In this document: piece after piece, positions 1 through 64,000 of the stretch | How the letters are laid out: every line of letters starts with the position of its first letter | Position numbering within the stretch: position 1 is the stretch's first letter | NCBI GenBank assembly: GCA_051866635.1 | Contig: JBJDXJ010000049.1 | Span: 1-64,000 of the forward strand | Source of the DNA: Clostridia bacterium | GTDB taxonomy: Bacteria; Bacillota; Clostridia; UMGS1883 | Direction of reading: 5' to 3' | DNA length: 64,000 bases | Position numbers and translations under genes: made by a program | Notes under the pieces: model-generated | What the model was told of the DNA's origin: nothing | Seen by the model: only the letters and a program-made list of their open reading frames with translations | The model's database searches: none

Positions 1-1
1 A

Positions 2-2077
2 TTTGACGAAACCCACGACTTAAAAGGAAATACAGTAAGCGTAAGACCAAAGACAAACTCCCGTGCAATGACAAACTTTTTAGTTTACTGGGACGGCGAC
101 TTGTCCCGTGAAATTTTAGACGACAACCAGCTTGCAAAATTTTATGCAGACACAGGCTACACGGTAAGATTTTATAATGACGGTGCAGGCTATCTTCCCG
201 CTACAAGCAACAACTATTCAAAACAAACACCTTCACTTGTTGCAGATATATGGGGCGATTGGCGTGAGGAAATCATAATGCCCATAGGAAAGGGCGAAGG
301 GGAAACACCGTACCTTCGCATTATGACTTCCGTCCTTCCCACAACGTATCGCCTTACAACCCTTATGCACGACTGCCAGTACCGATTGGCTATTGCATGG
401 CAGAATGTTGCATACAACCAACCGCCCCACACAAGTTACTATATCGGCTCGGCGGCGTTGGCTGTAAACCGGAGCGGTGTAATACAAAACTACCTTGCAC
501 CGAAAACTGCATACACCGTTCCCTATTACGTAACAGGTACAGCGGTTGAAGGTGTCAGCTTATCTACAGATGAAATCACCTTAAAAGAGGGGCAGACTTA
601 TAGCATCACAGCTCGCCTTGAACCTGAAAATGCCACAAAGAAAGGCATTATATGGGAAAGCGACAATGAAGCTGTGGCTATGGTTTCGGGTGGAAAGGTA
701 ACCGCCACAGGCGAAGGTGTGTGTGAAATCACCGCAACAACACGTGACGGCGGCTTTAAGGCTTATTGTAAAGTTCGTGTCGTGGGTGTTGAAGCCCTTG
801 ACACACTGGGGGATAACGTATTTACGTCAAACCACGACTCCTTTGCAGGTGGCATTGACAGTGCATCCCTTAACCTTACGGACAGCAGCACCGGTGCATA
901 CTTTTTACGTGAATTTACGCCCTATTATCAGAATAAGGCAACCGTTTCCTTTAAGTTTAATACAGGCGGCAGAAAGATTGACGGCACAAACTGGAACTGG
1001 GACGGACATGAATACGGATTTGGACTTGAATTTTTAGACACCTACGGGAATAACATAATCAACATTGCACAATGGTATTATTCCTCGGCAGAACCTACGA
1101 CGGCAAAAATTATTGACGGTGACTTTGTGGGTATTCAGTCCTCATGGAGCGTTTCGGGTGAGGGTGAGGAGCCCATGAACCGCAGTTCTACTACATGGTT
1201 TGTAACAATGGAATTTGATTACGATACAGATAAGTGTACTGCCACAATTGCAGGCAGCGACGGCCTGAAAAAGTACACAAAGGTCTTTGACCTTGAGGGC
1301 AGAAGCTTTAAGACCTTAAAATACTGGGTATCTGTCACAGGTGAAGGAGGCATTTCCGTAGGACCCTCCCTTAGTAATCTTACATATTCCCTCACAACAG
1401 AAAAGGCGGATGCGGCAGTGCAGATTGTTTTGGTGGAAGGCAAAAACGTAAAATATCTCGCCTATGACAAGTGTGAGGGCGAAGGTGTGATTATAGGTGC
1501 CGCATATGATGATAAGGGAGCTCTTGTTTTTGCAGAAAGCAAGAATATAAATCTTACAGCCTTGCCCGAGTACGGTGACTTTACGTTTACTAAATCTGTT
1601 GACGGATATAAAGTGGGCCTGTTTATATGGGAAAGGACGAATTCTCTTGTCCCTGTAGGCTTAAATGGCAAAAGCACCTTTGCAATAAAAAAACTTGCAC
1701 CTGTAACTGTTACGGCAAGCTCCGAGCCTGAAAGTAATAACGGTGCAAAAAACGCAGTTGACGGCAATCTTAACACAAAATGGACAAGTCAGGGCGTAAA
1801 TAATATTGTACTTGATTTGGGAGAGGTATTTACATTAAATCAGATTAAACTTGCCTTTTCCAAATATGACGACGACCGCACTATTCCCTTTGTTATTTAT
1901 GTATCGGAGAATAATGTTACATGGGAAACTGTTTGCCTTGGGAACAGCGTACCTGAAAGCGGTGACTATATGAGCTTTATCACAAACAAAACAGCACGCT
2001 ATGTAAAAGTCGAAGTAAAAGGGAATACCGTTTCAGGCTGGAACAGTGTTTCTGAAATTGAAGTTTACGGCGGATAA
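2..2077 (+). CDS. Rhamnogalacturonan lyase (PL11, YesW/YesX-like) C-terminal part + Big_2 Ig domain + F5/8 type C (CBM32-like) domain; 5'-truncated by the window edge
   Basis: Frame is open from position 2; PL11 motifs WDGDLSREILD, ADIWGDWREEI and YRLAIAWQNVAYNQPPHTSYY; Big_2 motif (PENATKKGIIWESDNEAVA); discoidin motif (NAVDGNLNTKW...ARYVKV...SEIEVYG). Confidence 0.85.
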   Translation, partial: FDETHDLKGNTVSVRPKTNSRAMTNFLVYWDGDLSREILDDNQLAKFYADTGYTVRFYNDGAGYLPATSNNYSKQTPSLVADIWGDWREEIIMPIGKGEGETPYLRIMTSVLPTTYRLTTLMHDCQYRLAIAWQNVAYNQPPHTSYYIGSAALAVNRSGVIQNYLAPKTAYTVPYYVTGTAVEGVSLSTDEITLKEGQTYSITARLEPENATKKGIIWESDNEAVAMVSGGKVTATGEGVCEITATTRDGGFKAYCKVRVVGVEALDTLGDNVFTSNHDSFAGGIDSASLNLTDSSTGAYFLREFTPYYQNKATVSFKFNTGGRKIDGTNWNWDGHEYGFGLEFLDTYGNNIINIAQWYYSSAEPTTAKIIDGDFVGIQSSWSVSGEGEEPMNRSSTTWFVTMEFDYDTDKCTATIAGSDGLKKYTKVFDLEGRSFKTLKYWVSVTGEGGISVGPSLSNLTYSLTTEKADAAVQIVLVEGKNVKYLAYDKCEGEGVIIGAAYDDKGALVFAESKNINLTALPEYGDFTFTKSVDGYKVGLFIWERTNSLVPVGLNGKSTFAIKKLAPVTVTASSEPESNNGAKNAVDGNLNTKWTSQGVNNIVLDLGEVFTLNQIKLAFSKYDDDRTIPFVIYVSENNVTWETVCLGNSVPESGDYMSFITNKTARYVKVEVKGNTVSGWNSVSEIEVYGG

Positions 2078-2090
2078 GTATAATGTAAAT

Positions 2091-2125
2091 AAATGACCTC
2101 AAAGGTTCTCCTTTGAGGTCATTTT
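2091..2125. terminator. Bidirectional intrinsic terminator
   Basis: aaatgacctcaaagg-ttct-cctttgaggtcattt hairpin between convergent genes. Confidence 0.8.
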
Positions 2126-2703
2126 CATACTAAAATGGGTTGAATTTGTCTGTTTTCAAGGGCTTCTTCAATAGCTTTGGGAATAAGCGAAAAATCGGAA
2201 ACTAAGGATCTGTGCTTTTTAAAGGGATCATCCTGCCCGAAGGGTACAAAGTAAATGTTTTTTGTGTTTAAAAGCATACCCAAGTTTTTTGCGTTGGCAC
2301 CAAGTCCGTCATTGGTGGAAGGCGCAATTAAAAGAGGTCGTTCGTTTCTTAAATGTGCCTTTGCCGCCATGGTTACCGAGGTGTCGGTCAAGCCTTGTGC
2401 CAGCTTAGAGAGTGTGTTTCCCGTACAGGGTGCAATTATAAGAATATCCAATAGCTTGCCGGGACCAATAGGTTCTGCTTGAGAAACTGTTGTAATCACA
2501 TCTTTTTTACAGACTGAGGAAATTTTCTCCTTGAAATACCCTGCACTGCCAAATCTGGTATTGGTTGTGGCGGCGTTTATGCTCATTATCGGTGTGATAT
2601 CGGTGTATATCTCCGAAAGTTTAACAAGTTCATTAATTACCTTGTCAAAGGTGCAGAAAGACCCCGTAAATGCAAAACCTATTCTTGTGTCAGAGTTTGC
2701 CAT
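2125..2703 (-). CDS. spoVFB: Dipicolinate synthase subunit B
   Basis: GFAFTGSFCTF, flavoprotein motif APCTGNTLSKLA, VPFGQDDP; follows subunit A. Confidence 0.95.
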   Translation of the reverse strand: MANSDTRIGFAFTGSFCTFDKVINELVKLSEIYTDITPIMSINAATTNTRFGSAGYFKEKISSVCKKDVITTVSQAEPIGPGKLLDILIIAPCTGNTLSKLAQGLTDTSVTMAAKAHLRNERPLLIAPSTNDGLGANAKNLGMLLNTKNIYFVPFGQDDPFKKHRSLVSDFSLIPKAIEEALENRQIQPILV

Positions 2704-2728
2704 GGGGGAATATATCGTCCTTTCTGTA

Positions 2729-3562
2729 TTACAGTCTTATATCTTCGACTATATTGCATACTGTCTTTTGTATTATTTCACCGGCACTGACGGGCGCGAC
2801 CTTCCCGGGGAGACCTAAAGCCCATATTACGTTCAGACCTACAGATCTGGCATAATCCAAAGCTATGCCGCCAGGTTTTGATGCCAGGTCAATTATGCCC
2901 TGAGATTGGGTCATATTTGACAACACGTTTTTTTCAATGACCTTTGCCGGGACGGTGTTGAACAAAATATCACAGTCGGATACATATTTGGGAAGAAGGG
3001 TAAAGGAGATGGAACTGTAGCCTAAAGTTTCGGCTTCCGCCCGATCTTCCTTTTTTCTGGCACAAACACAAACACTGGCACCTAATGCCTTAAGTCTTTG
3101 GCAAAGTGCTTTTGCCACTTTGCCGAACCCTGTTACAATCACACGGGAGGAATGAATTGTAAAAGGAAATTCTTCCATGGCAATCTGGATGGCACCTTCG
3201 GCAGTGGGGACAGCGTTTAAAATTTCAAACTCCTCGTTGTCGGCATAATCTGCCCACTTTACATAGTACACATCAAAAAGAGCTTTAACTCTTTCAGATA
3301 GTCTGCCGCCTAAAACTATTTTGTTTTTCCCTGCAAGCATTGCGACATCACGAAGGGAAATGTCAAGGGTGTTTTCCGTGTTTACATGGATGTCATCCGT
3401 ACTGGCAGGTATTCCCAAAAGGATTATCTTGCTTTGCTCAATTGCACTTTTTAAAGGAGTGGAACCGTCAAAAACCGTTACGTTGTACCCTTTATTCACA
3501 AATGCTTTGGCGGCTTCATCCATACGAACGCCTCCGCCTATGATTAAAATTCTGTCGGTCAT
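2729..3562 (-). CDS. spoVFA: Dipicolinate synthase subunit A
   Basis: NAVPTAEGA, GFGKVA, DLASKPGG and LGLPGKVAP motifs. Confidence 0.95.
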   Translation of the reverse strand: MTDRILIIGGGVRMDEAAKAFVNKGYNVTVFDGSTPLKSAIEQSKIILLGIPASTDDIHVNTENTLDISLRDVAMLAGKNKIVLGGRLSERVKALFDVYYVKWADYADNEEFEILNAVPTAEGAIQIAMEEFPFTIHSSRVIVTGFGKVAKALCQRLKALGASVCVCARKKEDRAEAETLGYSSISFTLLPKYVSDCDILFNTVPAKVIEKNVLSNMTQSQGIIDLASKPGGIALDYARSVGLNVIWALGLPGKVAPVSAGEIIQKTVCNIVEDIRL

Positions 3563-3629
3563 AATTTAACACCTCAATAAATTATATGCACAGTGCAAAA
3601 AAAGGTTTAAGGAAATTTCCTTAAACCTT

Positions 3630-4199
3630 TTAAAAATATGTTCGCAGTTCGTAAAGTGCGTTTTCGCTTATCAGCTTTCCGTGCTCCGAAACACTGTCCG
3701 CCACACTGTCGCAGTCTGAAACTATGCCGAATTCCGAAAACAGAGGGTCTGTGTTTTCAATTACCATGTAGTAGCTGTTTTGGTAAAAATACAGACAGCC
3801 CCCTTCCTCTTCGCTAAAAAACTTTGCCATATTAACTGCATCTTCAAAATCCGAAAATTTAATGCATGCATATTTCCCCGCATTTTCTGTGGGACGGACC
3901 TTAAGCTTAATACGCCTTTTAACGGCATGGACAGCTTCTCTTAAATCCTCCATATCATCAAGCTTTGTAATATACATCACAAGAGAGTCATTTTCACCGG
4001 GCATAGCCTCAACCATCAAGCGGCAGTCAGAAGCGGAAAAGCCCGTTTCCTCCTCAGCTTTTCTGACAACGTTCATTAGAACCTTCTGCATCTGAGGTGC
4101 GTTATTTTTCACAGCCTCAGGTGTTATATTGTGCTCAATCAAGTCCTCATATGTGAATGTAACTTTTATTTTGTTAAGGTGAATTTTCTCAATTTTCAT
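3630..4199 (-). CDS. mecA: Adaptor protein MecA
   Basis: MKIEKIHLNKIKVTFTYEDL N-terminus, LMVEA, FSDFED, LYFYQNSYY and SEHGK typical of MecA; start reassigned to ATG 4199. Confidence 0.85.
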   Translation of the reverse strand: MKIEKIHLNKIKVTFTYEDLIEHNITPEAVKNNAPQMQKVLMNVVRKAEEETGFSASDCRLMVEAMPGENDSLVMYITKLDDMEDLREAVHAVKRRIKLKVRPTENAGKYACIKFSDFEDAVNMAKFFSEEEGGCLYFYQNSYYMVIENTDPLFSEFGIVSDCDSVADSVSEHGKLISENALYELRTYF

Positions 4200-4270
4200 A
4201 TCAATAACCCTTTCTATGCAATACATTATACATGAAGAACAGGGTTTTGAGAAGAGAAAAATTTGAAAAT

Positions 4271-4507
4271 TTACAAAAAAGCAATATATAGGCTTGTGAA
4301 TATAAGCAAAACTGCCACTGCACATAAAACATAGGGAATTTTACTGTGCTTTTTGGCTTTAAAAAATGTATATTCACGGACAATCCTTTCAGCTTCCTCC
4401 AATGCTGAAAACTCGTTTACCATTTCATCCTTTAAAATAAATATTGCCTGTGCAATCAAAGACGAATCCAAATTTTCCAATATGATTACCTTTTTGGTGT
4501 TGTTCAT
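4271..4507 (-). CDS. Small hypothetical protein with C-terminal TM helix
   Basis: RBS gggaggg; AQAIFILK...AERIV motif; directly downstream of spoIIE. Confidence 0.65.
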   Translation of the reverse strand: MNNTKKVIILENLDSSLIAQAIFILKDEMVNEFSALEEAERIVREYTFFKAKKHSKIPYVLCAVAVLLIFTSLYIAFL

Positions 4508-4556
4508 AAAAAATCCCTCCCTTTAAAAGCTTTTCCAAAGGCAGGGATTTTATACA

Positions 4557-6908
4557 TTATTCAATTACCGCAGTGAGAACTGTAATGTCGTCCCGTGGAT
4601 TTTTACCGCATTTTTCCATAGCCTTTTCCACAATAAGGTCCGACAGGCGTGCAATGTCGCTTCCGTGGAATTGTTCAAGCTCCCTGATAAGCCACGCATC
4701 TTTTAACGCTCCTTCTGCCGCACTTTCCAAAACACCGTCCGATATCATTATTATCATATCACCCTCACGGGCTGAAAGTGTAAATGTTTCTGTACCCGAG
4801 GGGATACATGAGCCTAAGGGCATTGTTTTGGAGTAAAGTGCATCCACCCTGTCACCGCTTTTTGTAAAGGAAGCGGCAGAACCGCACTTTATTATTTTGG
4901 CGGTCATGTCACGTGAATTATAAATACATAAGTCTGTAGCGGAAAATGTAACTTCACCTGTGGGGATAAGTAAAGAGTTCACTATTTTTACCGCATCCTC
5001 GCCACTAATTCCTGCTTCTATTAAATCAAGAAGCATTTCCGAAGCACCCTTTGCCTCCATTGCCGCCTTTTCACCGTAGCCCATGCCGTCACAAAGAACA
5101 GCGGCTGTAATGTTCTTGTTTATAATGCGGTATTCGGCACAATCACCCGACAGCTTCTTTTTGTCTCTGCTTTTCTTGGAAACGGCAAAATTCATTTTAA
5201 CAGGAGGTGACACAACGTATTTTATGTTACAGTTTTTACAGTCACGCTTGCCTGAACGTATCATAGTCCGCCCGCAGGAGGCGGAAATAATATCGCAGAC
5301 ACCGTTTTCGCAAAGGGCAAAACCACCGCAACCTGAAAGGTGCAGCATTACCGTAGGGTCTGACTCTTCATCACGCATAACAACCACATTGGAGCATTTT
5401 ATGTTTTCCTTTTCAAGCTTCCTTGTTATGTCATCGGCTAAAGCACGGTCAAAGCTTCGGCTTTCGGATAAGGCACGGACAGCGCCTGTAAGTATTTCGG
5501 AAAAAGCCGCCATCTGGTTTTTTGATGCTTCCCGTACCTCCTGTATTTTGTTTGCCCATATAACATCGGAACGGTAAATGTCGGTAAGGTGCATAAATGC
5601 ATCCTTAAGCTCACGGGGTCTCAGACAGTTTTCTGGTAAAAGCTCGCTTTGAAAAATCCCTGTTTTGTTGTATTCTGTTAAAGCATTATTTAACGAATGG
5701 CAAGTTTTACTCAAATCTCTGCCCCAACAAAGCCTTTTCATACCGCAACCCATACATGCACGACGGGCAACTCTTTCGTAAAACTTAAGCTCTGCCTCGC
5801 CCTCCTTTGTCCGTTTTGCCTCCAGCTTGTCCATTCTTAAAGAAAGGCTTGATGTAACCTTTTGTGCATTTAAAAGTACAAAGTTACTGTAACAGCGTTC
5901 ATCCTCTGCACAGCGGAGCTTTTCATCCCTTGCCCCGAAGCTTGTAAGCCTTAAAAGAAGCCTTTCGGGAATAAGGCTGTATATAATGCATGCGGAAAAA
6001 ATGTCGTAAATATTTATAAGTACCTCGGTAGAGCCGTTGGCAAAGGCGGTAATCAGCGCATTTGAAAAAATGAACGCACTACAACCGGGTATGGCGCCGT
6101 AACCGCCTGCCAAACCGGCGGCAAGTCCCGAAAAGGCGTAGGACACACAGCTTGTGTCAACAATGCCTTTTCCCAGTGCAGACACAAGACCCATTGTAAG
6201 TCCCGCTACCGCACCTCTTGCACTGCCCAGTCTTACGGAAAAAATCAATACTATAAGTATACAGATTATGTCGGATAGGTTAATTATGCCAATCTGTGAA
6301 ATGTCTTTCATTCCCCACAAGGCACAGCCTAAAAGGGACACAAGGCTTATTTCCTCAATTGATGAAAAGGTGTAAGAAAGTTTCATCTGCCTTATGATTG
6401 GTATTGCCTTGTGAAATGCCACCACAGCACAAAATGCCGCCGCACATTCCACAATAAGATTAAAGCTGTCGTAAAGAAGCGTCAGGGTGGACTGTGTAAC
6501 GAGAAAGCAAAAGCCCGACAATGCTAAGGAAAAGGCAAAAATCCCCCCTCGTATAAGGGAATTGTCCTTTGACGCTTTAGGTAATTTATCGGTAATTAAT
6601 GCAAAAGATGTCATTGCAAACATATATTTACCTAAGTCAACAAGTGGTGCTTTTGAGGATAGCTGACCTAATATTGCCCCCAGCAAATATATAAGCCCGT
6701 ACTTATCTGAAAATGCCGCCGCAAAAAATGCACCGCCGAAAGGGTGGAGAGAAGAAAACAAGGTTGCCCTTCCGCACAAAAGTGAAATAAGAAAGAAAAA
6801 TCCTTCAAATACAGTAATTTTTATCATGGGTTTTTTCCTATTAATATTGTTTAGTGCCTTTTTTGTTTTTTCCAGAATAACTATGGGCTTTATATCCCTA
6901 TTATCCAT
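4557..6908 (-). CDS. spoIIE: Stage II sporulation protein E (PP2C phosphatase)
   Basis: About 10 N-terminal TM helices, CxxC region, PP2C motifs SGD, CDGMGYG, SDGV and DDITV. Confidence 0.9.
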   Translation of the reverse strand: MDNRDIKPIVILEKTKKALNNINRKKPMIKITVFEGFFFLISLLCGRATLFSSLHPFGGAFFAAAFSDKYGLIYLLGAILGQLSSKAPLVDLGKYMFAMTSFALITDKLPKASKDNSLIRGGIFAFSLALSGFCFLVTQSTLTLLYDSFNLIVECAAAFCAVVAFHKAIPIIRQMKLSYTFSSIEEISLVSLLGCALWGMKDISQIGIINLSDIICILIVLIFSVRLGSARGAVAGLTMGLVSALGKGIVDTSCVSYAFSGLAAGLAGGYGAIPGCSAFIFSNALITAFANGSTEVLINIYDIFSACIIYSLIPERLLLRLTSFGARDEKLRCAEDERCYSNFVLLNAQKVTSSLSLRMDKLEAKRTKEGEAELKFYERVARRACMGCGMKRLCWGRDLSKTCHSLNNALTEYNKTGIFQSELLPENCLRPRELKDAFMHLTDIYRSDVIWANKIQEVREASKNQMAAFSEILTGAVRALSESRSFDRALADDITRKLEKENIKCSNVVVMRDEESDPTVMLHLSGCGGFALCENGVCDIISASCGRTMIRSGKRDCKNCNIKYVVSPPVKMNFAVSKKSRDKKKLSGDCAEYRIINKNITAAVLCDGMGYGEKAAMEAKGASEMLLDLIEAGISGEDAVKIVNSLLIPTGEVTFSATDLCIYNSRDMTAKIIKCGSAASFTKSGDRVDALYSKTMPLGSCIPSGTETFTLSAREGDMIIMISDGVLESAAEGALKDAWLIRELEQFHGSDIARLSDLIVEKAMEKCGKNPRDDITVLTAVIE

Positions 6909-7060
6909 GTTTCATCACTTGCCTTTCCTGTGTTTTTTTCATTATAACAAATGAAAAATAAAAATGCTGTCACAATAGGGTAGTGAAATAAACATATTGC
7001 ATTTTTTTTATTACTATTATATAATGAGTTAAACAGATTTTGAAAAGGTGGTCTTAAGAC

Positions 7061-7852
7061 TTGAATAAATATATTCCTACCGCTTTTGTAAAACTTCATG
7101 CAAAGCGAAGCATGAAGGGAAAATTCGGAACTATTTTAGCGTCCTGCCTTATTGAACTTGCAATTATTCTTGGGGTCAGTGCAATTATCATAGCTTTTAT
7201 GCCCGGTGGCTTTGAACGCTTCAGGTTAATGACTGTGGGAACATTTGACTCCCTTGAGGACCAGGTTTACTATCAGGCTAATGCTTTAAACCTTTTTTTT
7301 AATGTTATTTCTTTGGTCAGCGTGCCCTTTGCCTTCGTAACAGTGGGCAGGTTCAAAGTTGTGCTTAATGCGGTAAGGGGCAGGGAGGTATCTTGTAAAC
7401 AAGTATTCTCCTTCTACGGCAGATGGTACATTGCCTCTCTTTTCCCCCTTTTGACAATCATCTTAGGCTATGGTGTCACTTTTATACAGTCCTTCATGGA
7501 AAATGTTAAGGTAAACGATTCAATAGTGGCACTTCTTATACTTATGTGCCAATGTGTGGTTTACTTCTTATCTTATAAACTTATGTTCGTAAACAATGCC
7601 CTGGCAGACAACGACTGTAAAAACTTTATAGAAGCCGTAAAATTAAGCTGGAAAATAACCGACGGAAAAATGTTTGTAAATGTTTTGGTATTATCTCTGT
7701 CCTTTATTGGCTGGTTTATCCTTTCCATGTTCACTTTGGGACTTCTGTTTTTATATGTGATTCCATATATGGAAACATCGGTGACAACCCTTTATGACAT
7801 GGCAGTACAATTTATAAAACAAAACACTGAAAACACAACTTCAAATGAATAG
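7061..7852 (+). CDS. DUF975-family membrane protein
   Basis: LKxxAKRSMKGK start; C-terminal LSFIGWFIL...TLGL...VIPY motif. Confidence 0.75.
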   Translation: MNKYIPTAFVKLHAKRSMKGKFGTILASCLIELAIILGVSAIIIAFMPGGFERFRLMTVGTFDSLEDQVYYQANALNLFFNVISLVSVPFAFVTVGRFKVVLNAVRGREVSCKQVFSFYGRWYIASLFPLLTIILGYGVTFIQSFMENVKVNDSIVALLILMCQCVVYFLSYKLMFVNNALADNDCKNFIEAVKLSWKITDGKMFVNVLVLSLSFIGWFILSMFTLGLLFLYVIPYMETSVTTLYDMAVQFIKQNTENTTSNE

Positions 7853-8011
7853 TGAATAATGAATGATGAATAATTGATGTGAATTTACGCGTTGAAAGCG
7901 AAAATTTTCCGAAATTATTCATTTTTCATTATTAATTATTAATCGCAGATTACATTCTGCCCCCTTTTATTATGGAATGTTTAAGCTATTATTACAGAAC
8001 GGTTTCAGCTA

Positions 8012-8040
8012 TTGACTTTAACTATTTTACTGAGTACAAT
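8012..8040 (+). promoter_or_regulatory. Sigma-A promoter P1 of the S-layer gene
   Basis: TTGACT-17-TACAAT. Confidence 0.6.
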
Positions 8041-8121
8041 GAAATTGATGATAGTACCAAACCCTTCTGTTACAGTATGTTATCGTAATTTTACAGTTTT
8101 ATTACAGATGGCAATTATCTG

Positions 8122-8150
8122 TTGACGGGAGAATTTAACGGTGCTATAAT
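8122..8150 (+). promoter_or_regulatory. Sigma-A promoter P2 of the S-layer gene
   Basis: TTGACG-17-TATAAT with extended TG. Confidence 0.75.
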
Positions 8151-8264
8151 CCCAGTAGAGTCAGGATGCGAATCCTGTCGAAGCGCGAAGCTTCTTTGAA
8201 AGCGGGAGCTTAAGTGCCAAACAAGATTTGCTTTCAAAAAAATTTTTTAAGGAGGATTTGAGAC

Positions 8265-10985
8265 ATGAGAAATCTCAAAAAAGTTCTTGCATTAGTTGTT
8301 GCTGTTGCTATGATCGCAAGCATGGGCATTGTTGCTTCTGCTGCTTCTTTCGGCGATGTAGCTGCAAACGCTTCTTATGCAGAAGCAGTTAACCTTCTCT
8401 CTAACCTTGGTATCATCAAGGGTGATGAGAACGGTAATTTCAGACCCACAGACACTGTAACAAGAGCAGAAGCTGCTACAATGATTGTACGCGTTCTTGG
8501 TCTTGCTGACGACGTTGAACAGGGCGAAACAATGTTTACAGACGTTGCTGCTGATAACTGGGCTTCCGGTTATGTAAACGTAGCAGTAGCTAACGGTATC
8601 GTTAACGGTATGGGCGATGGTACATTCGCTCCTAACGGTGAAGTAACATACGGTCAGATCGTTAAGATGATCGTTTGTGCTCTCGGTTATGAACCCGTTG
8701 CACTTGCAAACGGCGGCTGGAACGGCGGCGGTTACATCCTCGCAGGTTCCAAGGCTGGTTTCACAAAGGGTGTTTCCGGTACAGCTGATGCTGCAGCTTC
8801 CAGAGCTACAGTTGCACAGCTTATCTACAACGCACTTGAAGTTGACCTTATGGACCAGAAGTCCTTCTCTACAGGTCTTAACGGTTCCACATACGAAGTA
8901 ATGGAAGGTAAGACAATCCTTACAGAATACCTTGAACTTGAAAAGGTTGAAGGCGTTATCGTAAAGACATACCTTTCCGACGTTGATGGTTACAGCGAAG
9001 ATGCTAACCAGGTAACACTTGTTGCTACAAAGGTTCAGGACGATTCTGATTACGTTGTAGGCGAAGAAATCACAGCTATCGCTGACGCTACAAGTGCTGC
9101 TACACTTCTCGGTTACTCTGTAGTTGCTTACGTTGGTGAAAACGATGATGACGAACTCGAAATCTTCGCAGCAACAGCAAAGTCCGGTAAGAACTCTGCT
9201 GTAGTTATCGATGTTGAAGACATCGAAGCATTTGATGCAAATTCTATCGTATACTACAAGAGCTCCAAGAAGACAACAGAAGCTACTATCGATAAGTTCG
9301 TAATCAACAAGGGTGAAGAATATCCTACAGATGATTACTACGTTGTAATCAACGGTTTCAACGTATATACAGGTGCTGCTGATATCTTTACTGTTTACAC
9401 AACTCTTGATGACATCACACTTCTTGACAACGATAACGATGGTAACTTTGAATTCATCTTTGCTACAGTTCCCGCTCTTGATGAAGGCAACGCTTTGGAA
9501 TTCGTAGTTGAAGAAGTTGATTCCGAAGACGAATGTTACTACATCACAGGTGAAAATGCTTCTGATAGCATCGAAATCGACTATGAAGATACAGATAAGC
9601 TCTATACAGTTGTTAAGGACGGCGTAATCGTTGATGCTTCCGCTATCGTTGAAGGCGACGTTGTAACAGTTCTTGATGATTCTACAGCTATCGTAACAGT
9701 ATACGTATCCTCCACAGTTGTTGAAGGTACAGTAGACGAAATCGACGATGATGTTTACACAATCGCTGGTAAGGAATACAAGCTCTCTGCTATCGCAGCT
9801 CCTGATGCTCCTTCTGCCGGTGACGAAGGTATGTTCTACATCAACTCTTCCGGTAAGATTGCTTACATCGATGCAGTTAGCACAATCGCTGACGCTGACT
9901 ATGTATACGTAATCGACACAAGCGTATCTAACGGTGACTTTGGTGACGATTCTTACCTTGTAAAGGTTGTTGACGCTAAGGGTGCAGTTAAGGTTTACAC
10001 ACTTAAGTCCAAGAAGGTTACAGTTGACGACGAAACAGGCCTCAAGGCTGAAGACGCATTTGACTTAATTGAAGCTAAGGGCGAAGGTCTTGCTAAGGTT
10101 GACCTTACAGCAGCCGGTGAACTTTCCGCTATCTACTACCCCGATTTTGAAGAATTCAAGGCTGATGATAAGTACGCTACAGACGGTGAAGCTGAAAGCA
10201 AGTCTTACAACGAAGCTCGTGGCACATACGGTGTATTTGACCTTGCTTCCGACGTTCTCGTATTCAACAAGGATACTAAGGAAGATGACCTCGAAGATGC
10301 TATCACAGTATCTACAGTAGGCGGTCTCTTCGTAGACGGTTCTTCCTACAGCTTCACAGCTTATACAGAAAAGAAGGACGGCGATCCCGTTGTTCTCGTA
10401 GCTACAGACGCTAAGGCTTCTATTGATGATGAAGCTCCTGTAATGGTAGTTACAAAGATTTCTACAGTAACATCTGATGACGAAAAGACAACAAAGCTTA
10501 CAGGTATCGTAGCTGGTTCTACAGTATCCGTAATCGTTGATCCCGAAGAAGATGGCGATGTAGATGTTGAAGTTGGTAACGTAATCCTTTACGCTACAAA
10601 CGCTGGTTATGCTACAGACCTTAAGGTTCTCTTCACATCTGACGAAGATGGTGTTGGTGGCATCGGTAGTGAACTTGGTAAGATTGAAACAGGATACTCT
10701 GATAAGGCAGTTACAGTTCACTATGGCGAAATCGATGAGAAGGCATCTAAGTCCTTCACAATGGTTGACGAATCCAGTGAAGAAGGAATAGTTAGATTCT
10801 ACTACGCTGATGACTGCAACGTAACAGTTGTTGACTACACAGGTAGAGACGTAACAATTTCCGCTGGTAAGCTTGCTTCTGTACAGGCTTCTACAGAAAA
10901 GTACTTGAGAACAGCATTCGTTAAGACAACTATCGACGCTGAAGACGAAGTTACAGACGTTGTAATTTTCGTAGAAAACAAGTAA
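8265..10985 (+). CDS. Major S-layer protein (signal peptide + N-terminal SLH domains)
   Basis: MRNLKKVLALV signal; SLH motifs (FRPTDTVTRAEAA, FAPNGEVT, ASRATVAQL); codon bias like that of the ribosomal protein genes; strong RBS and terminator. Confidence 0.9.
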   Translation: MRNLKKVLALVVAVAMIASMGIVASAASFGDVAANASYAEAVNLLSNLGIIKGDENGNFRPTDTVTRAEAATMIVRVLGLADDVEQGETMFTDVAADNWASGYVNVAVANGIVNGMGDGTFAPNGEVTYGQIVKMIVCALGYEPVALANGGWNGGGYILAGSKAGFTKGVSGTADAAASRATVAQLIYNALEVDLMDQKSFSTGLNGSTYEVMEGKTILTEYLELEKVEGVIVKTYLSDVDGYSEDANQVTLVATKVQDDSDYVVGEEITAIADATSAATLLGYSVVAYVGENDDDELEIFAATAKSGKNSAVVIDVEDIEAFDANSIVYYKSSKKTTEATIDKFVINKGEEYPTDDYYVVINGFNVYTGAADIFTVYTTLDDITLLDNDNDGNFEFIFATVPALDEGNALEFVVEEVDSEDECYYITGENASDSIEIDYEDTDKLYTVVKDGVIVDASAIVEGDVVTVLDDSTAIVTVYVSSTVVEGTVDEIDDDVYTIAGKEYKLSAIAAPDAPSAGDEGMFYINSSGKIAYIDAVSTIADADYVYVIDTSVSNGDFGDDSYLVKVVDAKGAVKVYTLKSKKVTVDDETGLKAEDAFDLIEAKGEGLAKVDLTAAGELSAIYYPDFEEFKADDKYATDGEAESKSYNEARGTYGVFDLASDVLVFNKDTKEDDLEDAITVSTVGGLFVDGSSYSFTAYTEKKDGDPVVLVATDAKASIDDEAPVMVVTKISTVTSDDEKTTKLTGIVAGSTVSVIVDPEEDGDVDVEVGNVILYATNAGYATDLKVLFTSDEDGVGGIGSELGKIETGYSDKAVTVHYGEIDEKASKSFTMVDESSEEGIVRFYYADDCNVTVVDYTGRDVTISAGKLASVQASTEKYLRTAFVKTTIDAEDEVTDVVIFVENK

Positions 10986-11016
10986 TTAAATCATTAACTG
11001 AATAAGTTTTGATTAT

Positions 11017-11052
11017 AAAACAAACCCGACCGTAAGGTTGGGTTTGTTTTTT
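11017..11052 (+). terminator. Intrinsic terminator of the S-layer gene
   Basis: aaaacaaacccgacc-gtaa-ggttgggtttgtttt followed by T-run. Confidence 0.85.
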
Positions 11053-11087
11053 ACATTATAGGAAATTCCTCATTTTCTATAATGTAA
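11051..11087. repeat. REP-like palindrome (family A, copy 1)
   Basis: ttacattataggaaat-tcctc-attttctataatgtaa; related copies at 35388 and 43962. Confidence 0.7.
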
Positions 11088-11175
11088 GACCACATGGGGA
11101 CAGCTCCCTTTTGGTAAAAACGGGTTCTTTGTTTTCGACCGCAGAAATGAGTTTATACTATGACAAAAAAACCGA

Positions 11176-11204
11176 TTGATTTTTCACACAATGTTTGATA
11201 TAAT
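11176..11204 (+). promoter_or_regulatory. Promoter of tRNA-Arg
   Basis: TTGATT-17-TATAAT, 14 nt upstream of the tRNA. Confidence 0.7.
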
Positions 11205-11218
11205 GGCAATGTATACAT

Positions 11219-11295
11219 GCGCTTGTAGCTCAGTGGATAGAGCACCGGCCTCCGACGCCGGGTTGTCGTAGGTTCGATTCCTATCAAGCGCGCCA
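11219..11295 (+). tRNA. tRNA-Arg(CCG)
   Basis: Cloverleaf: acceptor GCGCTTG/CAAGCGC, anticodon arm CCGGC-CTCCGAC-GCCGG, GGTTCGATTCC T-arm, encoded CCA. Confidence 0.95.
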
Positions 11296-11505
11296 GAAAA
11301 AACGACTTGTCGAAACAAGTCGTTTTTTCAACGAAATAAATCCTATCGGGTTTGTGAAATACCCTTCGGGCGTGAAATATTGCTATGCAATGTGAAATAC
11401 GCCTTGCGGCGTGTGGATTTATTTCATTTCACAGAAAGTGCAAACTTTTTATTTCACAATTTACGGAGTAAATTATTTCACATCAAGCTTAGCTTGATAT
11501 TTCAC
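11296..11505 (+). repeat. tRNA-fused hairpin-ladder element, full-length copy
   Basis: Terminator hairpin, then 3x GTGAAAT and 4x ATTTCAC spacers each separated by a short hairpin; homologous partial copy at 21894-22030. Confidence 0.8.
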
Positions 11506-11740
11506 TAAACAAAAATATCATTATATTTCTGCTTTCCAAAAAAATCCGTACACGATTAGTGTGTAAATTTTTTACTCATTCACTATTCTGGGAAAAATTA
11601 TTGTTTTCATTTAACAGTCAAATGAGAAAATCGAAGAAAAAACAGCAGTTTTCCCTTTACGAAAATTTATATTTATGATATACTGGTTATGAAGTTATAT
11701 TAGACAGTTATATCTATTTTTCCTCAAGGAGGGGTTATAC

Positions 11741-12745
11741 TTGAAAAAGATTATTGCACTGGTTGTGTCAGCACTTTTGGTTGTTTCCGGGGTCATGATA
11801 TATAGCACTTACGCAGACCGCAAGGCACAGTCGCAGAAACTTGAAGAGATAAGCAACCGCATTGTTCAGCTTAATATCAAAAAGAACAAGGCTGAAAAGG
11901 AAATGGCTCAGCTAAACAAAGAGCTTGAGGATGAGCTTCGAATAGGAAGTTATATGGTTTTGTTCTTTGACGATTTAACAGAAAATCTTTATACGGATAT
12001 ATATCCGCTTCTGGACAGCTACGGGCTTAAAGGTACTATTGTTATGAAAAACTCACTTATCCCCGGTGAAGCTGATGCCATATCGGTTGACCACTTTAAT
12101 ATGCTTTTAGATAAGGGATGGGACACTGCAATAGGCTGCAATGATGATATTAACATGGCGAAAGACGATGCCCCCGAGCTTTTGGGAAAATATCTGGATG
12201 AATACATAACAAAATTGGAAGAAGCGGATATTGAAATACCCTTAACCTTCTGTTTCGATGATGGCAGATATAGCAAAAGGTTTGAATCTGTGATAGGTGA
12301 ATACGGCTTTAAAGTAATTCGTCATTTCGGTGAAACAGGTGAGACTTATGCAAGTGCTATCAATGACGACGGCTTTTATTATGTAGGTTCCGGATGGTAT
12401 TGTGCAGGTGCCACAAAGCTGGAGGATTTGGTTGTGGCAGGTTACGAAAAACAATTGACATTCAGTGTGTCCACGCGACGTATTCAGAACAAAGTGGAAG
12501 CGGAAGAGAGTAATTATGACTGTACTACGGTAAAATACAAACGCATGTTATCATATTTTGAGGCAAACTGTCCCGATATGGAAGTGTGTACTGTAAGCGA
12601 GCTTTACGACAAGAAAAAGGAACAGCTAACTACCCTGCAAGGCGTTGTGGGTGAATATAATGTTAAAATTGCGGCTATTAAAAAAGAAATTGAGGAAATA
12701 GAAGACGAAATTAAAGAAATTACATCTGAGCTTTATCAGCATTAA
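11741..12745 (+). CDS. Membrane-anchored polysaccharide deacetylase-like protein with coiled coils
   Basis: N-terminal TM, coiled coil, NodB-like VLFFDD...YPLLDSYGLKGT; catalytic His motifs not evident. Confidence 0.6.
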   Translation: MKKIIALVVSALLVVSGVMIYSTYADRKAQSQKLEEISNRIVQLNIKKNKAEKEMAQLNKELEDELRIGSYMVLFFDDLTENLYTDIYPLLDSYGLKGTIVMKNSLIPGEADAISVDHFNMLLDKGWDTAIGCNDDINMAKDDAPELLGKYLDEYITKLEEADIEIPLTFCFDDGRYSKRFESVIGEYGFKVIRHFGETGETYASAINDDGFYYVGSGWYCAGATKLEDLVVAGYEKQLTFSVSTRRIQNKVEAEESNYDCTTVKYKRMLSYFEANCPDMEVCTVSELYDKKKEQLTTLQGVVGEYNVKIAAIKKEIEEIEDEIKEITSELYQH

Positions 12746-12952
12746 ACAGTGCAAATAAACGGGGCTGTAGCAAAACGATTTTTTAATCGGGTTGACTACA
12801 ACCCTGTTTTTACTTGAAGATTATTATCAGTGTTTGTTTAGGAATTTTTGTTTATACAAAAAGAAGCTCCCAATCTCGGGAACTTCTCTTATCTTTTTTG
12901 AACTGTTACTTCGCTACAGTACCTTGGATTTCACATCCGCAATAAAGACCTG

Positions 12953-13654
12953 TCAGCCATTCTCTTTTGTTATAGCGTCGCATGCTGTCTGTGCCGCCTG
13001 GACGCTTATGTTGCATTTTAATAAATACAGCGGAACCTCACTAAAAAGTTTATCTACAAATTCTGTCACCTTAATCATGGTTTTTGGTGATTTGGGAATA
13101 TAAACCTGTTTAAAAAGTGCTTTGTTAAATTTGTCCGCCGGAAGCTTTTCAATAACATTCTGCTCACCACGGGTTAAAAGAACAATGCCCTTTAATGGTG
13201 CGTGGGTGTTTTTATTATAATGCTCTTTTCCGCACCAAGGGGTACCGTATGCGATAAACTTACCGTCAACCAATCTTATTATAGGCTTATCCCCGTTTAT
13301 AATTGTTACACTATCACCAAAAAGCTCTTTCCACTGTCTTATATGTGTGGTTTTGCCTGTTCCGCTTGTTGCGGTAAACATGTACGCAGAGCCCTGAAAT
13401 TCAATTACCGCACCGTGCATCAAAATGCCGTCACGGTCTGATATGAAGTTACAAATAAGGCGGTACATTTCCAGATATTCCAGATAATAAACAGGTGATT
13501 TGGGATATTTTTTTGCCGCATCATCTAATATGCTGTCTGTTATTTCAAAATATTCATCCGCTTCTTCATCTGTCAGGTAGTCGGTCATAAACTGCTCTGA
13601 ATAGGGGTATTTGTTCTTTATGTCAAAAACGTAACCCGCTACTTTTATCCTCAC
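12953..13654 (-). CDS. HPr-kinase-like P-loop kinase (ScmC / lasso-peptide-kinase-like)
   Basis: HGAVI...FTATSGTGKTTH Walker A, INGDKP and GTPWCGKE; likely GTG start overlapping the upstream TAG. Confidence 0.75.
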   Translation of the reverse strand: MRIKVAGYVFDIKNKYPYSEQFMTDYLTDEEADEYFEITDSILDDAAKKYPKSPVYYLEYLEMYRLICNFISDRDGILMHGAVIEFQGSAYMFTATSGTGKTTHIRQWKELFGDSVTIINGDKPIIRLVDGKFIAYGTPWCGKEHYNKNTHAPLKGIVLLTRGEQNVIEKLPADKFNKALFKQVYIPKSPKTMIKVTEFVDKLFSEVPLYLLKCNISVQAAQTACDAITKENG

Positions 13655-15027
13655 TACAACCACCAATCCTTGGACAATGACAGTGCAGTGCCAGCCTCTG
13701 TTTCGCTATCGCCCTTTTCACCTGAACCATCATCAGAGGAGGCTTCATCATCTTCCTTGGGAAGTGTTGTTTCTTCATCTGTAACATCAGTTTCACTGTC
13801 GGAAGGAGCCTGGGGTTCTTCATCTGTAGAATCTGTTTCACTATCAGTAGGATATTGTGTTCCTTCCTCTGTAGAGTCTGTTTCGCTATCAGTAGGAGCC
13901 TCTGTTTCTTCTTCGGTAGAGTCTGTCTCGCTATCAGTAGGAGCCTGTGTTTCCTCTTCTGTAGAGTCTGTTTCTTTGTCAGTGGGAGCGTATGCCGGGT
14001 CATCTCCGTCATCTACGATAAAGTCTTCATCTTCACCGTCATAACCGCCGCCTTCACCTCCGCTGTTGCCGCCGTCGGGTCTCCATCCGTCGTCAAAGGG
14101 GTCATCAATAACGTTATCCTTATCGTTGTCAATAGGTCCGTCATAGTCGCCGTAATCGGGCTCTGTAGGCTCGGAAGTCGGAGGTTCTGTAGGCTCGTAA
14201 GTAGGAGCCTCTGTAGGTTCTTCTGTGGGTGCCTCGGTTGGCTCCTCATTGTCCTCGTCGTCTTTGTTGTTATTATTGCCACCACCGCCTGAGGGGCGTG
14301 AAGTAGAGGAGGATACCTTACCTGTTGCCCAGTCGGTGGAGTTCCTGTCCTGATATGCAGTAACCTTTGTGTAGCTTGTGCCGTCGGGAAGAATACCTAA
14401 AGCAAGCTGCATTGCTTCCTGTGCGGCTTTAGCCTTAAGGTCTGTAAATTCTGTAGCAGATTCCGTTGCACCTTCTGTATAAGGTTCTGTTGCACTTTCT
14501 GTAGGCGTTGTACTGCTCTCAGATGCGTAATTGTAAATATATGTAACAACGTTCTGCCTTGTGGCTGTCTTTTCGCCACCCTCAACAGTGGTAACCTTTG
14601 TTAAATCAGTACCTAAAGCACGGCTTATATAACCCATAGCCTCCTCCACCGAAAGAACCTTTTTGGGGTTCAAACAGGAATTTTCATCGGGAGTTATAAA
14701 GCCTGATGCTACAGCTTGGGAAAAAGTTTCGTAGTACCAGTCTGACTGTGAAATGTCTGTAACCTTTGTCAAATCGGCATTTTCACTGCCGAAGGGCTTA
14801 ACGCGGGAAATAAATGTAAGTGTTTCTGCCAGCGTTACAGGGCTGTCAAGTGCAAGCTTCCCGTCGGTGCCTGTAATAATTTTGTTGTTTATGGCATATT
14901 CAACTGCCGGATAATCGGGATGCTCCTTTTGGGGCATATCGGAAAAGCCTTGTGCAAAGGCTGTCATTGAGCCTATCAGCACAAAAACCGATGTGAGTAA
15001 TGCAAATTTCTTTTTCAAAATATTCAC
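13654..15027 (-). CDS. SLH-domain surface protein with acidic Pro/Thr/Ser-rich repeat tail
   Basis: Signal peptide, SLH-like segments (FSDMP...VTLAETL; DWYY...), EPTEAPT and APTDSETDSTEEETQ repeats. Confidence 0.8.
   Translation of the reverse strand: MNILKKKFALLTSVFVLIGSMTAFAQGFSDMPQKEHPDYPAVEYAINNKIITGTDGKLALDSPVTLAETLTFISRVKPFGSENADLTKVTDISQSDWYYETFSQAVASGFITPDENSCLNPKKVLSVEEAMGYISRALGTDLTKVTTVEGGEKTATRQNVVTYIYNYASESSTTPTESATEPYTEGATESATEFTDLKAKAAQEAMQLALGILPDGTSYTKVTAYQDRNSTDWATGKVSSSTSRPSGGGGNNNNKDDEDNEEPTEAPTEEPTEAPTYEPTEPPTSEPTEPDYGDYDGPIDNDKDNVIDDPFDDGWRPDGGNSGGEGGGYDGEDEDFIVDDGDDPAYAPTDKETDSTEEETQAPTDSETDSTEEETEAPTDSETDSTEEGTQYPTDSETDSTDEEPQAPSDSETDVTDEETTLPKEDDEASSDDGSGEKGDSETEAGTALSLSKDWWL
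13765..13989 (-). repeat. Intragenic tandem repeat, 5 x 45 bp (15 aa)
   Basis: APTDKETDSTEEETQ / APTDSETDSTEEETE / APTDSETDSTEEGTQ / YPTDSETDSTDEEPQ / APSDSETDVTDEETT. Confidence 0.9.
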
Positions 15028-15106
15028 CTCATATGTGTATGATTAATAAACTACAAAGTTATACACGATAATAATACCATAGAAAAGAGAAATAATCAAT
15101 ACAAAT

Positions 15107-16183
15107 CTACTTTATATTCTGATATTTTTCCAGAAAGTTTTTGGCAATAATTGCAATAACGGGACCTAAAATCATTCCGAACATGCCTATTGTTCGAAAG
15201 CCCACATACATGGAGAAAATTGTAAGCAAAGGATGTATGCCGATTTGTGACGACAGTATTTTCGGTTCCAGAAACTGGCGGACGATAAGGCATACAACAT
15301 ATATAATTGCAAGGCCCACCGCAAGTTGGAAATTCCCCGTGATAAGCGACAAAATTGCCCATGGAATCACTATTGTGCCTGTCCCGAAAACGGGGATTGC
15401 ATCAACAAGTGCAATTATAATTGCAAAAAGGAAACTGTATTTTACACCTAAAATCGACAATCCGATAAATACCTCAACAAAGGTAATGCACATCAAAATG
15501 CCCTGTGCCCTGATATACGCAAATGCGGCATTTGACAAATCACGTTTCATTTCGGATGCTTTTGAATATATGTTTTCACCCACTATGCCTTTTAAGGCTG
15601 CTTTGACTTTTTTGCTGTCGCATATTAAAAAGTACGATGCCAGAATTGAAAAAACCACAGAAACAAGCACCGATGGTATATGCTTTGCCGTATTTATGGT
15701 AGCAACCGTTATAAATTCCACCACCGTGGAGGAAAGTGAAGTGACGGCTTTTCCTATGGCATCAATAATATCAGGTGTATGTGGGAAAAGCTCAACGGGA
15801 AGCAGCTCAAACATATTTGACATTTTGCCCTGAAATGCCCATAGTGTTTCGCTTACGGATTGGTATAATTCGGGAAGTGCCTGTGAAAAGGTGTATATTT
15901 CGTCCACAACCTTGCCCACAATTGCCGCCGTGACACCGAAAAGTACCCCTGCAACAAGAAGTATGGAAATAATTGCACTTAGCATGGAAGGCATGTGTGC
16001 CTTTCTTAAAAGCCTTGTGACAGGGGACGCCACAAGATAGATAATATAGGCAACTATAAATGGAAGGGTAAGTGCAAAAACCTTGGGGATAAGATAAAAC
16101 CCCAAAATACATCCGCCTATAAGTATGGTGGTTATTACTAATTTCTTGGCAATAAGCTCCGCTTTCAGCCATTTTTCGCTCAT
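15107..16183 (-). CDS. ytvI: Sporulation integral membrane protein YtvI (AI-2E family)
   Basis: LPFIVAY, DAIPVFGTG...PW and RQFLEPKILSSQIGIHPL motifs. Confidence 0.9.
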   Translation of the reverse strand: MSEKWLKAELIAKKLVITTILIGGCILGFYLIPKVFALTLPFIVAYIIYLVASPVTRLLRKAHMPSMLSAIISILLVAGVLFGVTAAIVGKVVDEIYTFSQALPELYQSVSETLWAFQGKMSNMFELLPVELFPHTPDIIDAIGKAVTSLSSTVVEFITVATINTAKHIPSVLVSVVFSILASYFLICDSKKVKAALKGIVGENIYSKASEMKRDLSNAAFAYIRAQGILMCITFVEVFIGLSILGVKYSFLFAIIIALVDAIPVFGTGTIVIPWAILSLITGNFQLAVGLAIIYVVCLIVRQFLEPKILSSQIGIHPLLTIFSMYVGFRTIGMFGMILGPVIAIIAKNFLEKYQNIK

Positions 16184-16298
16184 GATAACACCTCCGTACG
16201 GTTATATTATATCAAAAAAATATAAAAGTAAATGTTTAGTATAAATTGTTTACAAAAAAGACAAAATACCAGTATCATACCAAAAGGGGAACGAGTCT

Positions 16299-17612
16299 TT
16301 GAAAAATACATCTACAAAACATTATATTTCTTATTCCGTGCTTATACTTATGGTTATTTTCGCTTTTTCATTTGCAATATATAAGGACGAAAAAAGTGAA
16401 AACTACGCCCATCAGATAAGCATGGACTATCAACGCTGTTTTACGGAGCTGGTACAGTATGTGGACGATTTAAACCTTAGTCTGGAAAAAAGCAAGTTTG
16501 TAAACGACCCCAAGCAAATGATTCGTCTGTCGGGTGAAATTTATCGCCAGGCATCGGAGGCAACGGCAAATCTGGGGCTTCTGCCTTTAAAAACAGAACC
16601 CTTGGAGCATCTTACGGAGTTTTTCTCTCAGGCAGGAAACTACGCATACTCCCTCTCTTTGAAAATGCTTGACGGCCAGGAGATAACAGAACAGGAATAC
16701 AAAAACCTTACCGATTTGTCACGCTATGCTTCTGTTGTTGCCCGGTCTCTCGACAAGGATTTGGAAGCCTTGTACAACGGAACACTTCAGATAATGGACG
16801 TTGGGAAAAGCACAAGTGCCATGGGCGTTGACTATGTTTTGGGGGAAGTAAACGACCAGCTTCACGACTATCCCGCACTTATATATGACGGACCTTTTTC
16901 CGCACATCTTACTGACAAAAAGCCCATTTTTATCCAAGAAGCTGAAGAGATAAGTCCCGAAGAGGCAATAAACCGAGGAAAAAATGTTGTAGGAAGCGAT
17001 ATGAATTTTGAAATTATAGAAGAAAAGGGCACAATACCTACCTATTATCTGTCTGGGGGAGAGGTCAGTTTTGCCTTTACAAAACAGGGCGGATGCCTTC
17101 TGTACTTCCTAAACGACAGGGAAATCGGAGATATAAAATACGACATGGGAACAGCCAAAATGAACGCCTCTGAATTTCTGAAAGCACAGGGCTTTGAAAA
17201 CATGGTCGAAAACTATTACGAAATAACGGGGAATGTGGCAGTTATAAATTTTGCACCAAAACAGGACGGATACACACTTTATCCCGATTTGGTAAAGGTT
17301 AAAGTTGCCCTTGATACAGGGGAAGTGATAGGGTGCGAATCAAGAGGGTATATAATGAGCCACACACACCGTGAAATCCCAAATGTAAAAATAACCCCCG
17401 AAGAAGCGAAGGCAAAAATTAACCCAAACGTTACGGTAAGCTCCGTAAGCCTTGCACTTATCCCCCTTGAGGACGGTACCGAGGAGTTTTGCTGGCAGAT
17501 TGAAGGCAAGAGCGGGCAAAGGCGTTGCCTTATATATGTGAACACCCAAAGCGGTGCAGAGGAAAAAATACTCATTCTTATAGAATCGGAAACAGGCACT
17601 CTTGCAGTGTAA
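16299..17612 (+). CDS. ypeB: Germination protein YpeB (PepSY domains)
   Basis: YQRCF, YPALIYDGPFSAH and YPDLVKVKVALDTGE motifs. Confidence 0.92.
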   Translation: MKNTSTKHYISYSVLILMVIFAFSFAIYKDEKSENYAHQISMDYQRCFTELVQYVDDLNLSLEKSKFVNDPKQMIRLSGEIYRQASEATANLGLLPLKTEPLEHLTEFFSQAGNYAYSLSLKMLDGQEITEQEYKNLTDLSRYASVVARSLDKDLEALYNGTLQIMDVGKSTSAMGVDYVLGEVNDQLHDYPALIYDGPFSAHLTDKKPIFIQEAEEISPEEAINRGKNVVGSDMNFEIIEEKGTIPTYYLSGGEVSFAFTKQGGCLLYFLNDREIGDIKYDMGTAKMNASEFLKAQGFENMVENYYEITGNVAVINFAPKQDGYTLYPDLVKVKVALDTGEVIGCESRGYIMSHTHREIPNVKITPEEAKAKINPNVTVSSVSLALIPLEDGTEEFCWQIEGKSGQRRCLIYVNTQSGAEEKILILIESETGTLAV

Positions 17613-17876
17613 GTAAATTTAAAAAGCGGAATTTTGAAGGATTGTGAAAAGTTCTTGAAAAATCCGCTTTTTTCCTATATAATTGTACCGAAAAGTGAAA
17701 ATAAGTAAAAAATTCAATAAAATGCGAAAAAATTTCAAAAAAGGTCTTGACTTGACCTTAAAATGATGATATATTTACTGTACCTCGCATGGGCAGGTTT
17801 TTTTTATGTGCGAAAAAATAGGGCCTGTACCCGGCAAAGAGGGAGTCGATAAAATTAAACTGGGAGGTGCGACGCC

Positions 17877-18026
17877 GTGAGAGTAAAGATTACAATGGAA
17901 TGCTCCGAGTGCAAGCAGAGAAATTACGACACAATGAAGAATAAGAAGAATGACCCCGAAAGACTTGAAATGAACAAGTACTGCCGTTTCTGTCGCAAGC
18001 ACACAATGCATAAGGAAACAAAGTAA
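17877..18026 (+). CDS. rpmG: 50S ribosomal protein L33 (Zn-ribbon form); absent from the ORF track
   Basis: GTG start after GGAGGT; [49 protein letters not shown]. Confidence 0.97.
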
Positions 18027-18050
18027 ATCGAAAAGGGATAGGTGACTGAG

Positions 18051-18392
18051 ATGGCTGATAATCAGAAAAAGGATAATTTCTTTAAGAGAGCCGCAAAGGC
18101 TATTGCAACTTATGCAAAAGCTACAAAGTCAGAAGTCAAGAAGATAAGCTGGCCTACACGTAAGCAACTTGTAAATAATACTGCTATCGTTATCGTATGT
18201 ATCTGCATAGTAGGTGTTATGATTTTTATACTTGACTCTGTTTTCGGTTTTGGTTTCAACTTCTTGAACAACAAGAAGCTTGTGTCTGATGCGGAACCTA
18301 TAGAAATTAGCACAGATATTTATGAAGATGCTACAGACTACGTTTTAGACGACATGGTAGACGTTGAATATTCATCAGATATTGCTGAATAA
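18051..18392 (+). CDS. secE: Preprotein translocase SecE
   Basis: KSEVKKISWPTRKQL + TM; between rpmG and nusG; acidic C-terminal extension. Confidence 0.92.
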   Translation: MADNQKKDNFFKRAAKAIATYAKATKSEVKKISWPTRKQLVNNTAIVIVCICIVGVMIFILDSVFGFGFNFLNNKKLVSDAEPIEISTDIYEDATDYVLDDMVDVEYSSDIAE

Positions 18393-18431
18393 TTCATGCT
18401 GTAGTAAAATTTTACAGGAGGAGGTTCGGTT

Positions 18432-18962
18432 ATGAGCAGTGCGGGTGAATTTAAGTGGTATGTCGCTCATACCTATGCAGGATATGAGAACAAAGTAAAA
18501 GACAATATCGAAAAAACCGTTGAAAATCGTAACCTTCATGATTTGATTGCCGATGTCTGCATCCCTATGGAGGATGTAGTTGAGGTTAAAGACTCCGGTG
18601 AAAAGAAAGTTGTTTCAAGGAAAGTTTTCCCCGGATATGTCTTTGTGAAAATGATTATGACAAACGACAGCTGGTACGTGGTGAGAAATACTCGCGGCTG
18701 TACAGGCTTTGTCGGCCCTGAATCCAAGCCTGTTCCTTTGACGGAAAGCGAAGTTTATTCACTTGGAGTTGAAAAGGTAGAGGTTAACATTGACTTTGAA
18801 GTGGGCGATTCTGTCCGTATTTCAGAGGGCAGCATGGAAGGCTTCATGGGTGAAATTCGTGCTATCGATAAGGAAAGACTTAAGATTACCGTTATGGTAA
18901 CTATGTTCGGTGGCAGAGAAATGGAGCTCGAAGTTGATTTGAATCAGGTGGAAGCTCTGTAA
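18432..18962 (+). CDS. nusG: Transcription factor NusG
   Basis: WYVAHTYAGYENKVK, FPGYVFV, KOW domain. Confidence 0.97.
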   Translation: MSSAGEFKWYVAHTYAGYENKVKDNIEKTVENRNLHDLIADVCIPMEDVVEVKDSGEKKVVSRKVFPGYVFVKMIMTNDSWYVVRNTRGCTGFVGPESKPVPLTESEVYSLGVEKVEVNIDFEVGDSVRISEGSMEGFMGEIRAIDKERLKITVMVTMFGGREMELEVDLNQVEAL

Positions 18963-19013
18963 AATTGCTTTTGACAGACTTTGTCTGTTGATTTAAAATC
19001 GGGCTTTGCCCGA

Positions 19014-19046
19014 GTGGGAGGATGGTTCTCATCCGCCAATTACCAC
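19014..19046 (+). promoter_or_regulatory. L1-binding leader upstream of rplK
   Basis: gtgggagg...ccgccaattaccac; same architecture as the site before rplA. Confidence 0.65.
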
Positions 19047-19071
19047 ATTTTATCTAAGGAGGTGCACAACC

Positions 19072-19497
19072 ATGGCACAGAAAATTACCGGTTATATAAA
19101 ATTGCAGATTCCTGCAGGAAAGGCGACTCCTGCTCCCCCTGTTGGTCCGGCTCTCGGTCAGCACGGTGTAAACATTGTTCAGTTTACAAAGGAATTCAAC
19201 GAAAGAACAGCTAAAGATGCAGGTCTTGTTATCCCTGTTGTTATCACAGTGTATGCCGACAGATCTTTCTCTTTCATTACAAAGACTCCCCCGGCTGCAG
19301 TTCTTATTAAGAAGGCTTGTAAGATTGAAAGCGGTAGTGGCGTTCCCAACAAGAACAAGGTAGCTACACTTTCCAAGGCAGACCTTAAGGCTATTGCTGA
19401 ACAGAAAATGCCCGACCTTAACGCTGCAAGCGTTGAAGCGGCTATGAGCATGATTGCTGGTACAGCAAGAAGCATGGGCGTTTTGATTGAAGAATAA
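19072..19497 (+). CDS. rplK: 50S ribosomal protein L11
   Basis: [23 protein letters not shown]. Confidence 0.98.
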
Positions 19498-19511
19498 GAG
19501 AAACTTATTAA

Positions 19512-19539
19512 GTGGGAGGAATATTGTTCCGTTAACCAC
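19512..19539 (+). promoter_or_regulatory. L1-binding leader upstream of rplA
   Basis: gtgggaggaa...ttccgttaaccac abutting the rplA RBS. Confidence 0.65.
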
Positions 19540-19555
19540 AAGGAGGTAAATTCGT

Positions 19556-20245
19556 ATGAAACATGGTAAGAAATATAATGAGAGTGTAAAGCTCATCGAA
19601 AAAGGTGCGCAGTACTCTCCCGCAGAAGCTCTTGATCTTGCCGTAAAGACAGCAGGTGCTAAGTTCGATGAAACAATCGAAGCTCATATCAAGCTTGGTG
19701 TTGACTCCCGTCACGCTGACCAGCAGGTAAGAGGCGCTGTTGTTCTTCCTAACGGTACAGGTAAGAAGGTTAGAGTTCTTGTATTCGCAAAGGGTGCAAA
19801 GGCTGATGAAGCTGAAGCAGCAGGTGCAGATTACGTAGGTGAAGAATACATCACAAAGATTCAGGAAGGCTGGCTCGACTTTGACGTAGCTGTTGCTACT
19901 CCTGACATGATGGGCGTTGTTGGTAAGATTGCCCGTGTACTTGGTCCTAAGGGTCTTATGCCCAACCCCAAGGCAGGCACTGTTACTATGGATGTTGCTA
20001 AGGCAATTGCTGAGCTTAAGGCAGGTAAGATTGAATACCGTCTTGATAAGACAAACATCATCCACTGCCCCATCGGTAAGAAGTCTTTCGGCGTTGAAAA
20101 ACTCCAGGAAAACTTCAACACACTTCTTGGTGCTGTTATTAAGGCTAAGCCCGCAGCTGCTAAGGGTCAGTACCTTAAGAGCGTTACTGTTGCAAGCACA
20201 ATGGGCCCCGGCGTAAAGGTTGCTACAAACAAGATTGAACAGTAA
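19556..20245 (+). CDS. rplA: 50S ribosomal protein L1
   Basis: [22 protein letters not shown] and STMGPG. Confidence 0.98.
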
Positions 20246-20318
20246 TTGAAAAAGTTCTTGACAAACCTCTTTTGAGGTGTTAAGATATACAAGAAGTTTT
20301 TAAAACTTCATTCCGTTT

Positions 20319-20394
20319 CCATAGACAGCGGGCATAAAGATAAGCCCCGCCGAGGAACCTATTTAAGGTTTTTAAAGGTTTTTTGCGTCTATGG
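20319..20394 (+). promoter_or_regulatory. L10 leader RNA
   Basis: ccatagacagcgggc...ccccgccgagg...gcgtctatgg, typical L10-leader architecture upstream of rplJ. Confidence 0.75.
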
Positions 20395-20438
20395 GCAAAA
20401 AACCTTTTTTTCAATATTTGGTATGGAGAGGTGATATA

Positions 20439-21026
20439 ATGCCAAGCGCAAAGATTCTCGAAGCTAAGAAGCAGGCAGTTGAAGAAATTAAGGCAACCCT
20501 CACAAAGGCTGTTGCAGGCGTTTTCGTTGACTACTGCGGTCTTACAGTTGAACAGGATACTAAGCTCCGTAACAAGCTCAGAGAAGCTAACGTAGAGTAC
20601 AAGGTTGTTAAGAACACTCTTACAAGATTTGCAGCCCAGGAAGTTGGTCTTGAAGGTCTTGACGAAATTCTTAACGGTCCCACAGCTCTCGCTATCAGCG
20701 AAACTGATGAAGTTATTGCAGCTAAGGTACTTGCTGATTTCGCAAAGGAAAATGAAGCTCTCGAAATTAAGTCCGGCTTCCTTGAAGGTAAGGTTGTTTC
20801 CGTAGACGAAGTTAAGAAGCTTGCTGACACACCCAGCCGTGAAGTTCTTATTGCTAAGTTGATGGGTAGCATGAACTCTCCCATTTCTGCTCTTGCAAGA
20901 ACATTACAGGCTCTTGTTGACAACGGTGTTGAACCCGCTGACATCAAGGTTGAAAAGGAAGAAGCTCCCGAAAATGTGGAAGCTGCTCCCGCAGAAGAAG
21001 CTACAGAAGCTCCTGCTGCTGAATAA
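20439..21026 (+). CDS. rplJ: 50S ribosomal protein L10
   Basis: DYCGLTV, KVVKNTL and GPTA; start reassigned to ATG 20439 after GGAGAGGTG. Confidence 0.97.
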   Translation: MPSAKILEAKKQAVEEIKATLTKAVAGVFVDYCGLTVEQDTKLRNKLREANVEYKVVKNTLTRFAAQEVGLEGLDEILNGPTALAISETDEVIAAKVLADFAKENEALEIKSGFLEGKVVSVDEVKKLADTPSREVLIAKLMGSMNSPISALARTLQALVDNGVEPADIKVEKEEAPENVEAAPAEEATEAPAAE

Positions 21027-21064
21027 TTGAAATTAATAAAACCATTAAATGGAGGTAAATTAAA

Positions 21065-21433
21065 ATGACAATTCAGGAAATTTTAAATGCAATTAAAGAA
21101 TTAAAGTTATTGGAAGTTGCTGAACTTGTAAAGGCAATGGAAGAAGAATTTGGCGTAAGTGCTGCTGCTCCCGTAGCTGTAGCTGTTGCAGGTGCTGACG
21201 CTGGTGCAGCTGCTGCTGAAAAGACAGAATTTGACGTTGTACTTGCTGATGCAGGTGCTGAAAAGATTAAGGTTGTTAAGGTTGTTAAGGACCTTACAGG
21301 TCTTGGTCTTAAGGAAGCTAAGGCAGCTGTTGACGGTGCTCCTACAACTCTTAAGGAAGGCATCTCTAAGGACGACGCTGAAAAGATTAAGGCTGACCTT
21401 GAAGCTGTTGGCGCAAAGGTTGAAATTAAGTAA
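21065..21433 (+). CDS. rplL: 50S ribosomal protein L7/L12
   Basis: [16 protein letters not shown] and GLGLKEAK. Confidence 0.98.
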
Positions 21434-21547
21434 TTTAACTTTTCCGTACTTAAAAGGACGAGCATTTGCTCGTCCTTTTTGAGTTGTGAGGAATATTCGT
21501 TGTGCAAAAAATTATTAATTTTCTATGGTAAATTTTCTAAAAAAAGA

Positions 21548-21576
21548 TTGACATTTGCCTTTTTATAGTGTATACT
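21548..21576 (+). promoter_or_regulatory. Promoter of tRNA-Trp
   Basis: TTGACA-17-TATACT. Confidence 0.8.
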
Positions 21577-21603
21577 AATCCAAGTGGAAAACAGAATAAA
21601 CAC

Positions 21604-21679
21604 AGGGGTATAGTTCAGTTGGTAGAATAACGGTCTCCAAAACCGCAGGTCGTGGGTTCAAGTCCTACTGCCCCTGCCA
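21604..21679 (+). tRNA. tRNA-Trp(CCA)
   Basis: Acceptor AGGGGTA/TGCCCCT, anticodon loop CTCCAAA, GGTTCAAGTCC T-arm, encoded CCA. Confidence 0.95.
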
Positions 21680-21893
21680 CAAACAAAAGCACGCTCAAAA
21701 GAGCGTGTTTTTTGTTTGTGTGTAGGTTTTAGGCAGTGGACTTGAACCCTAAGAGGGCACGAGCCGTTAAGCAAAACAGTCCGGTGGACTGTTTTGTAGG
21801 TGAGTGGTGCGTAATCAGCAGCTCGGTGCCAAGCCGAGGGCTGATAAGCAGGCAGGGCTTGCAAAGCAAGACTGTGTCCTACTGCCCCTGCCA
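21680..21893. mobile_element. 214-bp gene-less insert at the tRNA-Trp 3' end with an 18-bp att-like direct repeat
   Basis: gtcctactgcccctgcca at 21662-21679 and again at 21876-21893. Confidence 0.75.
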
Positions 21894-22030
21894 AGAAAAA
21901 AGCAGTTCGCAATGAACTGCTTTTTTCAACGATATAAATCCTATCGGATTTGTGAAATACGCTTCCCGTGTGAAATGTTGCTGTGCAACGTGAAATGTGC
22001 CTTACGGCACGTGGATTTATTTCATATCAA
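21894..22030 (+). repeat. tRNA-fused hairpin-ladder element, partial copy (right half deleted)
   Basis: Colinear with 11296-11430, with compensatory changes in the hairpins. Confidence 0.75.
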
Positions 22031-22152
22031 GCAAGGTGAGATATTCCAAACATAAAAATAGAGAAGCACTTCATTTGAGGTGCTTTTTGTATTGTAAATC
22101 ACTTGATTTTATGATATACTGTAAATACGAAAAGTTTGAGAGGGTGAGACTT

Positions 22153-22320
22153 ATGTCAACAGATAAGGCTATTGAAAATGCAATTGCTTCTGTAAAGATG
22201 GAAGGCTATCAGATTGATGGCGAATGTGTTGGATGGTGTAAAAAACTTATGGAAAAAGAAATAAGTATGGAAGAGTATATTGCCCTTGTAAAACAAAAAT
22301 CAGGTGTGATTGTTCAATGA
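22153..22320 (+). CDS. VbhA-family antitoxin of a Fic toxin
   Basis: Inhibitory motif SVKMEG ((S/T)xxxE(G/N)); ATGA overlap with the Fic gene. Confidence 0.85.
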   Translation: MSTDKAIENAIASVKMEGYQIDGECVGWCKKLMEKEISMEEYIALVKQKSGVIVQ

Positions 22321-22913
22321 GTTACAGTGTAGATTCAGTTATGGATAATTGTTATGAGGGTACAACATGCCTTGTAAACAAACTTGATATTCGTGATGAA
22401 AAACAGTTGGCGGTTATGGAATCACATATTACACTTGCCAAAATTTCAATACTTCAGCAAAATCCCATTATGGGAAATTTTGATTTTGAGCATTACAAAG
22501 CAATTCATAAATTTATATTTGAAGATTTGTATGATTGGGCAGGAGTTCCCCGAACAGTTGACATTTCCAAGAAAGGTACTTCGTTTGTGAATGCAGAAAA
22601 CATAGACGAAATAGCAACAGCTTGCTTTGAACGGCTAAAAAAACAAAACTATTTTAAAAATCTTGGTATTGATGATTTTGTTGACAATTTAACAGATTTT
22701 TATTGCGTGACAAACGCCTTGCATCCCTTCAGAGAAGGCAACGGAAGAACTCAGAGAGTCTTTCTGTCACAACTTGCACTAAACGCCGGTTATGAATTGG
22801 ATTTTTCAAATGCAGATACAGATTTCTTGATGATTGCAACTATTCAGGCGGCACATGGAATTGATGTACATTTAAAAAATGCACTTAGAAAAATCATTGC
22901 TCAAATTGAATAA
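22317..22913 (+). CDS. Fic-family (FicT/VbhT-like) AMPylase toxin
   Basis: Canonical HPFREGNGRTQR motif; IHKFIFEDLYDWAG. Confidence 0.92.
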   Translation: MSYSVDSVMDNCYEGTTCLVNKLDIRDEKQLAVMESHITLAKISILQQNPIMGNFDFEHYKAIHKFIFEDLYDWAGVPRTVDISKKGTSFVNAENIDEIATACFERLKKQNYFKNLGIDDFVDNLTDFYCVTNALHPFREGNGRTQRVFLSQLALNAGYELDFSNADTDFLMIATIQAAHGIDVHLKNALRKIIAQIE

Positions 22914-23022
22914 TTTGATAAAGTAGGATACTTGAAAAAAAGCTGTGATAAAGTGTTTTTTTATCGGGTTGTCCACGCATAATACTCCTCTTTATGTAAA
23001 TACTACTTTTGAGGTGATAAAT

Positions 23023-23286
23023 GTGGCTAAACAGGGTATGAAAAGACCATCGGTAACCCATACAAAGCCGAAAAACGAACTGCCACCCGTTCCCGAAATA
23101 CAAGGTAAAGCAAAATCGGGAAAAGAAAAGGCAAAGCCTATAATTGCAGGTACTGATTCATCAAATCAGAAGGTTTATCACAGTAAGCCAAAGGAAAAGG
23201 AGAACCCATATTCCGTGTTTGATACTTCCCTTGCGGAAGATAACCTTGAAAATAACCTTCCAAAGGCGGATTTACAGGATTTATAA
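23023..23286 (+). CDS. Hypothetical hydrophilic protein (MAKQGMKRP...)
   Basis: GAGGTG RBS + GTG start; downstream terminator hairpin. Confidence 0.6.
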   Translation: MAKQGMKRPSVTHTKPKNELPPVPEIQGKAKSGKEKAKPIIAGTDSSNQKVYHSKPKEKENPYSVFDTSLAEDNLENNLPKADLQDL

Positions 23287-23387
23287 AAAGAACACAAAGA
23301 GCAAGTGCACCTGTCTTAGCGCACTTGCTTTTGTGTTGCAGGGAAATATGGTTCTATAATAACGACAGTTTGCAGATAAAGGGCGAT

Positions 23388-23627
23388 TTACGGCTTTTTT
23401 TGATAGGGTTCCTTTTCGTCGGTTAATCCGGCAAGATAATCCATACTGGTACCGAGAGCAATGGCTATGCGCTTGCACTGCTCAAAGGTGTAATATCTTT
23501 TGCCATTTTCAAGTTTGGAGTAGTCGCTTTGGTCAATACCTGTTAAATGTTGCATCTTAATCTGCGTAAATCCTTTTTCTTTTCTAAGGTTTTTTAATCT
23601 TTCACATAAATTCATCTTCATCACCAA
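23388..23627 (-). CDS. XRE-family HTH transcriptional regulator
   Basis: RLKNLRKEKGFTQ...YSKLENG...SMDYLAGLTD. Confidence 0.9.
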   Translation of the reverse strand: MVMKMNLCERLKNLRKEKGFTQIKMQHLTGIDQSDYSKLENGKRYYTFEQCKRIAIALGTSMDYLAGLTDEKEPYQKKP

Positions 23628-23636
23628 TATAATTAT

Positions 23637-23676
23637 GTCAAATTGACCTATTTAAAATAGGGTCAAATTGACCTAT
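23637..23676. promoter_or_regulatory. Tandem palindromic operator (2x gtcaaattgacctat)
   Basis: Two copies of the palindrome GTCAAATTGAC 25 bp apart, directly upstream of the XRE gene. Confidence 0.65.
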
Positions 23677-23866
23677 AAATTATATTTGAGGTGATATTAT
23701 GGAATTATACCAAGCAATTATACAGAATTTGCTGTGCCTTTTTGCCGTATTAGTAATCTTTGCAACAAAAATATTTACAACATACAGCATAAATTTTTTG
23801 ACAAATAACATCAGGTTGTGTTATAATAATCCCAATTAGTTTAATTCTTAGCAGAAGGTGATTATA

Positions 23867-24844
23867 ATGGGTAAAAGAAAAGGTAATTTGATGAGCGTCC
23901 GTGACGATATTAAGGTTTTGGATGCAACAATACGTGACGGCGGTTTATGTAACAATTTTGAATTTACAGACGAGTTCGTCCGTGAGCTTTATAAGGCAAA
24001 CGTAAAAGCGGGCGTTGACTATATGGAATTTGGTTACAAGGCAAGCAAGAACATGTTTAACGAATCGGAATTCGGCAAGTGGAAATTCTGTAAGGAGGAA
24101 GATATTCGTGCCATTGTGGGCGAAAATAATTCCGACATGAAGATTGCTGTTATGGCAGATGTGGGCAGATGTGATTTTAAGACAGACTTTTTGCCCAAGA
24201 GCGAAAGCGTAATCGATATGGTCAGAGTTGCCTGCTATATTCATCAGATTCCTGCGGCAATTGAAATGATTGAATATTTCCATGAATTAGGCTACGAAAC
24301 AACATGTAATATTATGGCTATTTCCCAGGTTTCCACAGAACAGGTTATTCAGGCTTTGGAAACACTTAACACAAGTCAGGTTGATGTTATTTACCTTGTG
24401 GATTCTTTCGGTTCACTTTATCCTGAAAATGCGGGAGAGCTTGCAAAGATTTACTACGAAATTGCAGAAAAGGCAGGTAAGAAGGTTGGCTTCCACGCAC
24501 ATAACAACCAAAATCTTGCTTTTGCAAACACAATAGAAACACTTTCATACGGTTTCAGCTACCTTGACGTAACTGTTCAGGGTATGGGCAGAGGTGCAGG
24601 TAACTGTGCAAGCGAACTTTTAATCGGATTTTTGAAAAATCCTAAGTACAACCTTTACCACATTCTTGTATTTATCGAAAAGTATATGTATGCACTTAGG
24701 GAATCAGGCGTTAAGTGGGGTTACGACCTTTCATATATGTTCACAGGCTTACTTAACCGTCACCCCAGAGAAGCCATTGCCTTTTCTTCAAGTGACAGAA
24801 AGGACTACTCTAATTTCTATAAGGAACTTTTGGAAAACGACTAA
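23867..24844 (+). CDS. DRE-TIM / HMGL-like aldolase (4-hydroxy-2-oxovalerate aldolase-like)
   Basis: DATIRDGG, VDSFGS, GFHAHNN and GMGRGAGN. Confidence 0.85.
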   Translation: MGKRKGNLMSVRDDIKVLDATIRDGGLCNNFEFTDEFVRELYKANVKAGVDYMEFGYKASKNMFNESEFGKWKFCKEEDIRAIVGENNSDMKIAVMADVGRCDFKTDFLPKSESVIDMVRVACYIHQIPAAIEMIEYFHELGYETTCNIMAISQVSTEQVIQALETLNTSQVDVIYLVDSFGSLYPENAGELAKIYYEIAEKAGKKVGFHAHNNQNLAFANTIETLSYGFSYLDVTVQGMGRGAGNCASELLIGFLKNPKYNLYHILVFIEKYMYALRESGVKWGYDLSYMFTGLLNRHPREAIAFSSSDRKDYSNFYKELLEND

Positions 24845-25006
24845 AAAAACAAAAGGGGCTGTTGCAAATTAATGCAACAGCTCTTTTCAGATTGGCAATA
24901 AACTAAATTTTAAAGTCGCAAGGATTGATATAGCAAAATAAATAATTATTCATCATTCATTCTTCATTATTAACTGACTAAAAAAGTACGCAGTTCACTT
25001 TTTTAG

Positions 25007-25867
25007 TCAGCTTAAATATTTATATAATTCAGGCAGTAATTTTTCTGCGGTTTCGTACCCTTCCGTATACATTGCACGGATTTTTTCGGGGCTTTTATCG
25101 GTTCTTCCCCAAGAAGATGTATCACAGGGTGCAATCCAGAAAATTTTACCCTCTTTTTCAAGATTGATGAGATTTTGATGCACCTTATTATAAAGCTTAG
25201 CACGGTTTTTAAGAAGATAGGATAATTTGGGGTATTTTTTGTATATCTTAGCGGAAATTGCTGCACCTTTGTCGCCCTCTTTGACATAGCTTTTTTCACG
25301 GGTGGTTATAACTATAATTTTGTCGCACCCTTCGTCCATTGCTTTATCAACAGGAACGGAGTCGGCTATGCCGCCGTCAAGGTACTTCTTACCTTCAATT
25401 TCCACAGGCTGAAACAAAATCGGCAAGGCACAGGAGGCTACAAGTGTTTTCCAGGTCTTGTCATTGGCGGGGACCAACATAAATTCAATTTCGCCCGTTT
25501 CTATATTTGTTACCCCGGCAAAAGCCTTGCCCTTGCCTGATGCATAAGTATCACAATCATAAGGGTAGTGAGTTTGTGGAATTTCGCTGAAAACGAAGTC
25601 TATGTTATAATAGCTTTTGTTTTTTGGGTCAAAAAGGTGCTTAATGCCCATATAACGCTTATCGGAGGTATACTTTTCCGCAATTTCAACAGCTCTGCCC
25701 TTTTGCTTTGACAGATAACTCATAGCGTTGGATATGCCCGCACTTACGCCTACAACCACATCAGCTTCAATATTATTGTCTAAAAAACAGTCCATCACAC
25801 CGGCCGAGAAAATAGCACGGCTTGCACCGCCCTCAAGAACTAATCCTAATTTCATTTCAATCACCAT
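25007..25867 (-). CDS. Patatin-like phospholipase
   Basis: LVLEGGASR, GVSAG and DGG motifs. Confidence 0.9.
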   Translation of the reverse strand: MVIEMKLGLVLEGGASRAIFSAGVMDCFLDNNIEADVVVGVSAGISNAMSYLSKQKGRAVEIAEKYTSDKRYMGIKHLFDPKNKSYYNIDFVFSEIPQTHYPYDCDTYASGKGKAFAGVTNIETGEIEFMLVPANDKTWKTLVASCALPILFQPVEIEGKKYLDGGIADSVPVDKAMDEGCDKIIVITTREKSYVKEGDKGAAISAKIYKKYPKLSYLLKNRAKLYNKVHQNLINLEKEGKIFWIAPCDTSSWGRTDKSPEKIRAMYTEGYETAEKLLPELYKYLS

Positions 25868-26103
25868 GTATATTTTAATTATAAAATTTTGCTTTGTAAA
25901 GTATATTTTGATAAGTTTACAAAAAATTTATGCGGCTGTAAAAAAGTCTCTAAAGAAATAAGTTAGACCATTTGGGACAGTCCCCATTATGGCAAATTGG
26001 GAGACAATTTGCCAAAGAAACCTCTAACGGTTTTGTTGGGACAGTCCCGAAATGGTCTTTTTTTAAAATTCCCCTCCCCATAAATTTAGGGGAGGGGCTA
26101 TGT

Positions 26104-29100
26104 TTACTTACCTAAGATTTTAACCTCCTGTAACTGTGCAGGATAGAAGTTAGTTTCGCTGCTTCTGGGTTTTGCATTTGTAACTGTAAGGCGGACATAT
26201 CTTCCGTAGCCTGAAAGATTGTCAACCGTAAAGCCGTAATCTGTGTAACCTTCTGTCCTGTCAAGAACTGTCACATAGTTTTCGCCGTCAAGGCTTGCTT
26301 CAAGTTTATAGCTGTAGTAAGGCTCGCTTCCGTTCCAGATAAGCCATGAAATCTGAAGCTGTGTAAGTGCAGAGACCTTGCCAAGGTCAGCTTCCCATGT
26401 ATAGGGCCATGTGTTTTCTTCCTTATACCAGCTTGTGCGGTAACCACCGTCATTAGCCTTGTTGCCTATGGCGTAGCCTATGGTATCTTCTGTCTTTACA
26501 GGAACATCCTGAGAAAGAATTCTGCCTGTCTGGACAGGTACGAGAACATCATTTTCCCAGTTGTATAAAAGTGCGTCAAAGAAATCGTAAAATGCATATC
26601 CGTTGGAAACAGATACAGGATAGCGACGGTTTGTAGTCTGCTTCGTTGTGGCATCCTGCCAACCGAACATCCAGCGGTATGTACTCATAATGTGGTTATC
26701 GCCACCTTCATGAAGGGTAAACATTGTACCTGACTGAGCAGAGAATGTTGTGGTGTTGCCAACATACTTAAGCTCTGACCATGGTCCTCCCATATCCTTT
26801 GCGGTGCTGAACATACCCTGAGTGGGATACCAACCTGCTGTACCGGAGGAGAACAGGTAATACACACCGTCCTTCTTAAGAACGCTGGGAAGCTCACGCC
26901 ATTTATACTGGCTCACATAGCAAAGTCTGCCTTCAATTTCGGACCAGTCCTCGCTAAGCTTATATATTGCAAGGTTTGCATTGTTGTTGGCAGCGGCAAT
27001 AATATAGCCGGAGGAATCCTCGTCAACGAACACATTAAGGTCACGGCAGTCGTCACCTTCGGGACGGTATGCACCGTGGAACACCATTCTTTCATCATCG
27101 GGGCTCATGGTTGCAAGGGAAATCATCGCCGTGCCGTAGCCGCCGTCAGCTTCAAAATGAGCTATAAAAGCAAATTTGTCAGCCTTGGAGTTATATACAA
27201 AGTTCACACTTTCAAATCGGCACTGTGTGAAGTTTTGGCATGTTTCATGTGCAAGAATTTCGTCATAACGAAGAACCTCTTTCCATTCTGTGTATGTAAC
27301 ATCATCGGTGGAGGTCTGCATCATAACTCTGCCAAAGCCTGATACACCGTCAATGCCCCACTGTTGGAAATGGTAGTATGTGCCGTCGTTATCACGGAGG
27401 GTATTTGGTCTTTTTACATCCGAAACGTCAAGGTTTGTGCTTTCAGAAAGGTCCGCAGGAAGCTCATAGGGAACTACCGCATCTGTAATTGCATAGTCAA
27501 TCATTGTATCATTTTCGATTGCATATACGGCATAACGGTATTCTGCACCTAACTTTAAGTCATAATCGTCCACAGTCTGACCTTTGGAGGAGGTTAAAAA
27601 TTCAAATTCGCCACCATCCATACTGCGGTAAATGTCGTAATGTGTTGCACCGGAAACAACCGTCCACTGAACTTTGGCACTTGTAACGTTGTCCTCGCCT
27701 CGGATAAGGAAAAGCTGAGAGACTGCACCAATCATCTTCTTGTCACTTTCGCCCTTGTCCTCCAATGTGAAAATCTGGCTGTCATCGTCACGTTCAGTGT
27801 ACTGTGCAAAAGTGTCGTTTTCTGTAAGAGTAAGGTACAAATCTGAAACAACGCACTTTATTTTATATGTGCCGTCACCTAAGTCAATAAGGCGGAACAC
27901 CTGATTTGTACCGTAGTTTGCCGAATACTGAATAATTTCCAAACCTTCGTCTTTTCTGCCGTTAGGCACGTCAAAGCACTGAAGGGAAACCATGTTCGCA
28001 ATTGAATACTTGCTGTCACCTAAGGACACGAATGCCCACACATTTGTATCTTCGTCTGTATCTTCAAGGGGACGAAGAAGGGCGTTTGTATTGATTGCAT
28101 CTTTCGGAACGCCGATTACCTTGCCTGAAGATTTATGCTTGATTTCGTAATATCTTCCGCCGAATGTATCTATGGCGTAGGTTTTCACACTGCAAGGTGC
28201 ATCGGATAAAGAAAACTGCTGTGATGTATCGCCACGGTAAATTGTTTCTGTTAATTTGCCGTTTATTTCTGTAAGATAACAGTCCGTTCCCTTACAACGG
28301 ATGTAGTAATTGCCGTTTTCAGCTTCTTCAAAAGCGAAAATCTGTACGCTACTTCCAACTGATTCAGTCTGCTTTATTACAGCACCTGCACCTAACCCTG
28401 TAAGAGAAAGGGAAGAATCCTTGCCTGTGATTATGTATTCCTTATCACCAACTGATGAAAGGCACCAAGCCTGGCTGTCAGTTTCGGCATTTTCAGCCAA
28501 TATCACCTTAGCGTTTTCTTCCTTGGAGCCTTCCACGCTCCAGTATCTGCCTGTTGCAACGTTTGCTATTGCAAAGAACTTGCCGTTTAACATGTCAGCC
28601 TTTTCAATTTCAACTTTTTCATCTTCCGATTCTGAATTCATAACGATTTCGCAAAGCTCAAAATCGTCACGTTCTTTGTCATATTCATTATACTGTGCAA
28701 CTACATTTCTTTCGTTTGCACCCAAATACATCATAGAGTGATGCATAAGAAGATGGTATGTACCGTCACCGTTGTCAATAGGGTGAATCCACTGGTTTGT
28801 ACCTTCTGTGTTTCCATACTGAATAAGCTCTAACCCTTCATCGCTTCTCCAGTTGGGCATATCCATACTTCTGAGGCTTTTTTGGTTAACGGGACGGTAA
28901 AGGTTATCGCCACGTGTTGAAAACTGCCAGATTTGAGAAAGGTTGCCTTCTTCATATTCTGTAAGAACAATCACAGGACCGTCTGTTGTAGCACCGCCCT
29001 CGGGCATCATAACAAGACCTGTTTTCTTATGGCGTATAACATAGTATTTACCGTGAAGAAGCGGTACCGAAAGATTAAGGGTATTGGTGTCTTCTTCCCA

Positions 29101-29475
29101 TGTGTATGTCACATTGAAAATTGAAAGTGCATCAACGGGCATATATGAATAGTCATTTCTTATTATGTTTTCCGTAGATATGGACTTTTTCATATTGTCC
29201 TGTTTAACCCATTTCTTTCCTATGGGAACAGTTACATTAAGCGTACTGCCCACTGCCAAAACACATCTTTCATCGTTGTCCCAGCGTGCTTCTAGCTGTA
29301 ATGCATCAGACACACACTTTACGGGAACATAAAGTGTGTCACCCTCTTTAAAAAGGGGGAGGGCAAAATCAGCATTTTCACCGTTTACGGTTACTCCAAT
29401 TTCTTCCTGTGCCATTACAGGCACTAAAGAAAGCATCATAACTGCCACAATGAATAAACATAAAAACTTTTTCAT
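26104..29475 (-). CDS. Secreted modular GH43 glycoside hydrolase (CuAO N-terminal domain, ricin-B lectin repeats, GH43, F5/8C)
   Basis: Signal peptide; QxW/QxF ricin repeats; DCRDLNVFVDED, RELPSVLKKDGVYYLFSSGTAGW and TTFSAQS resemble GH43_24 beta-1,3-galactanases. Confidence 0.8.
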   Translation of the reverse strand: MKKFLCLFIVAVMMLSLVPVMAQEEIGVTVNGENADFALPLFKEGDTLYVPVKCVSDALQLEARWDNDERCVLAVGSTLNVTVPIGKKWVKQDNMKKSISTENIIRNDYSYMPVDALSIFNVTYTWEEDTNTLNLSVPLLHGKYYVIRHKKTGLVMMPEGGATTDGPVIVLTEYEEGNLSQIWQFSTRGDNLYRPVNQKSLRSMDMPNWRSDEGLELIQYGNTEGTNQWIHPIDNGDGTYHLLMHHSMMYLGANERNVVAQYNEYDKERDDFELCEIVMNSESEDEKVEIEKADMLNGKFFAIANVATGRYWSVEGSKEENAKVILAENAETDSQAWCLSSVGDKEYIITGKDSSLSLTGLGAGAVIKQTESVGSSVQIFAFEEAENGNYYIRCKGTDCYLTEINGKLTETIYRGDTSQQFSLSDAPCSVKTYAIDTFGGRYYEIKHKSSGKVIGVPKDAINTNALLRPLEDTDEDTNVWAFVSLGDSKYSIANMVSLQCFDVPNGRKDEGLEIIQYSANYGTNQVFRLIDLGDGTYKIKCVVSDLYLTLTENDTFAQYTERDDDSQIFTLEDKGESDKKMIGAVSQLFLIRGEDNVTSAKVQWTVVSGATHYDIYRSMDGGEFEFLTSSKGQTVDDYDLKLGAEYRYAVYAIENDTMIDYAITDAVVPYELPADLSESTNLDVSDVKRPNTLRDNDGTYYHFQQWGIDGVSGFGRVMMQTSTDDVTYTEWKEVLRYDEILAHETCQNFTQCRFESVNFVYNSKADKFAFIAHFEADGGYGTAMISLATMSPDDERMVFHGAYRPEGDDCRDLNVFVDEDSSGYIIAAANNNANLAIYKLSEDWSEIEGRLCYVSQYKWRELPSVLKKDGVYYLFSSGTAGWYPTQGMFSTAKDMGGPWSELKYVGNTTTFSAQSGTMFTLHEGGDNHIMSTYRWMFGWQDATTKQTTNRRYPVSVSNGYAFYDFFDALLYNWENDVLVPVQTGRILSQDVPVKTEDTIGYAIGNKANDGGYRTSWYKEENTWPYTWEADLGKVSALTQLQISWLIWNGSEPYYSYKLEASLDGENYVTVLDRTEGYTDYGFTVDNLSGYGRYVRLTVTNAKPRSSETNFYPAQLQEVKILGK

Positions 29476-29583
29476 CCTACCAACTCCTAGTATATTTATA
29501 CTTTTATACTACCATTTTTTTATTTATTAATCAATAGAGAACATTTAAATTTCACAAAACAAAAAACGCCTTTTAGGCGTTTT

Positions 29584-29813
29584 AGACTGTCGATAAACTT
29601 ATTTTTATTCAATCGCAAAGGGTTCGGGAAAGAAGGTTTCCCGAATAAAATAGGCAGGGTAATCGTATTGCCCTGCCGAAAGTGGCGATTTTAGGGGGTC
29701 AAAGACCCCTTGCACGAGAAATTGCCACTTTGTTCATTAGAAAAAATACAGACCTCAAAGTTCTGAAGGACATTGCCTGCCTTTGAGGTCGCATGTCGAC
29801 ATTTCGACACGCT
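29584..29813. mobile_element. MITE-like structured repeat, copy 1 (overlaps the trxB 3' end)
   Basis: Near-identical to 56563-56786; imperfect terminal inverted repeats (tgtcga/tcgaca). Confidence 0.75.
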
Positions 29814-30729
29814 CATTCATATTTACATATTTTGCCGCTTCTTCCCCTGCAACAGCACCATCACTGACTGCTGTTATAACTTGTCTTAAGGGCTTTTTCC
29901 GTATATCCCCTGCGGCAAAAACACCGCTTATATTGGTTCTCATGGCTTCGTCCGTTATAATAAAGCCGTAATCGTCCAAATTGACAACAGTGCGTACAAG
30001 CTCTGTTGACGGCGTGATACCCACGGCAACAAAAAGTGCATCTGTTTCGATAATCCTCTCTTCACTATTTTGGTTTACAACTGCTATGCCCTGAACACAA
30101 TCTTTCCCCAAAACCTTTGTCACTTTGGAATTCATTACAAATTCCACATTGCCAACATTTGAAAGCCTTTCCGTTAAAACAGGCGATGCACGGAACTCAT
30201 CCCTTCGGTGGATTATATACACCTTTTTTGCAATGGCTGACAAATAGAGTGCATCCTCCACCGCTGTGTTACCGCCCCCTGCAACACATACGGTTTTGCC
30301 CTTAAAAAACATACCGTCACATGTTGCACAGTAGCTTACGCCCTTGCCTGAAAATTCCGCTTCCCCGGGAATATTTAAACGGGCAGGCGTAGCACCCATG
30401 GCTAAAATGACGCTTTTTGCCTCAAACTCCTTTTTGGCTGTAATTATTTTTTTAACAGGCGTAGTTAACTGAAGCTCTTTTACATCGCTGTATTTAAAAC
30501 TTACATTAAAGGAAGAAACATGGTCTGCCATTTTTTGTGCAAGAGAGCTTCCCGAAGGTGAGTTGTTAAACCCCAAATAATTATCAATTTCAAATGTGGT
30601 GGCTGCTTGTCCGCCCACGAACTTTTTTTCAAATATTGTACAATCCATACCACTTCTTGCACAGTAAAGTGCACTGCCCAATGCGGCAGGACCGCCACCT
30701 ATAATTGCAACATCTATCATGAATAACAA
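29755..30729 (-). CDS. trxB: Thioredoxin-disulfide reductase
   Basis: IIGGGPA, GVSYCATCDG, GGGNTAVE and GVFAAGD. Confidence 0.95.
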   Translation of the reverse strand: MLFMIDVAIIGGGPAALGSALYCARSGMDCTIFEKKFVGGQAATTFEIDNYLGFNNSPSGSSLAQKMADHVSSFNVSFKYSDVKELQLTTPVKKIITAKKEFEAKSVILAMGATPARLNIPGEAEFSGKGVSYCATCDGMFFKGKTVCVAGGGNTAVEDALYLSAIAKKVYIIHRRDEFRASPVLTERLSNVGNVEFVMNSKVTKVLGKDCVQGIAVVNQNSEERIIETDALFVAVGITPSTELVRTVVNLDDYGFIITDEAMRTNISGVFAAGDIRKKPLRQVITAVSDGAVAGEEAAKYVNMNERVEMSTCDLKGRQCPSEL

Positions 30730-30767
30730 CTCCTTTTGCTATATTTTAATATAGCAATTCCCCTTTG

Positions 30768-31478
30768 TCAAGAAACGGAAATAAAACTCATAGGGTCCAC
30801 ATAGTCGGAATAGTGAAGAAGTTCAAAATGCAAATGGTCTGACAACACACCTTCGGCGGCACCGCTTTGTCCAACCCCTGAAATGGCTTCCCCACGGTGT
30901 ACAAAGTCACCTTCCTTAACCATTATAAGGGTTGACAGATTTTTGTACACACTTGTGTATTCCCCATGGCTGATTTCAATTACATTGCCCCACAGTGGGT
31001 CTGTGTAGCAGGCTGTTACAGTGCCGTCTTCGCATGAAAGAACACGTGCTGTTGCTTCCGCTTTAATGTCGATGCCCGTATGTGCCCGCCAGTCATGTGT
31101 GCTTTCATTATATATATGTGTGAGGGAAAAGTTTTCTATAATCTCCCCTTCCACGGGAAGCATGGGCGAAAAGCCTCTAAGTGCCTCTGTTGGTGCTTCT
31201 GTTATTTTCTCTGTGGGTTCCTCTTTTTCTGTTATGGGTGCCTCTGAGGGCGTTTCTTGGTGTTTGACATTTTCAGCCTTTTCCATTACATTTATGGCTG
31301 TTTGAGTAGGCTCCTCAATAGCTTGTTCCCGTATATTAACAGGGGGAGTATAAGGTAAATCCTCCTTTTGGCTGTTTGTGTCGGTTATGGCATTTCGTAT
31401 TAAAAACGTGCCGTATAAAATTACAGTGCATATTGAAAGTAATGCGTAAATCATATGCGGTTTTTTATTCATGTGCAA
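30768..31478 (-). CDS. M23 peptidase family protein (SpoIIQ-like)
   Basis: N-terminal TM, HTGID and HLHFE; directly downstream of spoIID. Confidence 0.8.
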   Translation of the reverse strand: MHMNKKPHMIYALLSICTVILYGTFLIRNAITDTNSQKEDLPYTPPVNIREQAIEEPTQTAINVMEKAENVKHQETPSEAPITEKEEPTEKITEAPTEALRGFSPMLPVEGEIIENFSLTHIYNESTHDWRAHTGIDIKAEATARVLSCEDGTVTACYTDPLWGNVIEISHGEYTSVYKNLSTLIMVKEGDFVHRGEAISGVGQSGAAEGVLSDHLHFELLHYSDYVDPMSFISVS

Positions 31479-31515
31479 TCCTCCTTTTTAGTAAGGATTG
31501 CCTGATATTTATTTT

Positions 31516-32457
31516 TTATTCAATAAGGGTTGTACCTTGGTAGTAGTGGGACAGAATTTCCTTGTAATTTTTTCCCTCTTTTGCCATGGCATTGGCACCG
31601 TACTGGCTCATGCCAACACCGTGACCGTAGCCTGTTACGGTAAAAATTACGTTGGGTTCGGAAAAAGAAATGTCAAATTTTGTGCTTCTTAAGTCAAACA
31701 TTGAACGTATTTTTGTTCCCGTAACGGAAACGCCGCCTATTATCATGCTTTTTACATGACCGCCCTGTGTTAAAACAGGCTCCGATATGTCGGAAAAGGA
31801 GGAAATTACACTTGTTGGATAATTTGACAAAATTGTGTTTTTAAATTCCTCAAAGGTCACTGATTTTGTGGAGTAGTAATTTGTTCCCTCTTCTTCCCCC
31901 GGACTTTCAACGCTTACAAGGTACGGAACATCGCCGCCCCATACATCGGCGGAATTTTCTGTCCGTCCTCCGCCCATGGAGTGGAAAACAGCCATAATAG
32001 GCTCGTCATTATATGTAAGATGCTCGCCCGTTGTTTCCTTTACGGCAGTTGTTATTCTTTCAAGGTAAAAATCGTAATCTGCTCCCCAGTTTGCCATCAT
32101 ATCTTCTTTCGTGAAATATGCCTGACAGTGGTTCGGGTCTGTACATACATCCTGCACATGGTCTGTTGATTGCGACTTGTAAATAGTATATGTCCGTGCG
32201 GCAACTGCCTGTGCCTTCAATGCCTCAATTTCAAAGGAGGCAGGCATCTCCGCCGCCACAACGCCTGTTAAGTATTCATCTTCGTCCATAATGCTGTCCG
32301 TTTGTGTTATATGGTTAAAAACGCTGACAGTTTTCTCGGAAACTGCCTCCTCCCCCACGCTTGTGGGCGGTTTGGGCGACATGAAAAGTGAAATAACAAA
32401 GGGCAGTAAAGTAGCCGATATAACATAGTATAAGGGTAACAGTATAATTTTTTTCAT
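31516..32457 (-). CDS. spoIID: Stage II sporulation protein D
   Basis: GVVAAEMPASFEIEALKAQAVAARTY and GYGHGVGMSQYGA. Confidence 0.95.
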   Translation of the reverse strand: MKKIILLPLYYVISATLLPFVISLFMSPKPPTSVGEEAVSEKTVSVFNHITQTDSIMDEDEYLTGVVAAEMPASFEIEALKAQAVAARTYTIYKSQSTDHVQDVCTDPNHCQAYFTKEDMMANWGADYDFYLERITTAVKETTGEHLTYNDEPIMAVFHSMGGGRTENSADVWGGDVPYLVSVESPGEEEGTNYYSTKSVTFEEFKNTILSNYPTSVISSFSDISEPVLTQGGHVKSMIIGGVSVTGTKIRSMFDLRSTKFDISFSEPNVIFTVTGYGHGVGMSQYGANAMAKEGKNYKEILSHYYQGTTLIE

Positions 32458-32541
32458 TTGGAACACCCCTGCAACATAATAGTAAATTTATATGCATTGA
32501 CCATTTGAAATATTTGTGATAACATAGATTTGGTGATAAGA

Positions 32542-33366
32542 ATGAATACATTTATTTTTTCGGATAAAGACTTTAACTTAAGCCATACCTTTGACTGCGG
32601 CCAGTGCTTTAGGTGGGAGGAGGATGGCGGTAGCTTTGTTGGCGTTGCAGGGGGATACTGGGGCAAATTTACGCCGACAGAAAAGGGGATAGAACTTGTG
32701 ACAACAAGCCCTGACGAAAGCTTTTGGATAAAATACCTTGACATGGAAAGGGACTATTCGGATATAAAAACTCGTGTTGCAATAAACCCCTTGATGGAAG
32801 AAGCCGTTAAATACGGAAGCGGTATACGCATTTTAAAGCAGGAATTTTTTGAAACGCTTATGAGTTTTATTATATCCCAGCGTTCCTCAATCCCCAAAAT
32901 TAAAAGCTGTATCAAAAAAATCTGTGAAAAATGGGGGGATGAGATACATATAGACAGTAATGTGTATTATACTTTTCCTACCCCTGAAAAACTTAAAGAT
33001 GCTACCGAGGAGGATTTCCGTGCCATTGGCGTAGGCTACAGGGCACCTTATCTAACGCGGTGCGTACAGATGGTTTTGACAGGTGAAATTGACGAAAACA
33101 GCCTTTTACAGATGGACACCCCTTCTGCCCGTGAAAAGGTTTTAAGCCTTTACGGTGTAGGTGACAAGGTGTGTGACTGTGTAATGCTCTTTTCCCTTGC
33201 TAAATATGACTTGTTTCCAAGCGATGTGTGGATTAAAAGGGTTATGTGCGAAAGCTTCGGAAGCAGTGACAAAACGGCAAAAGAAGACGGAGAGAGGATA
33301 TTCGGGAACTTAAGCGGTTTTGCACAGCAGTACTTATTTTATTACAGACGGAATATGAAATTCTAA
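32542..33366 (+). CDS. ogg: 8-oxoguanine DNA glycosylase
   Basis: TFDCGQCFRW, GIRILKQE, HhH motif LYGVGDKV and FPSDVW. Confidence 0.9.
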   Translation: MNTFIFSDKDFNLSHTFDCGQCFRWEEDGGSFVGVAGGYWGKFTPTEKGIELVTTSPDESFWIKYLDMERDYSDIKTRVAINPLMEEAVKYGSGIRILKQEFFETLMSFIISQRSSIPKIKSCIKKICEKWGDEIHIDSNVYYTFPTPEKLKDATEEDFRAIGVGYRAPYLTRCVQMVLTGEIDENSLLQMDTPSAREKVLSLYGVGDKVCDCVMLFSLAKYDLFPSDVWIKRVMCESFGSSDKTAKEDGERIFGNLSGFAQQYLFYYRRNMKF

Positions 33367-33409
33367 ATTTGCCTCCTTGTGCATACAAATTGCCAAGGAG
33401 GCGATTTTT

Positions 33410-33583
33410 TTGAACGAAGATTTTGTATATATAATGTATCCGGTAAAGATTGAAAAACTAAAGGAGATGGGACTGCCGTTTTTAACACCGAAGGAGCAAA
33501 AACCTCCTGTGGAAATAGTTGACGAGGAAAATTTTATGCCCCTTTGGTACGGCACGGCACGTTTCCCGGAAGATGATATATGA
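33410..33583 (+). CDS. Small hypothetical protein (57 aa)
   Basis: AAGGAGG RBS + TTG start; own terminator at about 33586-33620. Confidence 0.5.
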   Translation: MNEDFVYIMYPVKIEKLKEMGLPFLTPKEQKPPVEIVDEENFMPLWYGTARFPEDDI

Positions 33584-33707
33584 TAAATCCCTGCTGTATT
33601 TTGTTGCAGCAGGGATTTTTGTTGACAAATCAAAAAATAATGATATAATAATAACGTAAATATAATTAATTTATTGGAAATAATATATCAAGGAAGGAGC
33701 GTTTATT

Positions 33708-34376
33708 TTGACATATATAAAATTTGTATGTGATGCAATCGAAAATATAAATATTGGGAAACCTATTTATACAAAAGATATAGCAAAAAAAATGGCAGAT
33801 AATTATTGCATGCAAGAAAAAGACGCTGCTCTTGCAACATCTGTTGCTTTTAAAAGGATTATAGATACTAATATAGTACCTCAATTAAGATATTATCAAA
33901 AAGGAATTTATTACAAAGTGACCGCTACACCGTTTGGAGAAACAAAAATAAATAAAGAGCAGCTTATAGCAGATAAATATATACTCCCCGATAGGGGCTA
34001 CGAAACAGGTCTTTCACTTATGCATCAAATGGGTTTAACAACGCAAATTCCAAAAGAGAGAACAATAGCAACAAATGCTGCAAAGGATTGTGCAAGAGCC
34101 GATAAAAAGCTTGGGGTGATAATTAAGCCGCCCAAGGTGAAAATTACAAAGAAAAACAAAGATTATTTGCAGATACTTGATGTGTTGGAGCTGATTGATA
34201 AAGCACCTGTTGACGACCGGCAGACATATATAACTATAGCGAATCAAATAGAAAAAAGAAATCTGCAATACGGTGAATTACTTGCCTTTGCAAATAACTA
34301 TTATAATAAAAAGACAATATTAAATCTTGCAAATACAGCAAGTGCCGGAGGTGTGCATAATGAAACTGCATTTTGA
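33708..34376 (+). CDS. AbiEi-like type IV TA antitoxin
   Basis: wHTH-like N-terminus, GIYY and GYETG...GLTTQIP; coupled to the nucleotidyltransferase gene. Confidence 0.75.
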   Translation: MTYIKFVCDAIENINIGKPIYTKDIAKKMADNYCMQEKDAALATSVAFKRIIDTNIVPQLRYYQKGIYYKVTATPFGETKINKEQLIADKYILPDRGYETGLSLMHQMGLTTQIPKERTIATNAAKDCARADKKLGVIIKPPKVKITKKNKDYLQILDVLELIDKAPVDDRQTYITIANQIEKRNLQYGELLAFANNYYNKKTILNLANTASAGGVHNETAF

Positions 34377-35340
34377 CAGAAATGCCTTTGCCGTAATTTT
34401 AAATACAATACATGAAAGAACCGGTTACAGAACAGATGTACTGGAAAAAGATTATTATGTCGTATTGGTGTTAAAGGAACTGTCGGAATTCCAAAAGAAC
34501 GGATTGCCGGCTTATTTCAAGGGCGGAACTGCACTATATAAAGCCCTGAAAACAACAAATAGATTTTCCGAGGACATTGATTTGTCTGTTGACACTCGCA
34601 ATTGCACACGCAGTCAAAATGATAAAAGACTTGAAAAAGCAACAAAAAGGTACACTGTATTACAAAGAGTCTGTGATGAAGGCAGAACCAATCGCTCAGA
34701 AATTATATCTGTATATAAGTACGAGCCTGTGACCGTCTACGATGCTAACGATAGCTTACAGAGGTTTGGCAAATTGAAAATAGAAGCTACTTCCTTTACT
34801 ATAAGCGAGCCCGTTTCTTCGTTGAAAGTATCTGCCATGATATACAATTTGGCAACAGATGAAGAAAAGGAAATACTTGAATCAGTCTATGATGTAAAGC
34901 CTTTTTCAGTGATGACTATTACTCTTGAAAGGATTTTTGTGGATAAATTATTTGCCGCAGAGTCATATATAAGAACCTCGGATAAGGCAAACCGTGCTTT
35001 TGAAGCGGCAAAGCATATTTATGACTTATCGGTTTTGGAGAAACATCCTCAAATTATTTCTTTACTGCAAGACGAGGAACAGTTAGAAAGATTGCTTGAA
35101 ATACGTATTAAAGAAGAACAAAATCGATTGGACGGTGTTCCAAATCTTTTACCGAAAGATTTTATATTTTTTACGAATGCTGAGGGAAATGTCGCTGTCC
35201 GAAAAGCTTATGAAATCATGCAAAGTCAATATGTAATGAGGGATTGTGATAAAATTGATTTTACACTGGCAACAGAAAGCATTAAAAATATTTATAACCG
35301 TTTACTGTTAAATCCTGCATGGAATAAATGCAATATATGA
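34360..35340 (+). CDS. AbiEii/AbiGii nucleotidyltransferase toxin
   Basis: EKDYY, FKGGTAL, RFSEDIDL, DKL and HIYDL. Confidence 0.9.
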   Translation: MKLHFDRNAFAVILNTIHERTGYRTDVLEKDYYVVLVLKELSEFQKNGLPAYFKGGTALYKALKTTNRFSEDIDLSVDTRNCTRSQNDKRLEKATKRYTVLQRVCDEGRTNRSEIISVYKYEPVTVYDANDSLQRFGKLKIEATSFTISEPVSSLKVSAMIYNLATDEEKEILESVYDVKPFSVMTITLERIFVDKLFAAESYIRTSDKANRAFEAAKHIYDLSVLEKHPQIISLLQDEEQLERLLEIRIKEEQNRLDGVPNLLPKDFIFFTNAEGNVAVRKAYEIMQSQYVMRDCDKIDFTLATESIKNIYNRLLLNPAWNKCNI

Positions 35341-35383
35341 AAATAAATGAGGAGTACACCTTACTAATTCAAAGGTGTACTCC

Positions 35384-35466
35384 TTTTTTACGTTATAGGA
35401 AATTCCTCATTTCTTATTCTGTCTGACTTAGCTAAGCTATTGTCAAAAGCGAGGAGACACTTTGTT
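35384..35466 (+). repeat. Deleted copy of a composite repeat (family A palindrome + 30-bp segment)
   Basis: Inverted homolog of 43832-44002; 35437-35466 matches the reverse complement of 43832-43861 at 29/30. Confidence 0.75.
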
Positions 35467-35517
35467 TTTTTAATACTTTACAGCCCATGTGGTAAAATAT
35501 TAAAAAGGAGTGGTTGT

Positions 35518-36387
35518 ATGACTATAAACTGCGGCATAATAGCCGAATTTAAAAATTACCTTATGGAAGAGGAGAAGTCCTTTTCAACAGTGGACAAGTA
35601 TGTCCGAGATGTAAATAAATTTGCACAAAAGATAGGAGATGAAGAAATCACAAAAGCTAAACTTTTAGAATATAAAACAGCTCTGTGCAAAAGCTATGCC
35701 CCCTCCAGCGTCAATGGAGCAATATCATCCCTAAACGCCTTTTTCGATTTTGTGCAATGCCCCAATTTGAAATTAAAGTCTGTAAAAATCCAGCGGAAAA
35801 TATTTATGAGCAAAGAAAAGGAGCTTTCAAAAAAGGAGTACGAAAGGCTTGTCCGCACCGCAAAAGAAAAGAAAAACAAACGCCTCTTTTACCTTATGCA
35901 AACTATATGTTCCACAGGTATACGGGTTTCCGAACTAAGGTTTGTAACGGTGGGGGCTGTTAAATCGGGAGAAGTGCAAATAAACCTGAAAGGCAAAATA
36001 CGCTGTATTTTACTGCCCGGCAGTCTTATAAAAATGTTAAAACAATATATAAAGGAAGAAAAAATTAAAAAAGGCCCCGTTTTTGTAACAAAAAACGGAA
36101 AGCCATTGGATAGGAGCAATATATGGCACGATATGAAAAACCTTTGCACACAGGCAGGGGTGGATAGCAGAAAAGTGTTCCCCCACAATTTAAGGCATCT
36201 GTTTGCCCGTGCCTTTTATTCAATCCAAAAAGACATTGTCCGTCTGGCAGATATTTTAGGTCATTCAAGCATAAATACAACACGCATTTACACCATGGAA
36301 ACAGGCGACATTCACTTAAAACAGATAGAAAAACTGGGGCTTGTTTGTTTTATAGGAAATTATAAAGAAAATAAAAATACCACATAA
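35518..36387 (+). CDS. Tyrosine recombinase / putative invertase
   Basis: Catalytic set intact: TGIRVSE (R), KGK, HNLRH, LGHS and TTRIY; stop codon lies inside the left recombination site. Confidence 0.93.
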   Translation: MTINCGIIAEFKNYLMEEEKSFSTVDKYVRDVNKFAQKIGDEEITKAKLLEYKTALCKSYAPSSVNGAISSLNAFFDFVQCPNLKLKSVKIQRKIFMSKEKELSKKEYERLVRTAKEKKNKRLFYLMQTICSTGIRVSELRFVTVGAVKSGEVQINLKGKIRCILLPGSLIKMLKQYIKEEKIKKGPVFVTKNGKPLDRSNIWHDMKNLCTQAGVDSRKVFPHNLRHLFARAFYSIQKDIVRLADILGHSSINTTRIYTMETGDIHLKQIEKLGLVCFIGNYKENKNTT

Positions 36388-36402
36388 TCTACATTATGTG
36401 GT
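36376..36402 (+). repeat. Left recombination site (IRL)
   Basis: aat-ACCACATAAT-ctac-ATTATGTGGT; exact reverse complement of 36693-36719. Confidence 0.92.
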
Positions 36403-36433
36403 GAACCAAAATTACATATAGCCTTTGAAGTTA

Positions 36434-36462
36434 ATTATAGCAGTTAATTTACCCATTGTCAA
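36434..36462 (-). promoter_or_regulatory. Consensus sigma-A promoter inside the invertible segment (OFF orientation)
   Basis: Minus strand TTGACA-atgggtaaattaactgc(17)-TATAAT. Confidence 0.9.
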
Positions 36463-36488
36463 GAGTTTTTTACTAATTTTGCATATGG

Positions 36489-36521
36489 CAAAAAGACCAA
36501 TGGAAGCATTGGTCCTTTTGT
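36489..36521 (+). terminator. Hairpin/terminator inside the invertible segment
   Basis: gcaaaaagaccaatg-gaag-cattggtccttttgt. Confidence 0.6.
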
Positions 36522-36692
36522 GTTGCGTTTTTTGTGCACTCAATTAAGTTTTATCAGGTAATTGCAACGTTTTTTAAGGTACAGGGACACTCCCGGTCAT
36601 TCATTTGGGGTGCTTTGGTGAAAAATTAGAACAGCACTTGGCTTTGGGTCGGGGGTGTCCCGTGTGGTGGGCTTTAGTGAGACAGCTTTAAT

Positions 36693-36719
36693 ACCACATA
36701 ATGTAGATTATGTGGTATT
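36693..36719 (-). repeat. Right recombination site (IRR)
   Basis: ACCACATAAT-gtag-ATTATGTGGT-att; asymmetric core inverted relative to IRL. Confidence 0.92.
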
Positions 36720-36721
36720 GA

Positions 36722-36771
36722 CCACCTCATCAGCCGCCCTGCGGCGACAGCTTCCCCTCAAGGGGAAGCCT
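36722..36771. repeat. REP-like double-hairpin element
   Basis: cctcatcagccgccctgcggcgacagcttcccctcaaggggaagcc; GC-rich twin hairpins. Confidence 0.55.
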
Positions 36772-36788
36772 GTGAGGCTTTTTTACAG

Positions 36789-36924
36789 ACAATTTCCTCC
36801 AATGAAATTGTACACGCATGGGGAGGAGCGTTTACCACATTAGCTGCTCCCCTTCGACTGCGTGGTTTCGTTGGTATGTTAATATATAAACAGGTACGGA
36901 TTTAACCGTACAAAAAACGCATTT
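36789..36924 (+). ncRNA. Putative structured leader RNA, copy 1
   Basis: Direct repeat of 37143-37284 with nested stems. Confidence 0.55.
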
Positions 36925-37127
36925 CGTGCCATTTTAAAGGGAAAAACAGAAACACGGCACTTTTAAAAAAAAGATGCCGTGTTTTTTCCGACCTTTTTAA
37001 AAAAAAGATGTCGTTTTACTGCCTTGACTTTAAAATTAAATAATAGCAAAATAAAAAATAGCGATAAATATGCTGATGAATACAGATTACACCAATAATT
37101 ATTGTTTCATCCATATGCATATTTTTT

Positions 37128-37284
37128 GCCAACAAAATTACTACAATTTCCTCCAATGAAGTTGTACACGCATGGGGAGGAGCGCTTACCACATTAGCTG
37201 CTCCCCTTTGACCGCGTGTTTTTGTTGGCAGATTAAATTAATATATAAATAGGTACGGATTTAACCGTACTAAAAAAAGCATTT
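37128..37284 (+). ncRNA. Putative structured leader RNA, copy 2 (with outer stem gccaacaaaa/ttttgttggc)
   Basis: Stems acaatttc/gaagttgt, acacgc/gcgtgt, ggggag/ctcccc and gtacgg/ccgtac. Confidence 0.6.
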
Positions 37285-37421
37285 AATTTTTTTATATAAA
37301 TTTAATTTGGAAATGAAAGCGTCACAAATTCCTGAGGTCGACAGGAAAGGCGATTGATTTTCCATTTCTGTGCGGCGTTGCCGCAAATAAAAAATATAAA
37401 AAATAATGGAGGAAATTAGTA

Positions 37422-40400
37422 ATGAAACTTAAAAGATTTTTAGCCATTGTAATTTCCCTTGCAATGGTACTTTCTATTGTGCCGGCGTTTAGCTTAACAG
37501 CAAGCGCGGCGGATATAACAGATGCCGCCCTTCTTGCCTATGCTACAAGCAGCACAACGGCTTTGTTTGACGCCACAAACCCCGCTCCCACCGCGGTAAG
37601 TGATACTGCAATTGCAACCGCTTGGCCCGAATCCGGCTGGTCGGGAACTATTAATAACGGTTACCTTAATGTCAATGCGGGCCCCAGAATTCAGTGCTAC
37701 ATCGGCTCGTATACAAACGGCGGTCAGGCTGCGAACTTTGTAAACTTGGGCTCCGGCTACGGCTCCGGCAACGACTGGGTGCTTCTCAGATTTACTGCCG
37801 AGTACACATGTGCATGGGGCGACCTTGCTCTTTATGATATTGACGGCAATATCCTTACAGCGGTTCGTTACGGTACAGGCGACTCTAACTGCTTTGCTCC
37901 TTCCTGGGGTCATTCAGGTTGGGGTACACCCTACAGCTTTTCTAACTATACACTTTCCGCAGAAGGTGTTGTAGCTAACCTTACAAGCGGTTCTTCTTTG
38001 ATTGATATTCTTCTTCGAAACTACGATCCCGACGGAACAGCTTCAAGCGGCGACGAATACTACACAGCTACATTCTTTGTTAACGGTACATCTGTCTGCG
38101 TAGGTACATACACAGGTCTCGGTAACTTTAACGGCCTTGGCAAAATCGGCATGAGCCGTGGTTCAGGTAATTCTTGGGAGCGTATTTCCATGAAGACTCC
38201 CCTTGTTTATGCAGGCGACTATCCTGCAACTTCTGATGCTTCAACTATTGCGGCAGCTCTTAGCGCTCTTTCTGTTCCTGCTCTTACAAAGGGCGTGGAT
38301 ATAACACTTCCTGCTACGGCAACAGACTCTATGGGTACAACTGTGGACGTTACATGGACATCTTCCAATACAAGTGTTATTTCAAACACAGGTGTTGTAA
38401 CAGCTCCCGCGGCACTTACAGAAGTTACACTTACACCTTCTGCAACATTTGAAGAGGCAACCGTTACAGGCTCAGCAAAAAAAGTAACCGTGTTCCCTGC
38501 ATCTTATGCAAAAGATAGTATGTATGGGTACTATAAAATCGGCGACAAGGTTGATACATCAAGCATCAGCTGGTATCACCGTCAGACAACAGACGGCAGC
38601 GTTGGTGTAGATGGATTGACAACAACTACCGAAAACGGTGTAACATATTACACATTCCCTGCACTGGGAGGTGTTGGCGGTACTAACGCAAGAACATCCA
38701 TAGGTATTACGGCAGGTAACAGCTACCTTGTTCGTTTCTACTATGGCGGTACTGCTTTAGGCAACGGCGCCGGAAACACATACAATAAGGTATATACAAC
38801 AGCCGGTGCTTATAATGATGAAGTAGCTTTAGACTATGTTTCAGGTACAGCAAGTACAGGTATTACAACCACTGCCAATGTATGGACAGAAATACAGACA
38901 GTATTTACAGCTTCCGAAGGCGCAAACTTCCTTACATTTGTATACAGCTGGCTTGATGCAGGATTAAAGATTGCAGATGTTGAGCTTTACAATGTTACCG
39001 ATTTGTCAAAGACTGTTACTTTAAATATCTTAGACGTGGATGGTAACACCGTTAAAACACTTGAGGAGAGGTGTATATCAGGCGGAAGTGTTACATTTGA
39101 GGCACAGAGCTTTGCATCTAACGGTATATTCTACACTACCGAAGAGAAGACATACGAAAATGTAACAGAAGATGCTACATATACAATTTTTGCAACAGCT
39201 GACGCAAGTAAATATGCTTCTGTTGAAAGTTATACATGGAACTACACCACAGGGGCAGATATTTCATCTACGCTTACAAAGGGTAATATCTCCGGTCTTT
39301 CCGACACTCTTATGACAATTAACTGGGGCAACACAAGACAGGGTATTATTAACTTTAATGTTCCCATAACAAGCGGCCAGCAGCTTGCTTCCGCAACGCT
39401 TACCCTTCGTCTCGGTGGTCAGCAGGGTGATTCTGTCGGTTTTGATGTGTATGCAATGCCCAAATCAAAATCACCCAAGGTGGCAGCAGCTCCCGATTCA
39501 GCTGCAGGCGTAAAGGTAGGTTCATACTCCGGCTCATACTCCGGCGAAGCACAGGACGCTGTAATAGAAGTTCCCCTTACATTCTCTGACTATGTTGACA
39601 CCTCCGAAGGCCTTACATTAAGGCTTGCGGCAAATAGCCAGATGGGTGTGTATTGGGGTGCAAACCAGGGCGAAAGAGCACCTTTCCTTTCCAATATTAC
39701 AATGGGCGAAATTACAGCAACAGCCGTTACGGTTAACTGTGTAGACACAAACAGTACGCTTCTTCAGACAGGTACTCAGTATCATACAAGCTTTTACGGA
39801 TATAACAGTGAATTGATTTACCCCGAATTGGAAATCCCCACAATCGACGGTTATATCTTCAAGAGCAAGAGCGTATCCGGCACTACGGTAACGCTTAAAT
39901 ATGCCCAAGATACACAGGACGACTACTTCTTTGACAATATTACAAATATGAACACAAGGTTCATATCTCTTAATATGCTCGGTGCACATAACGCTTTCAC
40001 CAGCGAAATGACAGACAAGTCAGATGCTGCTGCACTTAAGCAGGAAAATTCAATGGGCGGTGCTTACGGCGGTGCATTAGCTCCCAATACGGCGCTCCCC
40101 AGAAGTAAGGCACAGGACAAAGATACGCTTGAAATGCTCCGTGCAGGTGCCCGTTACTTTGATATTCGTGTTTCCCGTTCCGAATCAAACAGCTCATATT
40201 TAGGTGTATCGGCAAAGCATACAAACGGCGTAATGTACACAACACACGCGCTCCTTGGCGGCGAGTTAAGACCCATTCTTTATACAATCGCTCAGTGGGC
40301 AGAAACTCACCCCGGCGAAATTATTGTTCTTGACTTCCAGGAATTTTATGATTACAATTCCGGATATGACGGAAACTCTACGGCACAGTCATGGAGAGAT

Positions 40401-42641
40401 CTTGATACCCTCCTTACACAGACAGGTGTTAATAACTATGTAACAATCGGCAATCAGTCCCTTAAAAATGTTACATACGGCGATCTTACCTCAAACGGCA
40501 CAAAGGCAGGCATAGTTCTGTTCGGTCGTGCAACAGCAACAAACTCAAGTGTCGGCAAGTTCATCCTTCGCGGTACACTTAACAACGCATTTGAAGGTAA
40601 GGCATATTCAAACTATGACAAGAGCGGAACAAGTATAGGTTCAAGCTACAGTGCAGCCTATATCCAGGCTCAGGTTGACCATATGGACCAGTATCAGTCT
40701 GTAACAGGCGACTCAACCGGCGACAACATTATTTACTGGATGTTCAGAATAATGCAGGGTCAGAGCGAAGGAAGCAACCTTGTTACTCAGGGTGCAAGCG
40801 ATAACACAAGCCTTTACAACGGTATTGTTGCTAATCCCTCTTGGCTTACAGCACTTCCTGTTGTAATGGTTAACACTGTGGGTACAAACACAGACAATAT
40901 CGTTACACTTCTTAAAGAATGTAATGTGCCCACAGAAACAGTTAACTATGTTTATAACGGAACAGTGGTTAAATCAGTTCCCAATGCTGCACTTGTCGGC
41001 ACACTTTACACAAACGACGGCTTCTATGATGAACCTGTCTACAAGCTTATGGCAGGCACAGACGGCGAATACTACGTTTCCGAAACCTTCTACACAGCTC
41101 CTTCCGCAGGCACAGTTACAAAGGTTGTAAAGGGCAGTGCAGTAGAAGTTGACGTTACAAAGCTCGGCAATGTTTACTCATCACGAGGCGGTAAGCTTTA
41201 CGCAGATAAGCTTACAGATGACGGTGCCTACACAGGTAAGGACAGCTTTGCTGCCTTCAACTGGGGCACTACTCCTGCAGACAGAATAGGTGTAGCGGTT
41301 CTCAGTGCAGAAACAGGCAGAAGTGCATATATGCTTTCCGCAACAGAGGTAAGAAAGTACTTTAACACCTCTGCCGGTGCAACAAAGTTCTATGCAATCC
41401 CGGCTGCAACATACCGTTCACTTGACCTTTATAATGCAAGCGAAGTTATCTCCTATATGACAGATGCTAACCTTGTTGCTACCATAAGCCACGGCAACTG
41501 CGGCGATACAAGTGTAGGTACAGCTGAAATTATACTTGACACAGATAAAATTTCTGCAATTGCAGCAAGCGGTGACGTTGTAATTTTAGGTGACAGCGTA
41601 AACGGTCTTTACGGCTTAAAGAACGATATAAGTATTGTTTCTTGCTACGTTGTTGAAAGCACAACAGAAGGTGCTACAACTACAACAGTTGTTAAACCCG
41701 GCGGCACATACACACTTGGCACGGCTAAAGTTTATGAAGATGGAGATAATAAACTTTATGCACCCGAAAGCAATGTAACTGTAACCGGTGATATGACATT
41801 TAACGGATATAATACTTTAGGTGCAAACGTTGTTAACGGTGCACAGGTACGTATTGGCGACGGTGTTGATAAAGACGGCAAGATTTCCACAGGCAGCGGT
41901 CTCAGATTTATCACAACGGTTAACGCAGTCGATACAATTGCCGGTCTTACAAATATTACAGAAATAGGTGTTCGTATTACGGCTGAAGGCAACAGTGCAT
42001 ACAAAGATATTGTTACAACAGACTGGCAGACAGAAGACCACTCGGTATTCACATCTGCTCTCACAAACCTTGAAGTAACAAACTACAACCGTAAATTCAC
42101 AGCTACTCCTTATGTTAAGTATACTGATACAGCAACAGGCGATGAAGTAGTGGTTCTCGGTTCTACTGAAACTACAAGAAGTATCTATCAGGTAGCCGCA
42201 GGTCTCCTTGCAAACGGTTACACAACAGATAACGGTACAGGAAGTGACCCCGAAGACCATACAGGTGAAATGCCCGAAGTACTTGTAAAGGTTCTTAACG
42301 CATATGTAAACCAGACAGGTATCCGTCTTACACTTGCAGACAGCACACTTACAGCACGTACAACAGGCTCAGGTAGCTACACAGGCGACGCATTCTTTGA
42401 AGTAAGCGGTGCAACTACAGGAACTGATGAAGAAGGTAATACAACATATACATGTGTACTTACACCTGTAGGCAGTGCAAAGATCAATACAAATTACTGG
42501 AACGAATATGTAAGAATTAACAACAACAATAAAGCAATTGCCGGATATGTAGAACTCGCAGACAACGGCAACAATACATATACACTTACATTTAAGTACG
42601 GTAAATATAGTGTAGACAAAGCAGCAGCTTCTGCTGAATAA
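37422..42641 (+). CDS. Large secreted/surface protein with Ig-like and lectin-like domains and a PI-PLC X-like catalytic domain
   Basis: Signal peptide; atrophied-Ig motif (VTWTSSNTSVISNTGVVTAP); PI-PLC motifs LGAHNAF, QDKDTLEMLRAGARYFDIRV, THA and HPGEIIVLDF. Confidence 0.75.
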   Translation: MKLKRFLAIVISLAMVLSIVPAFSLTASAADITDAALLAYATSSTTALFDATNPAPTAVSDTAIATAWPESGWSGTINNGYLNVNAGPRIQCYIGSYTNGGQAANFVNLGSGYGSGNDWVLLRFTAEYTCAWGDLALYDIDGNILTAVRYGTGDSNCFAPSWGHSGWGTPYSFSNYTLSAEGVVANLTSGSSLIDILLRNYDPDGTASSGDEYYTATFFVNGTSVCVGTYTGLGNFNGLGKIGMSRGSGNSWERISMKTPLVYAGDYPATSDASTIAAALSALSVPALTKGVDITLPATATDSMGTTVDVTWTSSNTSVISNTGVVTAPAALTEVTLTPSATFEEATVTGSAKKVTVFPASYAKDSMYGYYKIGDKVDTSSISWYHRQTTDGSVGVDGLTTTTENGVTYYTFPALGGVGGTNARTSIGITAGNSYLVRFYYGGTALGNGAGNTYNKVYTTAGAYNDEVALDYVSGTASTGITTTANVWTEIQTVFTASEGANFLTFVYSWLDAGLKIADVELYNVTDLSKTVTLNILDVDGNTVKTLEERCISGGSVTFEAQSFASNGIFYTTEEKTYENVTEDATYTIFATADASKYASVESYTWNYTTGADISSTLTKGNISGLSDTLMTINWGNTRQGIINFNVPITSGQQLASATLTLRLGGQQGDSVGFDVYAMPKSKSPKVAAAPDSAAGVKVGSYSGSYSGEAQDAVIEVPLTFSDYVDTSEGLTLRLAANSQMGVYWGANQGERAPFLSNITMGEITATAVTVNCVDTNSTLLQTGTQYHTSFYGYNSELIYPELEIPTIDGYIFKSKSVSGTTVTLKYAQDTQDDYFFDNITNMNTRFISLNMLGAHNAFTSEMTDKSDAAALKQENSMGGAYGGALAPNTALPRSKAQDKDTLEMLRAGARYFDIRVSRSESNSSYLGVSAKHTNGVMYTTHALLGGELRPILYTIAQWAETHPGEIIVLDFQEFYDYNSGYDGNSTAQSWRDLDTLLTQTGVNNYVTIGNQSLKNVTYGDLTSNGTKAGIVLFGRATATNSSVGKFILRGTLNNAFEGKAYSNYDKSGTSIGSSYSAAYIQAQVDHMDQYQSVTGDSTGDNIIYWMFRIMQGQSEGSNLVTQGASDNTSLYNGIVANPSWLTALPVVMVNTVGTNTDNIVTLLKECNVPTETVNYVYNGTVVKSVPNAALVGTLYTNDGFYDEPVYKLMAGTDGEYYVSETFYTAPSAGTVTKVVKGSAVEVDVTKLGNVYSSRGGKLYADKLTDDGAYTGKDSFAAFNWGTTPADRIGVAVLSAETGRSAYMLSATEVRKYFNTSAGATKFYAIPAATYRSLDLYNASEVISYMTDANLVATISHGNCGDTSVGTAEIILDTDKISAIAASGDVVILGDSVNGLYGLKNDISIVSCYVVESTTEGATTTTVVKPGGTYTLGTAKVYEDGDNKLYAPESNVTVTGDMTFNGYNTLGANVVNGAQVRIGDGVDKDGKISTGSGLRFITTVNAVDTIAGLTNITEIGVRITAEGNSAYKDIVTTDWQTEDHSVFTSALTNLEVTNYNRKFTATPYVKYTDTATGDEVVVLGSTETTRSIYQVAAGLLANGYTTDNGTGSDPEDHTGEMPEVLVKVLNAYVNQTGIRLTLADSTLTARTTGSGSYTGDAFFEVSGATTGTDEEGNTTYTCVLTPVGSAKINTNYWNEYVRINNNNKAIAGYVELADNGNNTYTLTFKYGKYSVDKAAASAE

Positions 42642-42650
42642 TCAAACACA

Positions 42651-42681
42651 AAAGAAGCTCCCAAATCGGGAGCTTCTTTTG
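42651..42681. terminator. Bidirectional terminator
   Basis: aaagaagctccc-aaatc-gggagcttcttttg. Confidence 0.85.
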
Positions 42682-42743
42682 TACTATTAAACAAATTTCT
42701 AAAATCCGTTGACAAAGCACTATTTTAGATGTACAATGAATGC

Positions 42744-42836
42744 GGAAAAAGGCAAGACCTCAAACGGTTATGCCAAAAGAAAACGTTTTATAAAAGAGTA
42801 ACGCTAACTTTTGTCAGGGGCTGGCGTTACTTTTTT
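42744..42836 (+). ncRNA. Putative type I antitoxin RNA
   Basis: TTGACA-17-TACAAT at 42709-42737, terminator 42797-42836; convergent overlap with a small hydrophobic ORF. Confidence 0.6.
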
Positions 42837-42895
42837 ATGGTGATTACTAAAAGTAAAAGAACAATCATAAAATAAATTATGTATTCATTTCCCAT
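42827..42895 (-). CDS. Putative type I toxin peptide (22 aa, MGNEYIIYFMIVLLLLVITIKK)
   Basis: Very strong RBS AGAAGGGGGAGG; single TM segment with terminal KK. Confidence 0.7.
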   Translation of the reverse strand: MGNEYIIYFMIVLLLLVITIKK

Positions 42896-43228
42896 AAGTA
42901 TCCTCCCCCTTCTATCGAAAATGAGAGGATGGAATAACCGCCCGGCTTTTACACTGTTTTCAGTCTTATCTTTAACATCGGATTGCTCCGACAAGGTACA
43001 GTATACACTAAATTTATACATCTTTTTATAAAACTCTGCCCTGCAACTTTTCGGTTGCAGGGCATTTTAATGCTAAAAATACGATTAGTTGCAGATGTAT
43101 TGATTTTGCAACATATCCTGTGTATTTTTAGAATGCTTACGAAAAAATAAAAAAATTCGTGCAAACTGTTGATTTTTTCGTGCAAATTAAATATAATAAT
43201 AGTGAAGCCAAGAAAAGGAGATGATTAT

Positions 43229-43504
43229 ATGGCAACTTCAACTAATATAAGTATTCGTATGGATACCGAAACAAAAGCAAAAGCTGACGCACTTTTCGCC
43301 GAATTGGGTATGAATTTAACAACAGCTTTTAACATTTTTGTACGCCAATCGCTCAGAGAAGGTAAAATACCATTTGAAATATCACTTAATCAGCCTAACG
43401 CAGAAACAATAGCAGCTATGATGGAGGCAGAGAGGATAGCAACCGACACATCTGTTAAAGGATATACAGATATGGATAAGATGTTTGCCGACCTTGCCCG
43501 ATGA
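43229..43504 (+). CDS. RelB/DinJ antitoxin
   Basis: ISIRMD...LGMNLTTAFNIFVRQ...IPF, PNAET. Confidence 0.92.
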   Translation: MATSTNISIRMDTETKAKADALFAELGMNLTTAFNIFVRQSLREGKIPFEISLNQPNAETIAAMMEAERIATDTSVKGYTDMDKMFADLAR

Positions 43505-43791
43505 ACAAAACAAAATATGAGGTAAAAACCACCTCACAGTTTAAAAAAGATTATAAAGCTGCAATTAAGCGTAATTGTGATATTGAGCATTTACAAAAGG
43601 TAATTACAAAATTGGCTAACGGCGAAAATCTTGATGATAAATACTATGACCATCCATTGACAGGACAATGGAAAGGATACCGAGAATGCCACATTGAGCC
43701 GGATTGGTTATTGATTTATTTAATCAAGAAAGATGTTCTTGTTTTAACTCTTACACGAACAGGGACACATTCAGACTTATTTGGAAAATAA
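43501..43791 (+). CDS. YafQ-family mRNA interferase toxin
   Basis: FKKDYK, DHPLTG, RECHIEPDWLLIY and RTGTHSDLF. Confidence 0.93.
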   Translation: MNKTKYEVKTTSQFKKDYKAAIKRNCDIEHLQKVITKLANGENLDDKYYDHPLTGQWKGYRECHIEPDWLLIYLIKKDVLVLTLTRTGTHSDLFGK

Positions 43792-43831
43792 AAATCATTT
43801 AAGGGAGAAGCACAAAATTGGCTTCTCCCTG

Positions 43832-44002
43832 AACAAAGTGTCTCCTCGCTTTTGGCAATAGTTGCCTCTGAAGCACACAGAGGAGAAAACACTTTGTTAC
43901 GCCATGTGCGTTTTCCTCGTTTGCGAGGAAATTCTCGCACGGCAATAAAATCAAATTTTTTTTACATTATAGGAAATGAGGAATTTCCTATAATGTAAAA
44001 AA
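43832..44002 (-). repeat. Composite multi-hairpin repeat ending in the family A palindrome
   Basis: Several hairpins plus ttacattataggaaat-gagga-atttcctataatgtaa (43962-43998); inverted homolog of 35384-35466. Confidence 0.7.
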
Positions 44003-44084
44003 GCTCCCACAAGGGAGCTTCTTTTGATATATTAAAACAAATTTCACGGGACGATGAGGGCATCGTCCCCGGTGGTAAATATGA

Positions 44085-46391
44085 TTAGTCGCTGACGGTT
44101 TTTATTGTGACGGAGGCGCTTTCTAACCCCGGGGCGGAAACTGTTAAAACAGCCTCGCCGGGAACAGAGGTTGATTTAACATAGATAACGGCGTTGCCGT
44201 TATGTAATTTGCGGTAGTTTGCACTATATGGTGTAACATCAAAGCCCGAGCCGTTTTCAATGCCTGCAATTTTGCATGAAAGTGAGGAAAGCTGTGCGGT
44301 GATTACAATGTCTTTCCAGTTAACCTTGATGCCATTTCTGTCTAAAGCCATTACTTCGACGCGGATTGTATCGTAGCTGTCATTTTTTAAAGTAAGCCTT
44401 TCGGTTGTAAGGGACAATCGAGCGGGTTCAAGGGTTGTTTTTAAAACATATTCACAGCCTTCTGCCTTAGCCTTTAATTCACCCTCTTCAAAGGGAACGT
44501 CCCATATAATTGTATTGCCGTGCTCAATGTCATCTGCGGCTTTAACGCCCAAGGATTTGCCATTTAAGAACAGCTCAGCCTCTTTCATATTTGTGTAAGC
44601 CACAATTTCGCAATTTGTACCGCTTTCAAAATTCCAATGTTCACAGAACCATTGGGGGCGTTTTTTGTGATGGGGGGCGTTTTCGTCAGACTTTTCACGG
44701 GCGAAAATATAAATATAAGGTTCATTGCACCAAAGTGTTTTTCTAAAATGCCAGGAGGGCTTTTTAAAACCGCCCATATCCAAAAGCCCGGGCATAGATG
44801 CGTGTATGGGCCAACCGTGTGCCTCACCTAAATAGTCAATACCTGTCCACAAAAACTGCCCTGCAATATAGTCGTTGTCCCTTACCGCAGTCCAAGCCTT
44901 GTAGCTGTGGGAGTTTTCGCTTCCGTAAATTACGCTATTTGGGAAACGCTTGTGGTCTGTTTCATACAAATGCTCCTTGTAGTTATAGCCTGCAATGTCC
45001 AGTGCTTGAAAATATCCTGTATTTGTGGACAATTCAGGAAATGCTAACGCCGCTGTAACAGGGCGTGTATTGTCGCACTCTTTAACCCATTGCACAAGTT
45101 TTTTTGCGATAACCGCAAGGCGTTCTGCGTTTGGCTTGTTGGGGTCATACATTCTTTCAATTTCAGGCTTGTTGTGGTCGTTGTTGCCTGTCATGGAAGA
45201 AAATGTAGGGTGGCAATATGGGTCATTTGGATAATCAATCTCGTTGCCGATGGACCACATTACAACAGAGGGGTGGTTTCTGTCACGAAGAACCATTGCC
45301 TTTATGTCCTTTTCTCCCCACTGGGGGAAATCTTCAAAATAACCAAAGCGTTTGGAGGGATAAACATTATGCCCTTGCCACCATTTGTTTTTGGGACCTT
45401 CCCATTCGTCAAAGGCTTCGTCCATGGTGATAAAGCCCAGTTCATCGCAAAGGTCCAAAAGTGTTGGGTCAGGAGGATTGTGGCTTGTACGAAGGGCGTT
45501 TGTGCCACATTCCTTCAATTTTAAAAGCCTGTCACGCCACACGGACGCAGGCACAGCCGCACCAAGGCAACCTGCATCATGGTGAACGCATACGCCCTTA
45601 AGCTTTATGTTTTCACCGTTTAAGAAAAAGCCTTTGTCGGGGTCAAATTTAAAATACCTTATGCCAAATGGTGTATACAAAGTATCGGTTATTTCACCAT
45701 CTACCAAAACCTCTGTTTTAAGGGTGTAAAGATAGGGGCTTTCAGGCGACCAAAGACGGGGGAAGGATACGGTTAAGGTATCGGAGCCTGATGAAACAAT
45801 ACTGCCTTTATTGTCCAAAACAGTGTTTTTTACATCTGCATGCACAGTTGTTTCACATTCAACACAAACTTTGGCTTCATCCTTTGAAATTTCGGGTGTT
45901 GTAATAAAAAGTGTGTCGGGGACTACAGAAGCCTTATCACAGATTGTTATATAAACCCTTCTTGTAATGCCTGTGCCTGTGTACCAGCGAGAATCGGCAG
46001 TTTCTTCACGATTTACCATAACGCTTACAACGTTTTCCTCATCTGCAAATTCCGTTACATCATATGTAAAGGTGGAGTAACCGTAGGGACGTTTGCCAAG
46101 GTAGTTTGAATTAAACCACACTTTTGAATTGTTATAAACCCCTTCAAAGGTGATGTACACTTTAAAGTTGCCCTTTGGAATTGTGAAGCGGTTTCGGTAA
46201 AAGCATTTTCCGCCGGGAAGGTAGCCTGTACCGGAGGAATTGGATTTGTCAAACTGCTCTGTAACGCTCATGTCGTGGGGTACGGTGACGGAAAGCCAAG
46301 AGGAGTCATCAAAACCTTTGTAAAAGCCCATGGGTTCGTCACCTTTATGAAATTTCCAGCCCGAATTTAAAAATATTGTTTTTCTTTCCAT
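44085..46391 (-). CDS. GH2 beta-galactosidase-like glycoside hydrolase
   Basis: LKGVCVHHDAG, RTSHNP, RDRNHPSVVMWSIGNE and GQFLWTGIDYLGE. Confidence 0.92.
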   Translation of the reverse strand: MERKTIFLNSGWKFHKGDEPMGFYKGFDDSSWLSVTVPHDMSVTEQFDKSNSSGTGYLPGGKCFYRNRFTIPKGNFKVYITFEGVYNNSKVWFNSNYLGKRPYGYSTFTYDVTEFADEENVVSVMVNREETADSRWYTGTGITRRVYITICDKASVVPDTLFITTPEISKDEAKVCVECETTVHADVKNTVLDNKGSIVSSGSDTLTVSFPRLWSPESPYLYTLKTEVLVDGEITDTLYTPFGIRYFKFDPDKGFFLNGENIKLKGVCVHHDAGCLGAAVPASVWRDRLLKLKECGTNALRTSHNPPDPTLLDLCDELGFITMDEAFDEWEGPKNKWWQGHNVYPSKRFGYFEDFPQWGEKDIKAMVLRDRNHPSVVMWSIGNEIDYPNDPYCHPTFSSMTGNNDHNKPEIERMYDPNKPNAERLAVIAKKLVQWVKECDNTRPVTAALAFPELSTNTGYFQALDIAGYNYKEHLYETDHKRFPNSVIYGSENSHSYKAWTAVRDNDYIAGQFLWTGIDYLGEAHGWPIHASMPGLLDMGGFKKPSWHFRKTLWCNEPYIYIFAREKSDENAPHHKKRPQWFCEHWNFESGTNCEIVAYTNMKEAELFLNGKSLGVKAADDIEHGNTIIWDVPFEEGELKAKAEGCEYVLKTTLEPARLSLTTERLTLKNDSYDTIRVEVMALDRNGIKVNWKDIVITAQLSSLSCKIAGIENGSGFDVTPYSANYRKLHNGNAVIYVKSTSVPGEAVLTVSAPGLESASVTIKTVSD

Positions 46392-46410
46392 ACTCCCATC
46401 TCCTTATAAA

Positions 46411-46477
46411 TTTACCACTGGGGACAGGTTCATTTTGGTAAATTTTTTACCAAAATGAACCTGTCCCCAGTGGTAAA
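46411..46477. repeat. Perfect 32-bp-stem palindrome (GGGACAG REP family)
   Basis: tttaccactggggacaggttcattttggtaaa-ttt-exact reverse complement. Confidence 0.85.
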
Positions 46478-46481
46478 ATGG

Positions 46482-46970
46482 TTAGTAGCCTAATGTTTCG
46501 CCTAAAGAATCGTCATTTTCAATCCATGTGTTTACGTCAACAGTTGTGTACTTGTCGAGACTGTTACGGATAATGACTTTTTCAATGCCTGCATTAATAA
46601 TTGCACGCTTGCACATTGCACAGCTTGAGGCACCTTCAACAAATTCGCCTGTTTCCACATCTTTGCCTACAAGGTACAAGGTTGCACCTAACATATCACG
46701 GCGTGATGCGGAAATAATTGCATTTTCTTCGGCATGGACACTGCGGCACAATTCGTACCGCTGTCCACGGGGAATATTCATTGCAATACGGCGGCAGAAG
46801 CCAAGGTCGATACAGTTCTTTCTTCCCCTTGGTGCACCTGTATAGCCTGTGGAAATAATTTCATCGTTTTTTACAATAATAGCTCCGTAATTTCGTCTTA
46901 AGCATGTGCCTCTTTCCAAAACAGATGTAGCAATGTCAAGGTAGTAGTTAACCTTATCACGTCTATTCAT
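46482..46970 (-). CDS. dCMP/cytidine deaminase family protein
   Basis: TCLRRNYGA, TGYTGAPRG, CRSVHAEENA and CAMCKR. Confidence 0.9.
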   Translation of the reverse strand: MNRRDKVNYYLDIATSVLERGTCLRRNYGAIIVKNDEIISTGYTGAPRGRKNCIDLGFCRRIAMNIPRGQRYELCRSVHAEENAIISASRRDMLGATLYLVGKDVETGEFVEGASSCAMCKRAIINAGIEKVIIRNSLDKYTTVDVNTWIENDDSLGETLGY

Positions 46971-47152
46971 AATAATCTCCATTCCGCCGCCTTGCGTCGG
47001 CACAAATAGTAATTAAATTAATCTCTTATCCGCAAGGCAAGGAATGTAAGAGATTATTACGCACATTGCCGTTTCGCACTATATGTGCGAAACTAAGGCA
47101 GTGCATAAATTCCATCGGAGGCTTAACGTGAAAACTTCACGTTAACACCGCC

Positions 47153-48574
47153 TTACATTATAACAATCTTGGAAGCGTAGAACTTACCGTCCTTCAATGT
47201 ACCGGATGCTACGATATAATCGTCAATATTTAAGGAAAGGAAGTCAACAGCAGCACCTGAAATTGCGTTTGTAATAACAGCACCTGTGGCAATGAAAATT
47301 TCCTTTTCCGATACGGCACCTGTGTTCTGGTTTGTAACCTTAACGTAAAGACTGCGGTTTGTAATGTTTACCTTTGAAATAGGCCCTTCGGCAGTAACGG
47401 TTACAACGGATACTGTTGTAGGTGCAGTCACTTTAAGATGTGTGACCTTTCCTTCTGTAAATTCTGCTGTTGCACTGTAGCCAACCCTTAAGTCGTAAAC
47501 TGTGGAAGCGGCATCATTTACATATATCTGTGCAGAAGGGGAAATTTCATACTGAACAGAATCGATAATAACACTGTTTGAACTTCCAAGCACAATACCT
47601 GTTATAGTGCCCTCTACAGGGTCAACCTGCACAGTTTCCGCTACAGTTTCAGTGCCGTCCCAACGGTTTTGCTCTGTATTTACAATTTCAACATCGGAAA
47701 GAACATTGTTAATGTAGAAAAATGCCACGGATGCACCGGCAGAGGCATGGTCAAGGTTATCTGTTAAAATGCCGTCAATAAGAATGTTAACGTTATCTTC
47801 AATCTTGAAAATAGTGGGAGCACCCTCCCCTGTTGTATATGTGATGGTTTTTGCAATGTTGTTTTTGCCAACCAAGGTCACATAGCTTGCAGAAGTGGGC
47901 GCTTTATCCAGAACCCTGTGCAAAAGAACGGCAACCTGTGCCCTTGTTACGGAAGAATAGGGCTCAAAATAAATGTTATTGGGAAATTCGGGGTTATAAA
48001 CACCGTTCATAAGCGAAGCTTTTGTAACAAAGTCAACATAGCTTTCGGCAGAAATGGGAATTTCACCTGAGTCGGAATAAATAAGCGAAATATCCTCATG
48101 TGCGGCAAGAGAGTCCTCAGCACGCATAAGCTTTACCAAAAGTTCAGCCATTTCATAGCGGAGAAGGGGGGAGGAGGCTCTGTCATTAGAGATAAATGCA
48201 GGAAGCTCCTCTTTTGTTAAAATGCCCTTGTACATAAGGTATGCCACTTCGTTGGGGTAAGGTGTGCCGTAAGGGGTAATAATATCCTTATAGGCTTCAT
48301 ATGCCGCATTTGTAAAGGTGGAGTAATCGGCAGTTACAAAGCCTGCAACACGTGAAATTAAAACAAGAGCCTCGGTTTTTGTAATAGCCTTGTCAGGACG
48401 GAAGGTGCCGTCTGTATAACCTTTTATAATGCCTAAGGTGGTCATTTCCTCAATCTGAGGTTCTGCCCAGGCGTGAAATTCGTTAAGGTCGGAAAAGCTT
48501 GATGCCGCAAAAGCAGAAGTTGAAGATATAATCATTGCGGCTGAAAGTGCCAATGCAGTAATTCGTTTTTTCAT
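47153..48574 (-). CDS. SLH-domain surface protein
   Basis: Signal peptide; GYTDGTFRPDKAITKTEA and VTRAQVAVLL. Confidence 0.85.
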   Translation of the reverse strand: MKKRITALALSAAMIISSTSAFAASSFSDLNEFHAWAEPQIEEMTTLGIIKGYTDGTFRPDKAITKTEALVLISRVAGFVTADYSTFTNAAYEAYKDIITPYGTPYPNEVAYLMYKGILTKEELPAFISNDRASSPLLRYEMAELLVKLMRAEDSLAAHEDISLIYSDSGEIPISAESYVDFVTKASLMNGVYNPEFPNNIYFEPYSSVTRAQVAVLLHRVLDKAPTSASYVTLVGKNNIAKTITYTTGEGAPTIFKIEDNVNILIDGILTDNLDHASAGASVAFFYINNVLSDVEIVNTEQNRWDGTETVAETVQVDPVEGTITGIVLGSSNSVIIDSVQYEISPSAQIYVNDAASTVYDLRVGYSATAEFTEGKVTHLKVTAPTTVSVVTVTAEGPISKVNITNRSLYVKVTNQNTGAVSEKEIFIATGAVITNAISGAAVDFLSLNIDDYIVASGTLKDGKFYASKIVIM

Positions 48575-48749
48575 TATAAAACCTCCGTAAAAGAATGATA
48601 TATATTATATATATCATATTATCATATTGAGAAAGAAACTTCAACAAAAAATTAATGAAAAGTTCATTTGACAAATATTATAAATATGATATACTAACCA
48701 CATAAATCGAATGCGTAAAAAACACGCAGAATGAAAGCGAGGCTATGAT

Positions 48750-50981
48750 ATGCTTTGTTCAAGATGTAAAAAGAATATAGCCGTAATGTTCATTTCAAGA
48801 ATGGAAAACGGAAAGGCGGTAAACGAAAGCCTTTGTATGCCCTGTGCCAAGGAGCTTGGTGTGGGCAATCTTGATAAACTCATGGGCGATATTGACCCTG
48901 AGACTATGGCAAACTTGGAAAACCAGATGATGGAGGTCGTAAATGGGGAGGAAATCCCTCTCCCCGAGGACTTGGGCGGAAGTGTTATGAGCATAATAAA
49001 TAACATTTTTTCAAACGGTGGCGGTCCAAAACAGGGCAGTAATACAAAGCCTAAGGACAATAAGAAAAAGGAAGAAAAAAGGATTATTGATTCTTTTGGC
49101 GAAAATCTTACAAAAAAGGCCAAGGCAAATAAACTTGATAAGGTTATCGGCAGAGAAGTTGAAATTGACAGAATGATTCAAATTTTAAACCGCCGCACAA
49201 AGAATAACCCTGCCTTAATCGGTGAACCGGGTGTTGGTAAAACAGCGGTGGCTGAAGGTTTGGCTGAAAGGATTGTTTCAAATCAGGTGCCTGTGAAACT
49301 TCGTGATAAGGAAGTTTATTTGTTGGACTTTACATCTATTGTGGCAGGTACACAGTACCGAGGTCAGTTTGAAGCAAGGCTTAAAAGCATTGTGGACGAG
49401 GTTAAAAAGCTGGGCAATATTATCTTGGTTATAGATGAGCTTCACAATATTGTGGGTGCAGGTGATGCAGAGGGTGCTATGAGTGCGGCTAACATATTAA
49501 AGCCTGCCCTGGCACGTGGCGATATTCAGGTTATCGGTGCAACAACCCTTGCCGAGTACCGCAAGTATATAGAAAAGGACAGTGCCTTAGAGAGAAGATT
49601 CCAGCCTATTATAATAGAAGAACCGTCAGTTGCACAAACAATTGAGATTTTAAAGGGCATACGCCCCTATTACGAAAATTACCATCAGGTGAAAATAACA
49701 GATGAGGTTATTGAAAAGGCGGCAATACTGTCAGAAAGGTATATTACAGACCGCTTTTTACCCGATAAGGCTATTGACTTGATTGATGAGGCGGGAAGTA
49801 GGGCAAACCTTAAAAATAAAGCCCTTGCCACCATATTTGAGCTTAAGAAACAGCTTGAATTAATAAGGCAGGAAAAGGACGAGGCGGCAAACGGAGATTC
49901 CATCGAAAACTACCAGAAGGCGGCAGACCTTAAGATGCAGGAATGTTCCATCATGCAGTCAATTGACAATATTACCGAAAACATGGAGGATGTTTATCTT
50001 ACTGTAGAAGATATTGCAAACGTGATTGAATTGCAGACAAAAATCCCCGTTAAGAAAATTACCGAGGAAGAAACAAAGAGGCTTCTTGAGCTTGAAGATA
50101 ATCTTCATAAAAGGATTATCGGGCAGAACGAAGCGGTCAGTGCAGTTTCAAGAACAATCCGCCGTAAGCGTGCGGCACTTTCAAAGAAAAAGCGACCCGC
50201 AAGCTTTATTTTCGTAGGTCCCACAGGTGTAGGTAAAACGGAAACTGTAAAGGCACTTGCCGCAGAGCTTTTTGAAAGCGAAGAATCATTAATCCGTGTT
50301 GATATGACAGAATACATGGAAAAACATGCCGTTTCAAGGCTTATAGGCTCCCCTCCCGGATATGTGGGCTATGACGATGCAGGTCAGCTTACGGAAAAGG
50401 TAAGAAGAAAGCCCTACAGCGTAATCCTTTTTGACGAAATCGAAAAGGCACATCCCGATGTTATGAATATACTTCTGCAAATTCTTGACGATGGCAGAGT
50501 TACAGACAGTCACGGCAAGGTAGTAAGTTTTGAAAATACTGTTATTGTAATGACAAGTAATGCAGGAAGCGGTTATTCATCCTCAGCTTTGGGCTTTGGC
50601 AAAACAGTGGGAGAAGCAAGCAAAACAAGGGCTATGGATGCTCTTAAAAAATTCCTTCGCCCCGAATTTTTAAACCGTGTGGATGAAGTTATCACCTTTG
50701 ACCCCTTAACCAAAAATGAGCTTATTAAGATTGTTGACCTTATGATTGGAGAAATTGCTTCCATGGCAAATGAACGAGGTATGACCATAAAGGTATCCGA
50801 TGAGGTTAAGGACATTCTTTGTGAAAAGGGCTTTGACCCTGCTATGGGTGCAAGACCATTAAGAAGGCTTGTAAGTAGGGAAATCGAAGATAGATTAGCT
50901 GAAATAGTTATACGTGGTGAAAGACCAAACTTGGTGGAATTTACAGCCGAAAACGGAGAAATTAAAACAAACGCACAATAG
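48750..50981 (+). CDS. Clp ATPase (ClpC/ClpE class, N-terminal Zn-finger)
   Basis: CSRC...CMPC N-terminus; two AAA+ modules ([16 protein letters not shown]); PPGYVGY. Confidence 0.93.
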
Positions 50982-51011
50982 TGCGTTTGTTTTTTGGGAG
51001 ATGAGTTTTAT

Positions 51012-52748
51012 ATGTTCAAGAAATTACTTGGATGTGTACGTGAGTATAAATTGCCCACAATACTCACATTTATCTTTATCGTGGGCGAGGTGGTAATAGA
51101 ATGTCTTATCCCCTTTATTACTGCAAACTTAGTTAATTCAGTAAAGTCAGGCGTGGAAATCGAATCCCTTATAAAAACAGGGTTGCTCCTTGCTTTAATG
51201 GCGGTAATGTCCCTTTGTTGCGGTGCTATTGCAGGGGTAACCTGTTCGAAGGCATCTGCAGGCTTTGCCAAAAACCTTCGCCATGATATGTTTGAAAAGA
51301 TACAGGCATATTCCTTTTCAAACATAGACAGGTTTTCATCATCATCACTTGTCACAAGACTTACAACAGATGTGACCAATGTGCAGATGAGTTATATGAT
51401 GGTTATACGTACTGCCATCAGAAGTCCCTTAATGCTTATATTTGCAACGGTTATGGCATTTGTAATGGGCGGAAGCTTAGCTGCAACATTTATTGTGGTT
51501 ATCCCGGTTCTTGTTTTGGGCTTGTTAATAGTAAGCCGTAAAGCAATGCCTGCCTTCAGAAGGGTGTTTAAAAAGTACGACAGACTTAACGAGTCCATTG
51601 AAGAAAATGTCCGTGGTATGCGTGTTGTAAAGGGCTTTGCCCGTGAAGAATACGAAAAGGAAAAGTTCAACAAAGCCGCAGAAGATATTTGTGCCGATTT
51701 TACAAAGGCGGAAAGAATAGTAGCACTTAACCAACCCCTTATGCAGATTTGTCTTTACTTTAACATGGTGTTTATCCTTTGGGTTGGTTCACGCCTTGTA
51801 ATTACAAGTACAGGTCAAAGTATTGACGTGGGACAGATTTCTGCAATGCTTACGTACGGTATGCAGATACTTATGAGCCTTATGATGCTTGCCATGGTTT
51901 ATGTAATGCTTACCATGAGTGGCGAATCCATGAAGCGAATTTGTGAAGTTTTAGACGAAGTGCCAAACCTTACGAGCGGTGAAAAGGCTGTTAAAACTGT
52001 TAAAGACGGAAACATCGATTTTGAGGATGTTTCCTTCAAATATTCCAAAAAGGCAAAGAAAAATGCCCTTTCCTGTGTTAACTTGCATATAAAATCGGGA
52101 CAGACTGTTGGTATTATCGGAACTACCGGTTCCTCCAAATCATCCTTGGTACAGCTTATACCCCGTCTTTATGATGCCACGGAGGGCGTCGTAAAGGTTG
52201 GCGGCGTTGATGTTCGTGACTATGATTTGACCAAGCTTCGTGATTCTGTTGCCATGGTACTTCAGAAAAACTTACTGTTCTCAGGCACAATTGCCGAAAA
52301 TCTCCGTTGGGGAAATGAAAATGCCACAGATGAAGAACTTGTCAATGCTTGCAAATTAGCACAGGCACATGAATTTGTGTCCTCCTTCCCCGATGGCTAC
52401 AACACATATATCGAACAGGGAGGTTCAAATGTTTCAGGTGGACAGAAACAGCGTCTTTGTATAGCACGTGCACTGTTAAAAAAACCGAAAATCCTTATTT
52501 TGGACGACTCCACCAGTGCTGTTGACACAAAAACAGATGCACTCATAAGAAAAGGCTTTAAGGAATTTATCCCCGAAACAACAAAGATTATTATTGCTCA
52601 GAGAATTGATTCCGTGAAGGATGCAGACATGATTATCGTTATGGACAACGGCAAAATTGCATCCACAGGTACACATGATGAGCTTATTAATAGCAGTGAT
52701 ATTTATAGGGAAATCTACAATCAGCAGATAAAAGGAGGGGAGGAGTAA
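51012..52748 (+). CDS. Heterodimeric ABC exporter subunit 1 (TM287-like)
   Basis: TM domain + GTTGSSKS, VSGGQKQR and degenerate LDD. Confidence 0.92.
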   Translation: MFKKLLGCVREYKLPTILTFIFIVGEVVIECLIPFITANLVNSVKSGVEIESLIKTGLLLALMAVMSLCCGAIAGVTCSKASAGFAKNLRHDMFEKIQAYSFSNIDRFSSSSLVTRLTTDVTNVQMSYMMVIRTAIRSPLMLIFATVMAFVMGGSLAATFIVVIPVLVLGLLIVSRKAMPAFRRVFKKYDRLNESIEENVRGMRVVKGFAREEYEKEKFNKAAEDICADFTKAERIVALNQPLMQICLYFNMVFILWVGSRLVITSTGQSIDVGQISAMLTYGMQILMSLMMLAMVYVMLTMSGESMKRICEVLDEVPNLTSGEKAVKTVKDGNIDFEDVSFKYSKKAKKNALSCVNLHIKSGQTVGIIGTTGSSKSSLVQLIPRLYDATEGVVKVGGVDVRDYDLTKLRDSVAMVLQKNLLFSGTIAENLRWGNENATDEELVNACKLAQAHEFVSSFPDGYNTYIEQGGSNVSGGQKQRLCIARALLKKPKILILDDSTSAVDTKTDALIRKGFKEFIPETTKIIIAQRIDSVKDADMIIVMDNGKIASTGTHDELINSSDIYREIYNQQIKGGEE

Positions 52749-54655
52749 TGAACAAAAAATCAAAAATGGGAACCTTGGGCAAAATTTTAAAAATGCTTAT
52801 TGGCTTTTATCCCGTACTTCTTCCCCTTACGGCAGTTTGTATAATCTTTTCATCCATAACGGCGGCTATCCCTGCCATATTCCAGCAAAAGATAATAGCT
52901 GATATTGAAATATGGATGAGCACAGGTGACTGGCAAGGTGCCGCAGAGGTTATTCTGCCTAAGATATTTCTCCTTATAGGCTTTTACGTAATATCAATTA
53001 TATCCGTAACGGTGTACACACAGCTTATGGCTTATATAACCCAGGGATTTTTGAACAAAATGCGTTGTGCAATGTTCAACTGCATGCAGAATTTGCCCAT
53101 AAAATATTTTGACACTAAAAAGCACGGGGATATAATGAGCTATTACACAAACGATATCGATACCCTCCGTCAGCTTGTTTCCCAGGCAATACCAACGCTT
53201 TTGCAGGCATCGATTATTGTTGTAAGCGTTCTGTGCATTATGCTTTACTACAGCTTTTGGATGACTTTGGTAGTCCTTATAGGTGTGGTTTTCATGGTGC
53301 TTGTTTCAAAGAAAATAGGCGGCGGCAGTGCCAAGTACTTTGTACGCCAGCAGAAAGCCATCGGCAAAACAGAAGGCTTTGTTCAGGAAATGATGAACGG
53401 TCAGAGGGTTGTAAAGGTATTTAACCATGAAAAGGCATGCAAAAAGGATTTTAATGAAATAAACGATGCCCTTTTTCAGGACAGCTACCGTGCCCATGCC
53501 TTTGCCAACTGCTTAGGACCCATTATTCAGAATATCGGTAATATCCTTTATGTTATAATTGCAACTGTAGGTGGTATACTTCTTCTGTCCCATGTTCCCA
53601 ATTTAAGCATAGGTGCATTGATTTCAGGAAGCGTAGGAGTCTTGACTATTGATATTATGATTCCCTTCCTTAACATGACAAAGCAGTTTACAGGCAACGT
53701 TAACCAGGTAAGCCAGCAGATAAACTCTATCGTAATGGGTATTGCAGGTGCTGAACGTATTTTTGAACTTATGTACGGTGAAGCAGAAGCTGATGACGGA
53801 TACGTAACGCTTGTCAACTGCACTGAAGATAAAGACGGAAATGTGGTTGAAAGCAAAAAATATACAGGCAAGTGGGCTTGGAAACATCCCCACGGTGACG
53901 GTACGATTACGTATACACCCCTTAAGGGTGACATCCGTTTAACAGATGTTGACTTTAGCTACGAAGAAGGAAAGACGGTACTTAAAGGCGTAACTGTTTA
54001 CGCCGAGCCCGGTCAGAAGGTTGCATTTGTAGGTGCTACAGGTGCAGGCAAGACAACAATCACAAATCTTATTAACCGTTTCTATGATATTGAGGACGGT
54101 AAAATTCGTTACGACGGCATTAACATAAATAAGATTAAGAAATCCGATTTACGCCGTTCCTTAGGTCTTGTTTTACAGGAAACAAACCTTTTCACAGGTA
54201 CTGTTATGGACAATATCCGTTACGGCAATCTTGATGCAACAGATGAGGAATGTATTGAGGCGGCACGCCTTGCCGGGGCAGACGATTTTATTACCCGTCT
54301 GCCCGAGGGGTATAACACGTTGCTTGCAAATAACGGTTCCAACCTTTCACAAGGTCAACGACAGCTTATTGCAATTGCCCGTTGTGCCGTTGCAAATCCC
54401 CCTGCCATGATTCTTGACGAAGCCACAAGCAGTATTGATACAAGAACAGAGGCTATTGTACAACAAGGTATGGATAAACTTATGGAGGGCAGAACTGTAT
54501 TTGTTATTGCCCACAGACTGTCCACCGTTAAAAACAGCGATGTTATTATGGTTCTTGACAAAGGAGAAATTATTGAACGTGGAAGTCACGAAAAGCTTAT
54601 TGAAGAAAAGGGCACATATTACAGATTGTATACAGGTGCCTTTGAATTGGAATAA
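52748..54655 (+). CDS. Heterodimeric ABC exporter subunit 2 (TM288-like)
   Basis: GATGAGKT, LSQGQRQ and LDEATS. Confidence 0.92.
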   Translation: MNKKSKMGTLGKILKMLIGFYPVLLPLTAVCIIFSSITAAIPAIFQQKIIADIEIWMSTGDWQGAAEVILPKIFLLIGFYVISIISVTVYTQLMAYITQGFLNKMRCAMFNCMQNLPIKYFDTKKHGDIMSYYTNDIDTLRQLVSQAIPTLLQASIIVVSVLCIMLYYSFWMTLVVLIGVVFMVLVSKKIGGGSAKYFVRQQKAIGKTEGFVQEMMNGQRVVKVFNHEKACKKDFNEINDALFQDSYRAHAFANCLGPIIQNIGNILYVIIATVGGILLLSHVPNLSIGALISGSVGVLTIDIMIPFLNMTKQFTGNVNQVSQQINSIVMGIAGAERIFELMYGEAEADDGYVTLVNCTEDKDGNVVESKKYTGKWAWKHPHGDGTITYTPLKGDIRLTDVDFSYEEGKTVLKGVTVYAEPGQKVAFVGATGAGKTTITNLINRFYDIEDGKIRYDGININKIKKSDLRRSLGLVLQETNLFTGTVMDNIRYGNLDATDEECIEAARLAGADDFITRLPEGYNTLLANNGSNLSQGQRQLIAIARCAVANPPAMILDEATSSIDTRTEAIVQQGMDKLMEGRTVFVIAHRLSTVKNSDVIMVLDKGEIIERGSHEKLIEEKGTYYRLYTGAFELE

Positions 54656-54738
54656 AGAGCGTGTGAAAAAAATAACTGCCCAAAGGCAGTTATTTTTTTT
54701 GGGTTTTGCCATATAAATGAAACAAAGGAGGCAAAACT

Positions 54739-54999
54739 ATGAAAGACTATATTGAAGAACGGGCAAAAAGCCTGGCTTATTACATAATAGAAAATCAGTC
54801 TACAGTAAGGGAAACTGCAAAGAAATTCGCCCTTTCAAAATCAAGTGTACATAAAGATGTCACATATCGGTTGGAAAAAATAAATCCTTCTCTTGCACGG
54901 GAGGTAAAAAAAGTCCTTGAACACAACAAGGAGGAAAGACACATACGTGGTGGTATGGCTACAAAAAAGAAATATGAAATGATGAAAAAAGTGCGATGA
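54739..54999 (+). CDS. spoIIID: Sporulation transcription regulator SpoIIID
   Basis: MKDYIEER...TVRETAKKF..SKSSVHKD...RHIRGGMATK. Confidence 0.96.
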   Translation: MKDYIEERAKSLAYYIIENQSTVRETAKKFALSKSSVHKDVTYRLEKINPSLAREVKKVLEHNKEERHIRGGMATKKKYEMMKKVR

Positions 55000-55014
55000 C
55001 TCGCACTTTTTTCA

Positions 55015-56031
55015 TCATTTCATTGTATTAAATTCTATAGCGTGAGCAACGGAGGGAATACTTTCCCCTTGGAGCGTTATTGTGGGACTCATCAGTGCCC
55101 CTGTTGCAATAAATAAAACTCTGTGCAAATTAAGCTTTTCCATCTGGGGAAGGATATAACCGCACAGCATTGATGCACTGCAACCGCACCCCGAACCGCC
55201 TGAGTGGACATCCTGTTTTTCCTTGTCAAATATCATGCATCCGCAGTCCTCGTAATTATCACGAAGAATTATACCGTCTTCAAAAAGTAAATCCTTTGCA
55301 ATTTTTTTGCCCAAGTGACCTAAGTCCCCGGAAAATATCATATCGTAATCTGTTACTTTCGCACCCACCGATTTAATGTGCCTGGTTAAAGTGTCACAAA
55401 ATGCCGGTGCCATAGCAGGCCCCATATTGTTTGCATCTGTCATACCTATGTCAATAACCCGTCCTGCTGTGGCATGTGTTATGAAGGGCCCCTTTTCTTC
55501 TTTTCCAAGTACAACCGCACCGGAGCCTGTAACGGTCCACTGGGAGGAGGGAGGACGTTGGGCACCGTATTCCAGGGGAAAGCGAAACTGCTTTTCACTG
55601 CCGCAAAAGTGACTTGAGGTGGCGGCTATTGCACGGTTGGCACCTCCCGATATTAATATTGATGCCACAAAAAGGCTTTCCGCCATGGTTGAACAAGCGC
55701 CGTACAGACCTAAATAGGGAATTGCCAATTGTCTTGCGGCGTAGCCTGTGGCGGTGCATTGGTTAAGAAGGTCCCCGGAAACTAAAATGTCAATATCTTC
55801 GCTCTTAAACTTGCCCTTTTCCATAGCGGTGATAACCGTTTCTTTAAAAAGTGCACTTTCGGCACTTTCCCATGTTTTTTCTCCGAAATATTCATCCTTT
55901 TCAACACGGTCAAAATTCTTCCCGTATGGTCCGTCACCCTCCTTTTTGCCTACCACCGAGGCAAAAGACAAAACAGAAGGACAATTATTAAATTTATATG
56001 TGGATGCACCTATTTTTGTAAACGCTGTCAT
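55015..56031 (-). CDS. spoVAD: Stage V sporulation protein AD
   Basis: GDLLNQ, GACSTMAE, QFRFPLEYG and GGSGCGCS. Confidence 0.96.
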   Translation of the reverse strand: MTAFTKIGASTYKFNNCPSVLSFASVVGKKEGDGPYGKNFDRVEKDEYFGEKTWESAESALFKETVITAMEKGKFKSEDIDILVSGDLLNQCTATGYAARQLAIPYLGLYGACSTMAESLFVASILISGGANRAIAATSSHFCGSEKQFRFPLEYGAQRPPSSQWTVTGSGAVVLGKEEKGPFITHATAGRVIDIGMTDANNMGPAMAPAFCDTLTRHIKSVGAKVTDYDMIFSGDLGHLGKKIAKDLLFEDGIILRDNYEDCGCMIFDKEKQDVHSGGSGCGCSASMLCGYILPQMEKLNLHRVLFIATGALMSPTITLQGESIPSVAHAIEFNTMK

Positions 56032-56039
56032 AAGCCCTC

Positions 56040-56480
56040 CTACATAAGAAAAAGATAATAAATAATACCCGATACAAATGCCGAGGCAACGCCGTACACT
56101 ATAACAGGTCCTGCAATGACAAACATTTTTTCGGCAAGGCCTGTAATATAACCTTCGGTTTTGTATTCAATTGCAGGAGAAACAACGCTGTTGGCAAAGC
56201 CTGTTATGGGAACTAATGTACCGGCACCGGCAAAGCGGGCAATATCGTCAAAAACGTGAATAGCGGTCAAAAATGCCGCCAAGGCAATAAGCGTTACGGA
56301 AACTGCGGTGGAGGAAAGGGAGTCTGACAATCCTAAGGAAAGATAAAAACCTTTTAACCACTGCCCTGCCATACATATTCCGCCGCCTATGATGTATGCC
56401 TTTACGGTGTTTATTGCTGTGGATGTAGGTTCGGAACGGGATTTTACAAAATCTGCGTACTGCTTTTTTGATAATTCCAT
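56040..56480 (-). CDS. spoVAC: Stage V sporulation protein AC
   Basis: AGAGTLVPITGFANS and IAGPVIVYG. Confidence 0.95.
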   Translation of the reverse strand: MELSKKQYADFVKSRSEPTSTAINTVKAYIIGGGICMAGQWLKGFYLSLGLSDSLSSTAVSVTLIALAAFLTAIHVFDDIARFAGAGTLVPITGFANSVVSPAIEYKTEGYITGLAEKMFVIAGPVIVYGVASAFVSGIIYYLFLM

Positions 56481-56562
56481 AAATAAAATTCACCTCGGTT
56501 GTAGCTTTTCCCGAAGATGAAATTTTATGCAAAAAATAAGACTTTGGTTAAACCAAAGTCCC

Positions 56563-56786
56563 GGGCTGTCGATAAACTTATTTTTCAATCGCGAAGGGTT
56601 CGGGAAAGAAGGTTTCCCGAATAAAATAGGCAGGGTAATCCGTATTGCCCTGCCGAAAGTGGCGATTTTAGGGGGCGTAGCCCCCTTGCACGAGAAATTG
56701 CCACTTTGTTCATTAAAATTACAGACCTCAAAGTGCCCAACGACGTAGTCCGCCTTTGAGGTCCCGTGACGATATTTCGACACGCT
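56563..56786. mobile_element. MITE-like structured repeat, copy 2
   Basis: Near-identical to 29584-29813; sits 2 bp past the GH27 stop. Confidence 0.75.
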
Positions 56787-56788
56787 TG

Positions 56789-58060
56789 CTATTCGTAAAT
56801 TTTATATATCTTTACACCGTGGAAGGGAACAACAGAATAAATCCTTTCGGAAACACTTTTTGTTTTACCTGTGTAAATATCGGTAATTGTTGCTTCCTCC
56901 ATGCCGATAAGGGAAAGAGGTGTATCAACAGTCATATCTTTATCGGAAATGTTAAACTGTGCAATATACCTTGCATCGTCCTTTGTGCTTTCGGCGTACC
57001 AGATAACGGCACCTGTTTCGTCACGGTAAAGCTCACGGTTATTTGTGGAATACTTCATAAGCTCGATTAAATATTCATTTGTCATTAAACTTTCTGTCCA
57101 CTCATCGTTATATGTCATATCGCCGCCGAAGAAGAAAGGCGAACGGAAAACAGACCAAAGTGCCATAAGGGTCATCTGCTCGTCCTTTGTAAACTTTGTC
57201 ATATCACCACCGTTTCCGTCACATATACGGACTCTGCCCAAGGGAAGCATATCGCAGTCGGGCCATGCACCTTCAATACGAAGGTTCTGCCAGTTACGGC
57301 AACGGTCGAACATATCCTTTAACGCTTCCCATTTATCCCAGAAGTCGTCTGTCATACGCCACATATTGGCATGGTCACACAAATGCTCTGCACTTCTTAA
57401 AGAAGCGGCACCGGGTGAAAGGGAAAGAACAATATCTCTGCCTGTTTTGTCGATGGCGTTTCTTATCAATTCAACTTCACCTGCGTGGTAGGGACGGGCG
57501 ATGTCGTCAACTTTTACAAAGTCAATTTCCCATGATGAGTAAAGCTCAAAAAGGGAATCATAGTATTCCTGTGCACCTTCACGGGAAGGGTCAACGCCGT
57601 ACATATCGGTGTTCCAGGGACAAGTGGACTCAACACGGGCAATGTCAAGAGCTGTTCTGTCGGTGCCTTTTATGGGGGTGTTGTTCTTCACTGCCTGACG
57701 GGGGATGCCACGGAGAATATGTATACCGAACTTTAATCCCAAGGAATGAACATAGTCTGCAAGGGGTTTGAAGCCCAAATTATCCTTTGCAGAGGGGAAA
57801 CGGTTTACAGCAGGCATAAGACGGGAATACTCATCTTGAACAAGAGGAGCATAGTCATTATAAAAGTGGTTTTTCGCATTTGGTTCATACCACTGAATGT
57901 CAACTATAATATATTCCCAACCATACTGTTTAAGGTTTTTTGCCATGTATTCAGCATTTTTACGCACAACGTCTTCGGTGACAGCACTGCCGTAGCAGTC
58001 CCAGCTGTTCCAGCCCATAGGCGGTGTGGTGCAAAGCTTCTGATGATCTCTCTTTCTCAT
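56789..58060 (-). CDS. GH27 alpha-galactosidase / beta-L-arabinopyranosidase
   Basis: TPPMGWNSW, IDFVKVDD, WRMTDD and WPDCDMLP. Confidence 0.92.
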   Translation of the reverse strand: MRKRDHQKLCTTPPMGWNSWDCYGSAVTEDVVRKNAEYMAKNLKQYGWEYIIVDIQWYEPNAKNHFYNDYAPLVQDEYSRLMPAVNRFPSAKDNLGFKPLADYVHSLGLKFGIHILRGIPRQAVKNNTPIKGTDRTALDIARVESTCPWNTDMYGVDPSREGAQEYYDSLFELYSSWEIDFVKVDDIARPYHAGEVELIRNAIDKTGRDIVLSLSPGAASLRSAEHLCDHANMWRMTDDFWDKWEALKDMFDRCRNWQNLRIEGAWPDCDMLPLGRVRICDGNGGDMTKFTKDEQMTLMALWSVFRSPFFFGGDMTYNDEWTESLMTNEYLIELMKYSTNNRELYRDETGAVIWYAESTKDDARYIAQFNISDKDMTVDTPLSLIGMEEATITDIYTGKTKSVSERIYSVVPFHGVKIYKIYE

Positions 58061-58220
58061 ATAATGCCTCCTTAAGAAAAATACAACTTCTTTATATCAC
58101 GAATATATGTGAAATGTCAACATATAAAAGAACTTTATGACCTAATTGTTAAAATTAAAAAAATTGTTTACTATTTTACTGTAAAATGGTATACTCATAA
58201 GGTGAAAGGAGTGTTTAAAT

Positions 58221-58859
58221 TTGGTAGAAAAATTAAAGCATTACAGCTTAGGCGAAGAAATATTCAGCTCTGTTACTCACGGTGTAGGGGCGTTGCTTTC
58301 AATTGCTGCAACAGTTCTTGTTATTGTTAAAGCCGCAGTTCATGGAAACGCTATGGGTGTTGTGGGCGGTTCAATATATGGTGCTACAATGATTGTTCTT
58401 TATCTCATGAGCACACTTTATCACTCTATTACAAATCCCAAGGCAAAGCGTGTCTTCCGAGTTTTTGACCACTGCTCCATATTCCTTCTTATTGCAGGAA
58501 CATACACGCCCTACTGTCTTTGTACACTTTGGGGCAACGGGGGACTTGGAATATTGATTGCAATATGGTCTTGTGCCATTTTGGGGATTATTTTAAATGC
58601 AATAGCACTTGACAGGTTTAAAACAGTAAGCCTTGTCTTTTATGTGGTTATGGGAATTGCCATTTTGCTTAAATTGAAAACACTTATTACCCTTATGCCC
58701 TTGGGGGGACTTGTGTTTATGTGCATTGCAGGTGCTGTTTATATTTTAGGCATTGTGTTTTATCTTTTAAAGGTTAAATATATGCATTCTATCTGGCACT
58801 TATTTGTTTTAGGGGGAAGTATATGCTTCTTCTTCTCAATTTTGCTTTATGTTGTTTAA
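58221..58859 (+). CDS. Hemolysin III / PAQR membrane protein
   Basis: EEIFSSVTHG, STLYH, DHCSIFLLIAGTYTP and HSIWHLFV. Confidence 0.92.
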   Translation: MVEKLKHYSLGEEIFSSVTHGVGALLSIAATVLVIVKAAVHGNAMGVVGGSIYGATMIVLYLMSTLYHSITNPKAKRVFRVFDHCSIFLLIAGTYTPYCLCTLWGNGGLGILIAIWSCAILGIILNAIALDRFKTVSLVFYVVMGIAILLKLKTLITLMPLGGLVFMCIAGAVYILGIVFYLLKVKYMHSIWHLFVLGGSICFFFSILLYVV

Positions 58860-58926
58860 AGAACTTGTAAAATATCGGAAAATATGATATACTGGTAAAG
58901 ATTACAAAATGAAAGGATGAATTTTC

Positions 58927-60231
58927 TTGTTAAACGACCCGTTACCCGTCGCCTGTATGCAGTTTATACTTTTGGTCTTAGCGGCCTTTTGTACAGGCGG
59001 AAAAGCGGCAGTGAGCCGTGTTAATGATTACAAAATGGAGGAGCTCTCAAAGGAAGGCAATAAAAATGCCGCCAGAGTTATGAAAATTATGGACCATGAG
59101 GTCAAAATAATGACTCAGCTCCGTACGGCAACCATTACATTTATAAGCGTGATATGTTCTTTGGGCGTTTATTTTTATACTCCCTTGGTGGCGGAAAATT
59201 TTGAGGGCGAGATTGTCCCCCTTTTAATTGTGCTTATTGTACATATATGCATTGTCACCATTTTTGGGGAGCTTATACCCAGAAAAATATGTGCATCTGA
59301 CAGTGATGAATGTGCAATGAAGCTTTCGTGGTGGATTCTTTTATGTGCCACCATTTTCAGACCCTTTGTATTTGTGCTTAACCTTGTTGCAAAGCTTTTT
59401 GTGGCAATAGTGGGCAGTGACCCTGACGGTGAAGAAGAAAAGGTCACCGAAGACGATGTTAAAATGATGGTTGACTTAGGCAGTGAAAAAGGTACTATCG
59501 CCCCTGAAGAAAAGGAGCTTATCAGAAATATATTTGAATTCGGCGATATGTGTGCCGATGATGTTATGACTCACCGTAAGGACGTTTCTGTACTTATGAT
59601 GGACGAAAGCCCCGAGGAATGGGAAGAAACTATCCGTGAAAGCGGATGTTCACGTTTCCCTGTCTGCGGTGAAGATATAGACGACATTGTGGGCGTTGTG
59701 TATGCCCGTGAACTTTATGAGTTTTTCTACGATAAAGGTGACGACATCGGAGAGATTATTCATCAGGCATATGTGGTGCCTGAAAAAATCAGTGCGGATC
59801 TTCTTTTTGAAAATATGCAGAAGGAAAAAACGCATTTTGCCATAGTTGCCGATGAGTACGGCGGCTTTGCAGGTATCGTAACGATGGATGATTTGTTGGG
59901 CTGTATCGTGGGTGAAATCAAAGACGAAGAATATGACGAGGATGCTGAAGAAGAAAGGGAAGAAATAATCCCACTTGGTGAAAACGTCTGGGATATGGAC
60001 GGTTTGTCTTTATTGGAGGATGTTCAGGCAGTTACAAAGACAGAACTTCCCGTAGACGAATTTGACACCCTTTCGGGTCTTGTTTTAAGTTGTATCGAAT
60101 ATGTACCTGACGACGGTGCAACAATCAGGGTGGAAACATGTAATCTTGATATTCAGGTAACTCAGATTAAGGACAGGCGAATAGTCAGGGCAATTGTAAG
60201 GCGTTTGCCCGATAAAGAAAATGACGATTAA
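58927..60231 (+). CDS. HlyC/CorC (CNNM-CBS-CorC) transporter
   Basis: FGELIPRK, SRFPV, DEYGGFAGIVT and DTLSG. Confidence 0.9.
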   Translation: MLNDPLPVACMQFILLVLAAFCTGGKAAVSRVNDYKMEELSKEGNKNAARVMKIMDHEVKIMTQLRTATITFISVICSLGVYFYTPLVAENFEGEIVPLLIVLIVHICIVTIFGELIPRKICASDSDECAMKLSWWILLCATIFRPFVFVLNLVAKLFVAIVGSDPDGEEEKVTEDDVKMMVDLGSEKGTIAPEEKELIRNIFEFGDMCADDVMTHRKDVSVLMMDESPEEWEETIRESGCSRFPVCGEDIDDIVGVVYARELYEFFYDKGDDIGEIIHQAYVVPEKISADLLFENMQKEKTHFAIVADEYGGFAGIVTMDDLLGCIVGEIKDEEYDEDAEEEREEIIPLGENVWDMDGLSLLEDVQAVTKTELPVDEFDTLSGLVLSCIEYVPDDGATIRVETCNLDIQVTQIKDRRIVRAIVRRLPDKENDD

Positions 60232-60251
60232 ATAACAAGGGAGGAAATATA

Positions 60252-61961
60252 ATGGCTAAACGAAACGGGTTTTCACCTACGGCTTTGATGCTGACACTTT
60301 TCGTTTTTCTTTTCCCCGTTTTAATGTGCGGGTTTGATAAGAAAGCTATTGTGTTTGCCTCTCTTTTTGCATCTTTGTTGGTTTTGGGCTATGAATCGGT
60401 AAAAAAGGGCATTGTTGTTATAACAACGCCTTTTCTGCTTTTATTTCTTGTAAGCATTTATTCATTTATTTCTCTTTTTTATGTAACCGATAAGGGAAGC
60501 CAGTTTGCTTTAAGCTCCTTTTTCCTTTTATGCACGATAATGACCGTGATATCCTCATTGACAAAGTGGGATATGAAAGAGGAGCAGTTTAAAAATACAG
60601 GTGCAGAGCTTGTACATAAGGGTGCAACGGTGTTTTCTGTTTGTGTAATCTTCTGGCAGATTTTCATTGATTCAAAATTTATAAGCAAGCTGAATTTAGG
60701 GGGAGGAGCTCAAAGTGCAACAGGTTTAATCCTCCTTTCGGGGTTATGTGCGTGGGTTTATATGGCAAGAAAAGGCAGACGCGGTGTAGCCTTTCTTGTT
60801 TCCGCCCTTTTTTTGGTGTACGGCTTTGTTATGTCAAGAAGCCTTCTGTGCTACCTCATGGCAGGAATACTATTGTTAGTTACATCCCTTAATATGCGTC
60901 ACAAAAAGATGGAAGCACTTATGGCTCTGACCTTTTCCGTAATTTTAGGTGCTGTAAATATTGCGTATGCAATTTTACGGTTTGCAACAGGCAATGTGGA
61001 ATACAAAGGTGCAATTACAGGCATTGGTAAAATAATCGGTGTGGGAAGCGGCGGATATGATGCCATTATGGCAGTATTGGACAGCTCTGCCACTCTTACG
61101 CCGAACACCTTTTTATACTTGACGGAAGCCTTTGGCATAATAGGTATAATCATCTGTATTGTGGGAATATTTGCAGGCTTTGTATTTTGGAAAAACAAAA
61201 AGACTTTTTCAAGCCTTTTTGCTTTTCTCACAATTATTGTAATTCTTTTGTCAGATGTGAACACGTTTTTCGTGATTTTGCCCTTGCTATTGGCTTACTA
61301 CGGTGCAAGTTTACCTTTAAAAGGTGTTAAAATACAAAAATTTATGGGATTTATACCTGTTGTGTTAGCTTTCTTTTATGCCCTTTTGGTATTTTCAAGA
61401 ATACCATTTTCAATGGGGGAAAATGCATATGAAACAGGGAATTTTGAAAAGGGGGAGGAGTATTTCACCCTTTCGGCACGTCTTTCTCTTTTTGACTCTG
61501 AAGGCTGGGAAAAAGCATATGAATGTGTATTGGCTCAAAGTGAGAGTGGTGTGAAAAATACCTCCGCACAGATGAAATACCTTGAAAGAGCTTGGCAGTT
61601 CAATAAAAAGAATTACAATTACAGTAAACTTCATGCTGAGGCATGTACAAGGGAAGGAAATTATGAAGGTTCATTGACAGCATGGGAATACATTATTGCA
61701 AATTGCGATAATGAATATCTCTATCCCCAATATGCACAAAAGATTATGGATGTTATGGCAAATTCCTCCGATACTGTAAGGATTGAGGAATTGTATAACC
61801 GCATAGCCTATTACGCGGACAAGGCAGTGGACAGTGATATTAAGTTTGAAATTAACAACATCCTTGCAAAAAGTCAGTCATATTACATCGAAAGCCGTGA
61901 AAACGGTGAAATTTTAGGCGATATGTATCAGGATGATACATACCTTTCGGAGGAAAACTAA
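60252..61961 (+). CDS. Polytopic membrane protein with C-terminal TPR-like region (O-antigen ligase-like)
   Basis: About 12 TM segments, GVGSGGY...EAFGIIG, helical C-terminus. Confidence 0.55.
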   Translation: MAKRNGFSPTALMLTLFVFLFPVLMCGFDKKAIVFASLFASLLVLGYESVKKGIVVITTPFLLLFLVSIYSFISLFYVTDKGSQFALSSFFLLCTIMTVISSLTKWDMKEEQFKNTGAELVHKGATVFSVCVIFWQIFIDSKFISKLNLGGGAQSATGLILLSGLCAWVYMARKGRRGVAFLVSALFLVYGFVMSRSLLCYLMAGILLLVTSLNMRHKKMEALMALTFSVILGAVNIAYAILRFATGNVEYKGAITGIGKIIGVGSGGYDAIMAVLDSSATLTPNTFLYLTEAFGIIGIIICIVGIFAGFVFWKNKKTFSSLFAFLTIIVILLSDVNTFFVILPLLLAYYGASLPLKGVKIQKFMGFIPVVLAFFYALLVFSRIPFSMGENAYETGNFEKGEEYFTLSARLSLFDSEGWEKAYECVLAQSESGVKNTSAQMKYLERAWQFNKKNYNYSKLHAEACTREGNYEGSLTAWEYIIANCDNEYLYPQYAQKIMDVMANSSDTVRIEELYNRIAYYADKAVDSDIKFEINNILAKSQSYYIESRENGEILGDMYQDDTYLSEEN

Positions 61962-62413
61962 TGAAAGCTGTTGTTCAAAGAGTTAAAAGTGCATCTGTGC
62001 AGGTTGAAGGAAAAATTACAGGTGAAATTGGCGAGGGGCTTTTGGTCCTTTTCGGTGCAGAAGAGGGCGACAAAGACGAAGATTTGGAATATGTAATTAA
62101 AAAGACAATAGACCTTAGAATTTTTTCAGACGAAAATGGTAAAATGAATTTGTCCGTAAAGGATATTGACGGTGAAATTCTGGCGGTAAGCCAGTTCACT
62201 CTCCTTGCACAGATAAAGCAGGGTAACCGCCCGGGGTTTACGCTTGCAATGGAACCTGCACGGGCTCAAAAAATGTACGAAAAATACTGCAAGAAGTGTA
62301 GTGAGGCTCTTGGCAAAGAAACCCAAAAGGGTATTTTCGGTGCAGATATGCAAGTGAATTTGGTAAATGACGGTCCTGTTACAATAATTGTTGATTCCAG
62401 AAATAAAATTTAG
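61961..62413 (+). CDS. dtd: D-aminoacyl-tRNA deacylase
   Basis: MKAVVQRV, SQFTL and NDGPVT. Confidence 0.97.
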   Translation: MKAVVQRVKSASVQVEGKITGEIGEGLLVLFGAEEGDKDEDLEYVIKKTIDLRIFSDENGKMNLSVKDIDGEILAVSQFTLLAQIKQGNRPGFTLAMEPARAQKMYEKYCKKCSEALGKETQKGIFGADMQVNLVNDGPVTIIVDSRNKI

Positions 62414-62475
62414 CTTGAAAAAAGGCAGATTATGATATATAATACCATAATGCAATATACTGAAAGGATGATAAT

Positions 62476-63963
62476 ATGGCACAGCAGAATAATCCCAATC
62501 AGCAGAAAACACGTGAAGAAAAGCTGAACGAATTAAGACAAGCGGGCAGAGACCCTTATGAAGTTACAAAATATGACGTGACTCACTCAATGACATATAT
62601 AAAGGAACATTTTGACGAGCTTGAAGGCAAAACTGTTCGTGCGGCAGGCAGACTTATGGCTAAACGCCGTGCAGGCGGACTTATGTTTGCGGACGTAATG
62701 GACCGTGACGAAAAAATCCAGTTCTACTTAAAGCGTGACGAAATAGGCGAGGAAGAATTTAACCGTTTCAAGCTTGAAATTGATGTATGGGACGTTATCG
62801 GTGCAGAAGGCGTTGTGTTTAAAACAGTCGCAGGCGAAATTTCCATTAACGTAACAAGCTTCATTCTTCTTGCAAAGAATCTTTTCATCCCTGTAAAGGG
62901 CAACGAATATGTAAAGAACGAAGTCAGCGACCACGATATCCGTTACCGTCAGAGATATATGGACTTAATTGCAAACCCCTCTGTGCGTGAAACATTTAAA
63001 AAGAGAAGTGCAATTATACGTGAAATCAGAAATTATCTTGATGAAAGGGATTTCTTAGAGGTTGACACACCTGTATTAAACTCTATTTCAGGCGGTGCTA
63101 CAGCTCGTCCCTTTATAACACATCACAATGCACTTGATATTGATATGTATCTTCGTATTGCTACAGAATTGAACCTTAAAAGGCTTATCGTAGGCGGTCT
63201 TGAACGTGTTTACGAAATGGGCAGACAGTTCAGAAACGAAGGTATGGACTTAACTCATAACCCTGAATTTACAAGTATTGAAATTTATCAGGCTTATACA
63301 GACTTTGAAGGCATGATGGAATTGACGGAAGGTCTTGTGTCTACAGTTTGCGAAAAGGTAAACGGAAGCAAGAAGTTCACCTATAACGGCACAGAAATTG
63401 ACCTGACAGGTCCTTGGGCAAGAATGACAATGAAGGAAGCTGTTAAAAAATATTCCGGCATTGACTTTGACACAATCAACACAAAGGAAGAAGCAAGAGA
63501 TGCTTTAAAGGCGGCAGGTATCGAAGTTGAAGGCGATAAGTCAATCGGTGAAATGATAGCTCTTGCATTTGAAGAAAAGGCAGAAGAACATCTTACAGGT
63601 CCCATCTTTATTACAGAATATCCCGTTGAAGTATCTCCTCTTGCAAAGAGATGCCCCAAGAATAAGGCATTTACAGAACGCTTTGAAGTGTTCGTAATGG
63701 GTAAGGAATTGGGAAACGCATTCAGCGAACTTAATGACCCTGACGACCAGAAGGCAAGATTTGAAGAACAGGTTAAGGCACTTGAGGCAGGGGACGAAGA
63801 GGCAGGCATGATGGACGAAGATTATATCAATGCACTTCGTTACGGTATGCCTCCTACAGGCGGTGTAGGTATCGGTATTGACCGCTTGGTAATGTTTTTG
63901 ACAGACAATACATCAATCCGTGACGTAATTTTGTTCCCCACAATGAAGCCGTTGGAGAAATAA
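62476..63963 (+). CDS. lysS: Lysine--tRNA ligase (class II)
   Basis: [24 protein letters not shown] and [15 protein letters not shown]. Confidence 0.98.
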
Positions 63964-64000
63964 AAACCGTTGTTTTCAAGGGTTTACGGGTAATGATTTA

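Follow-up and report, generated by a model that had tools for sequence, protein, structure and literature searches.

REP/BIME elements of enterobacteria are short extragenic palindromes that occur in multiple copies, form inverted clusters, and lie at the 3' ends of transcription units, and REP sequences in mRNA 3' ends have been proposed to act as a barrier to 3' exonucleases. The intervening sequences (IVSs) of 23S rRNA sit inside helices 25 or 45 and are excised from the precursor, and 3'ETS-leuZ of E. coli is a promoterless sRNA from a tRNA 3' external spacer that rides on the tRNA transcription unit. Gut-1 (RF01706) was published in 2010 as a noncoding RNA of gut metagenomes, from environmental sequence only, and the accessible text of that paper does not give a function (Weinberg et al. 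2010, PMC2864571). Our literature search, which covered main text and the alignment file of the 2010 paper, found no function, genomic context, or protein partner for Gut-1. In Coxiella, the accessible account of a 23S rRNA IVS describes a small, selfish-looking insert of a stable RNA that has complementary ends and may carry a PF05635 ORF (PMC4990558). PF05635 comprises four-helix bundles of the 23S-rRNA-IVS and DGR-Avd-like type, and the available part of one source notes their resemblance to Avd (PMC10053308). The Avd protein of DGRs forms a positively charged, pentameric barrel for which the RNA has a dedicated Avd-binding element, as stated in the accessible portion of a study of the Bordetella phage BPP-1 bRT-Avd:RNA complex (10.1101/2023.10.23.563531). 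PF05635 proteins are very widespread, and the literature that we found, as far as its accessible text goes, assigns them no function outside DGRs.

We analyzed a window of 64,000 nt of a Clostridia bacterium (UMGS1883; GCA_051866635.1, contig JBJDXJ010000049.1, positions 1-64,000, forward strand). A two-armed hairpin array (copy 1) lies there behind a tRNA-Arg(ccg) gene and comprises the following features.

11176-11204: promoter-like site TTGATT-17-TATAAT ahead of tRNA-Arg(ccg) (promoter scan)
11219-11295, + strand: tRNA-Arg(ccg), a single-gene unit with a CCA end (ARAGORN; Rfam tRNA, 64.7 bits)
11296-11329, + strand: hp0, a terminator-like hairpin, GAAAAAA-stem-loop-stem-TTTTTTC, starting right after the CCA (sequence)
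11329-11403, + strand: match to the Gut-1 model, left arm only (69.9 bits, gathering score 50)
11333-11343, + strand: 5' strand of helix P1, GAAATAAATCC, made of the first linker GAAAU and strand a (covariation in 60 composites)
11338-11353, + strand: hpL1, a local alternative in which 11338-11343 can pair with 11348-11353
11354-11412, + strand: left arm, with GTGAAAT linkers at 11354, 11372, and 11392 (sequence)
11361-11371, 11379-11391, and 11399-11412, + strand: left-arm hairpins hpL2, hpL3, and hpL4 (covariation in all three)
11415-11425, + strand: 3' strand of P1, GGATTTATTTC, at the element center, the exact complement of GAAATAAATCC
11426-11505, + strand: right arm, with ATTTCAC linkers at 11426, 11451, 11475, and 11499 (sequence, covariation)
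11433-11450, 11458-11474, and 11482-11498, + strand: right-arm hairpins hpR1 (GCAA loop), hpR2, and hpR3
11538-11589, + strand: second A-tract, imperfect hairpin, and T-tract, then a heptad-like tail, TCATTCACTATTC (sequence comparison)

An earlier note on this DNA had described the flanked hairpin directly behind the tRNA-Arg CCA, hairpins alternating with GTGAAAT three times and then with ATTTCAC four times, and a central strand matching a leading one, all of which we confirmed. The full unit of ∼210 nt thus consists of a terminator hairpin, left-arm hairpins, an 11-bp P1, and right-arm hairpins. Its left arm has five linker positions (ACGAAAU, GUGAAAU three times, and a degenerate GUGWG) with four short hairpins between them, and its right arm has AUUUC and four AUUUCAC linkers with three hairpins between them. 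The window contains 40 GTGAAAT sites on both strands, versus 14.2 ± 3.3 in shuffled sequences (0/100 shuffles reached 40), and 7 of the 40 fall within 152 nt. The core stem of hp0, which a consensus terminator scan missed, has 8 bp with four G-C pairs, and A6 and T6 on its sides. Flanks of the hp0 type with varied stems were present in every tRNA-linked copy, and unrelated terminators stood behind the tRNA in element-free congeners; hp0 moves together with the Gut-1 element. The tract and tail at 11538-11589, which the terminator scan did not call, also occur in copies on contigs C12 and C4 and are possibly the 3' boundary of the element.

Copy 1 and a second copy in the window (copy 2) both belong to the Rfam family Gut-1, with 69.9 and 69.5 bits, respectively, against a gathering score of 50. 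The earlier note had recognized no matching family and treated the element as a new class unless an Rfam family matched; RF01706 scores above its gathering score at both copies, and the element is therefore not an unrecognized class. Three hairpins with GUGAAAU-type linkers are found in the model alignment, the seed alignment has the same layout, and the hairpin changes are compensatory, since all 13 pairs of hpL2 to hpL4 change on both sides among 60 composites. Gut-1 as described and the element have in common hairpins split by conserved GUGAAAU (or GUGAUAU) linkers, and both come from gut-associated uncultured Clostridia. However, the Rfam model, with its 77 positions, spans the first three hairpins, i.e., the left arm only, and is without the fourth hairpin, P1, the inverted AUUUCAC arm, the leading terminator hairpin, the position behind tRNA genes, and the PF05635 gene described below. 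The right arm is a weak Gut-1 match on the reverse strand (33.6 bits), and six of the eight Gut-1 matches above the cutoff in the genome that holds the window have a weak inverted partner ∼20 nt downstream. The element is a gene-less ("orphan") Gut-1 copy in the full two-armed form.

Like REP/BIME elements, Gut-1 elements are multicopy inverted hairpins at 3' ends, but their hairpins vary and their linkers are constant, the reverse of REPs; in place of a GTAG head, they have GTGAAAT/ATTTCAC linkers and unconserved hairpin sequences. They also differ from CRISPR arrays, which have repeats of 24 to 48 nt and unique spacers, in that the constant parts measure 7 nt and the variable parts are self-complementary hairpins. 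CRISPR-DR matches reached only 14 bits, and a Pfam scan of the 4/4 nearest flanking ORFs of the window copies and of three more found no Cas family. In contrast to 23S rRNA IVSs, Gut-1 elements follow a terminator-like hairpin on the 3' side of tRNA, RNase P RNA, or 5S genes and are mostly ORF-less; copy 1 is located behind a tRNA and not in a 23S helix, and scanning the window with Rfam gave no rRNA match. As with 3'ETS-leuZ, the array has no promoter of its own behind the tRNA and would ride on the tRNA transcription unit, but a terminator-like hairpin separates the tRNA from the array. Likenesses of GTGAAAT/ATTTCAC to Rex/CRP half-sites, cre boxes, or the 16S 3' end were unsupported and were dropped.

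We then evaluated the fold with a composite model of the full two-armed unit (R1), for which a MAFFT alignment (A1), with the left arm of one subfamily misplaced, served only as a seed. Across 60 composites, 93.0% of cells pair, versus 66.0% in shuffles and 35 to 46% with a slid partner, and both sides have changed in 40/44 pairs. Pairing reaches 98.3% in P1, with changes on both sides in 7/11 pairs, and 96% in hpL1, with double changes in 6/6 pairs. Independently of any model, perfect complementarity of at least 9 nt between the 5' start and the center was found in 45/57 composites, versus 25% of mismatched controls. Together, these results show that all hairpins and the long-range helix P1 covary, which bears out the covariation expected by the earlier note.

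A further proposal, that the linkers of the two arms pair into a ladder, held in part: 97.4% of cells allow such pairing, but the covariation behind it is thin and mixed. Register l3:r2 has six A-U double changes, and register l4:r1 has one G-C double change but also six A.C mismatches; no single register stood out clearly among those tested at the first and last linker bases, the linkers being almost invariant. Among 10 elements, the strict nested ladder was computed to be more stable than the P1-closed fold in 8/10 and less stable in 2/10; the unconstrained minimum lies below both, with shifted registers, and these energies are not decisive.

The composite has a fixed orientation. R1 scores ranged from 107 to 197 bits in the tRNA orientation (196 bits for copy 1 on the + strand), compared with 30 to 68 bits on the reverse strand of the same loci. 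G.U versus A.C cells on the + strand numbered 71:29 in the model-fitted alignment (P1, 20:5; left arm, 30:13; right arm, 21:11), a count that supersedes an earlier one of G.T versus A.C on hairpins parsed by regular expression (left arm, 16:20; right arm, 16:6). The right arm further has 67 G.A cells on the + strand and holds a conserved tandem G.A hairpin. We had taken the left loops for UUCG tetraloops and the right ones for GNRA, but folding gave C(UNC)G triloops for most of the left loops (142/188) and, of 144 loops on the right, 64 triloops complementary to the left type and 24 GNRA. Loop identity therefore does not settle the strand. The R1 scores show that the Gut-1 composite is one unit of fixed orientation, on the strand of the tRNA, and a single functional strand is also what P1 and the tandem G.A features indicate.

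The adjacency to tRNA genes raised by the earlier note proved strong. Seven of the 10 elements in the genome that holds the window (96.6% complete; eight GTGAAAT-type and two GCGATAT-type arrays) lie behind a tRNA, as do 19/28 two-armed copies versus 4/29 one-armed copies in a species-wide scan, and in the model-based set 37/58 composites are located 21 to 44 nt behind a tRNA on the same strand. Other composites follow RNase P RNA (one), 5S rRNA (one), or protein genes.

In relatives, Gut-1 arrays are associated with PF05635 genes. A PF05635 ORF begins 13 to 53 nt after 9/60 composites, ∼85% of composites having no gene after them. Conversely, R1 matches occur upstream of 15/30 PF05635 genes, with the composite upstream and on the same strand in 15/15 loci, and 10/90 PF05635 matches in the family, among the matches listed, lie 116 to 178 nt from a Gut-1 match. 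By eye, heptad arrays of at least eight linker types precede most of the 30 PF05635 genes; an exact-word count placed 12/30 upstream regions above the 99th percentile of 1000 control upstream regions and is conservative because the linkers are degenerate. PF05635 was detected in 32/40 Gut-1-positive versus 5/24 Gut-1-negative genomes, counts that are not phylogenetically independent, and the eight Gut-1-positive genomes that show no PF05635 gene are 76 to 90% complete. Altogether, these data show a physical and phyletic link between Gut-1 and PF05635 in relatives. Protein clade and linker type of the PF05635 loci go together; as array and gene are physically linked, this agreement shows nothing about binding.

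The earlier note had suggested looking for autonomous versions of the element with an HUH/RAYT or recombinase gene; instead, the "autonomous" versions carry the Avd-like four-helix-bundle gene, in whose product a PADLOC scan found no defense family. Both window copies are without a PF05635 gene, no such ORF being found within 600 nt after copy 1. The only PF05635 gene of this genome lies on contig C58 with a TATTCAT-type array, so that a cognate protein for the GTGAAAT and GCGATAT arrays is not obviously present. We propose to group the PF05635-linked heptad/hairpin leaders together, a grouping that takes in the arrangement seen in relatives and not the window copies. As described in the accessible text on the BPP-1 DGR, a structured RNA likewise neighbors the gene of a PF05635-like pentameric four-helix-bundle protein. 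The closest solved relative, 2rld, has five chains in its entry. The Gut-1 RNA differs in that it consists of periodic identical heptads and hairpins and not of a TR/spacer fold, and a nonsystematic look next to the arrays showed no reverse transcriptase or template/variable repeats.

The Gut-1/PF05635 link provides a first testable clue to the function of both orphans. According to the accessible text of published work, PF05635-type genes also occur beside repeat arrays to which array-finding pipelines give a CRISPR-associated score, and the link may explain this neighborhood. Likewise, it may account for the persistence of hairpin arrays behind tRNA genes of gut Clostridia and show whether there is a family of small RNA-protein elements that targets the genes of stable RNAs. 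Should the link be mere cotransport on a mobile element, Gut-1 would be a repeat family of modest interest.

Rfam types Gut-1 as "Gene; sRNA," and there is no promoter between terminator and array. Logan contigs of RNA libraries X1, X2, and X6, which come without strand, ends, or level and from libraries that may contain DNA, cover 11213-11509, and three of them bridge both arms (X1 record 5, 11351-11484; X2 record 13, 11373-11479; X6 record 21, 11387-11509). No RNA-library contig lay outside 11205-11519, an observation from which we draw nothing, and a sequencing-run search returned only small shares (0.05 to 0.08 of words). Since hp0 looks like a strong terminator, it would limit read-through from the tRNA. 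In GCUAAAU-type relatives, an extended -10 promoter (TTGAAA-17-TAGAAT) lies immediately 5' of hp0 and none fits between the array and the PF05635 gene, which makes the array a 5' untranslated region (5'UTR) in this class.

The earlier suggestion of a structured RNA or protein-binding array is still the best reading, and our best guess is that an Avd-like oligomer binds the repeated linkers of a structured RNA. We put at about even the chances of the full proposal, in which the element is an orphan copy of Gut-1, an RNA unit whose linkers dock such an oligomer and whose gene-less copies are platforms or decaying derivatives. The unit is a promoterless structured module of ∼210 nt on the strand of the preceding tRNA. 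It would be made as RNA when transcription from the tRNA promoter reads through, or, where a gene is linked to it in relatives, would form the 5' leader of the PF05635 mRNA. Its single-stranded heptad linkers would serve as docking sites for an oligomeric, positively charged four-helix-bundle protein, with the hairpins as spacers between them. The complementary right arm could zip onto the left-arm linkers to form the ladder, and, because this fold competes with P1, we propose that the RNA can hide or expose its linker sites. Gene-less copies, including the two in the window, may be extra binding platforms or decaying MITE-like derivatives that have dispersed to the 3' flanks of genes for stable RNAs.

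A bolder version, which we advance tentatively and with some doubt, is that Gut-1-type heptad arrays are the cognate ligands of stand-alone Avd-like pentamers in a bistable selfish or domesticated RNA-protein module. The ligands would include the heptads of relatives (GCUAAAU, GUUAUAU/GUGGUAU, AUGAAGU, UAUUCAU, and AAUGCRG), and recognition would be coded in the heptad, whose sequence differs from one protein paralogue to the next. A 5-fold protein would find its counterpart in each arm's five identical heptad linkers, which arbitrary hairpins keep apart. The second arm would make the RNA bistable, either P1-closed with exposed linkers or a four-way-junction ladder with buried linkers. Such a module might colonize the 3' ends of tRNA, RNase P RNA, and 5S genes, leaving many gene-less copies, and could be the extragenic counterpart of the ORF-bearing 23S rRNA intervening sequences.

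Alternatively, the elements may be REP/BIME- or MITE-like selfish DNA, with hairpins and linkers as single-stranded DNA recognition features for a trans-acting transposase or recombinase, inverted clusters as in BIMEs, the tRNA position as target choice, and PF05635 as passenger cargo. Gut-1 is indeed patchy and multicopy, with genera at 0/11 versus 30/39 and up to 37 to 38 matches per genome. Near-identical copies on contigs C49, C4, and C12 stand behind different tRNAs, terminator hairpins are shuffled between subfamilies, and at the same tRNA-Arg congeners have the element, lack it, or have one of another linker type. Some copies that do not follow a tRNA (L040, L049, L065, and L154) retain (C)CAGAAAAA at their 5' edge, a 239-nt direct repeat including 46 nt of a tRNA-Pro 3' end flanks the C58 PF05635 cassette, and the left arm prefers C(UNC)G loops and the right arm their mirror, C(GNA)G. 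The patchy multicopy spread, the variation at one site, and the shuffled terminators are indirect evidence for the mobility that the earlier note had proposed. The 3' flank of tRNA-Arg(ccg) differs wholly between congeners with and without the element, so that no clean empty site can be aligned there, and we identified no target-site duplication or terminal inverted repeat.

The HUH/RAYT partner that the earlier note had in mind did not materialize. The RAYT-like Y1 transposase gene of this genome, on contig C38, is flanked by a different REP palindrome of the GTAG type, and Y1 transposases do not track Gut-1 (Y1_Tnp in 29/40 Gut-1-positive versus 14/24 Gut-1-negative genomes); 11 Gut-1-positive genomes have no Y1 transposase, one of them with 23 Gut-1 matches. 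A phage or plasmid origin found no support in blastn searches (0 matches in 50,697 phage records and 72,556 plasmids), and of 80 viral-contig loci chosen by linker pattern, three had a composite, two of those three at contig ends. The strong strand asymmetry of the R1 scores, with P1 and the tandem G.A hairpin pointing to one functional strand, and the 5'UTR position in the GCUAAAU class also speak against selfish DNA, which we consider unlikely.

Still less probable, in our estimation, is a protein-independent 3' cassette of stable-RNA genes, in which a bidirectional terminator and the array act as a fail-safe terminator, insulator, or 3' exonuclease barrier. It would account for the fact that the element always starts at a hairpin ending another transcription unit (tRNA, RNase P RNA, 5S rRNA, or protein gene), for the A-tract and T-tract that hp0 carries, and for the absence of conserved protein neighbors in this genome, and terminator-like sites within 130 nt downstream are found for 21/60 composites on the + strand versus 10/60 on the - strand. 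However, a plain terminator is all that most tRNA genes of this genome have, and the cassette leaves unexplained why the linkers of one element are all alike yet change from subfamily to subfamily, why the arm linkers are complementary, why P1 covaries, and why the link to PF05635 is tight.

Two convergent Gut-1 sRNA genes, one per strand with the central region in common, would fit the weak - strand match of the right arm, the inverted partners at 6/8 strong matches in this genome, and right-arm loops that complement left-arm loops, but are very improbable given that the promoter scan found no - strand promoter-like site at the right-arm flank, that right-arm stems favor the + strand (G.U 21 versus A.C 11, 67 G.A cells), that R1 scores the composite far better as one + strand unit, and that the PF05635 gene lies downstream on the + strand in 15/15 loci.

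The preferred reading, a structured RNA with protein-binding linkers, extends to copy 2, which is shorter and lies next to an unrelated repeat (X).

21738-21879: X repeat, multicopy
21895-21927, + strand: hp0 of copy 2, GAAAAAAGCAGTTCG-caa-TGAACTGCTTTTTTC, after the ...CTGCCA-A of the X repeat
21927-22023, + strand: left arm and P1 of copy 2, with linkers at 21952, 21970, and 21990
21931-21941 and 22013-22023, + strand: P1 strands of copy 2, with one T.T mismatch
22024-22047, + strand: right-arm remnant of copy 2, last unit only (comparison with the copy on contig C28)

Most of the right arm is absent from copy 2, which scores 69.5 bits with Rfam Gut-1 (21927-22001) and 93.5 bits with R1 (21925-22076). 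The compensatory stem differences from copy 1 that the earlier note had pointed out are real (attgc/gcaat versus gttgc/gcaac and acgcc/ggcgt versus gtgcc/ggcac). Its placement of copy 2 directly behind a tRNA-Trp 3' sequence was mistaken, since ARAGORN locates tRNA-Trp at 21604-21679, 215 nt ahead of the start of copy 2 at 21895. The X repeat matches no Rfam family, and ARAGORN in intron mode gave only a spurious tRNA for it. Copy 2 lies behind this structured repeat, which by chance ends in ...CTGCCA.

Both elements of the window matched the Rfam family Gut-1 (RF01706), copy 1 (11296-11505) with 69.9 bits and copy 2 (21895-22047) with 69.5 bits at a gathering score of 50, and the right arm of copy 1 gave a weak match of 33.6 bits on the opposite strand. 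This family was described by Weinberg et al. in 2010 (PMC2864571), so the claim of the earlier note that the element matches no family and forms an unrecognized class fails. The structure itself is real and unusual, and what the earlier note chiefly inferred from it, a structured RNA or protein-binding array beside tRNAs, stands up. The layout that the note had read from copy 1 was recovered from the sequence: a tRNA CCA, an A/T-flanked hairpin, hairpin arms with GTGAAAT and ATTTCAC linkers, and a complementary center.

11295, + strand: end of the CCA of tRNA-Arg(ccg) (sequence, ARAGORN)
11296-11329, + strand: GAAAAAA-hairpin-TTTTTTC (sequence)
11354, 11372, and 11392, + strand: GTGAAAT linkers with short hairpins in between (sequence)
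11415-11425, + strand: GGATTTATTTC, exact complement of GAAATAAATCC at 11333-11343
11426, 11451, 11475, and 11499, + strand: ATTTCAC linkers with hairpins in between (sequence)
21604-21679: tRNA-Trp (ARAGORN)
21895-22047, + strand: copy 2, with most of the right arm absent

GTGAAAT was over-represented in the window, with 40 sites on both strands versus 14.2 ± 3.3 in shuffles. The compensatory stem differences reported between the two copies were seen in the sequence of copy 2. Contrary to the earlier note, copy 2 is not joined to tRNA-Trp: ARAGORN ends this tRNA at 21679 and copy 2 starts 215 nt further, after another structured repeat with a CTGCCA end. This repeat (21720-21895, core 21738-21879) extends from the tRNA-Trp terminator to copy 2, folds well (-79.9 kcal/mol), and matched no Rfam family. 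Its 142-nt core had 9, 5, and 4 matches in three congeneric genomes, and similar CCA-ending sequences precede two-armed Gut-1 units at six loci in other genomes. The L10 leader, rplJ, rplL, and tRNA-Trp occupy 20301-21679 in that order, followed by the repeat and copy 2; downstream lies a Fic/DOC-domain ORF with a small ORF ahead (22317-22913).

Weinberg et al. list Gut-1 as certainly RNA, not cis-regulatory, and "human gut only," and the accessible part of their main text mentions its occurrence in environmental sequences and nothing more (PMC2864571). Beyond this description, our literature search found one other paper, which uses Gut-1 as a folding benchmark. In the seed alignment, GUGAAAU or GUGAUAU joins the hairpins. 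The complete element extends beyond what the Rfam model covers. The genome that carries the window (63 contigs, 2.33 Mb) contained 8 Gut-1 matches above the cutoff, 6 of them with a weaker, inverted partner ∼20 nt downstream, and in 2 more copies (contigs C52 and C38), GCGATAT/ATATCGC replaces GTGAAAT/ATTTCAC in both arms. In all tRNA-linked copies, the CCA is followed by GAAAAAA-variable stem-TTTTTTC, (A)ACGAAAT, and a hairpin, then by three GTGAAAT-hairpin units, a center in which the first hairpin's 3' strand recurs with ATTTC added, and three or four ATTTCAC-hairpin units. Many Clostridia MAGs, labeled Oscillospiraceae, Ruminococcaceae, Acutalibacteraceae, and Christensenellaceae, showed this plan, hereafter the composite, in a species-wide pattern scan. 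R1, a covariance model that we built for the complete unit (183 positions), scored 107 to 197 bits in the tRNA orientation versus 30 to 68 bits when these loci were read in reverse; thus, the element is no true palindrome and its polarity is fixed. Each arm appears to have five linker-like positions, ACGAAAU, three GUGAAAU, and a degenerate GUGWG ahead of the center on the left and AUUUC plus four AUUUCAC on the right. Linkers are uniform within one element, and their type varies between subfamilies, even inside one genome.

In the R1 alignment of 60 composites, 93.0% of the paired cells could pair, versus 66.0% in column shuffles and 35 to 46% with slid partners, and 40 of 44 pairs showed changes on both sides. 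Covariation extended from the hairpins to a long-range helix, P1, in which the start of the element (first linker and 5' strand of the first hairpin) pairs with the center: P1 was 98.3% paired, with double changes in 7 of 11 pairs. Independently of the model, 45 of 57 composites had at least 9 nt of perfect start-center complementarity, often extending into the loop of the first hairpin, versus 25% when the segments came from different elements. The local first hairpin covaried as well as P1 (96% paired, 6/6 pairs), so two exclusive pairings of one 5' strand are both maintained. The full two-armed unit including P1 appears to be new. We regard P1 as demonstrated and the ladder of paired linkers that had been proposed as plausible: in a nested register, left and right linkers could pair in 97.4% of cells, but the linkers are nearly invariant, so support from covariation was thin. 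Pairs between the third left and second right linkers were GC (45), AU (6), GU (6), or other (2), and those between the second left and third right linkers were GC (49) or GU (10); the fourth left and first right linkers showed one A-U to G-C double change but six A·C mismatches at the end pair. By nearest-neighbor energies, 8 of 10 elements favored the strict ladder over P1 closure, and the unconstrained optimum adopted shifted registers. The ladder and P1 are mutually exclusive and cannot coexist.

Stem mismatches lean toward the + strand, with G·U in 71 and A·C in 29 cells of an alignment fitted to R1, the cells not being independent events (20:5 in P1, 30:13 in the left arm, and 21:11 in the right arm). 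Loop identity left the strand undecided: C(UNC)G predominates in the left arm, and the right arm has the complementary loops along with some GNRA. In the right arm of many composites (contigs C28 and C2 of this genome and eight other loci), the unit AUCGARC-N3-GYGAGAU folds into a hairpin in which covarying Watson-Crick pairs flank a conserved tandem G·A/A·G pair; it can occupy the first or third position of the arm. A promoter scan found no promoter-like site on the - strand to the right of copy 1. As weak direct evidence of expression, assembled contigs of three RNA libraries, which cannot show strand or ends, covered and bridged both arms.

Gut-1 composites lie systematically behind stable-RNA genes, a location that appears to be new. 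In this genome, 7 of 10 elements start at the base after a tRNA CCA (Arg-ccg, Arg-cct, Leu-tag, Leu-cag, Asn, Cys, and Glu, i.e., 7 of 35 tRNA genes). Of the other three, two come after CCA-ending copies of other structured sequence and one after a protein gene. A tRNA was upstream of 19 of 28 two-armed versus 4 of 29 one-armed copies in the scan set. Of the 58 composites in the model-based set, 37 had a same-strand tRNA 21 to 44 nt upstream, a distance that leaves the terminator hairpin alone in between, and at least two more lie plainly behind tRNA 3' ends missed by ARAGORN. One composite lies behind RNase P RNA and one behind 5S rRNA. The tRNA adjacency that the earlier note had put forward is strong. 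Among five congeners with the orthologous tRNA-Arg(ccg), three had unrelated terminators and no element, one had a degenerate TCGATAT-type array, and one had a GTTATAT/GTGGTAT-type array; the CGACTTG...CAAGTCG terminator hairpin was restricted to congeners with an array. Gut-1 matches occurred in 40 of 64 genomes of the family (8/9, 0/11, and 30/39 in individual genera), with a maximum of 37 to 38 per genome, and terminator stems were shuffled between element subfamilies. Patchy presence, copy number, and shuffled terminators are signs of turnover or mobility, but no element ends or target duplications could be defined in the loci compared.

Several composites are followed by a recurrent ORF of Pfam PF05635 (23S_rRNA_IVP; NCBIfam TIGR02436, "four helix bundle protein"). 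It starts 13 to 53 nt past the last linker in 9 of 60 composites, in one case after a second, tandem composite, and it follows 5 of the 31 composites whose flank spanned 200 nt or more. Relative to the 150 of 331 Gut-1 matches listed, at least 10 of 90 PF05635 matches in the 64 genomes of the family lay 116 to 178 nt from a Gut-1 match. Conversely, R1 matched directly upstream of 15 of 30 PF05635 genes examined, on the same strand in 15 of 15. PF05635 was present in 32 of 40 Gut-1-positive versus 5 of 24 Gut-1-negative genomes, which are related and not independent. These data establish that a PF05635 gene recurs immediately downstream in relatives and co-occurs with Gut-1 across genomes. By eye, nearly all 30 genes had a heptad array in the 250 nt upstream: Gut-1 type; GCTAAAT/ATTTAGC, GTTATAT-GTGGTAT/ATACCAC-ATATCAC, or ATGAAG/CTTCAT composites; hairpin-less inverted TATTCAT/ATGAATA; or plain tandem heptads, e.g., AATGCAG, AATGCGG, and GTAATGC. 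Of the 30 genes, 12 exceeded the 99th percentile of control upstream regions (n = 1000) in an exact 6-mer count, which is conservative. Arrays of the GCTAAAT class are preceded by a promoter, TTGAAA/TTGAAT-17-TAGAAT with a TG motif, that reaches up to the first hairpin, and the last linker lies only ∼25 nt from the start codon, so the array is a 5' untranslated region. This arrangement in relatives, with an extended -10 promoter ahead of the array and a start codon after it, is the best evidence for an RNA.

PF05635 proteins are similar to the diversity-generating retroelement (DGR) accessory protein Avd (PMC10053308), described as a barrel-shaped, positively charged pentamer "similar to S23 ribosomal proteins" that contacts a dedicated Avd-binding RNA element (10.1101/2023.10.23.563531). 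The family also includes ORFs in 23S rRNA intervening sequences (PMC4990558) and is reported near CRISPR-Cas loci. The single PF05635 protein of this genome had as closest solved relative 2rld (E = 1.2e-35), an uncharacterized entry with five chains. We propose that the Gut-1 array acts as an RNA in which identical single-stranded heptads, candidate binding sites, would dock an oligomeric Avd-like protein; hairpins would serve as spacers of free sequence, and the complementary arm may provide an alternative fold that hides the docking sites. This docking would account for uniform linkers in one element, linker types by subfamily, and the match between linker type and PF05635 clade, although each type recurring before its own clade of genes is likewise predicted by simple linkage. 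Against it, this genome contains ten arrays of the GTGAAAT/GCGATAT types but lacks a PF05635 gene of that type, and gene-less composites are the majority. The best interpretation of both copies in the window is that they are orphan derivatives of the gene-carrying module. The link of Gut-1 to Avd-like genes and to heptad arrays more broadly appears to be new; our literature search found no paper connecting PF05635 with Gut-1 or with heptad arrays. Together with the two-armed unit and its placement behind stable-RNA genes, this link makes a testable pair of an RNA and a protein family that were both orphans.

A REP/MITE-like DNA repeat keeps a small but real chance because the element is multicopy, patchy, and shuffled; the HUH/RAYT partner suggested earlier is unsupported, however, as the genome's RAYT-like gene has its own, different GTAG-type REP and Y1 transposases occurred in 29 of 40 Gut-1-positive versus 14 of 24 Gut-1-negative genomes. 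We consider it unlikely that the element is purely a terminator or exonuclease-barrier cassette, which would explain its position but neither the linker logic nor the link to PF05635 genes. Two convergent sRNA genes are very improbable given the polarity data.

Ahead of the single PF05635 gene of this genome (C58:450-818) come tRNA-Pro, a terminator, and inverted TATTCAT heptads. A 239-nt direct repeat on either side of the gene (C58:185-423 and 961-1199, 97% identical) includes the last 46 nt of tRNA-Pro(ggg), the terminator, and heptad arrays, and a truncated gene remnant with a deletion follows the second repeat copy, which resembles the outcome of tandem duplication or of integrase-less integration at the tRNA 3' end. 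Heptad arrays were also seen downstream of 9 or more other tRNA genes of this genome, at ∼7790-7900 of the window, and on contigs C26, C32, and C41: tandem (TATTCAC/TATTCAT/TATTAAT)n heptads after terminator hairpins, and inverted (ATGAATA)n-hairpin-(TATTCAT)n arrays. This heptad type is also the one before the PF05635 gene. Plain hairpin-less (GTGAAAT)n tandems were found in other phyla, namely in three Bacteroidota MAGs and one Chlorobi MAG, the latter with a weak PF05635-like ORF (E = 6.8e-5) ∼80 nt past the array. One-armed stand-alone Gut-1 arrays with 4 to 5 linkers and without P1 were seen at 12 loci, two of them in the identical place behind the same upstream gene in two genomes; such arrays end with a Shine-Dalgarno-like tail (GUUAAGGUGA / GUUGAGGAGG) and then a terminator. 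At C38:210200-211100, the RAYT-like Y1 transposase ORF is preceded by tandem copies of a GTAG-type REP-like palindrome (GGGACGTCGAGGACGCCGTCCCCTAC) and itself includes the palindrome; a run of N breaks the array. Finally, a ∼41- to 45-nt palindromic repeat at 11041-11087, between the terminator of an SLH-protein gene and the tRNA-Arg promoter, has more than 25 copies in this genome, on both strands and with 85 to 98% identity.

What the first reader, a model, noticed from the sequence alone, without database searches (positions are those of the whole stretch)
35518..42641. Recombinase-driven invertible promoter (phase-variation switch) upstream of a giant surface PI-PLC-like protein, caught in the OFF state
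Seen: a tyrosine recombinase with all catalytic residues ends inside a 27-bp site (36376-36402) whose exact reverse complement lies at 36693-36719. Each site has palindromic ACCACATAAT arms around an asymmetric ctac/gtag core. The segment between them holds a perfect TTGACA-17-TATAAT promoter on the minus strand, about 30 bp from the left site, firing antisense into the recombinase. Established: inverted sites with asymmetric cores give inversion, as in FimB/FimE fimS and the C. difficile RecV switches. Inference: flipping would aim the promoter at the leader and the 1739-aa gene. The recombinase stop codon is in the outer arm, so it survives flipping. OFF-state antisense transcription could repress the invertase and bias switching.
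Basis: partly seen in the sequence, partly recalled or inferred. Interest (0 to 1): 0.88.

Follow-up and report, generated by a model that had tools for sequence, protein, structure and literature searches.

The report
Invertible promoter switch, OFF state
A gut Clostridia bacterium carries a flip-able DNA switch, with its own recombinase and a strong promoter, next to a huge secreted enzyme-like protein; it belongs to a large, little-described family of such switches.

Summary
A XerC/D-like tyrosine recombinase (35518-36387) ends inside a 27-nt site (36376-36402). The exact reverse complement of that site lies at 36693-36719. Between the sites, a 12/12 TTGACA-17-TATAAT promoter with a TG extension points at the recombinase.

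The locus is one of four paralogous cassettes in this genome (3 OFF, 1 ON). It belongs to a large Clostridia family:
- At least 600 loci in one scan of species genomes.
- 72 of 301 sampled genomes of the class carry the recombinase family.

Inversion is shown for the family. In two near-identical genomes the flanks are collinear (97-98% identity), and the 301 nt bounded exactly by the sites are inverted at 99.7% identity. Nine of 31 alignable cassette pairs are mutually inverted. No flipped copy of this particular locus could be found.

- The left site plus a conserved U-run forms a terminator-like hairpin. It should stop the OFF-state transcript before it enters the recombinase gene, so antisense repression is doubtful.
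- This copy has an unusually long 702-nt leader with two terminator-like hairpins, so coupling to the 1739-aa gene is uncertain.

The cargo's central domain folds like bacterial PI-PLC.

Verdict: a new member of a known kind. The closest published description is probably "inverton group 139" of PMC11892184.

The parts
35518..36387 (+). Dedicated tyrosine recombinase (invertase), 289 aa. Its ORF is extended at the C-terminus into the left site.
   Evidence: Pfam Phage_integrase 2.7e-26 and SAM-like N-domain. Best solved relatives are XerC-like 4a8e (5.7e-22) and XerA. The catalytic residues R136, K160, H223, R226, H249 and Y258 are invariant in alignment A1. Relatives end at ...LGLLxC*, whereas here the ORF runs on to NKNTT*.
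36376..36402 (.). Left recombination site (IR-L): arms ACCACATAAT / ATTATGTGGT around the asymmetric core CTAC (36389-36392). On the minus strand the hairpin is followed by a U-run (36378..36366), which makes it terminator-like.
   Evidence: It was flagged as terminator-like on the minus strand. The hairpin also appears in the fold of the predicted OFF transcript. The A-run outside IR-L has a median of 8 of 12 nt in 62 relatives.
36434..36462 (-). Sigma-70-type promoter, TTGACA-17-TATAAT with a TG extension. It fires toward IR-L and the recombinase, which is the OFF orientation.
   Evidence: 12 of 12 matches. A near-consensus promoter lies at the same relative place in the relatives, with a median of 56.5 nt from the -10 end to the outer end of the site it faces.
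36495..36514 (.). GACCAATG-GAAG-CATTGGTC hairpin flanked by an A-run and a T-run. It looks like a bidirectional terminator and lies behind the promoter inside the invertible segment.
   Evidence: terminator-like on the + strand. One search gives -17.1 kcal/mol on + and -17.8 on -, with 0 of 200 shuffles as stable. A GACCRAT...ATYGGTC palindrome is present in 33 of 62 related segments, always upstream of the -35.
36541..36682 (.). Inserted copy of a multi-copy repeat element of about 140 nt, inside the invertible segment. It is not part of the basic switch.
   Evidence: Many copies occur in genus relatives. An 11-copy alignment shows sharp boundaries. The orthologous segment in G001:C179 is 224 nt and lacks the element.
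36693..36719 (.). Right recombination site (IR-R): the same arms around the core GTAG (36703-36706). No U-run follows it on the + strand.
   Evidence: T content outside IR-R has a median of 4 of 12 nt in 62 relatives.
36723..36785 (+). REP-like Y-shaped stem structure followed by U6, immediately downstream of IR-R. It is terminator-like, and a related strain lacks it at this position.
   Evidence: Fold of -29.7 kcal/mol, z -3.5. Multi-copy in relatives. A contig of run X1 replaces 36718-36787 with 14 other letters.
36789..36917 (+). Structured leader element, copy 1. Its 5' hairpin carries AATTTCCTCCA, which is complementary to the cargo's ribosome-binding region.
   Evidence: Direct repeats D1 and D2. 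Fold z -4.1. Six of 23 pairs show compensatory changes across 4 sequences. The 11-nt complementarity is reached by 9 of 2000 shuffles.
36948..36986 (+). Strong hairpin followed by a U-run in the leader (terminator-like).
   Evidence: -19.6 kcal/mol, z -6.05, with 0 of 200 shuffles as stable.
37143..37276 (+). Structured leader element, copy 2.
37422..42641 (+). Cargo gene: a 1739-aa secreted protein. It has an N-terminal signal-peptide-like sequence and an aBig_2 repeat. Residues about 820-1210 (39879-41051) form a PI-PLC-like TIM barrel.
   Evidence: Pfam aBig_2 at 4.2e-06, just under its cut-off. phmmer against S. aureus PI-PLC gives E 0.003. ESM Atlas scores 0.91 to PI-PLC-X clusters. AF2 model pLDDT 76.5 and pTM 0.84. 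All listed Foldseek hits with E<=0.001 are bacterial PI-PLCs (25 hits reach that level), best 1.8e-07.

Best explanation
This is a self-contained invertible-promoter switch (inverton) of a large family in gut Clostridia.

Mechanism:
- The dedicated XerC/D-like tyrosine recombinase (35518-36387) binds the two palindromic sites (36376-36402 and 36693-36719). Their 4-nt asymmetric cores are in inverted orientation.
- Strand exchange therefore flips the 290-nt segment between the sites.
- The segment carries one strong sigma-70 promoter with a hairpin behind it that looks like a bidirectional terminator.

OFF state (the assembled orientation): the promoter fires leftward. After about 60 nt, its transcript meets the left-site hairpin followed by a U-run and is probably terminated before it enters the recombinase gene.

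ON state (after inversion): the promoter would sit about 30 nt from the right site, which has no U-run. It would transcribe into the 702-nt leader and, if the leader's terminator-like hairpins are passed, into the 1739-aa secreted PI-PLC-like protein.

Shown: the anatomy, the family, and both orientations in relatives with inversion bounded exactly by the sites.

Inferred: that this copy still flips, that the left site terminates the OFF transcript, and that the ON state expresses the gene.
For: Anatomy.

Recombinase: catalytic residues are invariant in the family alignment.

Four paralogous cassettes in the same genome. In each, a recombinase is followed by an inverted-repeat pair 192-290 nt apart, with a promoter inside. 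The promoter faces the recombinase in C49, C31 and C35, and faces the cargo in C38.

Family survey:
- The scan of species genomes gave at least 600 loci, and the best 80 were kept. Of these, 71 have the repeat pair directly after the recombinase.
- In the 62 analysable loci the core is asymmetric and inverted in 62 of 62. The promoter faces the recombinase in 43 and the cargo in 19.

Inversion events:
- L086 against L095: flanks are collinear at 97.3% and 98.6% identity. The 301 nt from outer edge to outer edge of the sites are inverted at 99.7%.
- L021 against L018: the 307-nt segment is inverted at 88%.
- Of 31 cassette pairs whose segments align over at least 60% of their length, 9 align reversed. 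All 9 have opposite promoter-strand calls, and all 22 forward pairs have the same call.

Orthologous cassettes with the same cargo start and leader element: G004:C50 has its promoter on the cargo side. G001:C179 and this window have it on the recombinase side.

Assembly breaks: 8 of 80 contigs end within 385 nt after the recombinase, and 5 of these end at or within about 50 nt of the left site. Only 1 of 80 contigs ends within 400 nt before the recombinase. This fits mixed orientations in the sampled populations.

Terminator at the left site. The A-run outside the left site reaches 8 or more of 12 nt in 42 of 62 loci. The T-run outside the right site does so in 7 of 62.

Literature (PMC11892184, passages read): read-level flipping is reported for a Clostridia inverton group (139) that is linked to an adjacent tyrosine recombinase. 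The two cited examples have similar geometry, with repeats of 26 and 14 nt and 205 and 227 nt between them.
Against: - No read, contig or genome with this exact locus flipped was found. Only two runs hold small shares of the region (0.09 and 0.05), and both are kept as contigs only. One X1 contig across the right site is in the same OFF orientation. The metagenome scan gave only relatives at 50% identity or less.
- The leader is 702 nt, against mostly 10-130 nt in 66 related cassettes. It contains a Y-shaped REP-like structure followed by U6, and a -19.6 kcal/mol hairpin followed by a U-run. Either could stop an ON-state transcript.
- Two weak promoter-like sites (9 of 12) lie at 37015-37052, so the gene may have another promoter.
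- Terminator function of the left site rests on sequence pattern alone. The conserved A-run could instead serve recombination, for example by bending the DNA.
- My stricter terminator scan found internal terminators upstream of the promoter in only 9 of 62 segments. The 'insulating terminator' may therefore not be general. The common palindrome has a 15-21-nt spacer in most relatives, and it might be a protein-binding site instead.
- Related genomes are kin, so the counts and the Wilcoxon p-value overstate independence.
Confidence: 0.75

Rival explanations
1. The switch is real and flips, but in this strain it no longer controls the 1739-aa gene. Insertions and a duplication in the leader brought in terminators, so the ON promoter yields only a short leader RNA. 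The gene is then driven, if at all, by a weak promoter further downstream.
For: - Two terminator-like structures lie in the leader at 36723-36785 (followed by U6) and 36948-36986 (followed by a U-run).
- A related strain lacks the first one at this position.
- The leader holds a 354-nt direct duplication.
- At 702 nt the leader is an outlier among the 66 relatives.
- Weak promoter-like sites lie at 37015-37052.
Against: - The orthologous leaders in G004:C50 and G001:C179 are also long and full of REP-like elements, so long leaders are tolerated in this cargo lineage.
- The Y-shaped structure is not a canonical terminator and was not flagged by the scan.
- The downstream promoter-like sites match only 9 of 12 positions.
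- The conserved structured leader element suggests a regulated leader rather than a dead one.
Confidence: 0.2
2. One reading: in the OFF state the promoter transcribes antisense through the recombinase gene. This represses the invertase and biases the switch toward staying OFF.
For: - The geometry fits: the promoter points at the 3' end of the recombinase gene.
- OFF is the majority orientation, in 43 of 62 relatives and in 3 of 4 cassettes in this genome. That would fit a self-locking OFF state.
Against: - The left-site hairpin (a 10-bp stem) is followed directly by AUUUUUAUUUU on the minus strand.
- This U-run is conserved outside the left site, reaching 8 or more of 12 nt in 42 of 62 loci. 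In most relatives it is non-coding.
- The right site mostly lacks such a run (7 of 62).
- The stem is AU-rich, so some read-through remains possible.
Confidence: 0.2
3. A frozen relic: the locus derives from an inverton but no longer inverts in this organism.
For: - No flipped form of this locus was seen.
- A 140-nt repeat element is inserted in the segment.
- The recombinase has an aberrant C-terminal extension.
- Some relatives keep only a single site, namely L089 and L053.
Against: - The two sites are still 27 of 27 identical.
- The recombinase ORF is intact with all catalytic residues.
- The promoter is a perfect match.
- The insertion lies behind the hairpin, away from the promoter-to-site path.
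Confidence: 0.08
4. Not an inversion system: the sites are dif-like or att-like targets of a Xer-type resolvase or integrase, or plain hairpins.
For: The best sequence matches of the recombinase are XerA, XerC and XerD.
Against: - All Xer models score far below their cut-offs. XerA scores 139.6 against 220, and XerD scores 125.4 against 329.6.
- There are four copies per genome, each with its own pair of sites.
- The cores are inverted in 62 of 62 loci. That orientation gives inversion, not excision.
- Inversions bounded by the sites are observed directly.
Confidence: 0.02

Closest known systems
Inverton group 139 with tyrosine 'invertase group 35' in gut Clostridia (PMC11892184, Microbiome 2025; passages read; supplements not seen)
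   Same: - Class Clostridia.
- A tyrosine-type recombinase lies next to the inverton with its 3' end toward it (the paper's 'non-regulatable' orientation).
- The geometry of the two examples given is similar: repeats of 26 and 14 nt, with 205 and 227 nt between them. Here the repeats are 14-32 nt with 165-400 nt between.
- Read-level flipping is reported there.
   Different: - Identity with this family is not verified.
- The passages I read do not describe the site anatomy, the consensus promoter, the terminator-like left site or the cargo range.
fimS switch with FimB/FimE of Escherichia coli (recalled; NCBIfam 'tyrosine-type DNA invertase' models tested)
   Same: - Tyrosine recombinase genes lie next to a short invertible segment of about 300 bp.
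- The segment carries a sigma-70 promoter for a surface structure.
- In the OFF orientation the promoter points back toward the recombinase gene.
   Different: - The recombinase here is not of the FimB/E family (29.6 bits against a cut-off of 221).
- There is one recombinase instead of two.
- The sites are 24-nt palindromes with a 4-nt asymmetric core instead of 9-bp repeats.
- No accessory-factor sites were identified.
- The OFF transcript appears to be stopped by the site hairpin itself.
Clostridioides difficile RecV-dependent switches such as cwpV and flgB (PMC2784873 and PMC5903667, seen in the search listing only; details recalled)
   Same: - A Firmicute tyrosine recombinase inverts short segments upstream of surface-protein genes.
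- Terminator hairpins take part in the ON/OFF outcome.
   Different: - RecV is one distant recombinase acting on many sites. Here each switch has its own adjacent recombinase, with 4 per genome and up to 8 in a relative.
- In cwpV the promoter is outside the segment (recalled). Here the promoter is inside.
Bacteroides invertible promoters with adjacent Tsr-type tyrosine recombinases (recalled; cited within PMC11602134)
   Same: Dedicated tyrosine recombinases next to invertible promoters that control large surface proteins in gut commensals, with multiple copies per genome.
   Different: - A different phylum and a different promoter consensus.
- Different repeat motifs.
- Cargo in this family also includes TetR regulators, a bacteriocin exporter and other non-surface genes.

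Membership tests
Tyrosine-recombinase invertible promoter (inverton) | Two recombination sites in inverted orientation with an asymmetric crossover core | tested here: met
   27 of 27 nt inverted repeat, with core CTAC against GTAG. The core is asymmetric and inverted in 62 of 62 relatives.
Tyrosine-recombinase invertible promoter (inverton) | Site-specific recombinase with an intact R-K-H-R-H-Y active site | tested here: met
   Pfam PF00589 at 2.7e-26. R136, K160, H223, R226, H249 and Y258 are invariant in A1.
Tyrosine-recombinase invertible promoter (inverton) | Promoter inside the invertible segment, so that orientation decides the direction of transcription | tested here: met
   A 12/12 promoter with TG on the minus strand. 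It is met by consensus match only. A near-consensus promoter lies at the equivalent place in relatives.
Tyrosine-recombinase invertible promoter (inverton) | Both orientations exist for this very locus | tested here: inconclusive
   Only two runs hold small shares of the region, and they are kept as contigs. One contig is in the OFF orientation. The metagenome scan found no close relative.
Tyrosine-recombinase invertible promoter (inverton) | Both orientations exist in the family, with inversion bounded by the sites | tested here: met
   L086 against L095: 301 nt inverted at 99.7% between collinear flanks. L021 against L018. Nine of 31 alignable pairs are reversed.
Tyrosine-recombinase invertible promoter (inverton) | Expression of the downstream gene depends on orientation | not testable with these tools
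   No RNA holder was listed. This needs RNA-seq or reporter assays.
XerC/XerD/XerA chromosome-dimer resolvases | Score above the curated NCBIfam cut-off | tested here: not met
   XerA scores 139.6 against 220, XerD 125.4 against 329.6, and XerC 111 against 335. There are also four paralogs per genome, each with paired inverted sites.
FimB/FimE tyrosine-type DNA invertases | Score above the curated NCBIfam cut-off (NF007370, NF007371) | tested here: not met
   29.6 against 221 and 22.2 against 222 bits.
Bacterial PI-PLC (PLC-like phosphodiesterase TIM barrel), for the cargo domain | Sequence match to PI-PLC-X models or solved PI-PLCs | tested here: inconclusive
   - Pfam gave no family for residues 801-1250 at E<=0.1.
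- phmmer against S. aureus PI-PLC gave E 0.003 with RYFDIR aligned.
- A 21-sequence profile gave no PDB hit at 0.01.
- ESM Atlas scored 0.91 to PI-PLC-X clusters.
Bacterial PI-PLC (PLC-like phosphodiesterase TIM barrel), for the cargo domain | PI-PLC fold | tested here: met
   AF2 model with pLDDT 76.5 and pTM 0.84. All listed Foldseek hits with E<=0.001 are bacterial PI-PLCs (25 hits reach that level). The best E is 1.8e-07, and the 19 best hits have target TM-scores of 0.51-0.66.
Bacterial PI-PLC (PLC-like phosphodiesterase TIM barrel), for the cargo domain | Catalytic His/Asp/Arg set present | tested here: inconclusive
   H856, R911, D914, R916, H933 and H942 are invariant in 21 homologs. 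The nearly invariant D857 is N in the window's protein. Which residues correspond to the catalytic ones of PI-PLC was not established by a residue-level structural alignment.
Inverton group 139 / invertase group 35 (PMC11892184) | Shared inverted-repeat motif | not testable with these tools
   The motif is given only in supplementary material, which is closed. Geometry, taxon and recombinase orientation agree.

The most novel reading that the evidence does not exclude
The locus represents a portable, self-insulated ON/OFF module of gut Clostridia, made of a recombinase, two palindromic sites, one consensus promoter and an internal hairpin. In this module the recombination site itself doubles as an intrinsic terminator on the recombinase side only. 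The OFF promoter is therefore silenced after about 60 nt, and the invertase gene is shielded from convergent transcription. The module has been hitched to very different cargo: giant secreted enzymes, S-layer and LRR adhesins, TetR regulators and bacteriocin exporters. That would give several independent private switches per genome, and phase-variable regulons. In the cargo lineage seen here, a second control layer would act through a conserved leader RNA whose hairpin is complementary to the ribosome-binding site.
Probability: 0.35. Interest if true: 0.65.

Novelty: new member of a known kind. Interest (0 to 1): 0.5.

Why it matters
Phase variation by invertible promoters is well studied in Bacteroides, E. 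coli and C. difficile, but it is barely characterised in the uncultured Clostridia that dominate many guts.

- **Anatomy:** this locus gives a clean description of a widespread family. The recombinase family was found in 72 of 301 sampled genomes of the class, with up to 8 copies in one genome.
- **Practical use:** the simple signature (recombinase, then A-run, then ACCACATAAT-N4-ATTATGTGGT twice, then a consensus promoter) lets ON/OFF states be read directly from assemblies and metagenomic reads.
- **Biology:** it predicts that giant secreted or surface proteins, TetR-controlled operons and bacteriocin export vary cell to cell in these commensals.
- **Tools:** compact recombinase/site pairs, each apparently with its own 4-nt core sequence, could also be of interest as orthogonal genetic switches.

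Tried and rejected
- **Direct evidence for flipping of this locus.** The look-up of sequencing runs listed only two gut-metagenome runs, with shares of 0.09 and 0.05, and no RNA holder. Laying them gave fragments of a related strain at low depth. No strand-change joint was seen, and most of 35400-36640 had no cover. This says nothing for or against inversion.
- **Metagenome contig scan with the recombinase**. It gave 3 loci at 50% identity or less, which were useless for this purpose.
- **Rfam on 35000-38000 at E<=1**. Only chance-level hits came back (CyaR 27.8 against 47 bits, mir-84, sau-5971 and a tmRNA fragment). No known riboswitch or leader family was found.
- **A riboswitch such as c-di-GMP in the leader.** I considered this and found no support.
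- **Strict terminator scan inside the segments of relatives**. Only 9 of 62 had a canonical terminator upstream of the promoter. I therefore do not claim the internal hairpin as a general terminator. The common GACCRAT...ATYGGTC palindrome (33 of 62) remains functionally open.
- **Alignment of the invertible segments of the three orthologous cassettes**. They are too diverged for a convincing orientation call by alignment; the best reverse hit is 33 nt with E 1.6e-4. The ON call for G004:C50 therefore rests on promoter position.
- **Profile search of the cargo family against PDB sequences**. It gave no hit, so the PI-PLC assignment rests on fold, one weak phmmer hit and Atlas features.
- **Linking the family to inverton group 139 of PMC11892184.** The motif is only in the supplements, which I did not request because they are closed.
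- **Jiang et al. 2019 (Science).** The PMC id I recalled is not held, so nothing from that paper was seen.
- **Literature searches**. They found no paper describing this site motif or this recombinase family in detail. The library lacks most subscription journals.

Full report
**1. The observation**

- The repeat finder reports arms 36376-36402 and 36693-36719, 27 nt, 100% complementary, with 290 nt between them.
- Each arm holds a palindrome, ACCACATAAT-N4-ATTATGTGGT. The 4-nt centre is CTAC on the left (36389-36392) and GTAG on the right (36703-36706).
- In the whole 2.33-Mb assembly (the window is contig C49, positions 1-64000), the 10-nt arm occurs 12 times. The paired palindromic form occurs only at these two places.
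- The ORF from ATG 35518 encodes 289 aa and stops at TAA 36385-36387, inside the outer arm of the left site.
- The promoter scan finds one perfect site: minus strand, TTGACA (36462..36457), a 17-nt spacer, TATAAT (36439..36434), with TG before the -10. The other four promoter-like sites in 35300-37500 match 9 of 12 positions.
- The next long ORF is 37422-42641, 1739 aa.

**2. The recombinase**

- Pfam gives Phage_integrase (2.7e-26) with an N-terminal SAM-like domain.
- The closest solved proteins are an archaeal XerC-like recombinase (4a8e, 5.7e-22), XerA and XerD.
- All curated NCBIfam Xer models, and the FimB/FimE-type 'tyrosine-type DNA invertase' models, score far below their cut-offs. 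It is therefore a Xer-like tyrosine recombinase that belongs to none of those named families.
- In an alignment of 17 family members, R136, K160, H223, R226, H249 and Y258 are invariant.
- Relatives normally end at ...LGLLxC*, and a non-coding A-rich run follows. In this copy that stop is missing and the frame runs on (…CFIGNYKENKNTT*) into the site. 'The recombinase ends inside the site' is thus a quirk of this copy.

**3. One of four cassettes in this genome**

A search of relatives with the DNA of 35518-37421 also hit three other places in the window's own genome. Each has the same layout.

| Contig | Repeat | Nt between | Promoter | Faces |
|---|---|---|---|---|
| C49 (this locus) | 27 nt | 290 | 12/12 | recombinase |
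| C31 | 22 nt | 225 | 10/12 | recombinase |
| C35 | 24 nt | 192 | 10/12 | recombinase |
| C38 | 18 nt | 235 | TTGACT-17-TATAAT, 11/12 with TG | cargo |

So the same genome holds three switches in the OFF orientation and one in the ON orientation.

The cargo differs between cassettes:
- C31: a bacteriocin-type C39-peptidase ABC exporter plus a HlyD protein.
- C38: a 1953-aa protein with an OmpL47-type or Ig-like domain.
- C35: a DUF6625 protein.

**4. The family**

The best 80 are MAGs labelled Clostridia, Oscillospiraceae, Monoglobaceae, Feifaniaceae, Lachnospiraceae and the like, from human and animal guts.
- 71 of the 80 have an inverted-repeat pair starting within about 60 nt after the recombinase.
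- Of the 9 without a pair, 8 are contigs that end 21-385 nt after the recombinase. One (L089) has a single site only.
- In the 62 loci where both palindromes could be delimited, the 4-nt core is asymmetric and inverted between the two sites in 62 of 62. The best promoter faces the recombinase in 43 and the cargo in 19. Nine loci were dropped because the arms were under 6 nt with a 4-nt loop.
- An even sample of the class gave the recombinase family (E<=1e-70) in 72 of 301 genomes and 48 of 177 genera, with up to 8 matches in one genome.

The first ORFs downstream of the switch (66 of the 71 loci had one of at least 90 aa) are diverse:

| Pfam family | Members |
|---|---|
| TetR_N | 10 |
| SLH | 4 |
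| YpsA | 4 |
| BspA-type LRR | 3 |
| Band_7 with zinc ribbons | 3 |
| Listeria-Bacteroides repeat | 3 |
| Subtilase | 2 |
| Dockerin | 2 |

Singletons include collagen, GGDEF and a CAP12/Pycsar TIR domain.

**5. Do these switches flip?**

For the family, yes.
- L086 and L095 come from two species-level genomes. They are collinear over 1734 nt on the left (97.3%) and 3209 nt on the right (98.6%). The 301 nt from the outer edge of one site to the outer edge of the other align in reverse at 99.7%.
- A second pair from one genus (L021, L018) shows the same with a 307-nt segment at 88%.
- Among all cassettes in hand, 31 pairs have segments that align over at least 60% of their length. Of these, 22 align forward and 9 reversed. 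My independent promoter-strand calls agree in all 31 cases.
- Contigs break at the switch. Eight of 80 end within 385 nt after the recombinase, and five of these end at or within about 50 nt of the left site. Only one of 80 ends within 400 nt before the recombinase. This is expected when an assembler meets both orientations, but it is indirect evidence.

For this exact locus I found no flipped copy.
- The run search listed two runs with small shares, and they are kept as contigs only.
- Laying them showed a related strain at low depth. One contig crosses the right site in the same orientation as the window.
- The closest orthologous cassettes share the cargo start (70% DNA identity) and the leader element, and they differ in state. 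G004:C50 has its promoter (TTGACT-17-TAATAT, with TG) on the cargo side. G001:C179 and the window have it on the recombinase side. The segments are too diverged for a firm alignment-based call.

**6. How the OFF state is kept quiet**

On the minus strand, the left-site hairpin is followed directly by AUUUUUAUUUU. The pattern scan flags this as terminator-like, and the hairpin forms in the fold of the predicted OFF transcript.

The corresponding A-run outside the left site is a family feature.
- Its median is 8 of 12 nt, and it reaches 8 or more in 42 of 62 loci.
- The T content outside the right site has a median of 4, reaching 8 or more in only 7 of 62. The loci are kin, so the p-value of 4e-9 is not a true probability.
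- In most relatives the run is non-coding.

I therefore infer that the OFF promoter makes a short transcript of about 60 nt that ends at the left site. The point rests on sequence pattern only.

Behind the promoter lies a hairpin, GACCAATG-GAAG-CATTGGTC, flanked by an A-run and a T-run. It is stable on both strands, and it would stop read-through from the recombinase gene in either orientation. A related palindrome occurs in 33 of 62 relatives, always upstream of the -35, but mostly with a 15-21-nt spacer. My strict terminator scan was positive in only 9 of 62. Its general role is therefore open.

**7. The path from the switch to the gene**

The leader is 702 nt, whereas most relatives have 10-130 nt. 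It holds, in order:
- A REP-like Y-shaped structure followed by U6 (36723-36785; -29.7 kcal/mol). It is multi-copy in relatives. In a contig of run X1, 36718-36787 is replaced by 14 other letters.
- Copy 1 of a 130-nt structured element (36789-36917).
- A strong hairpin followed by a U-run (36948-36986; -19.6 kcal/mol, z -6).
- Copy 2 of the element (37143-37276).

About the 130-nt element:
- It is conserved in the orthologous leaders.
- Six of its 23 predicted pairs show compensatory changes, and there are U-G pairs on the + strand. Only four sequences from three genomes were available.
- Its 5' hairpin carries AATTTCCTCCA, which is complementary to the ribosome-binding region. Nine of 2000 shuffles reach this length, and the same 11-mer pairing exists in G004:C50.
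- Rfam has no match.

Whether an ON-state transcript reaches the gene is thus the main open point. I put about 0.2 on the switch being decoupled from the gene in this strain.

**8. The cargo**

- The N-terminus looks like a signal peptide ending in ASA (my reading; no predictor was run).
- Pfam finds only a borderline aBig_2 repeat. NCBIfam finds nothing.
- Residues 894-1095 match S. aureus PI-PLC weakly (E 0.003), with RYFDIR aligned to RFFDIR.
- A 21-sequence profile found nothing in the PDB sequences.
- ESM Atlas features point to PI-PLC-X clusters (0.91).
- An AlphaFold2 model of residues 820-1210, built with 20 homologs (pLDDT 76.5, pTM 0.84), hits bacterial PI-PLCs. These make up all listed Foldseek hits at E<=0.001, where 25 matches reach that level. 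The best E is 1.8e-07, and the 19 best hits have target TM-scores of 0.51-0.66.

'PI-PLC-like' is supported at fold level, but activity is untested. The nearly invariant D857 of the family is N in this protein. 'Surface' is not shown.

**9. Comparison with what is known, and verdict**

The locus works like fimS/FimBE, the Bacteroides Tsr-linked promoters and the C. difficile RecV switches. It is not a member of the FimB/E or Xer families by the curated models.

The nearest published description I could find is PMC11892184 (passages read).
- It reports 'inverton group 139', with 33 invertons of which 32 are from Clostridia.
- The group is linked to an adjacent tyrosine-type recombinase in the orientation seen here.
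- The geometry is similar, and read-level flipping was observed in Clostridium sp. D5 and Intestinimonas.

Three literature searches found no detailed description of this site, promoter and terminator anatomy.

I rate the locus a new member of a known kind. It is a real and very probably functional phase-variation switch in the OFF state. It has an interesting family-level architecture, and there is an open question about coupling in this copy.

Noticed in passing
window 36541-36682: A repeat element of about 140 nt sits inside the invertible segment. It has sharp boundaries and strongly conserved blocks, with a long stem GGGACAC...GTGTCCC. Many copies occur in other species of the genus, for example 7 hits in G007 and several in G003 and G004, but the DNA search found no other copy in this genome. 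Rfam gave no match. It could be a MITE-like element or a small RNA gene.
   Followed up: partly
window 36723-36785: A REP-like Y-shaped element lies directly after the right site. Many near-identical copies occur in relatives, for example 7 hits at 90-92% identity in G016. In a contig of run X1 it is replaced by 14 other letters. Similar elements fill the orthologous leaders in G004:C50 and G001:C179.
   Followed up: partly
window 36789-36880 and 37143-37234; L013:1373-1467 (-); L014:626-720 (-): A conserved two-hairpin leader RNA candidate. Six of its 23 pairs show compensatory changes, and it has U-G pairs on the + strand. Its first hairpin carries an 11-nt stretch complementary to the cargo's ribosome-binding region (37409-37419). 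The pairing is conserved in the ortholog, and 9 of 2000 shuffles reach this length. It is not in Rfam. It may be a translational control element.
   Followed up: partly
invertible segments of L038-L117 (33 of 62 analysed); window 36495-36514: The palindrome AGACCAATG...CATTGGTCT lies at a nearly constant 80-100 nt upstream of the -35. Its spacer is 15-21 nt in most relatives, but only 4 nt in the window. It could be a large-loop terminator or a protein-binding site. The question is unresolved.
   Followed up: partly
G000 contigs C31 34450-34718, C38 76437-76707, C35 6316-6555: Three further recombinase-plus-inverton cassettes occur in the same genome. They control a bacteriocin-type ABC exporter with HlyD (OFF), a 1953-aa Ig/OmpL47-domain protein (ON) and a DUF6625 protein (OFF).
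   Followed up: partly
L038-L117, first ORF after the switch: TetR-family regulators are the commonest first cargo gene (10 of 66). This suggests phase-variable regulons rather than only single surface proteins.
   Followed up: no
L089 (= G034:C44) and L053: These family members have only one recombination site after the recombinase, followed directly by the cargo. They may be switches locked by loss of one site.
   Followed up: no
window 39990-39992 (residue 857 of the 1739-aa protein): In the LGAH-D-AF motif of the PI-PLC-like domain, D is present in at least 90% of 21 homologs, but it is N in this protein. If this aligns with a catalytic Asp of PI-PLC (recalled, not tested), activity may be altered.
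   Followed up: no
window 33708-35340 and 43169-43791: The cassette is flanked by toxin-antitoxin genes. Upstream lies an AbiEii nucleotidyltransferase toxin, preceded by an overlapping 222-aa ORF with no Pfam family. Downstream lies a RelB/YafQ pair, followed by a GH2 glycosidase on the minus strand. This looks like an accessory-gene neighbourhood.
   Followed up: no
L013 (reverse strand) about 3620-3740; L014 (reverse strand) about 660-830: The leaders of the two orthologous cassettes contain arrays of short GCGATAT-like repeats, spaced about 15-20 nt apart, between the structured element and the gene-proximal leader (read by eye). These arrays are absent from the window.
   Followed up: no

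Follow-up and report, generated by a model that had tools for sequence, protein, structure and literature searches.

The leader of a phase-variable surface-protein gene in an uncultured gut Clostridia bacterium carries two copies of what we judge to be an undescribed, genus-restricted, structured leader RNA. In the window, that is, the whole 64,000-nt stretch of DNA analyzed, the copies lie at 36789-36924 and 37143-37284. They are 90-95% identical, and both reside in the surface-gene leader, as the initial annotation had proposed. Each copy contains a hairpin, P1, with a 5' arm and loop (AATTTCCTCCA) that read as the gene family's ribosome-binding site (RBS) in reverse complement. Because this invariant arm mirrors the family RBS, anti-RBS pairing is suggested. 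Our leading interpretation, which we hold tentatively, is that the element is an anti-RBS riboregulator in the leaders of phase-variable surface-protein genes, and that it would control translation rather than termination.

Upstream of the leader lies a DNA switch. Specifically, a gene for a 315-aa tyrosine recombinase (35440-36387, + strand; Pfam Phage_integrase, E 3.3e-26, with an N-terminal SAM-like domain) is followed by two 27-nt inverted repeat arms, IR-L (36376-36402), which overlaps the recombinase stop codon, and IR-R (36693-36719). The arms are 100% complementary and 290 nt apart. On the minus strand between them is the promoter TTGACA-17-TATAAT (36434-36462), with 12 of 12 matches and a TG extension. 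The earlier claim of an invertible promoter upstream of copy 1 is correct as to its existence; as assembled, the promoter reads from 36462 to 36434 on the minus strand and faces away from the gene. The switch is OFF in the window and in two related genomes, G001 and G003, and ON at locus G004:C50, where the promoter faces the element, both orientations having been observed between genomes and not within one sample. By its inverted repeats, promoter, adjacent recombinase, and two orientations, the switch is an inverton. Recombinase homologs exist at 13 places in seven of the ten genomes of the genus.

The gene downstream (37422-42641, + strand) encodes a predicted secreted surface protein of 1739 aa with a signal peptide. 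Pfam identifies only aBig_2 in this ORF, and NCBIfam gives no match; the C-terminal ~270 aa are common to at least 15 paralogs. The RBS TGGAGGAAATT and the ATG start occupy 37407-37424 (+ strand). Comparison of paralogs revealed a second conserved leader motif, a small hairpin with the loop AGGTCGA (37331-37345, + strand), which is present upstream of eight surface-protein paralog starts in four genomes and whose stems vary. From IR-R to the ATG (36720-37421) there is no ORF of at least 60 aa, so the description of the leader as ORF-free stands apart from one intrusion: a 62-aa GTG frame (36655-36843) starts upstream of IR-R and extends into it. A leader peptide encoded within the element, namely a 13-codon ATG...TAG frame that is open in all four full elements, was considered and rejected. 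The frame lacks a Shine-Dalgarno (SD) sequence, its changes are those of compensatory base pairs, and it has only three codons at the related locus G004:C2.

The duplication consists of a direct repeat of 94 nt (36789-36882 and 37143-37236; 90% identity, spacing 354) and another of 39 nt (36879-36917 and 37238-37276; 95% identity). Two occurrences of a 19-nt core were found in the window where 100 shuffles lead one to expect 0, and the genome as a whole (G000) possesses only the two copies in this leader. The initial annotation had raised the alternative of a dispersed MITE with random gene context. That idea is contradicted by the two genomic copies, both here, and by the context shared among five of five related loci, each of which lies just 3' of an inverton IR-R and upstream of a large secreted surface-protein gene. 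We judge the duplication, from its pattern among relatives, to be recent and confined to the window lineage, with a single copy at each of G001:C179 and G004:C50. Leaders in the genus rearrange and duplicate readily, as illustrated by the 354-nt repeat in the window and by 155-nt repeat units in G004:C2.

Upstream of copy 1, a 70-nt insertion of a dispersed hairpin repeat (36718-36787, + strand) has taken the place of 14 nt that include CCAAC, the 5' strand of the copy 1 closing helix. The insertion is revealed by a related-strain contig, in which 36717 is joined to 36788 via 14 other letters, and by a depth peak at 36737-36803; partial copies of the repeat exist on G000:C57 and C52. The 218 nt between the two copies of the element have no other copy elsewhere in the genome. 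The possibility that they are a decayed second inverton was rejected, since four invertible segments, each aligned locally with this stretch in either orientation, gave scores within the shuffled range. The second promoter that had been proposed ahead of copy 2 is a weak promoter-like site, TTGACT-17-CAAAAT (37024-37052, + strand), with nine of 12 matches. Such sites occur at chance frequency, four in the region versus 4.1 expected in shuffles. With no promoter above chance there, and with the single-copy leaders of G001:C179 and G004:C50, the notion of one module per promoter is not supported. The TTGACA that borders P1 on its 5' side was also discarded as a -35 box, as it is found in only two of six copies, with no -10 at the right distance.

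All of the stems named in the initial annotation are present in the predicted fold: P1, P2, P3, the GTACGG/CCGTAC hairpin, and the closing helix of copy 2, here called P0. P1 pairs ACAATTTC with GAA(A/G)TTGT, P2 pairs CACGC with GCGTG, and P3 pairs GGGGAG.AGC with GCT.CTCCCC. In copy 1 (+ strand), the fold and the alignment place P1 at 36789-36811, consisting of ACAATTTC, the loop CTCCAAT, and GAAATTGT. The RNAalifold consensus places P2 (36813-36818 / 36859-36864; span 36813-36864) around P3 (36820-36829 / 36843-36852), which displays the 13-nt loop GTTTACCACATTA. The terminal hairpin of copy 1 (36894-36911, + strand) is restricted to the window lineage and is not conserved in G001 or G004; its counterpart in copy 2, predicted by folding, is at 37253-37270 (+ strand). 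The core of copy 2 (37127-37230, + strand) is predicted to form a three-way junction of P0 (GCCAACAAAA / TTTTGTTGGC), P1 (37143-37165), and P2/P3 (37167-37218), for which the minimum free energy (MFE) structure equals the centroid and the z-score is -5.9. On the + strand the two copies fold with z-scores of -4.1 and -3.5, compared with -1.9 and -1.6 on the - strand.

A competing helix, P1', is also predicted. Its 3' strand in copy 1, TGGTTTCGTTGG, pairs with 36800-36811 and is followed by a conserved A/T box, GTTAATATATAA, the two spanning 36863-36892 (+ strand); at the RNA level, a conserved single-stranded GUUAAU(U)AUAUAA box lies directly 3' of P1' in four of four elements. P1' was scored with a custom script, MAFFT having left the 3' block unaligned when given full elements with their inserts. 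Within the downstream leader, CCAATGxxxTTG finds its best complement in one and the same conserved block in all four full elements, with 12, 11, 11, and 12 of 12 pairs at distances of 74, 74, 199, and 267 nt. The P1 and P1' helices are mutually exclusive, and no terminator/antiterminator pair was identified. In copy 2, the predicted energy of the P0+P1 state is -44.7 kcal/mol versus -32.7 kcal/mol for the P1' state. In copy 1, the MFE structure contains P1', and the P1 and P1' states differ by no more than 4 kcal/mol.

The pattern of base changes argues that selection acts on RNA. Specifically, six of the 23 pairs in the RNAalifold consensus, all in P2 and P3, are changed on both sides, although the set is four sequences from two lineages, and its one deep split implies few independent events. 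Across the same four sequences, 98.9% of cells are paired versus 38-50% with partners slid, and the covariation score was reached by 0 of 500 shuffles. P1 is near-invariant across loci whose flanks no longer align. Within the four full elements it is invariant save for A>G changes, all of which give G-U on the + strand; among them is the change in the 3' arm to which attention had been drawn earlier, and there too pairing is kept. The P1-like units of G004:C2 likewise exhibit changes to G-U only. The 13-nt P3 loop and a 6-nt bulge are conserved and unpaired. Because of the covariation and the strand-specific G-U changes, we regard the element as functioning at the RNA level on the + strand, in agreement with the initial annotation. 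Together with its position between promoter and start codon, these features place it, as a prediction, in the generic class of structured cis-regulatory leader RNAs.

The element matches no Rfam family. An Rfam 15 covariance-model search gave five matches in the window at gathering score, none of them at 36789-37284. At E<=10, there were 18 weak matches in 36350-37450, the best with 22.6 bits versus a cut-off of 90, and none covered the P1-P3 core of either copy. Relatives were limited to three further MAGs from the uncultured Clostridia genus to which the window belongs, for a total of four MAG-level genomes. No element was found beyond the genus by BLAST against 60 relatives, by a search of the family's 64 genomes with model R1, or by the P1 pattern, with up to three mismatches, in all 87 genomes of the order. 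The additional three-mismatch matches were a coding stretch in G003:C58, a paralog RBS in G003:C104, and one site in G084:C71. The exact P1 pattern identified five stretches in a one-genome-per-species collection. Three are the known genus members, and we rejected the other two, which are inside coding sequence of Chloroflexota MAGs and have no following structure. Phages, plasmids, viral contigs, and metagenome contigs contained 0 matches. A scan of metagenomes with the IR pattern returned at least 118 stretches. Among the 118 matches listed, no P1-like 23-mer (up to five substitutions) adjoined the inverted repeats, the only three P1-like matches were thousands of bases from the repeats, and model R1 had 0 matches in the 100 stretches to which it was applied. 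The portions of the literature on inverton-linked leader RNAs that were available to us contain no description of the element.

What sets P1 apart is its complementarity to translation start sites. In copy 1, the anti-RBS 11-mer is at 36791-36801, within P1. The match of P1 to the RBS of the window's own gene is 11 nt, which ranks in the top three of 1634 candidate starts; the top-ranked candidate, with 14 nt, is inside a coding frame. The 11-mer TGGAGGAAATT occurs 11 times in the genome. Two of these occurrences represent the antisense strand of the P1 copies, and just two are at ribosome-binding sites, those of the surface-protein gene and of a paralog on C34. In copy 2, the anti-RBS stretch ATTACTA(CA)ATTTCCTCCA (37137-37155, + strand) is complementary to 37407-37423, and the predicted duplex, at -20.4 kcal/mol, has 17 pairs that reach the AUG and a 2-nt bulge. 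Elsewhere, the element matches the RBS of its own gene over 11 nt at G004:C50 (the same 11-mer), 10 nt in G003, and only 7 nt at G004:C2. Paralogs that have constitutive promoters and no inverton match P1 over 13 nt (G000:C34), 13 nt (G001:C97), and 18 nt (G003:C104). In two short variants of the element, GGAGG directly follows P2. With a conserved stretch that is complementary to both the SD and the start region in the mRNA that it would control, the element is classed as a putative anti-SD riboregulator.

The pairing comes with qualifications. The sequence GGAGGAAATT is a good RBS common to the gene family, including paralogs with no P1 in the leader. The MFE structure of the whole 783-nt leader contains no P1:RBS pairing, and the RBS instead pairs locally with the early coding region. 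Accessibility of the anti-RBS seed is moderate, with a mean unpaired probability of 0.43-0.45. We also considered locus-specific covariation between P1 flanks and RBS spacers and rejected it. Duplex energies calculated across loci, copy 2 excepted, fail to distinguish a locus's own partner from a foreign one; for example, the G004:C50 flank gives -19.7 with the window RBS versus -18.3 with its own.

We infer that the leader is transcribed, that P1 and P1' act as a switch, and that the switch influences translation; a look-up of RNA runs returned none that contains the stretch. In this mechanism, P1 would be a weak, sequence-invariant hairpin with its 5' arm and loop, AAUUUCCUCCA, as the anti-RBS, and P2/P3 would be a covarying stem domain. 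The closing strand could pair with the upstream CCAAC box to form P0 and the three-way junction, as predicted for copy 2. Alternatively, it could pair with the P1 loop and 3' arm to form P1' and open P1, as predicted for copy 1. With P1 closed, the RBS would be free and half of the anti-RBS hidden. Formation of P1' would release the anti-RBS, which could then pair with UGGAGGAAAUU at the start of a surface-protein mRNA, either on the same transcript or on paralogous transcripts. The consequence would be less translation and probably also lower mRNA stability. Copy 1, deprived of its P0 strand by the 70-nt insertion and with a terminator behind it, may therefore exist as a short RNA when the inverton is ON. 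Two further points count against the anti-RBS reading: P1 could be an inverted fossil of the family RBS site, and P2/P3, with its invariant 13-nt loop, is given no role.

The terminator invites a second possibility. The initial annotation's terminator-like hairpin after copy 1 is real, with arms and a U-run: an intrinsic terminator (36950-36990, + strand) with 15-nt arms (36950-36964 / 36970-36984) and a 5-nt loop. A related strain preserves it, with C36953A compensated by G36981T, and with C36977T giving G-U. Conceivably, with the inverton ON, copy 1 as a short terminated RNA, or else the leader itself, acts in trans as a phase-variable riboregulator, which we consider unlikely. We are equally skeptical that the anti-RBS arm silences a constitutively promoted paralog, leaving one coat protein, as an RNA analog of FljA/UpxZ. 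Nor do we expect the locus to prove an RNA-only mutual-exclusion circuit, in which the inverton-driven leader would silence the default paralog and the duplicated copy would serve as a stand-alone terminated riboregulator. Beyond the preserved terminator, action in trans is consistent with the longest perfect P1 complements being those of the constitutive paralogs, compared to shorter ones in the own genes of the window and G003, and with the preference of copy 1 for P1', a state in which the 5' arm is less paired. However, the element's own gene is also complementary and would be silenced too. Moreover, in the leaders of G004:C50, G001, and G003, the gene strand bears at most weak terminator-like sites, the strong terminator downstream of the element being exclusive to the window lineage. 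Finally, the pattern comes from three genomes only, and paralogy alone accounts for similar RBSs.

The same terminator underlies the initial annotation's proposal of a processive antiterminator (put/EAR-like). That RNA, or a riboswitch-like attenuator, would carry polymerase past the copy 1 terminator and past other hairpins in the leader and gene. A strong terminator stands 40 nt downstream of copy 1 and, left unopposed, would keep transcription from the inverton promoter out of the gene, the leaders are long at all loci and littered with inserted hairpin repeats, and the conserved unpaired nucleotides could contact polymerase or a ligand. Nonetheless, we found no positive evidence for the idea and consider it improbable. 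The duplication and the strong terminator are exclusive to the window lineage, and the genome encodes a single NusG, with no paralog of the LoaP or UpxY type, all of which argue against an antiterminator tied to each promoter. In addition, the element has no Rfam match of any kind, pairing with the 5' arm of the terminator is, by eye, at most 5 bp and nowhere convincing, and the mirroring of the RBS by P1 is left unexplained. Regarding riboswitches, the genes controlled encode surface proteins, not metabolic functions, and suggest no ligand.

It is also very unlikely, in our estimation, that the element is a relic or site at the DNA level, with P1 a fossil inverted copy of an RBS, or with the P1/RBS repeats and the P3 loop serving the recombinase. 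We assign the same low standing to the corollary that the RNA fold has no regulatory role. To its credit, such a scenario fits the literal reverse complementarity of P1 to an RBS region, which reaches 18 nt in G003, the resemblance of the P3 loop TTACCACAT to the IR half-site TACCACATAAT, and the ease with which leaders duplicate and rearrange. Yet six compensatory pair changes, together with changes that on one strand give only G-U, point to selection at the RNA level, and near-invariance amid unalignable flanks is unlike a neutral fossil. P1 is missing from six of the ten invertons of this family that could be read and is therefore dispensable for the switch, and no inversion, including one from P1 to the RBS, appears in related contigs over the parts that they patchily cover. 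Lastly, a module that stabilizes or processes the mRNA, with the fold and A/U box acting as a 5' protector or endonuclease site that sets the half-life of the 5-kb message, would suit the very stable fold (z -4 to -6), the A/U box in four of four elements, and the stable hairpin 3' of that box in both window copies, but it is highly improbable, for the element is not at the predicted transcript 5' end, being preceded by the IR-R hairpin and the insert, and stabilization needs neither an invariant loop sequence nor an alternative helix.

The anti-RBS reading thus remains the one that we tentatively prefer. The element is an undescribed structured leader linked to phase-variable surface proteins in uncultured gut Clostridia, and its sequence suggests a specific mechanism, in which two competing helices would gate an anti-RBS arm. 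Many gut bacteria have invertible promoters, and to our knowledge the RNA events that follow the flip are understood for very few systems. The solutions known to us for producing one surface product at a time are proteins, such as Salmonella FljA and Bacteroides UpxZ. If action in trans were true, the element would represent an RNA answer to the problem of restricting expression to a single surface protein. For the present its practical value is limited, given that four MAG-level genomes carry the element.

The closest comparisons are found in the Clostridia. In Clostridioides difficile, control after transcription initiation is documented for flgB and cwpV, which lie behind a tyrosine-recombinase switch: the flgB 5' UTR carries the c-di-GMP riboswitch Cd1, and the cwpV leader has an orientation-dependent terminator (PMC5914908). 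The window shares with flgB and cwpV a recombinase switch and a long structured leader for a surface structure, and differs in that their promoter is upstream of the switch whereas here it is inside. Unlike the flgB riboswitch, the window element is neither a c-di-GMP riboswitch nor a member of another Rfam family, and it is outside the invertible segment. The put (HK022) and EAR RNAs are processive antiterminators in the leaders of long transcription units. The element is similar in being a 70-140 nt structured leader RNA of a long unit, here upstream of a terminator; unlike put and EAR, it has no Rfam match, and its terminator partner is not conserved in orthologous leaders. RsaE and RoxS of Firmicutes are sRNAs with C-rich anti-SD loops, and leaders that sequester the SD also exist. 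Like the RsaE/RoxS type, the element has a C-rich loop (CCUCC) complementary to an RBS, with complementarity that extends into the A/U-rich spacer, and one copy is followed by a terminator. It differs from those families in having no sequence or structure match to them, in residing in a 5' leader behind an inverton, in keeping half of its seed in a stem, and in having a competing long-range helix. Finally, Bacteroides capsule loci combine invertible promoters with UpxY, a NusG-like antiterminator that acts on the leader, and with the cross-inhibitor UpxZ. Phase-variable promoters for surface structures and a required 5' leader downstream of them are common to both systems, and cross-control is hypothesized here. 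The Bacteroides arrangement is protein based, through UpxY, whereas the window genome has a single NusG and the cross-control that we hypothesize would be RNA based.

The leader of the surface-protein gene (37422-42641) lies behind an invertible promoter, or inverton, and contains two copies of a structured RNA element of about 140 nt. Specifically, perfect 27-nt inverted repeats (left, IR-L, 36376-36402; right, IR-R, 36693-36719) flank 290 nt, and a plus-strand gene for a 315-aa tyrosine recombinase, upstream of the switch, ends at 36387. The promoter inside the invertible segment matches at 12 of 12 positions and lies on the minus strand. The assembled orientation is thus OFF for the gene that starts at 37422 and encodes a 1739-aa secreted protein. 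In this orientation, the segment also harbors a plus-strand terminator-like hairpin (36495-36514), positioned suitably for blocking read-through out of the recombinase gene; contig C50 of G004, another metagenome-assembled genome (MAG) of the genus, has a 20-bp terminator-like hairpin at the corresponding place. Toxin–antitoxin modules lie on both sides of the locus: at 33708-35340, an AbiEii-family protein (34327-35340) preceded by a 222-aa ORF without a family, and at 43169-43791, a RelB/YafQ pair. At least 15 paralogues in the window's own genome (G000) share the final ~270 aa of the surface protein at 36-62% identity; this C-terminal region has no name in Pfam or NCBIfam and may constitute an unnamed cell-wall anchoring domain.

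The initial annotation described the element as a duplicated structured RNA, and both repeat copies (36789-36924 and 37143-37284) and every stem it named are present. In the window, one direct repeat pair spans 94 nt (36789-36882 and 37143-37236, 90%) and a second 39 nt (36879-36917 and 37238-37276, 95%). A 19-nt core occurs exactly twice versus zero times expected from shuffles, and the entire 2.33-Mb genome holds two copies of the element, both in this leader. Folding z-scores are -4.1 and -3.5 on the plus strand and -1.9 and -1.6 on the minus strand. Rfam gives no match on the element, at gathering scores or at E<=10. Elsewhere, the window encodes two Gut-1 RNAs (RF01706; 11329-11403 and 21927-22001; 69.9 and 69.5 bits), each downstream of a tRNA gene (11219-11292 and 21604-21676), and an L10 leader (20301-20419).

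BLAST and a covariance model (R1) revealed relatives of the element only in three other MAGs, all of the window's genus; phage, plasmid, and viral collections contain no match. Full-length copies are single in G001 (contig C179) and G004 (C50), so the duplication is peculiar to the window's lineage. Short variants in G003 (C118) and G004 (C2) keep the architecture of the 5' hairpin P1 and the stem domain P2/P3 with different loops. At all five loci, the element lies 3' of the IR-R of a homologous inverton adjoining a homologous recombinase, and a large protein with the same signal-peptide type follows, directly or after small membrane ORFs. In G004:C50, the promoter is oriented towards the element. 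Members of this inverton family share the repeat core ACCACATAAT-N4-ATTATGTGGT, and each adjoins a 280-315 aa tyrosine recombinase. Seven of the 10 genus genomes carry such invertons, at 13 places in all (contigs C31, C35, C38, and C49 of G000, plus six other genomes), driving genes for surface proteins, small membrane proteins, and glycosyltransferase-like products. The repeat pattern by itself matches at least 118 stretches in metagenomes, including human gut (loci L042-L159). An inverton is readable at 10 of the 13 recombinase-homologous places, six of which lack P1, and none of the 118 metagenome stretches listed has a P1-like sequence beside the repeats. The P1 element is not part of the switch itself.

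Across the four full sequences, 98.9% of cells pair versus 38-50% with slid partners, and both partners have changed in six of the 23 pairs, all of them in P2 and P3. The covariation score was reached by none of 500 shuffles; it reflects one split between two lineages, hence few events, in a sample of four to six sequences from MAGs of one genus. P1 hardly varies; the three changes it shows are all A>G, each yielding G-U on the plus strand. Alternatively, CCAATGxxxTTG, comprising the loop and 3' arm of P1, can pair as helix P1' with a conserved block adjoining a GTTAAT(T)ATATAA box. In all four elements, the downstream leader as a whole offers this P1 segment no better complement than the block (12, 11, 11, and 12 of 12 pairs), even where hairpin arrays of 110-250 nt lie between them. 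P1 and P1' are predicted to be mutually exclusive. Copy 1 favors P1' (-34.5 versus -30.7 kcal/mol for P1, predicted energies); in copy 2, the closing helix P0 locks a three-way junction (-44.7 versus -32.7 kcal/mol for P1'). The invariant P3 loop (G)TTTACCACATTA (36830-36842) has TACCACAT in common with the recombinase half-site TACCACATAAT (36376-36402) and could, as RNA, also pair with the 3' half of IR-R; the G004:C50 match is imperfect.

A related-strain contig supports and refines the assignment of the duplication to the window's lineage. It has IR-R, element, and terminator in the same layout, the terminator being preserved by the compensatory changes C36953A and G36981T, and bases in its copy 1 resemble those of copy 2. 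Where the window carries a 70-nt dispersed repeat (36718-36787), the strain has 14 nt with CCAAC. In the window, copy 1 has therefore lost P0's 5' strand, which copy 2 retains. The 70-nt repeat, between IR-R and copy 1, is a hairpin ending in a U-run; metagenome depth peaks on it, partial copies occur at G000:C57 and C52, and similar repeats (GTCAGCCTATGGCTGAC...) are numerous in G001, G003, and G004 leaders. Short-hairpin arrays with a constant GCGATAT linker are inserted between P2 and the P1' 3' strand in G001:C179 (L003, about 430-625) and G004:C50 (L014, about 1270-1385, minus strand); G001 has three further ATATCGC beyond its array. Upstream of P1 in G004:C2 (L025/L011), two direct repeats lie 155 nt apart around a stretch masked as N, each unit consisting of an IR-like sequence and, after it, a hairpin that resembles P1 but has a different loop (ACGATTTC ATTTGAT GAAATTGT). 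This leader is likewise rearranged or duplicated.

In P1, the 5' arm together with the loop reads AATTTCCTCCA, exactly complementary to the surface gene's ribosome-binding site, TGGAGGAAATT (37407-37417). The most economical explanation for the element, which we hold tentatively and at somewhat below even chances, is a leader that would mask this site. Its seed would be gated by P1 against P1' or P0, with P2/P3 as scaffold or as binding domain for some factor. The 11-mer occurs 11 times in the genome, two being the P1 copies themselves, and at ribosome-binding sites only twice, before the window gene and its C34 paralogue. Among 1634 crude candidate starts with a Shine–Dalgarno (SD) sequence, the window gene ranks in the top three for complementarity, the top-ranked lying inside a coding frame. 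Copy 2 can form a 17-pair duplex with a 2-nt bulge that extends to the AUG (-20.4 kcal/mol). The G004:C50 site has the identical 11-mer, and the own-gene matches are 10 nt in G003 and 7 nt in G004:C2. The best matches are in paralogues that have ordinary promoters and lack an inverton: 13 nt for G000:C34 and for its orthologue G001:C97, and 18 nt for G003:C104. Against the masking reading, the binding-site motif is characteristic of the gene family, and paralogy by itself can account for it. The P1 duplex with the site does not form in the global minimum-free-energy fold of the leader, and cross-locus duplex controls show no specificity, copy 2 excepted. A second conserved leader motif (37331-37345) is a small hairpin whose loop, AGGTCGA, is invariant; it also lies about 75-180 nt before surface-protein paralogue starts in G000:C34, G000:C31, G001:C97, G003:C118, G003:C104, G004:C50, and G004:C2; its stems differ (CCTG/CAGG, CCTTTG/CAAAGG, CTTTG/CAGGG), and it occurs with or without P1.

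A canonical terminator (36950-36990) lies downstream of copy 1. The boldest reading the data permit is that a terminated copy 1 RNA would act in trans, which we consider improbable. The initial annotation had proposed a processive antiterminator or stabiliser accompanying each promoter; its second promoter matches at only 9 of 12 positions, as frequent as chance, and antitermination is itself unlikely, its sole remaining argument being the copy 1 terminator, which is not found in orthologous leaders, while the genome has no additional NusG.

Comparable systems are, in Firmicutes, regulators with anti-SD hairpin loops and, in Bacteroides, UpxY/UpxZ. The nearest documented cases are the Clostridioides difficile flgB and cwpV leaders, in which a recombinase switch and a leader RNA work jointly (PMC5914908). 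The element lies outside all three of these families. We regard the RNA motif as new and the principle it would use as familiar.
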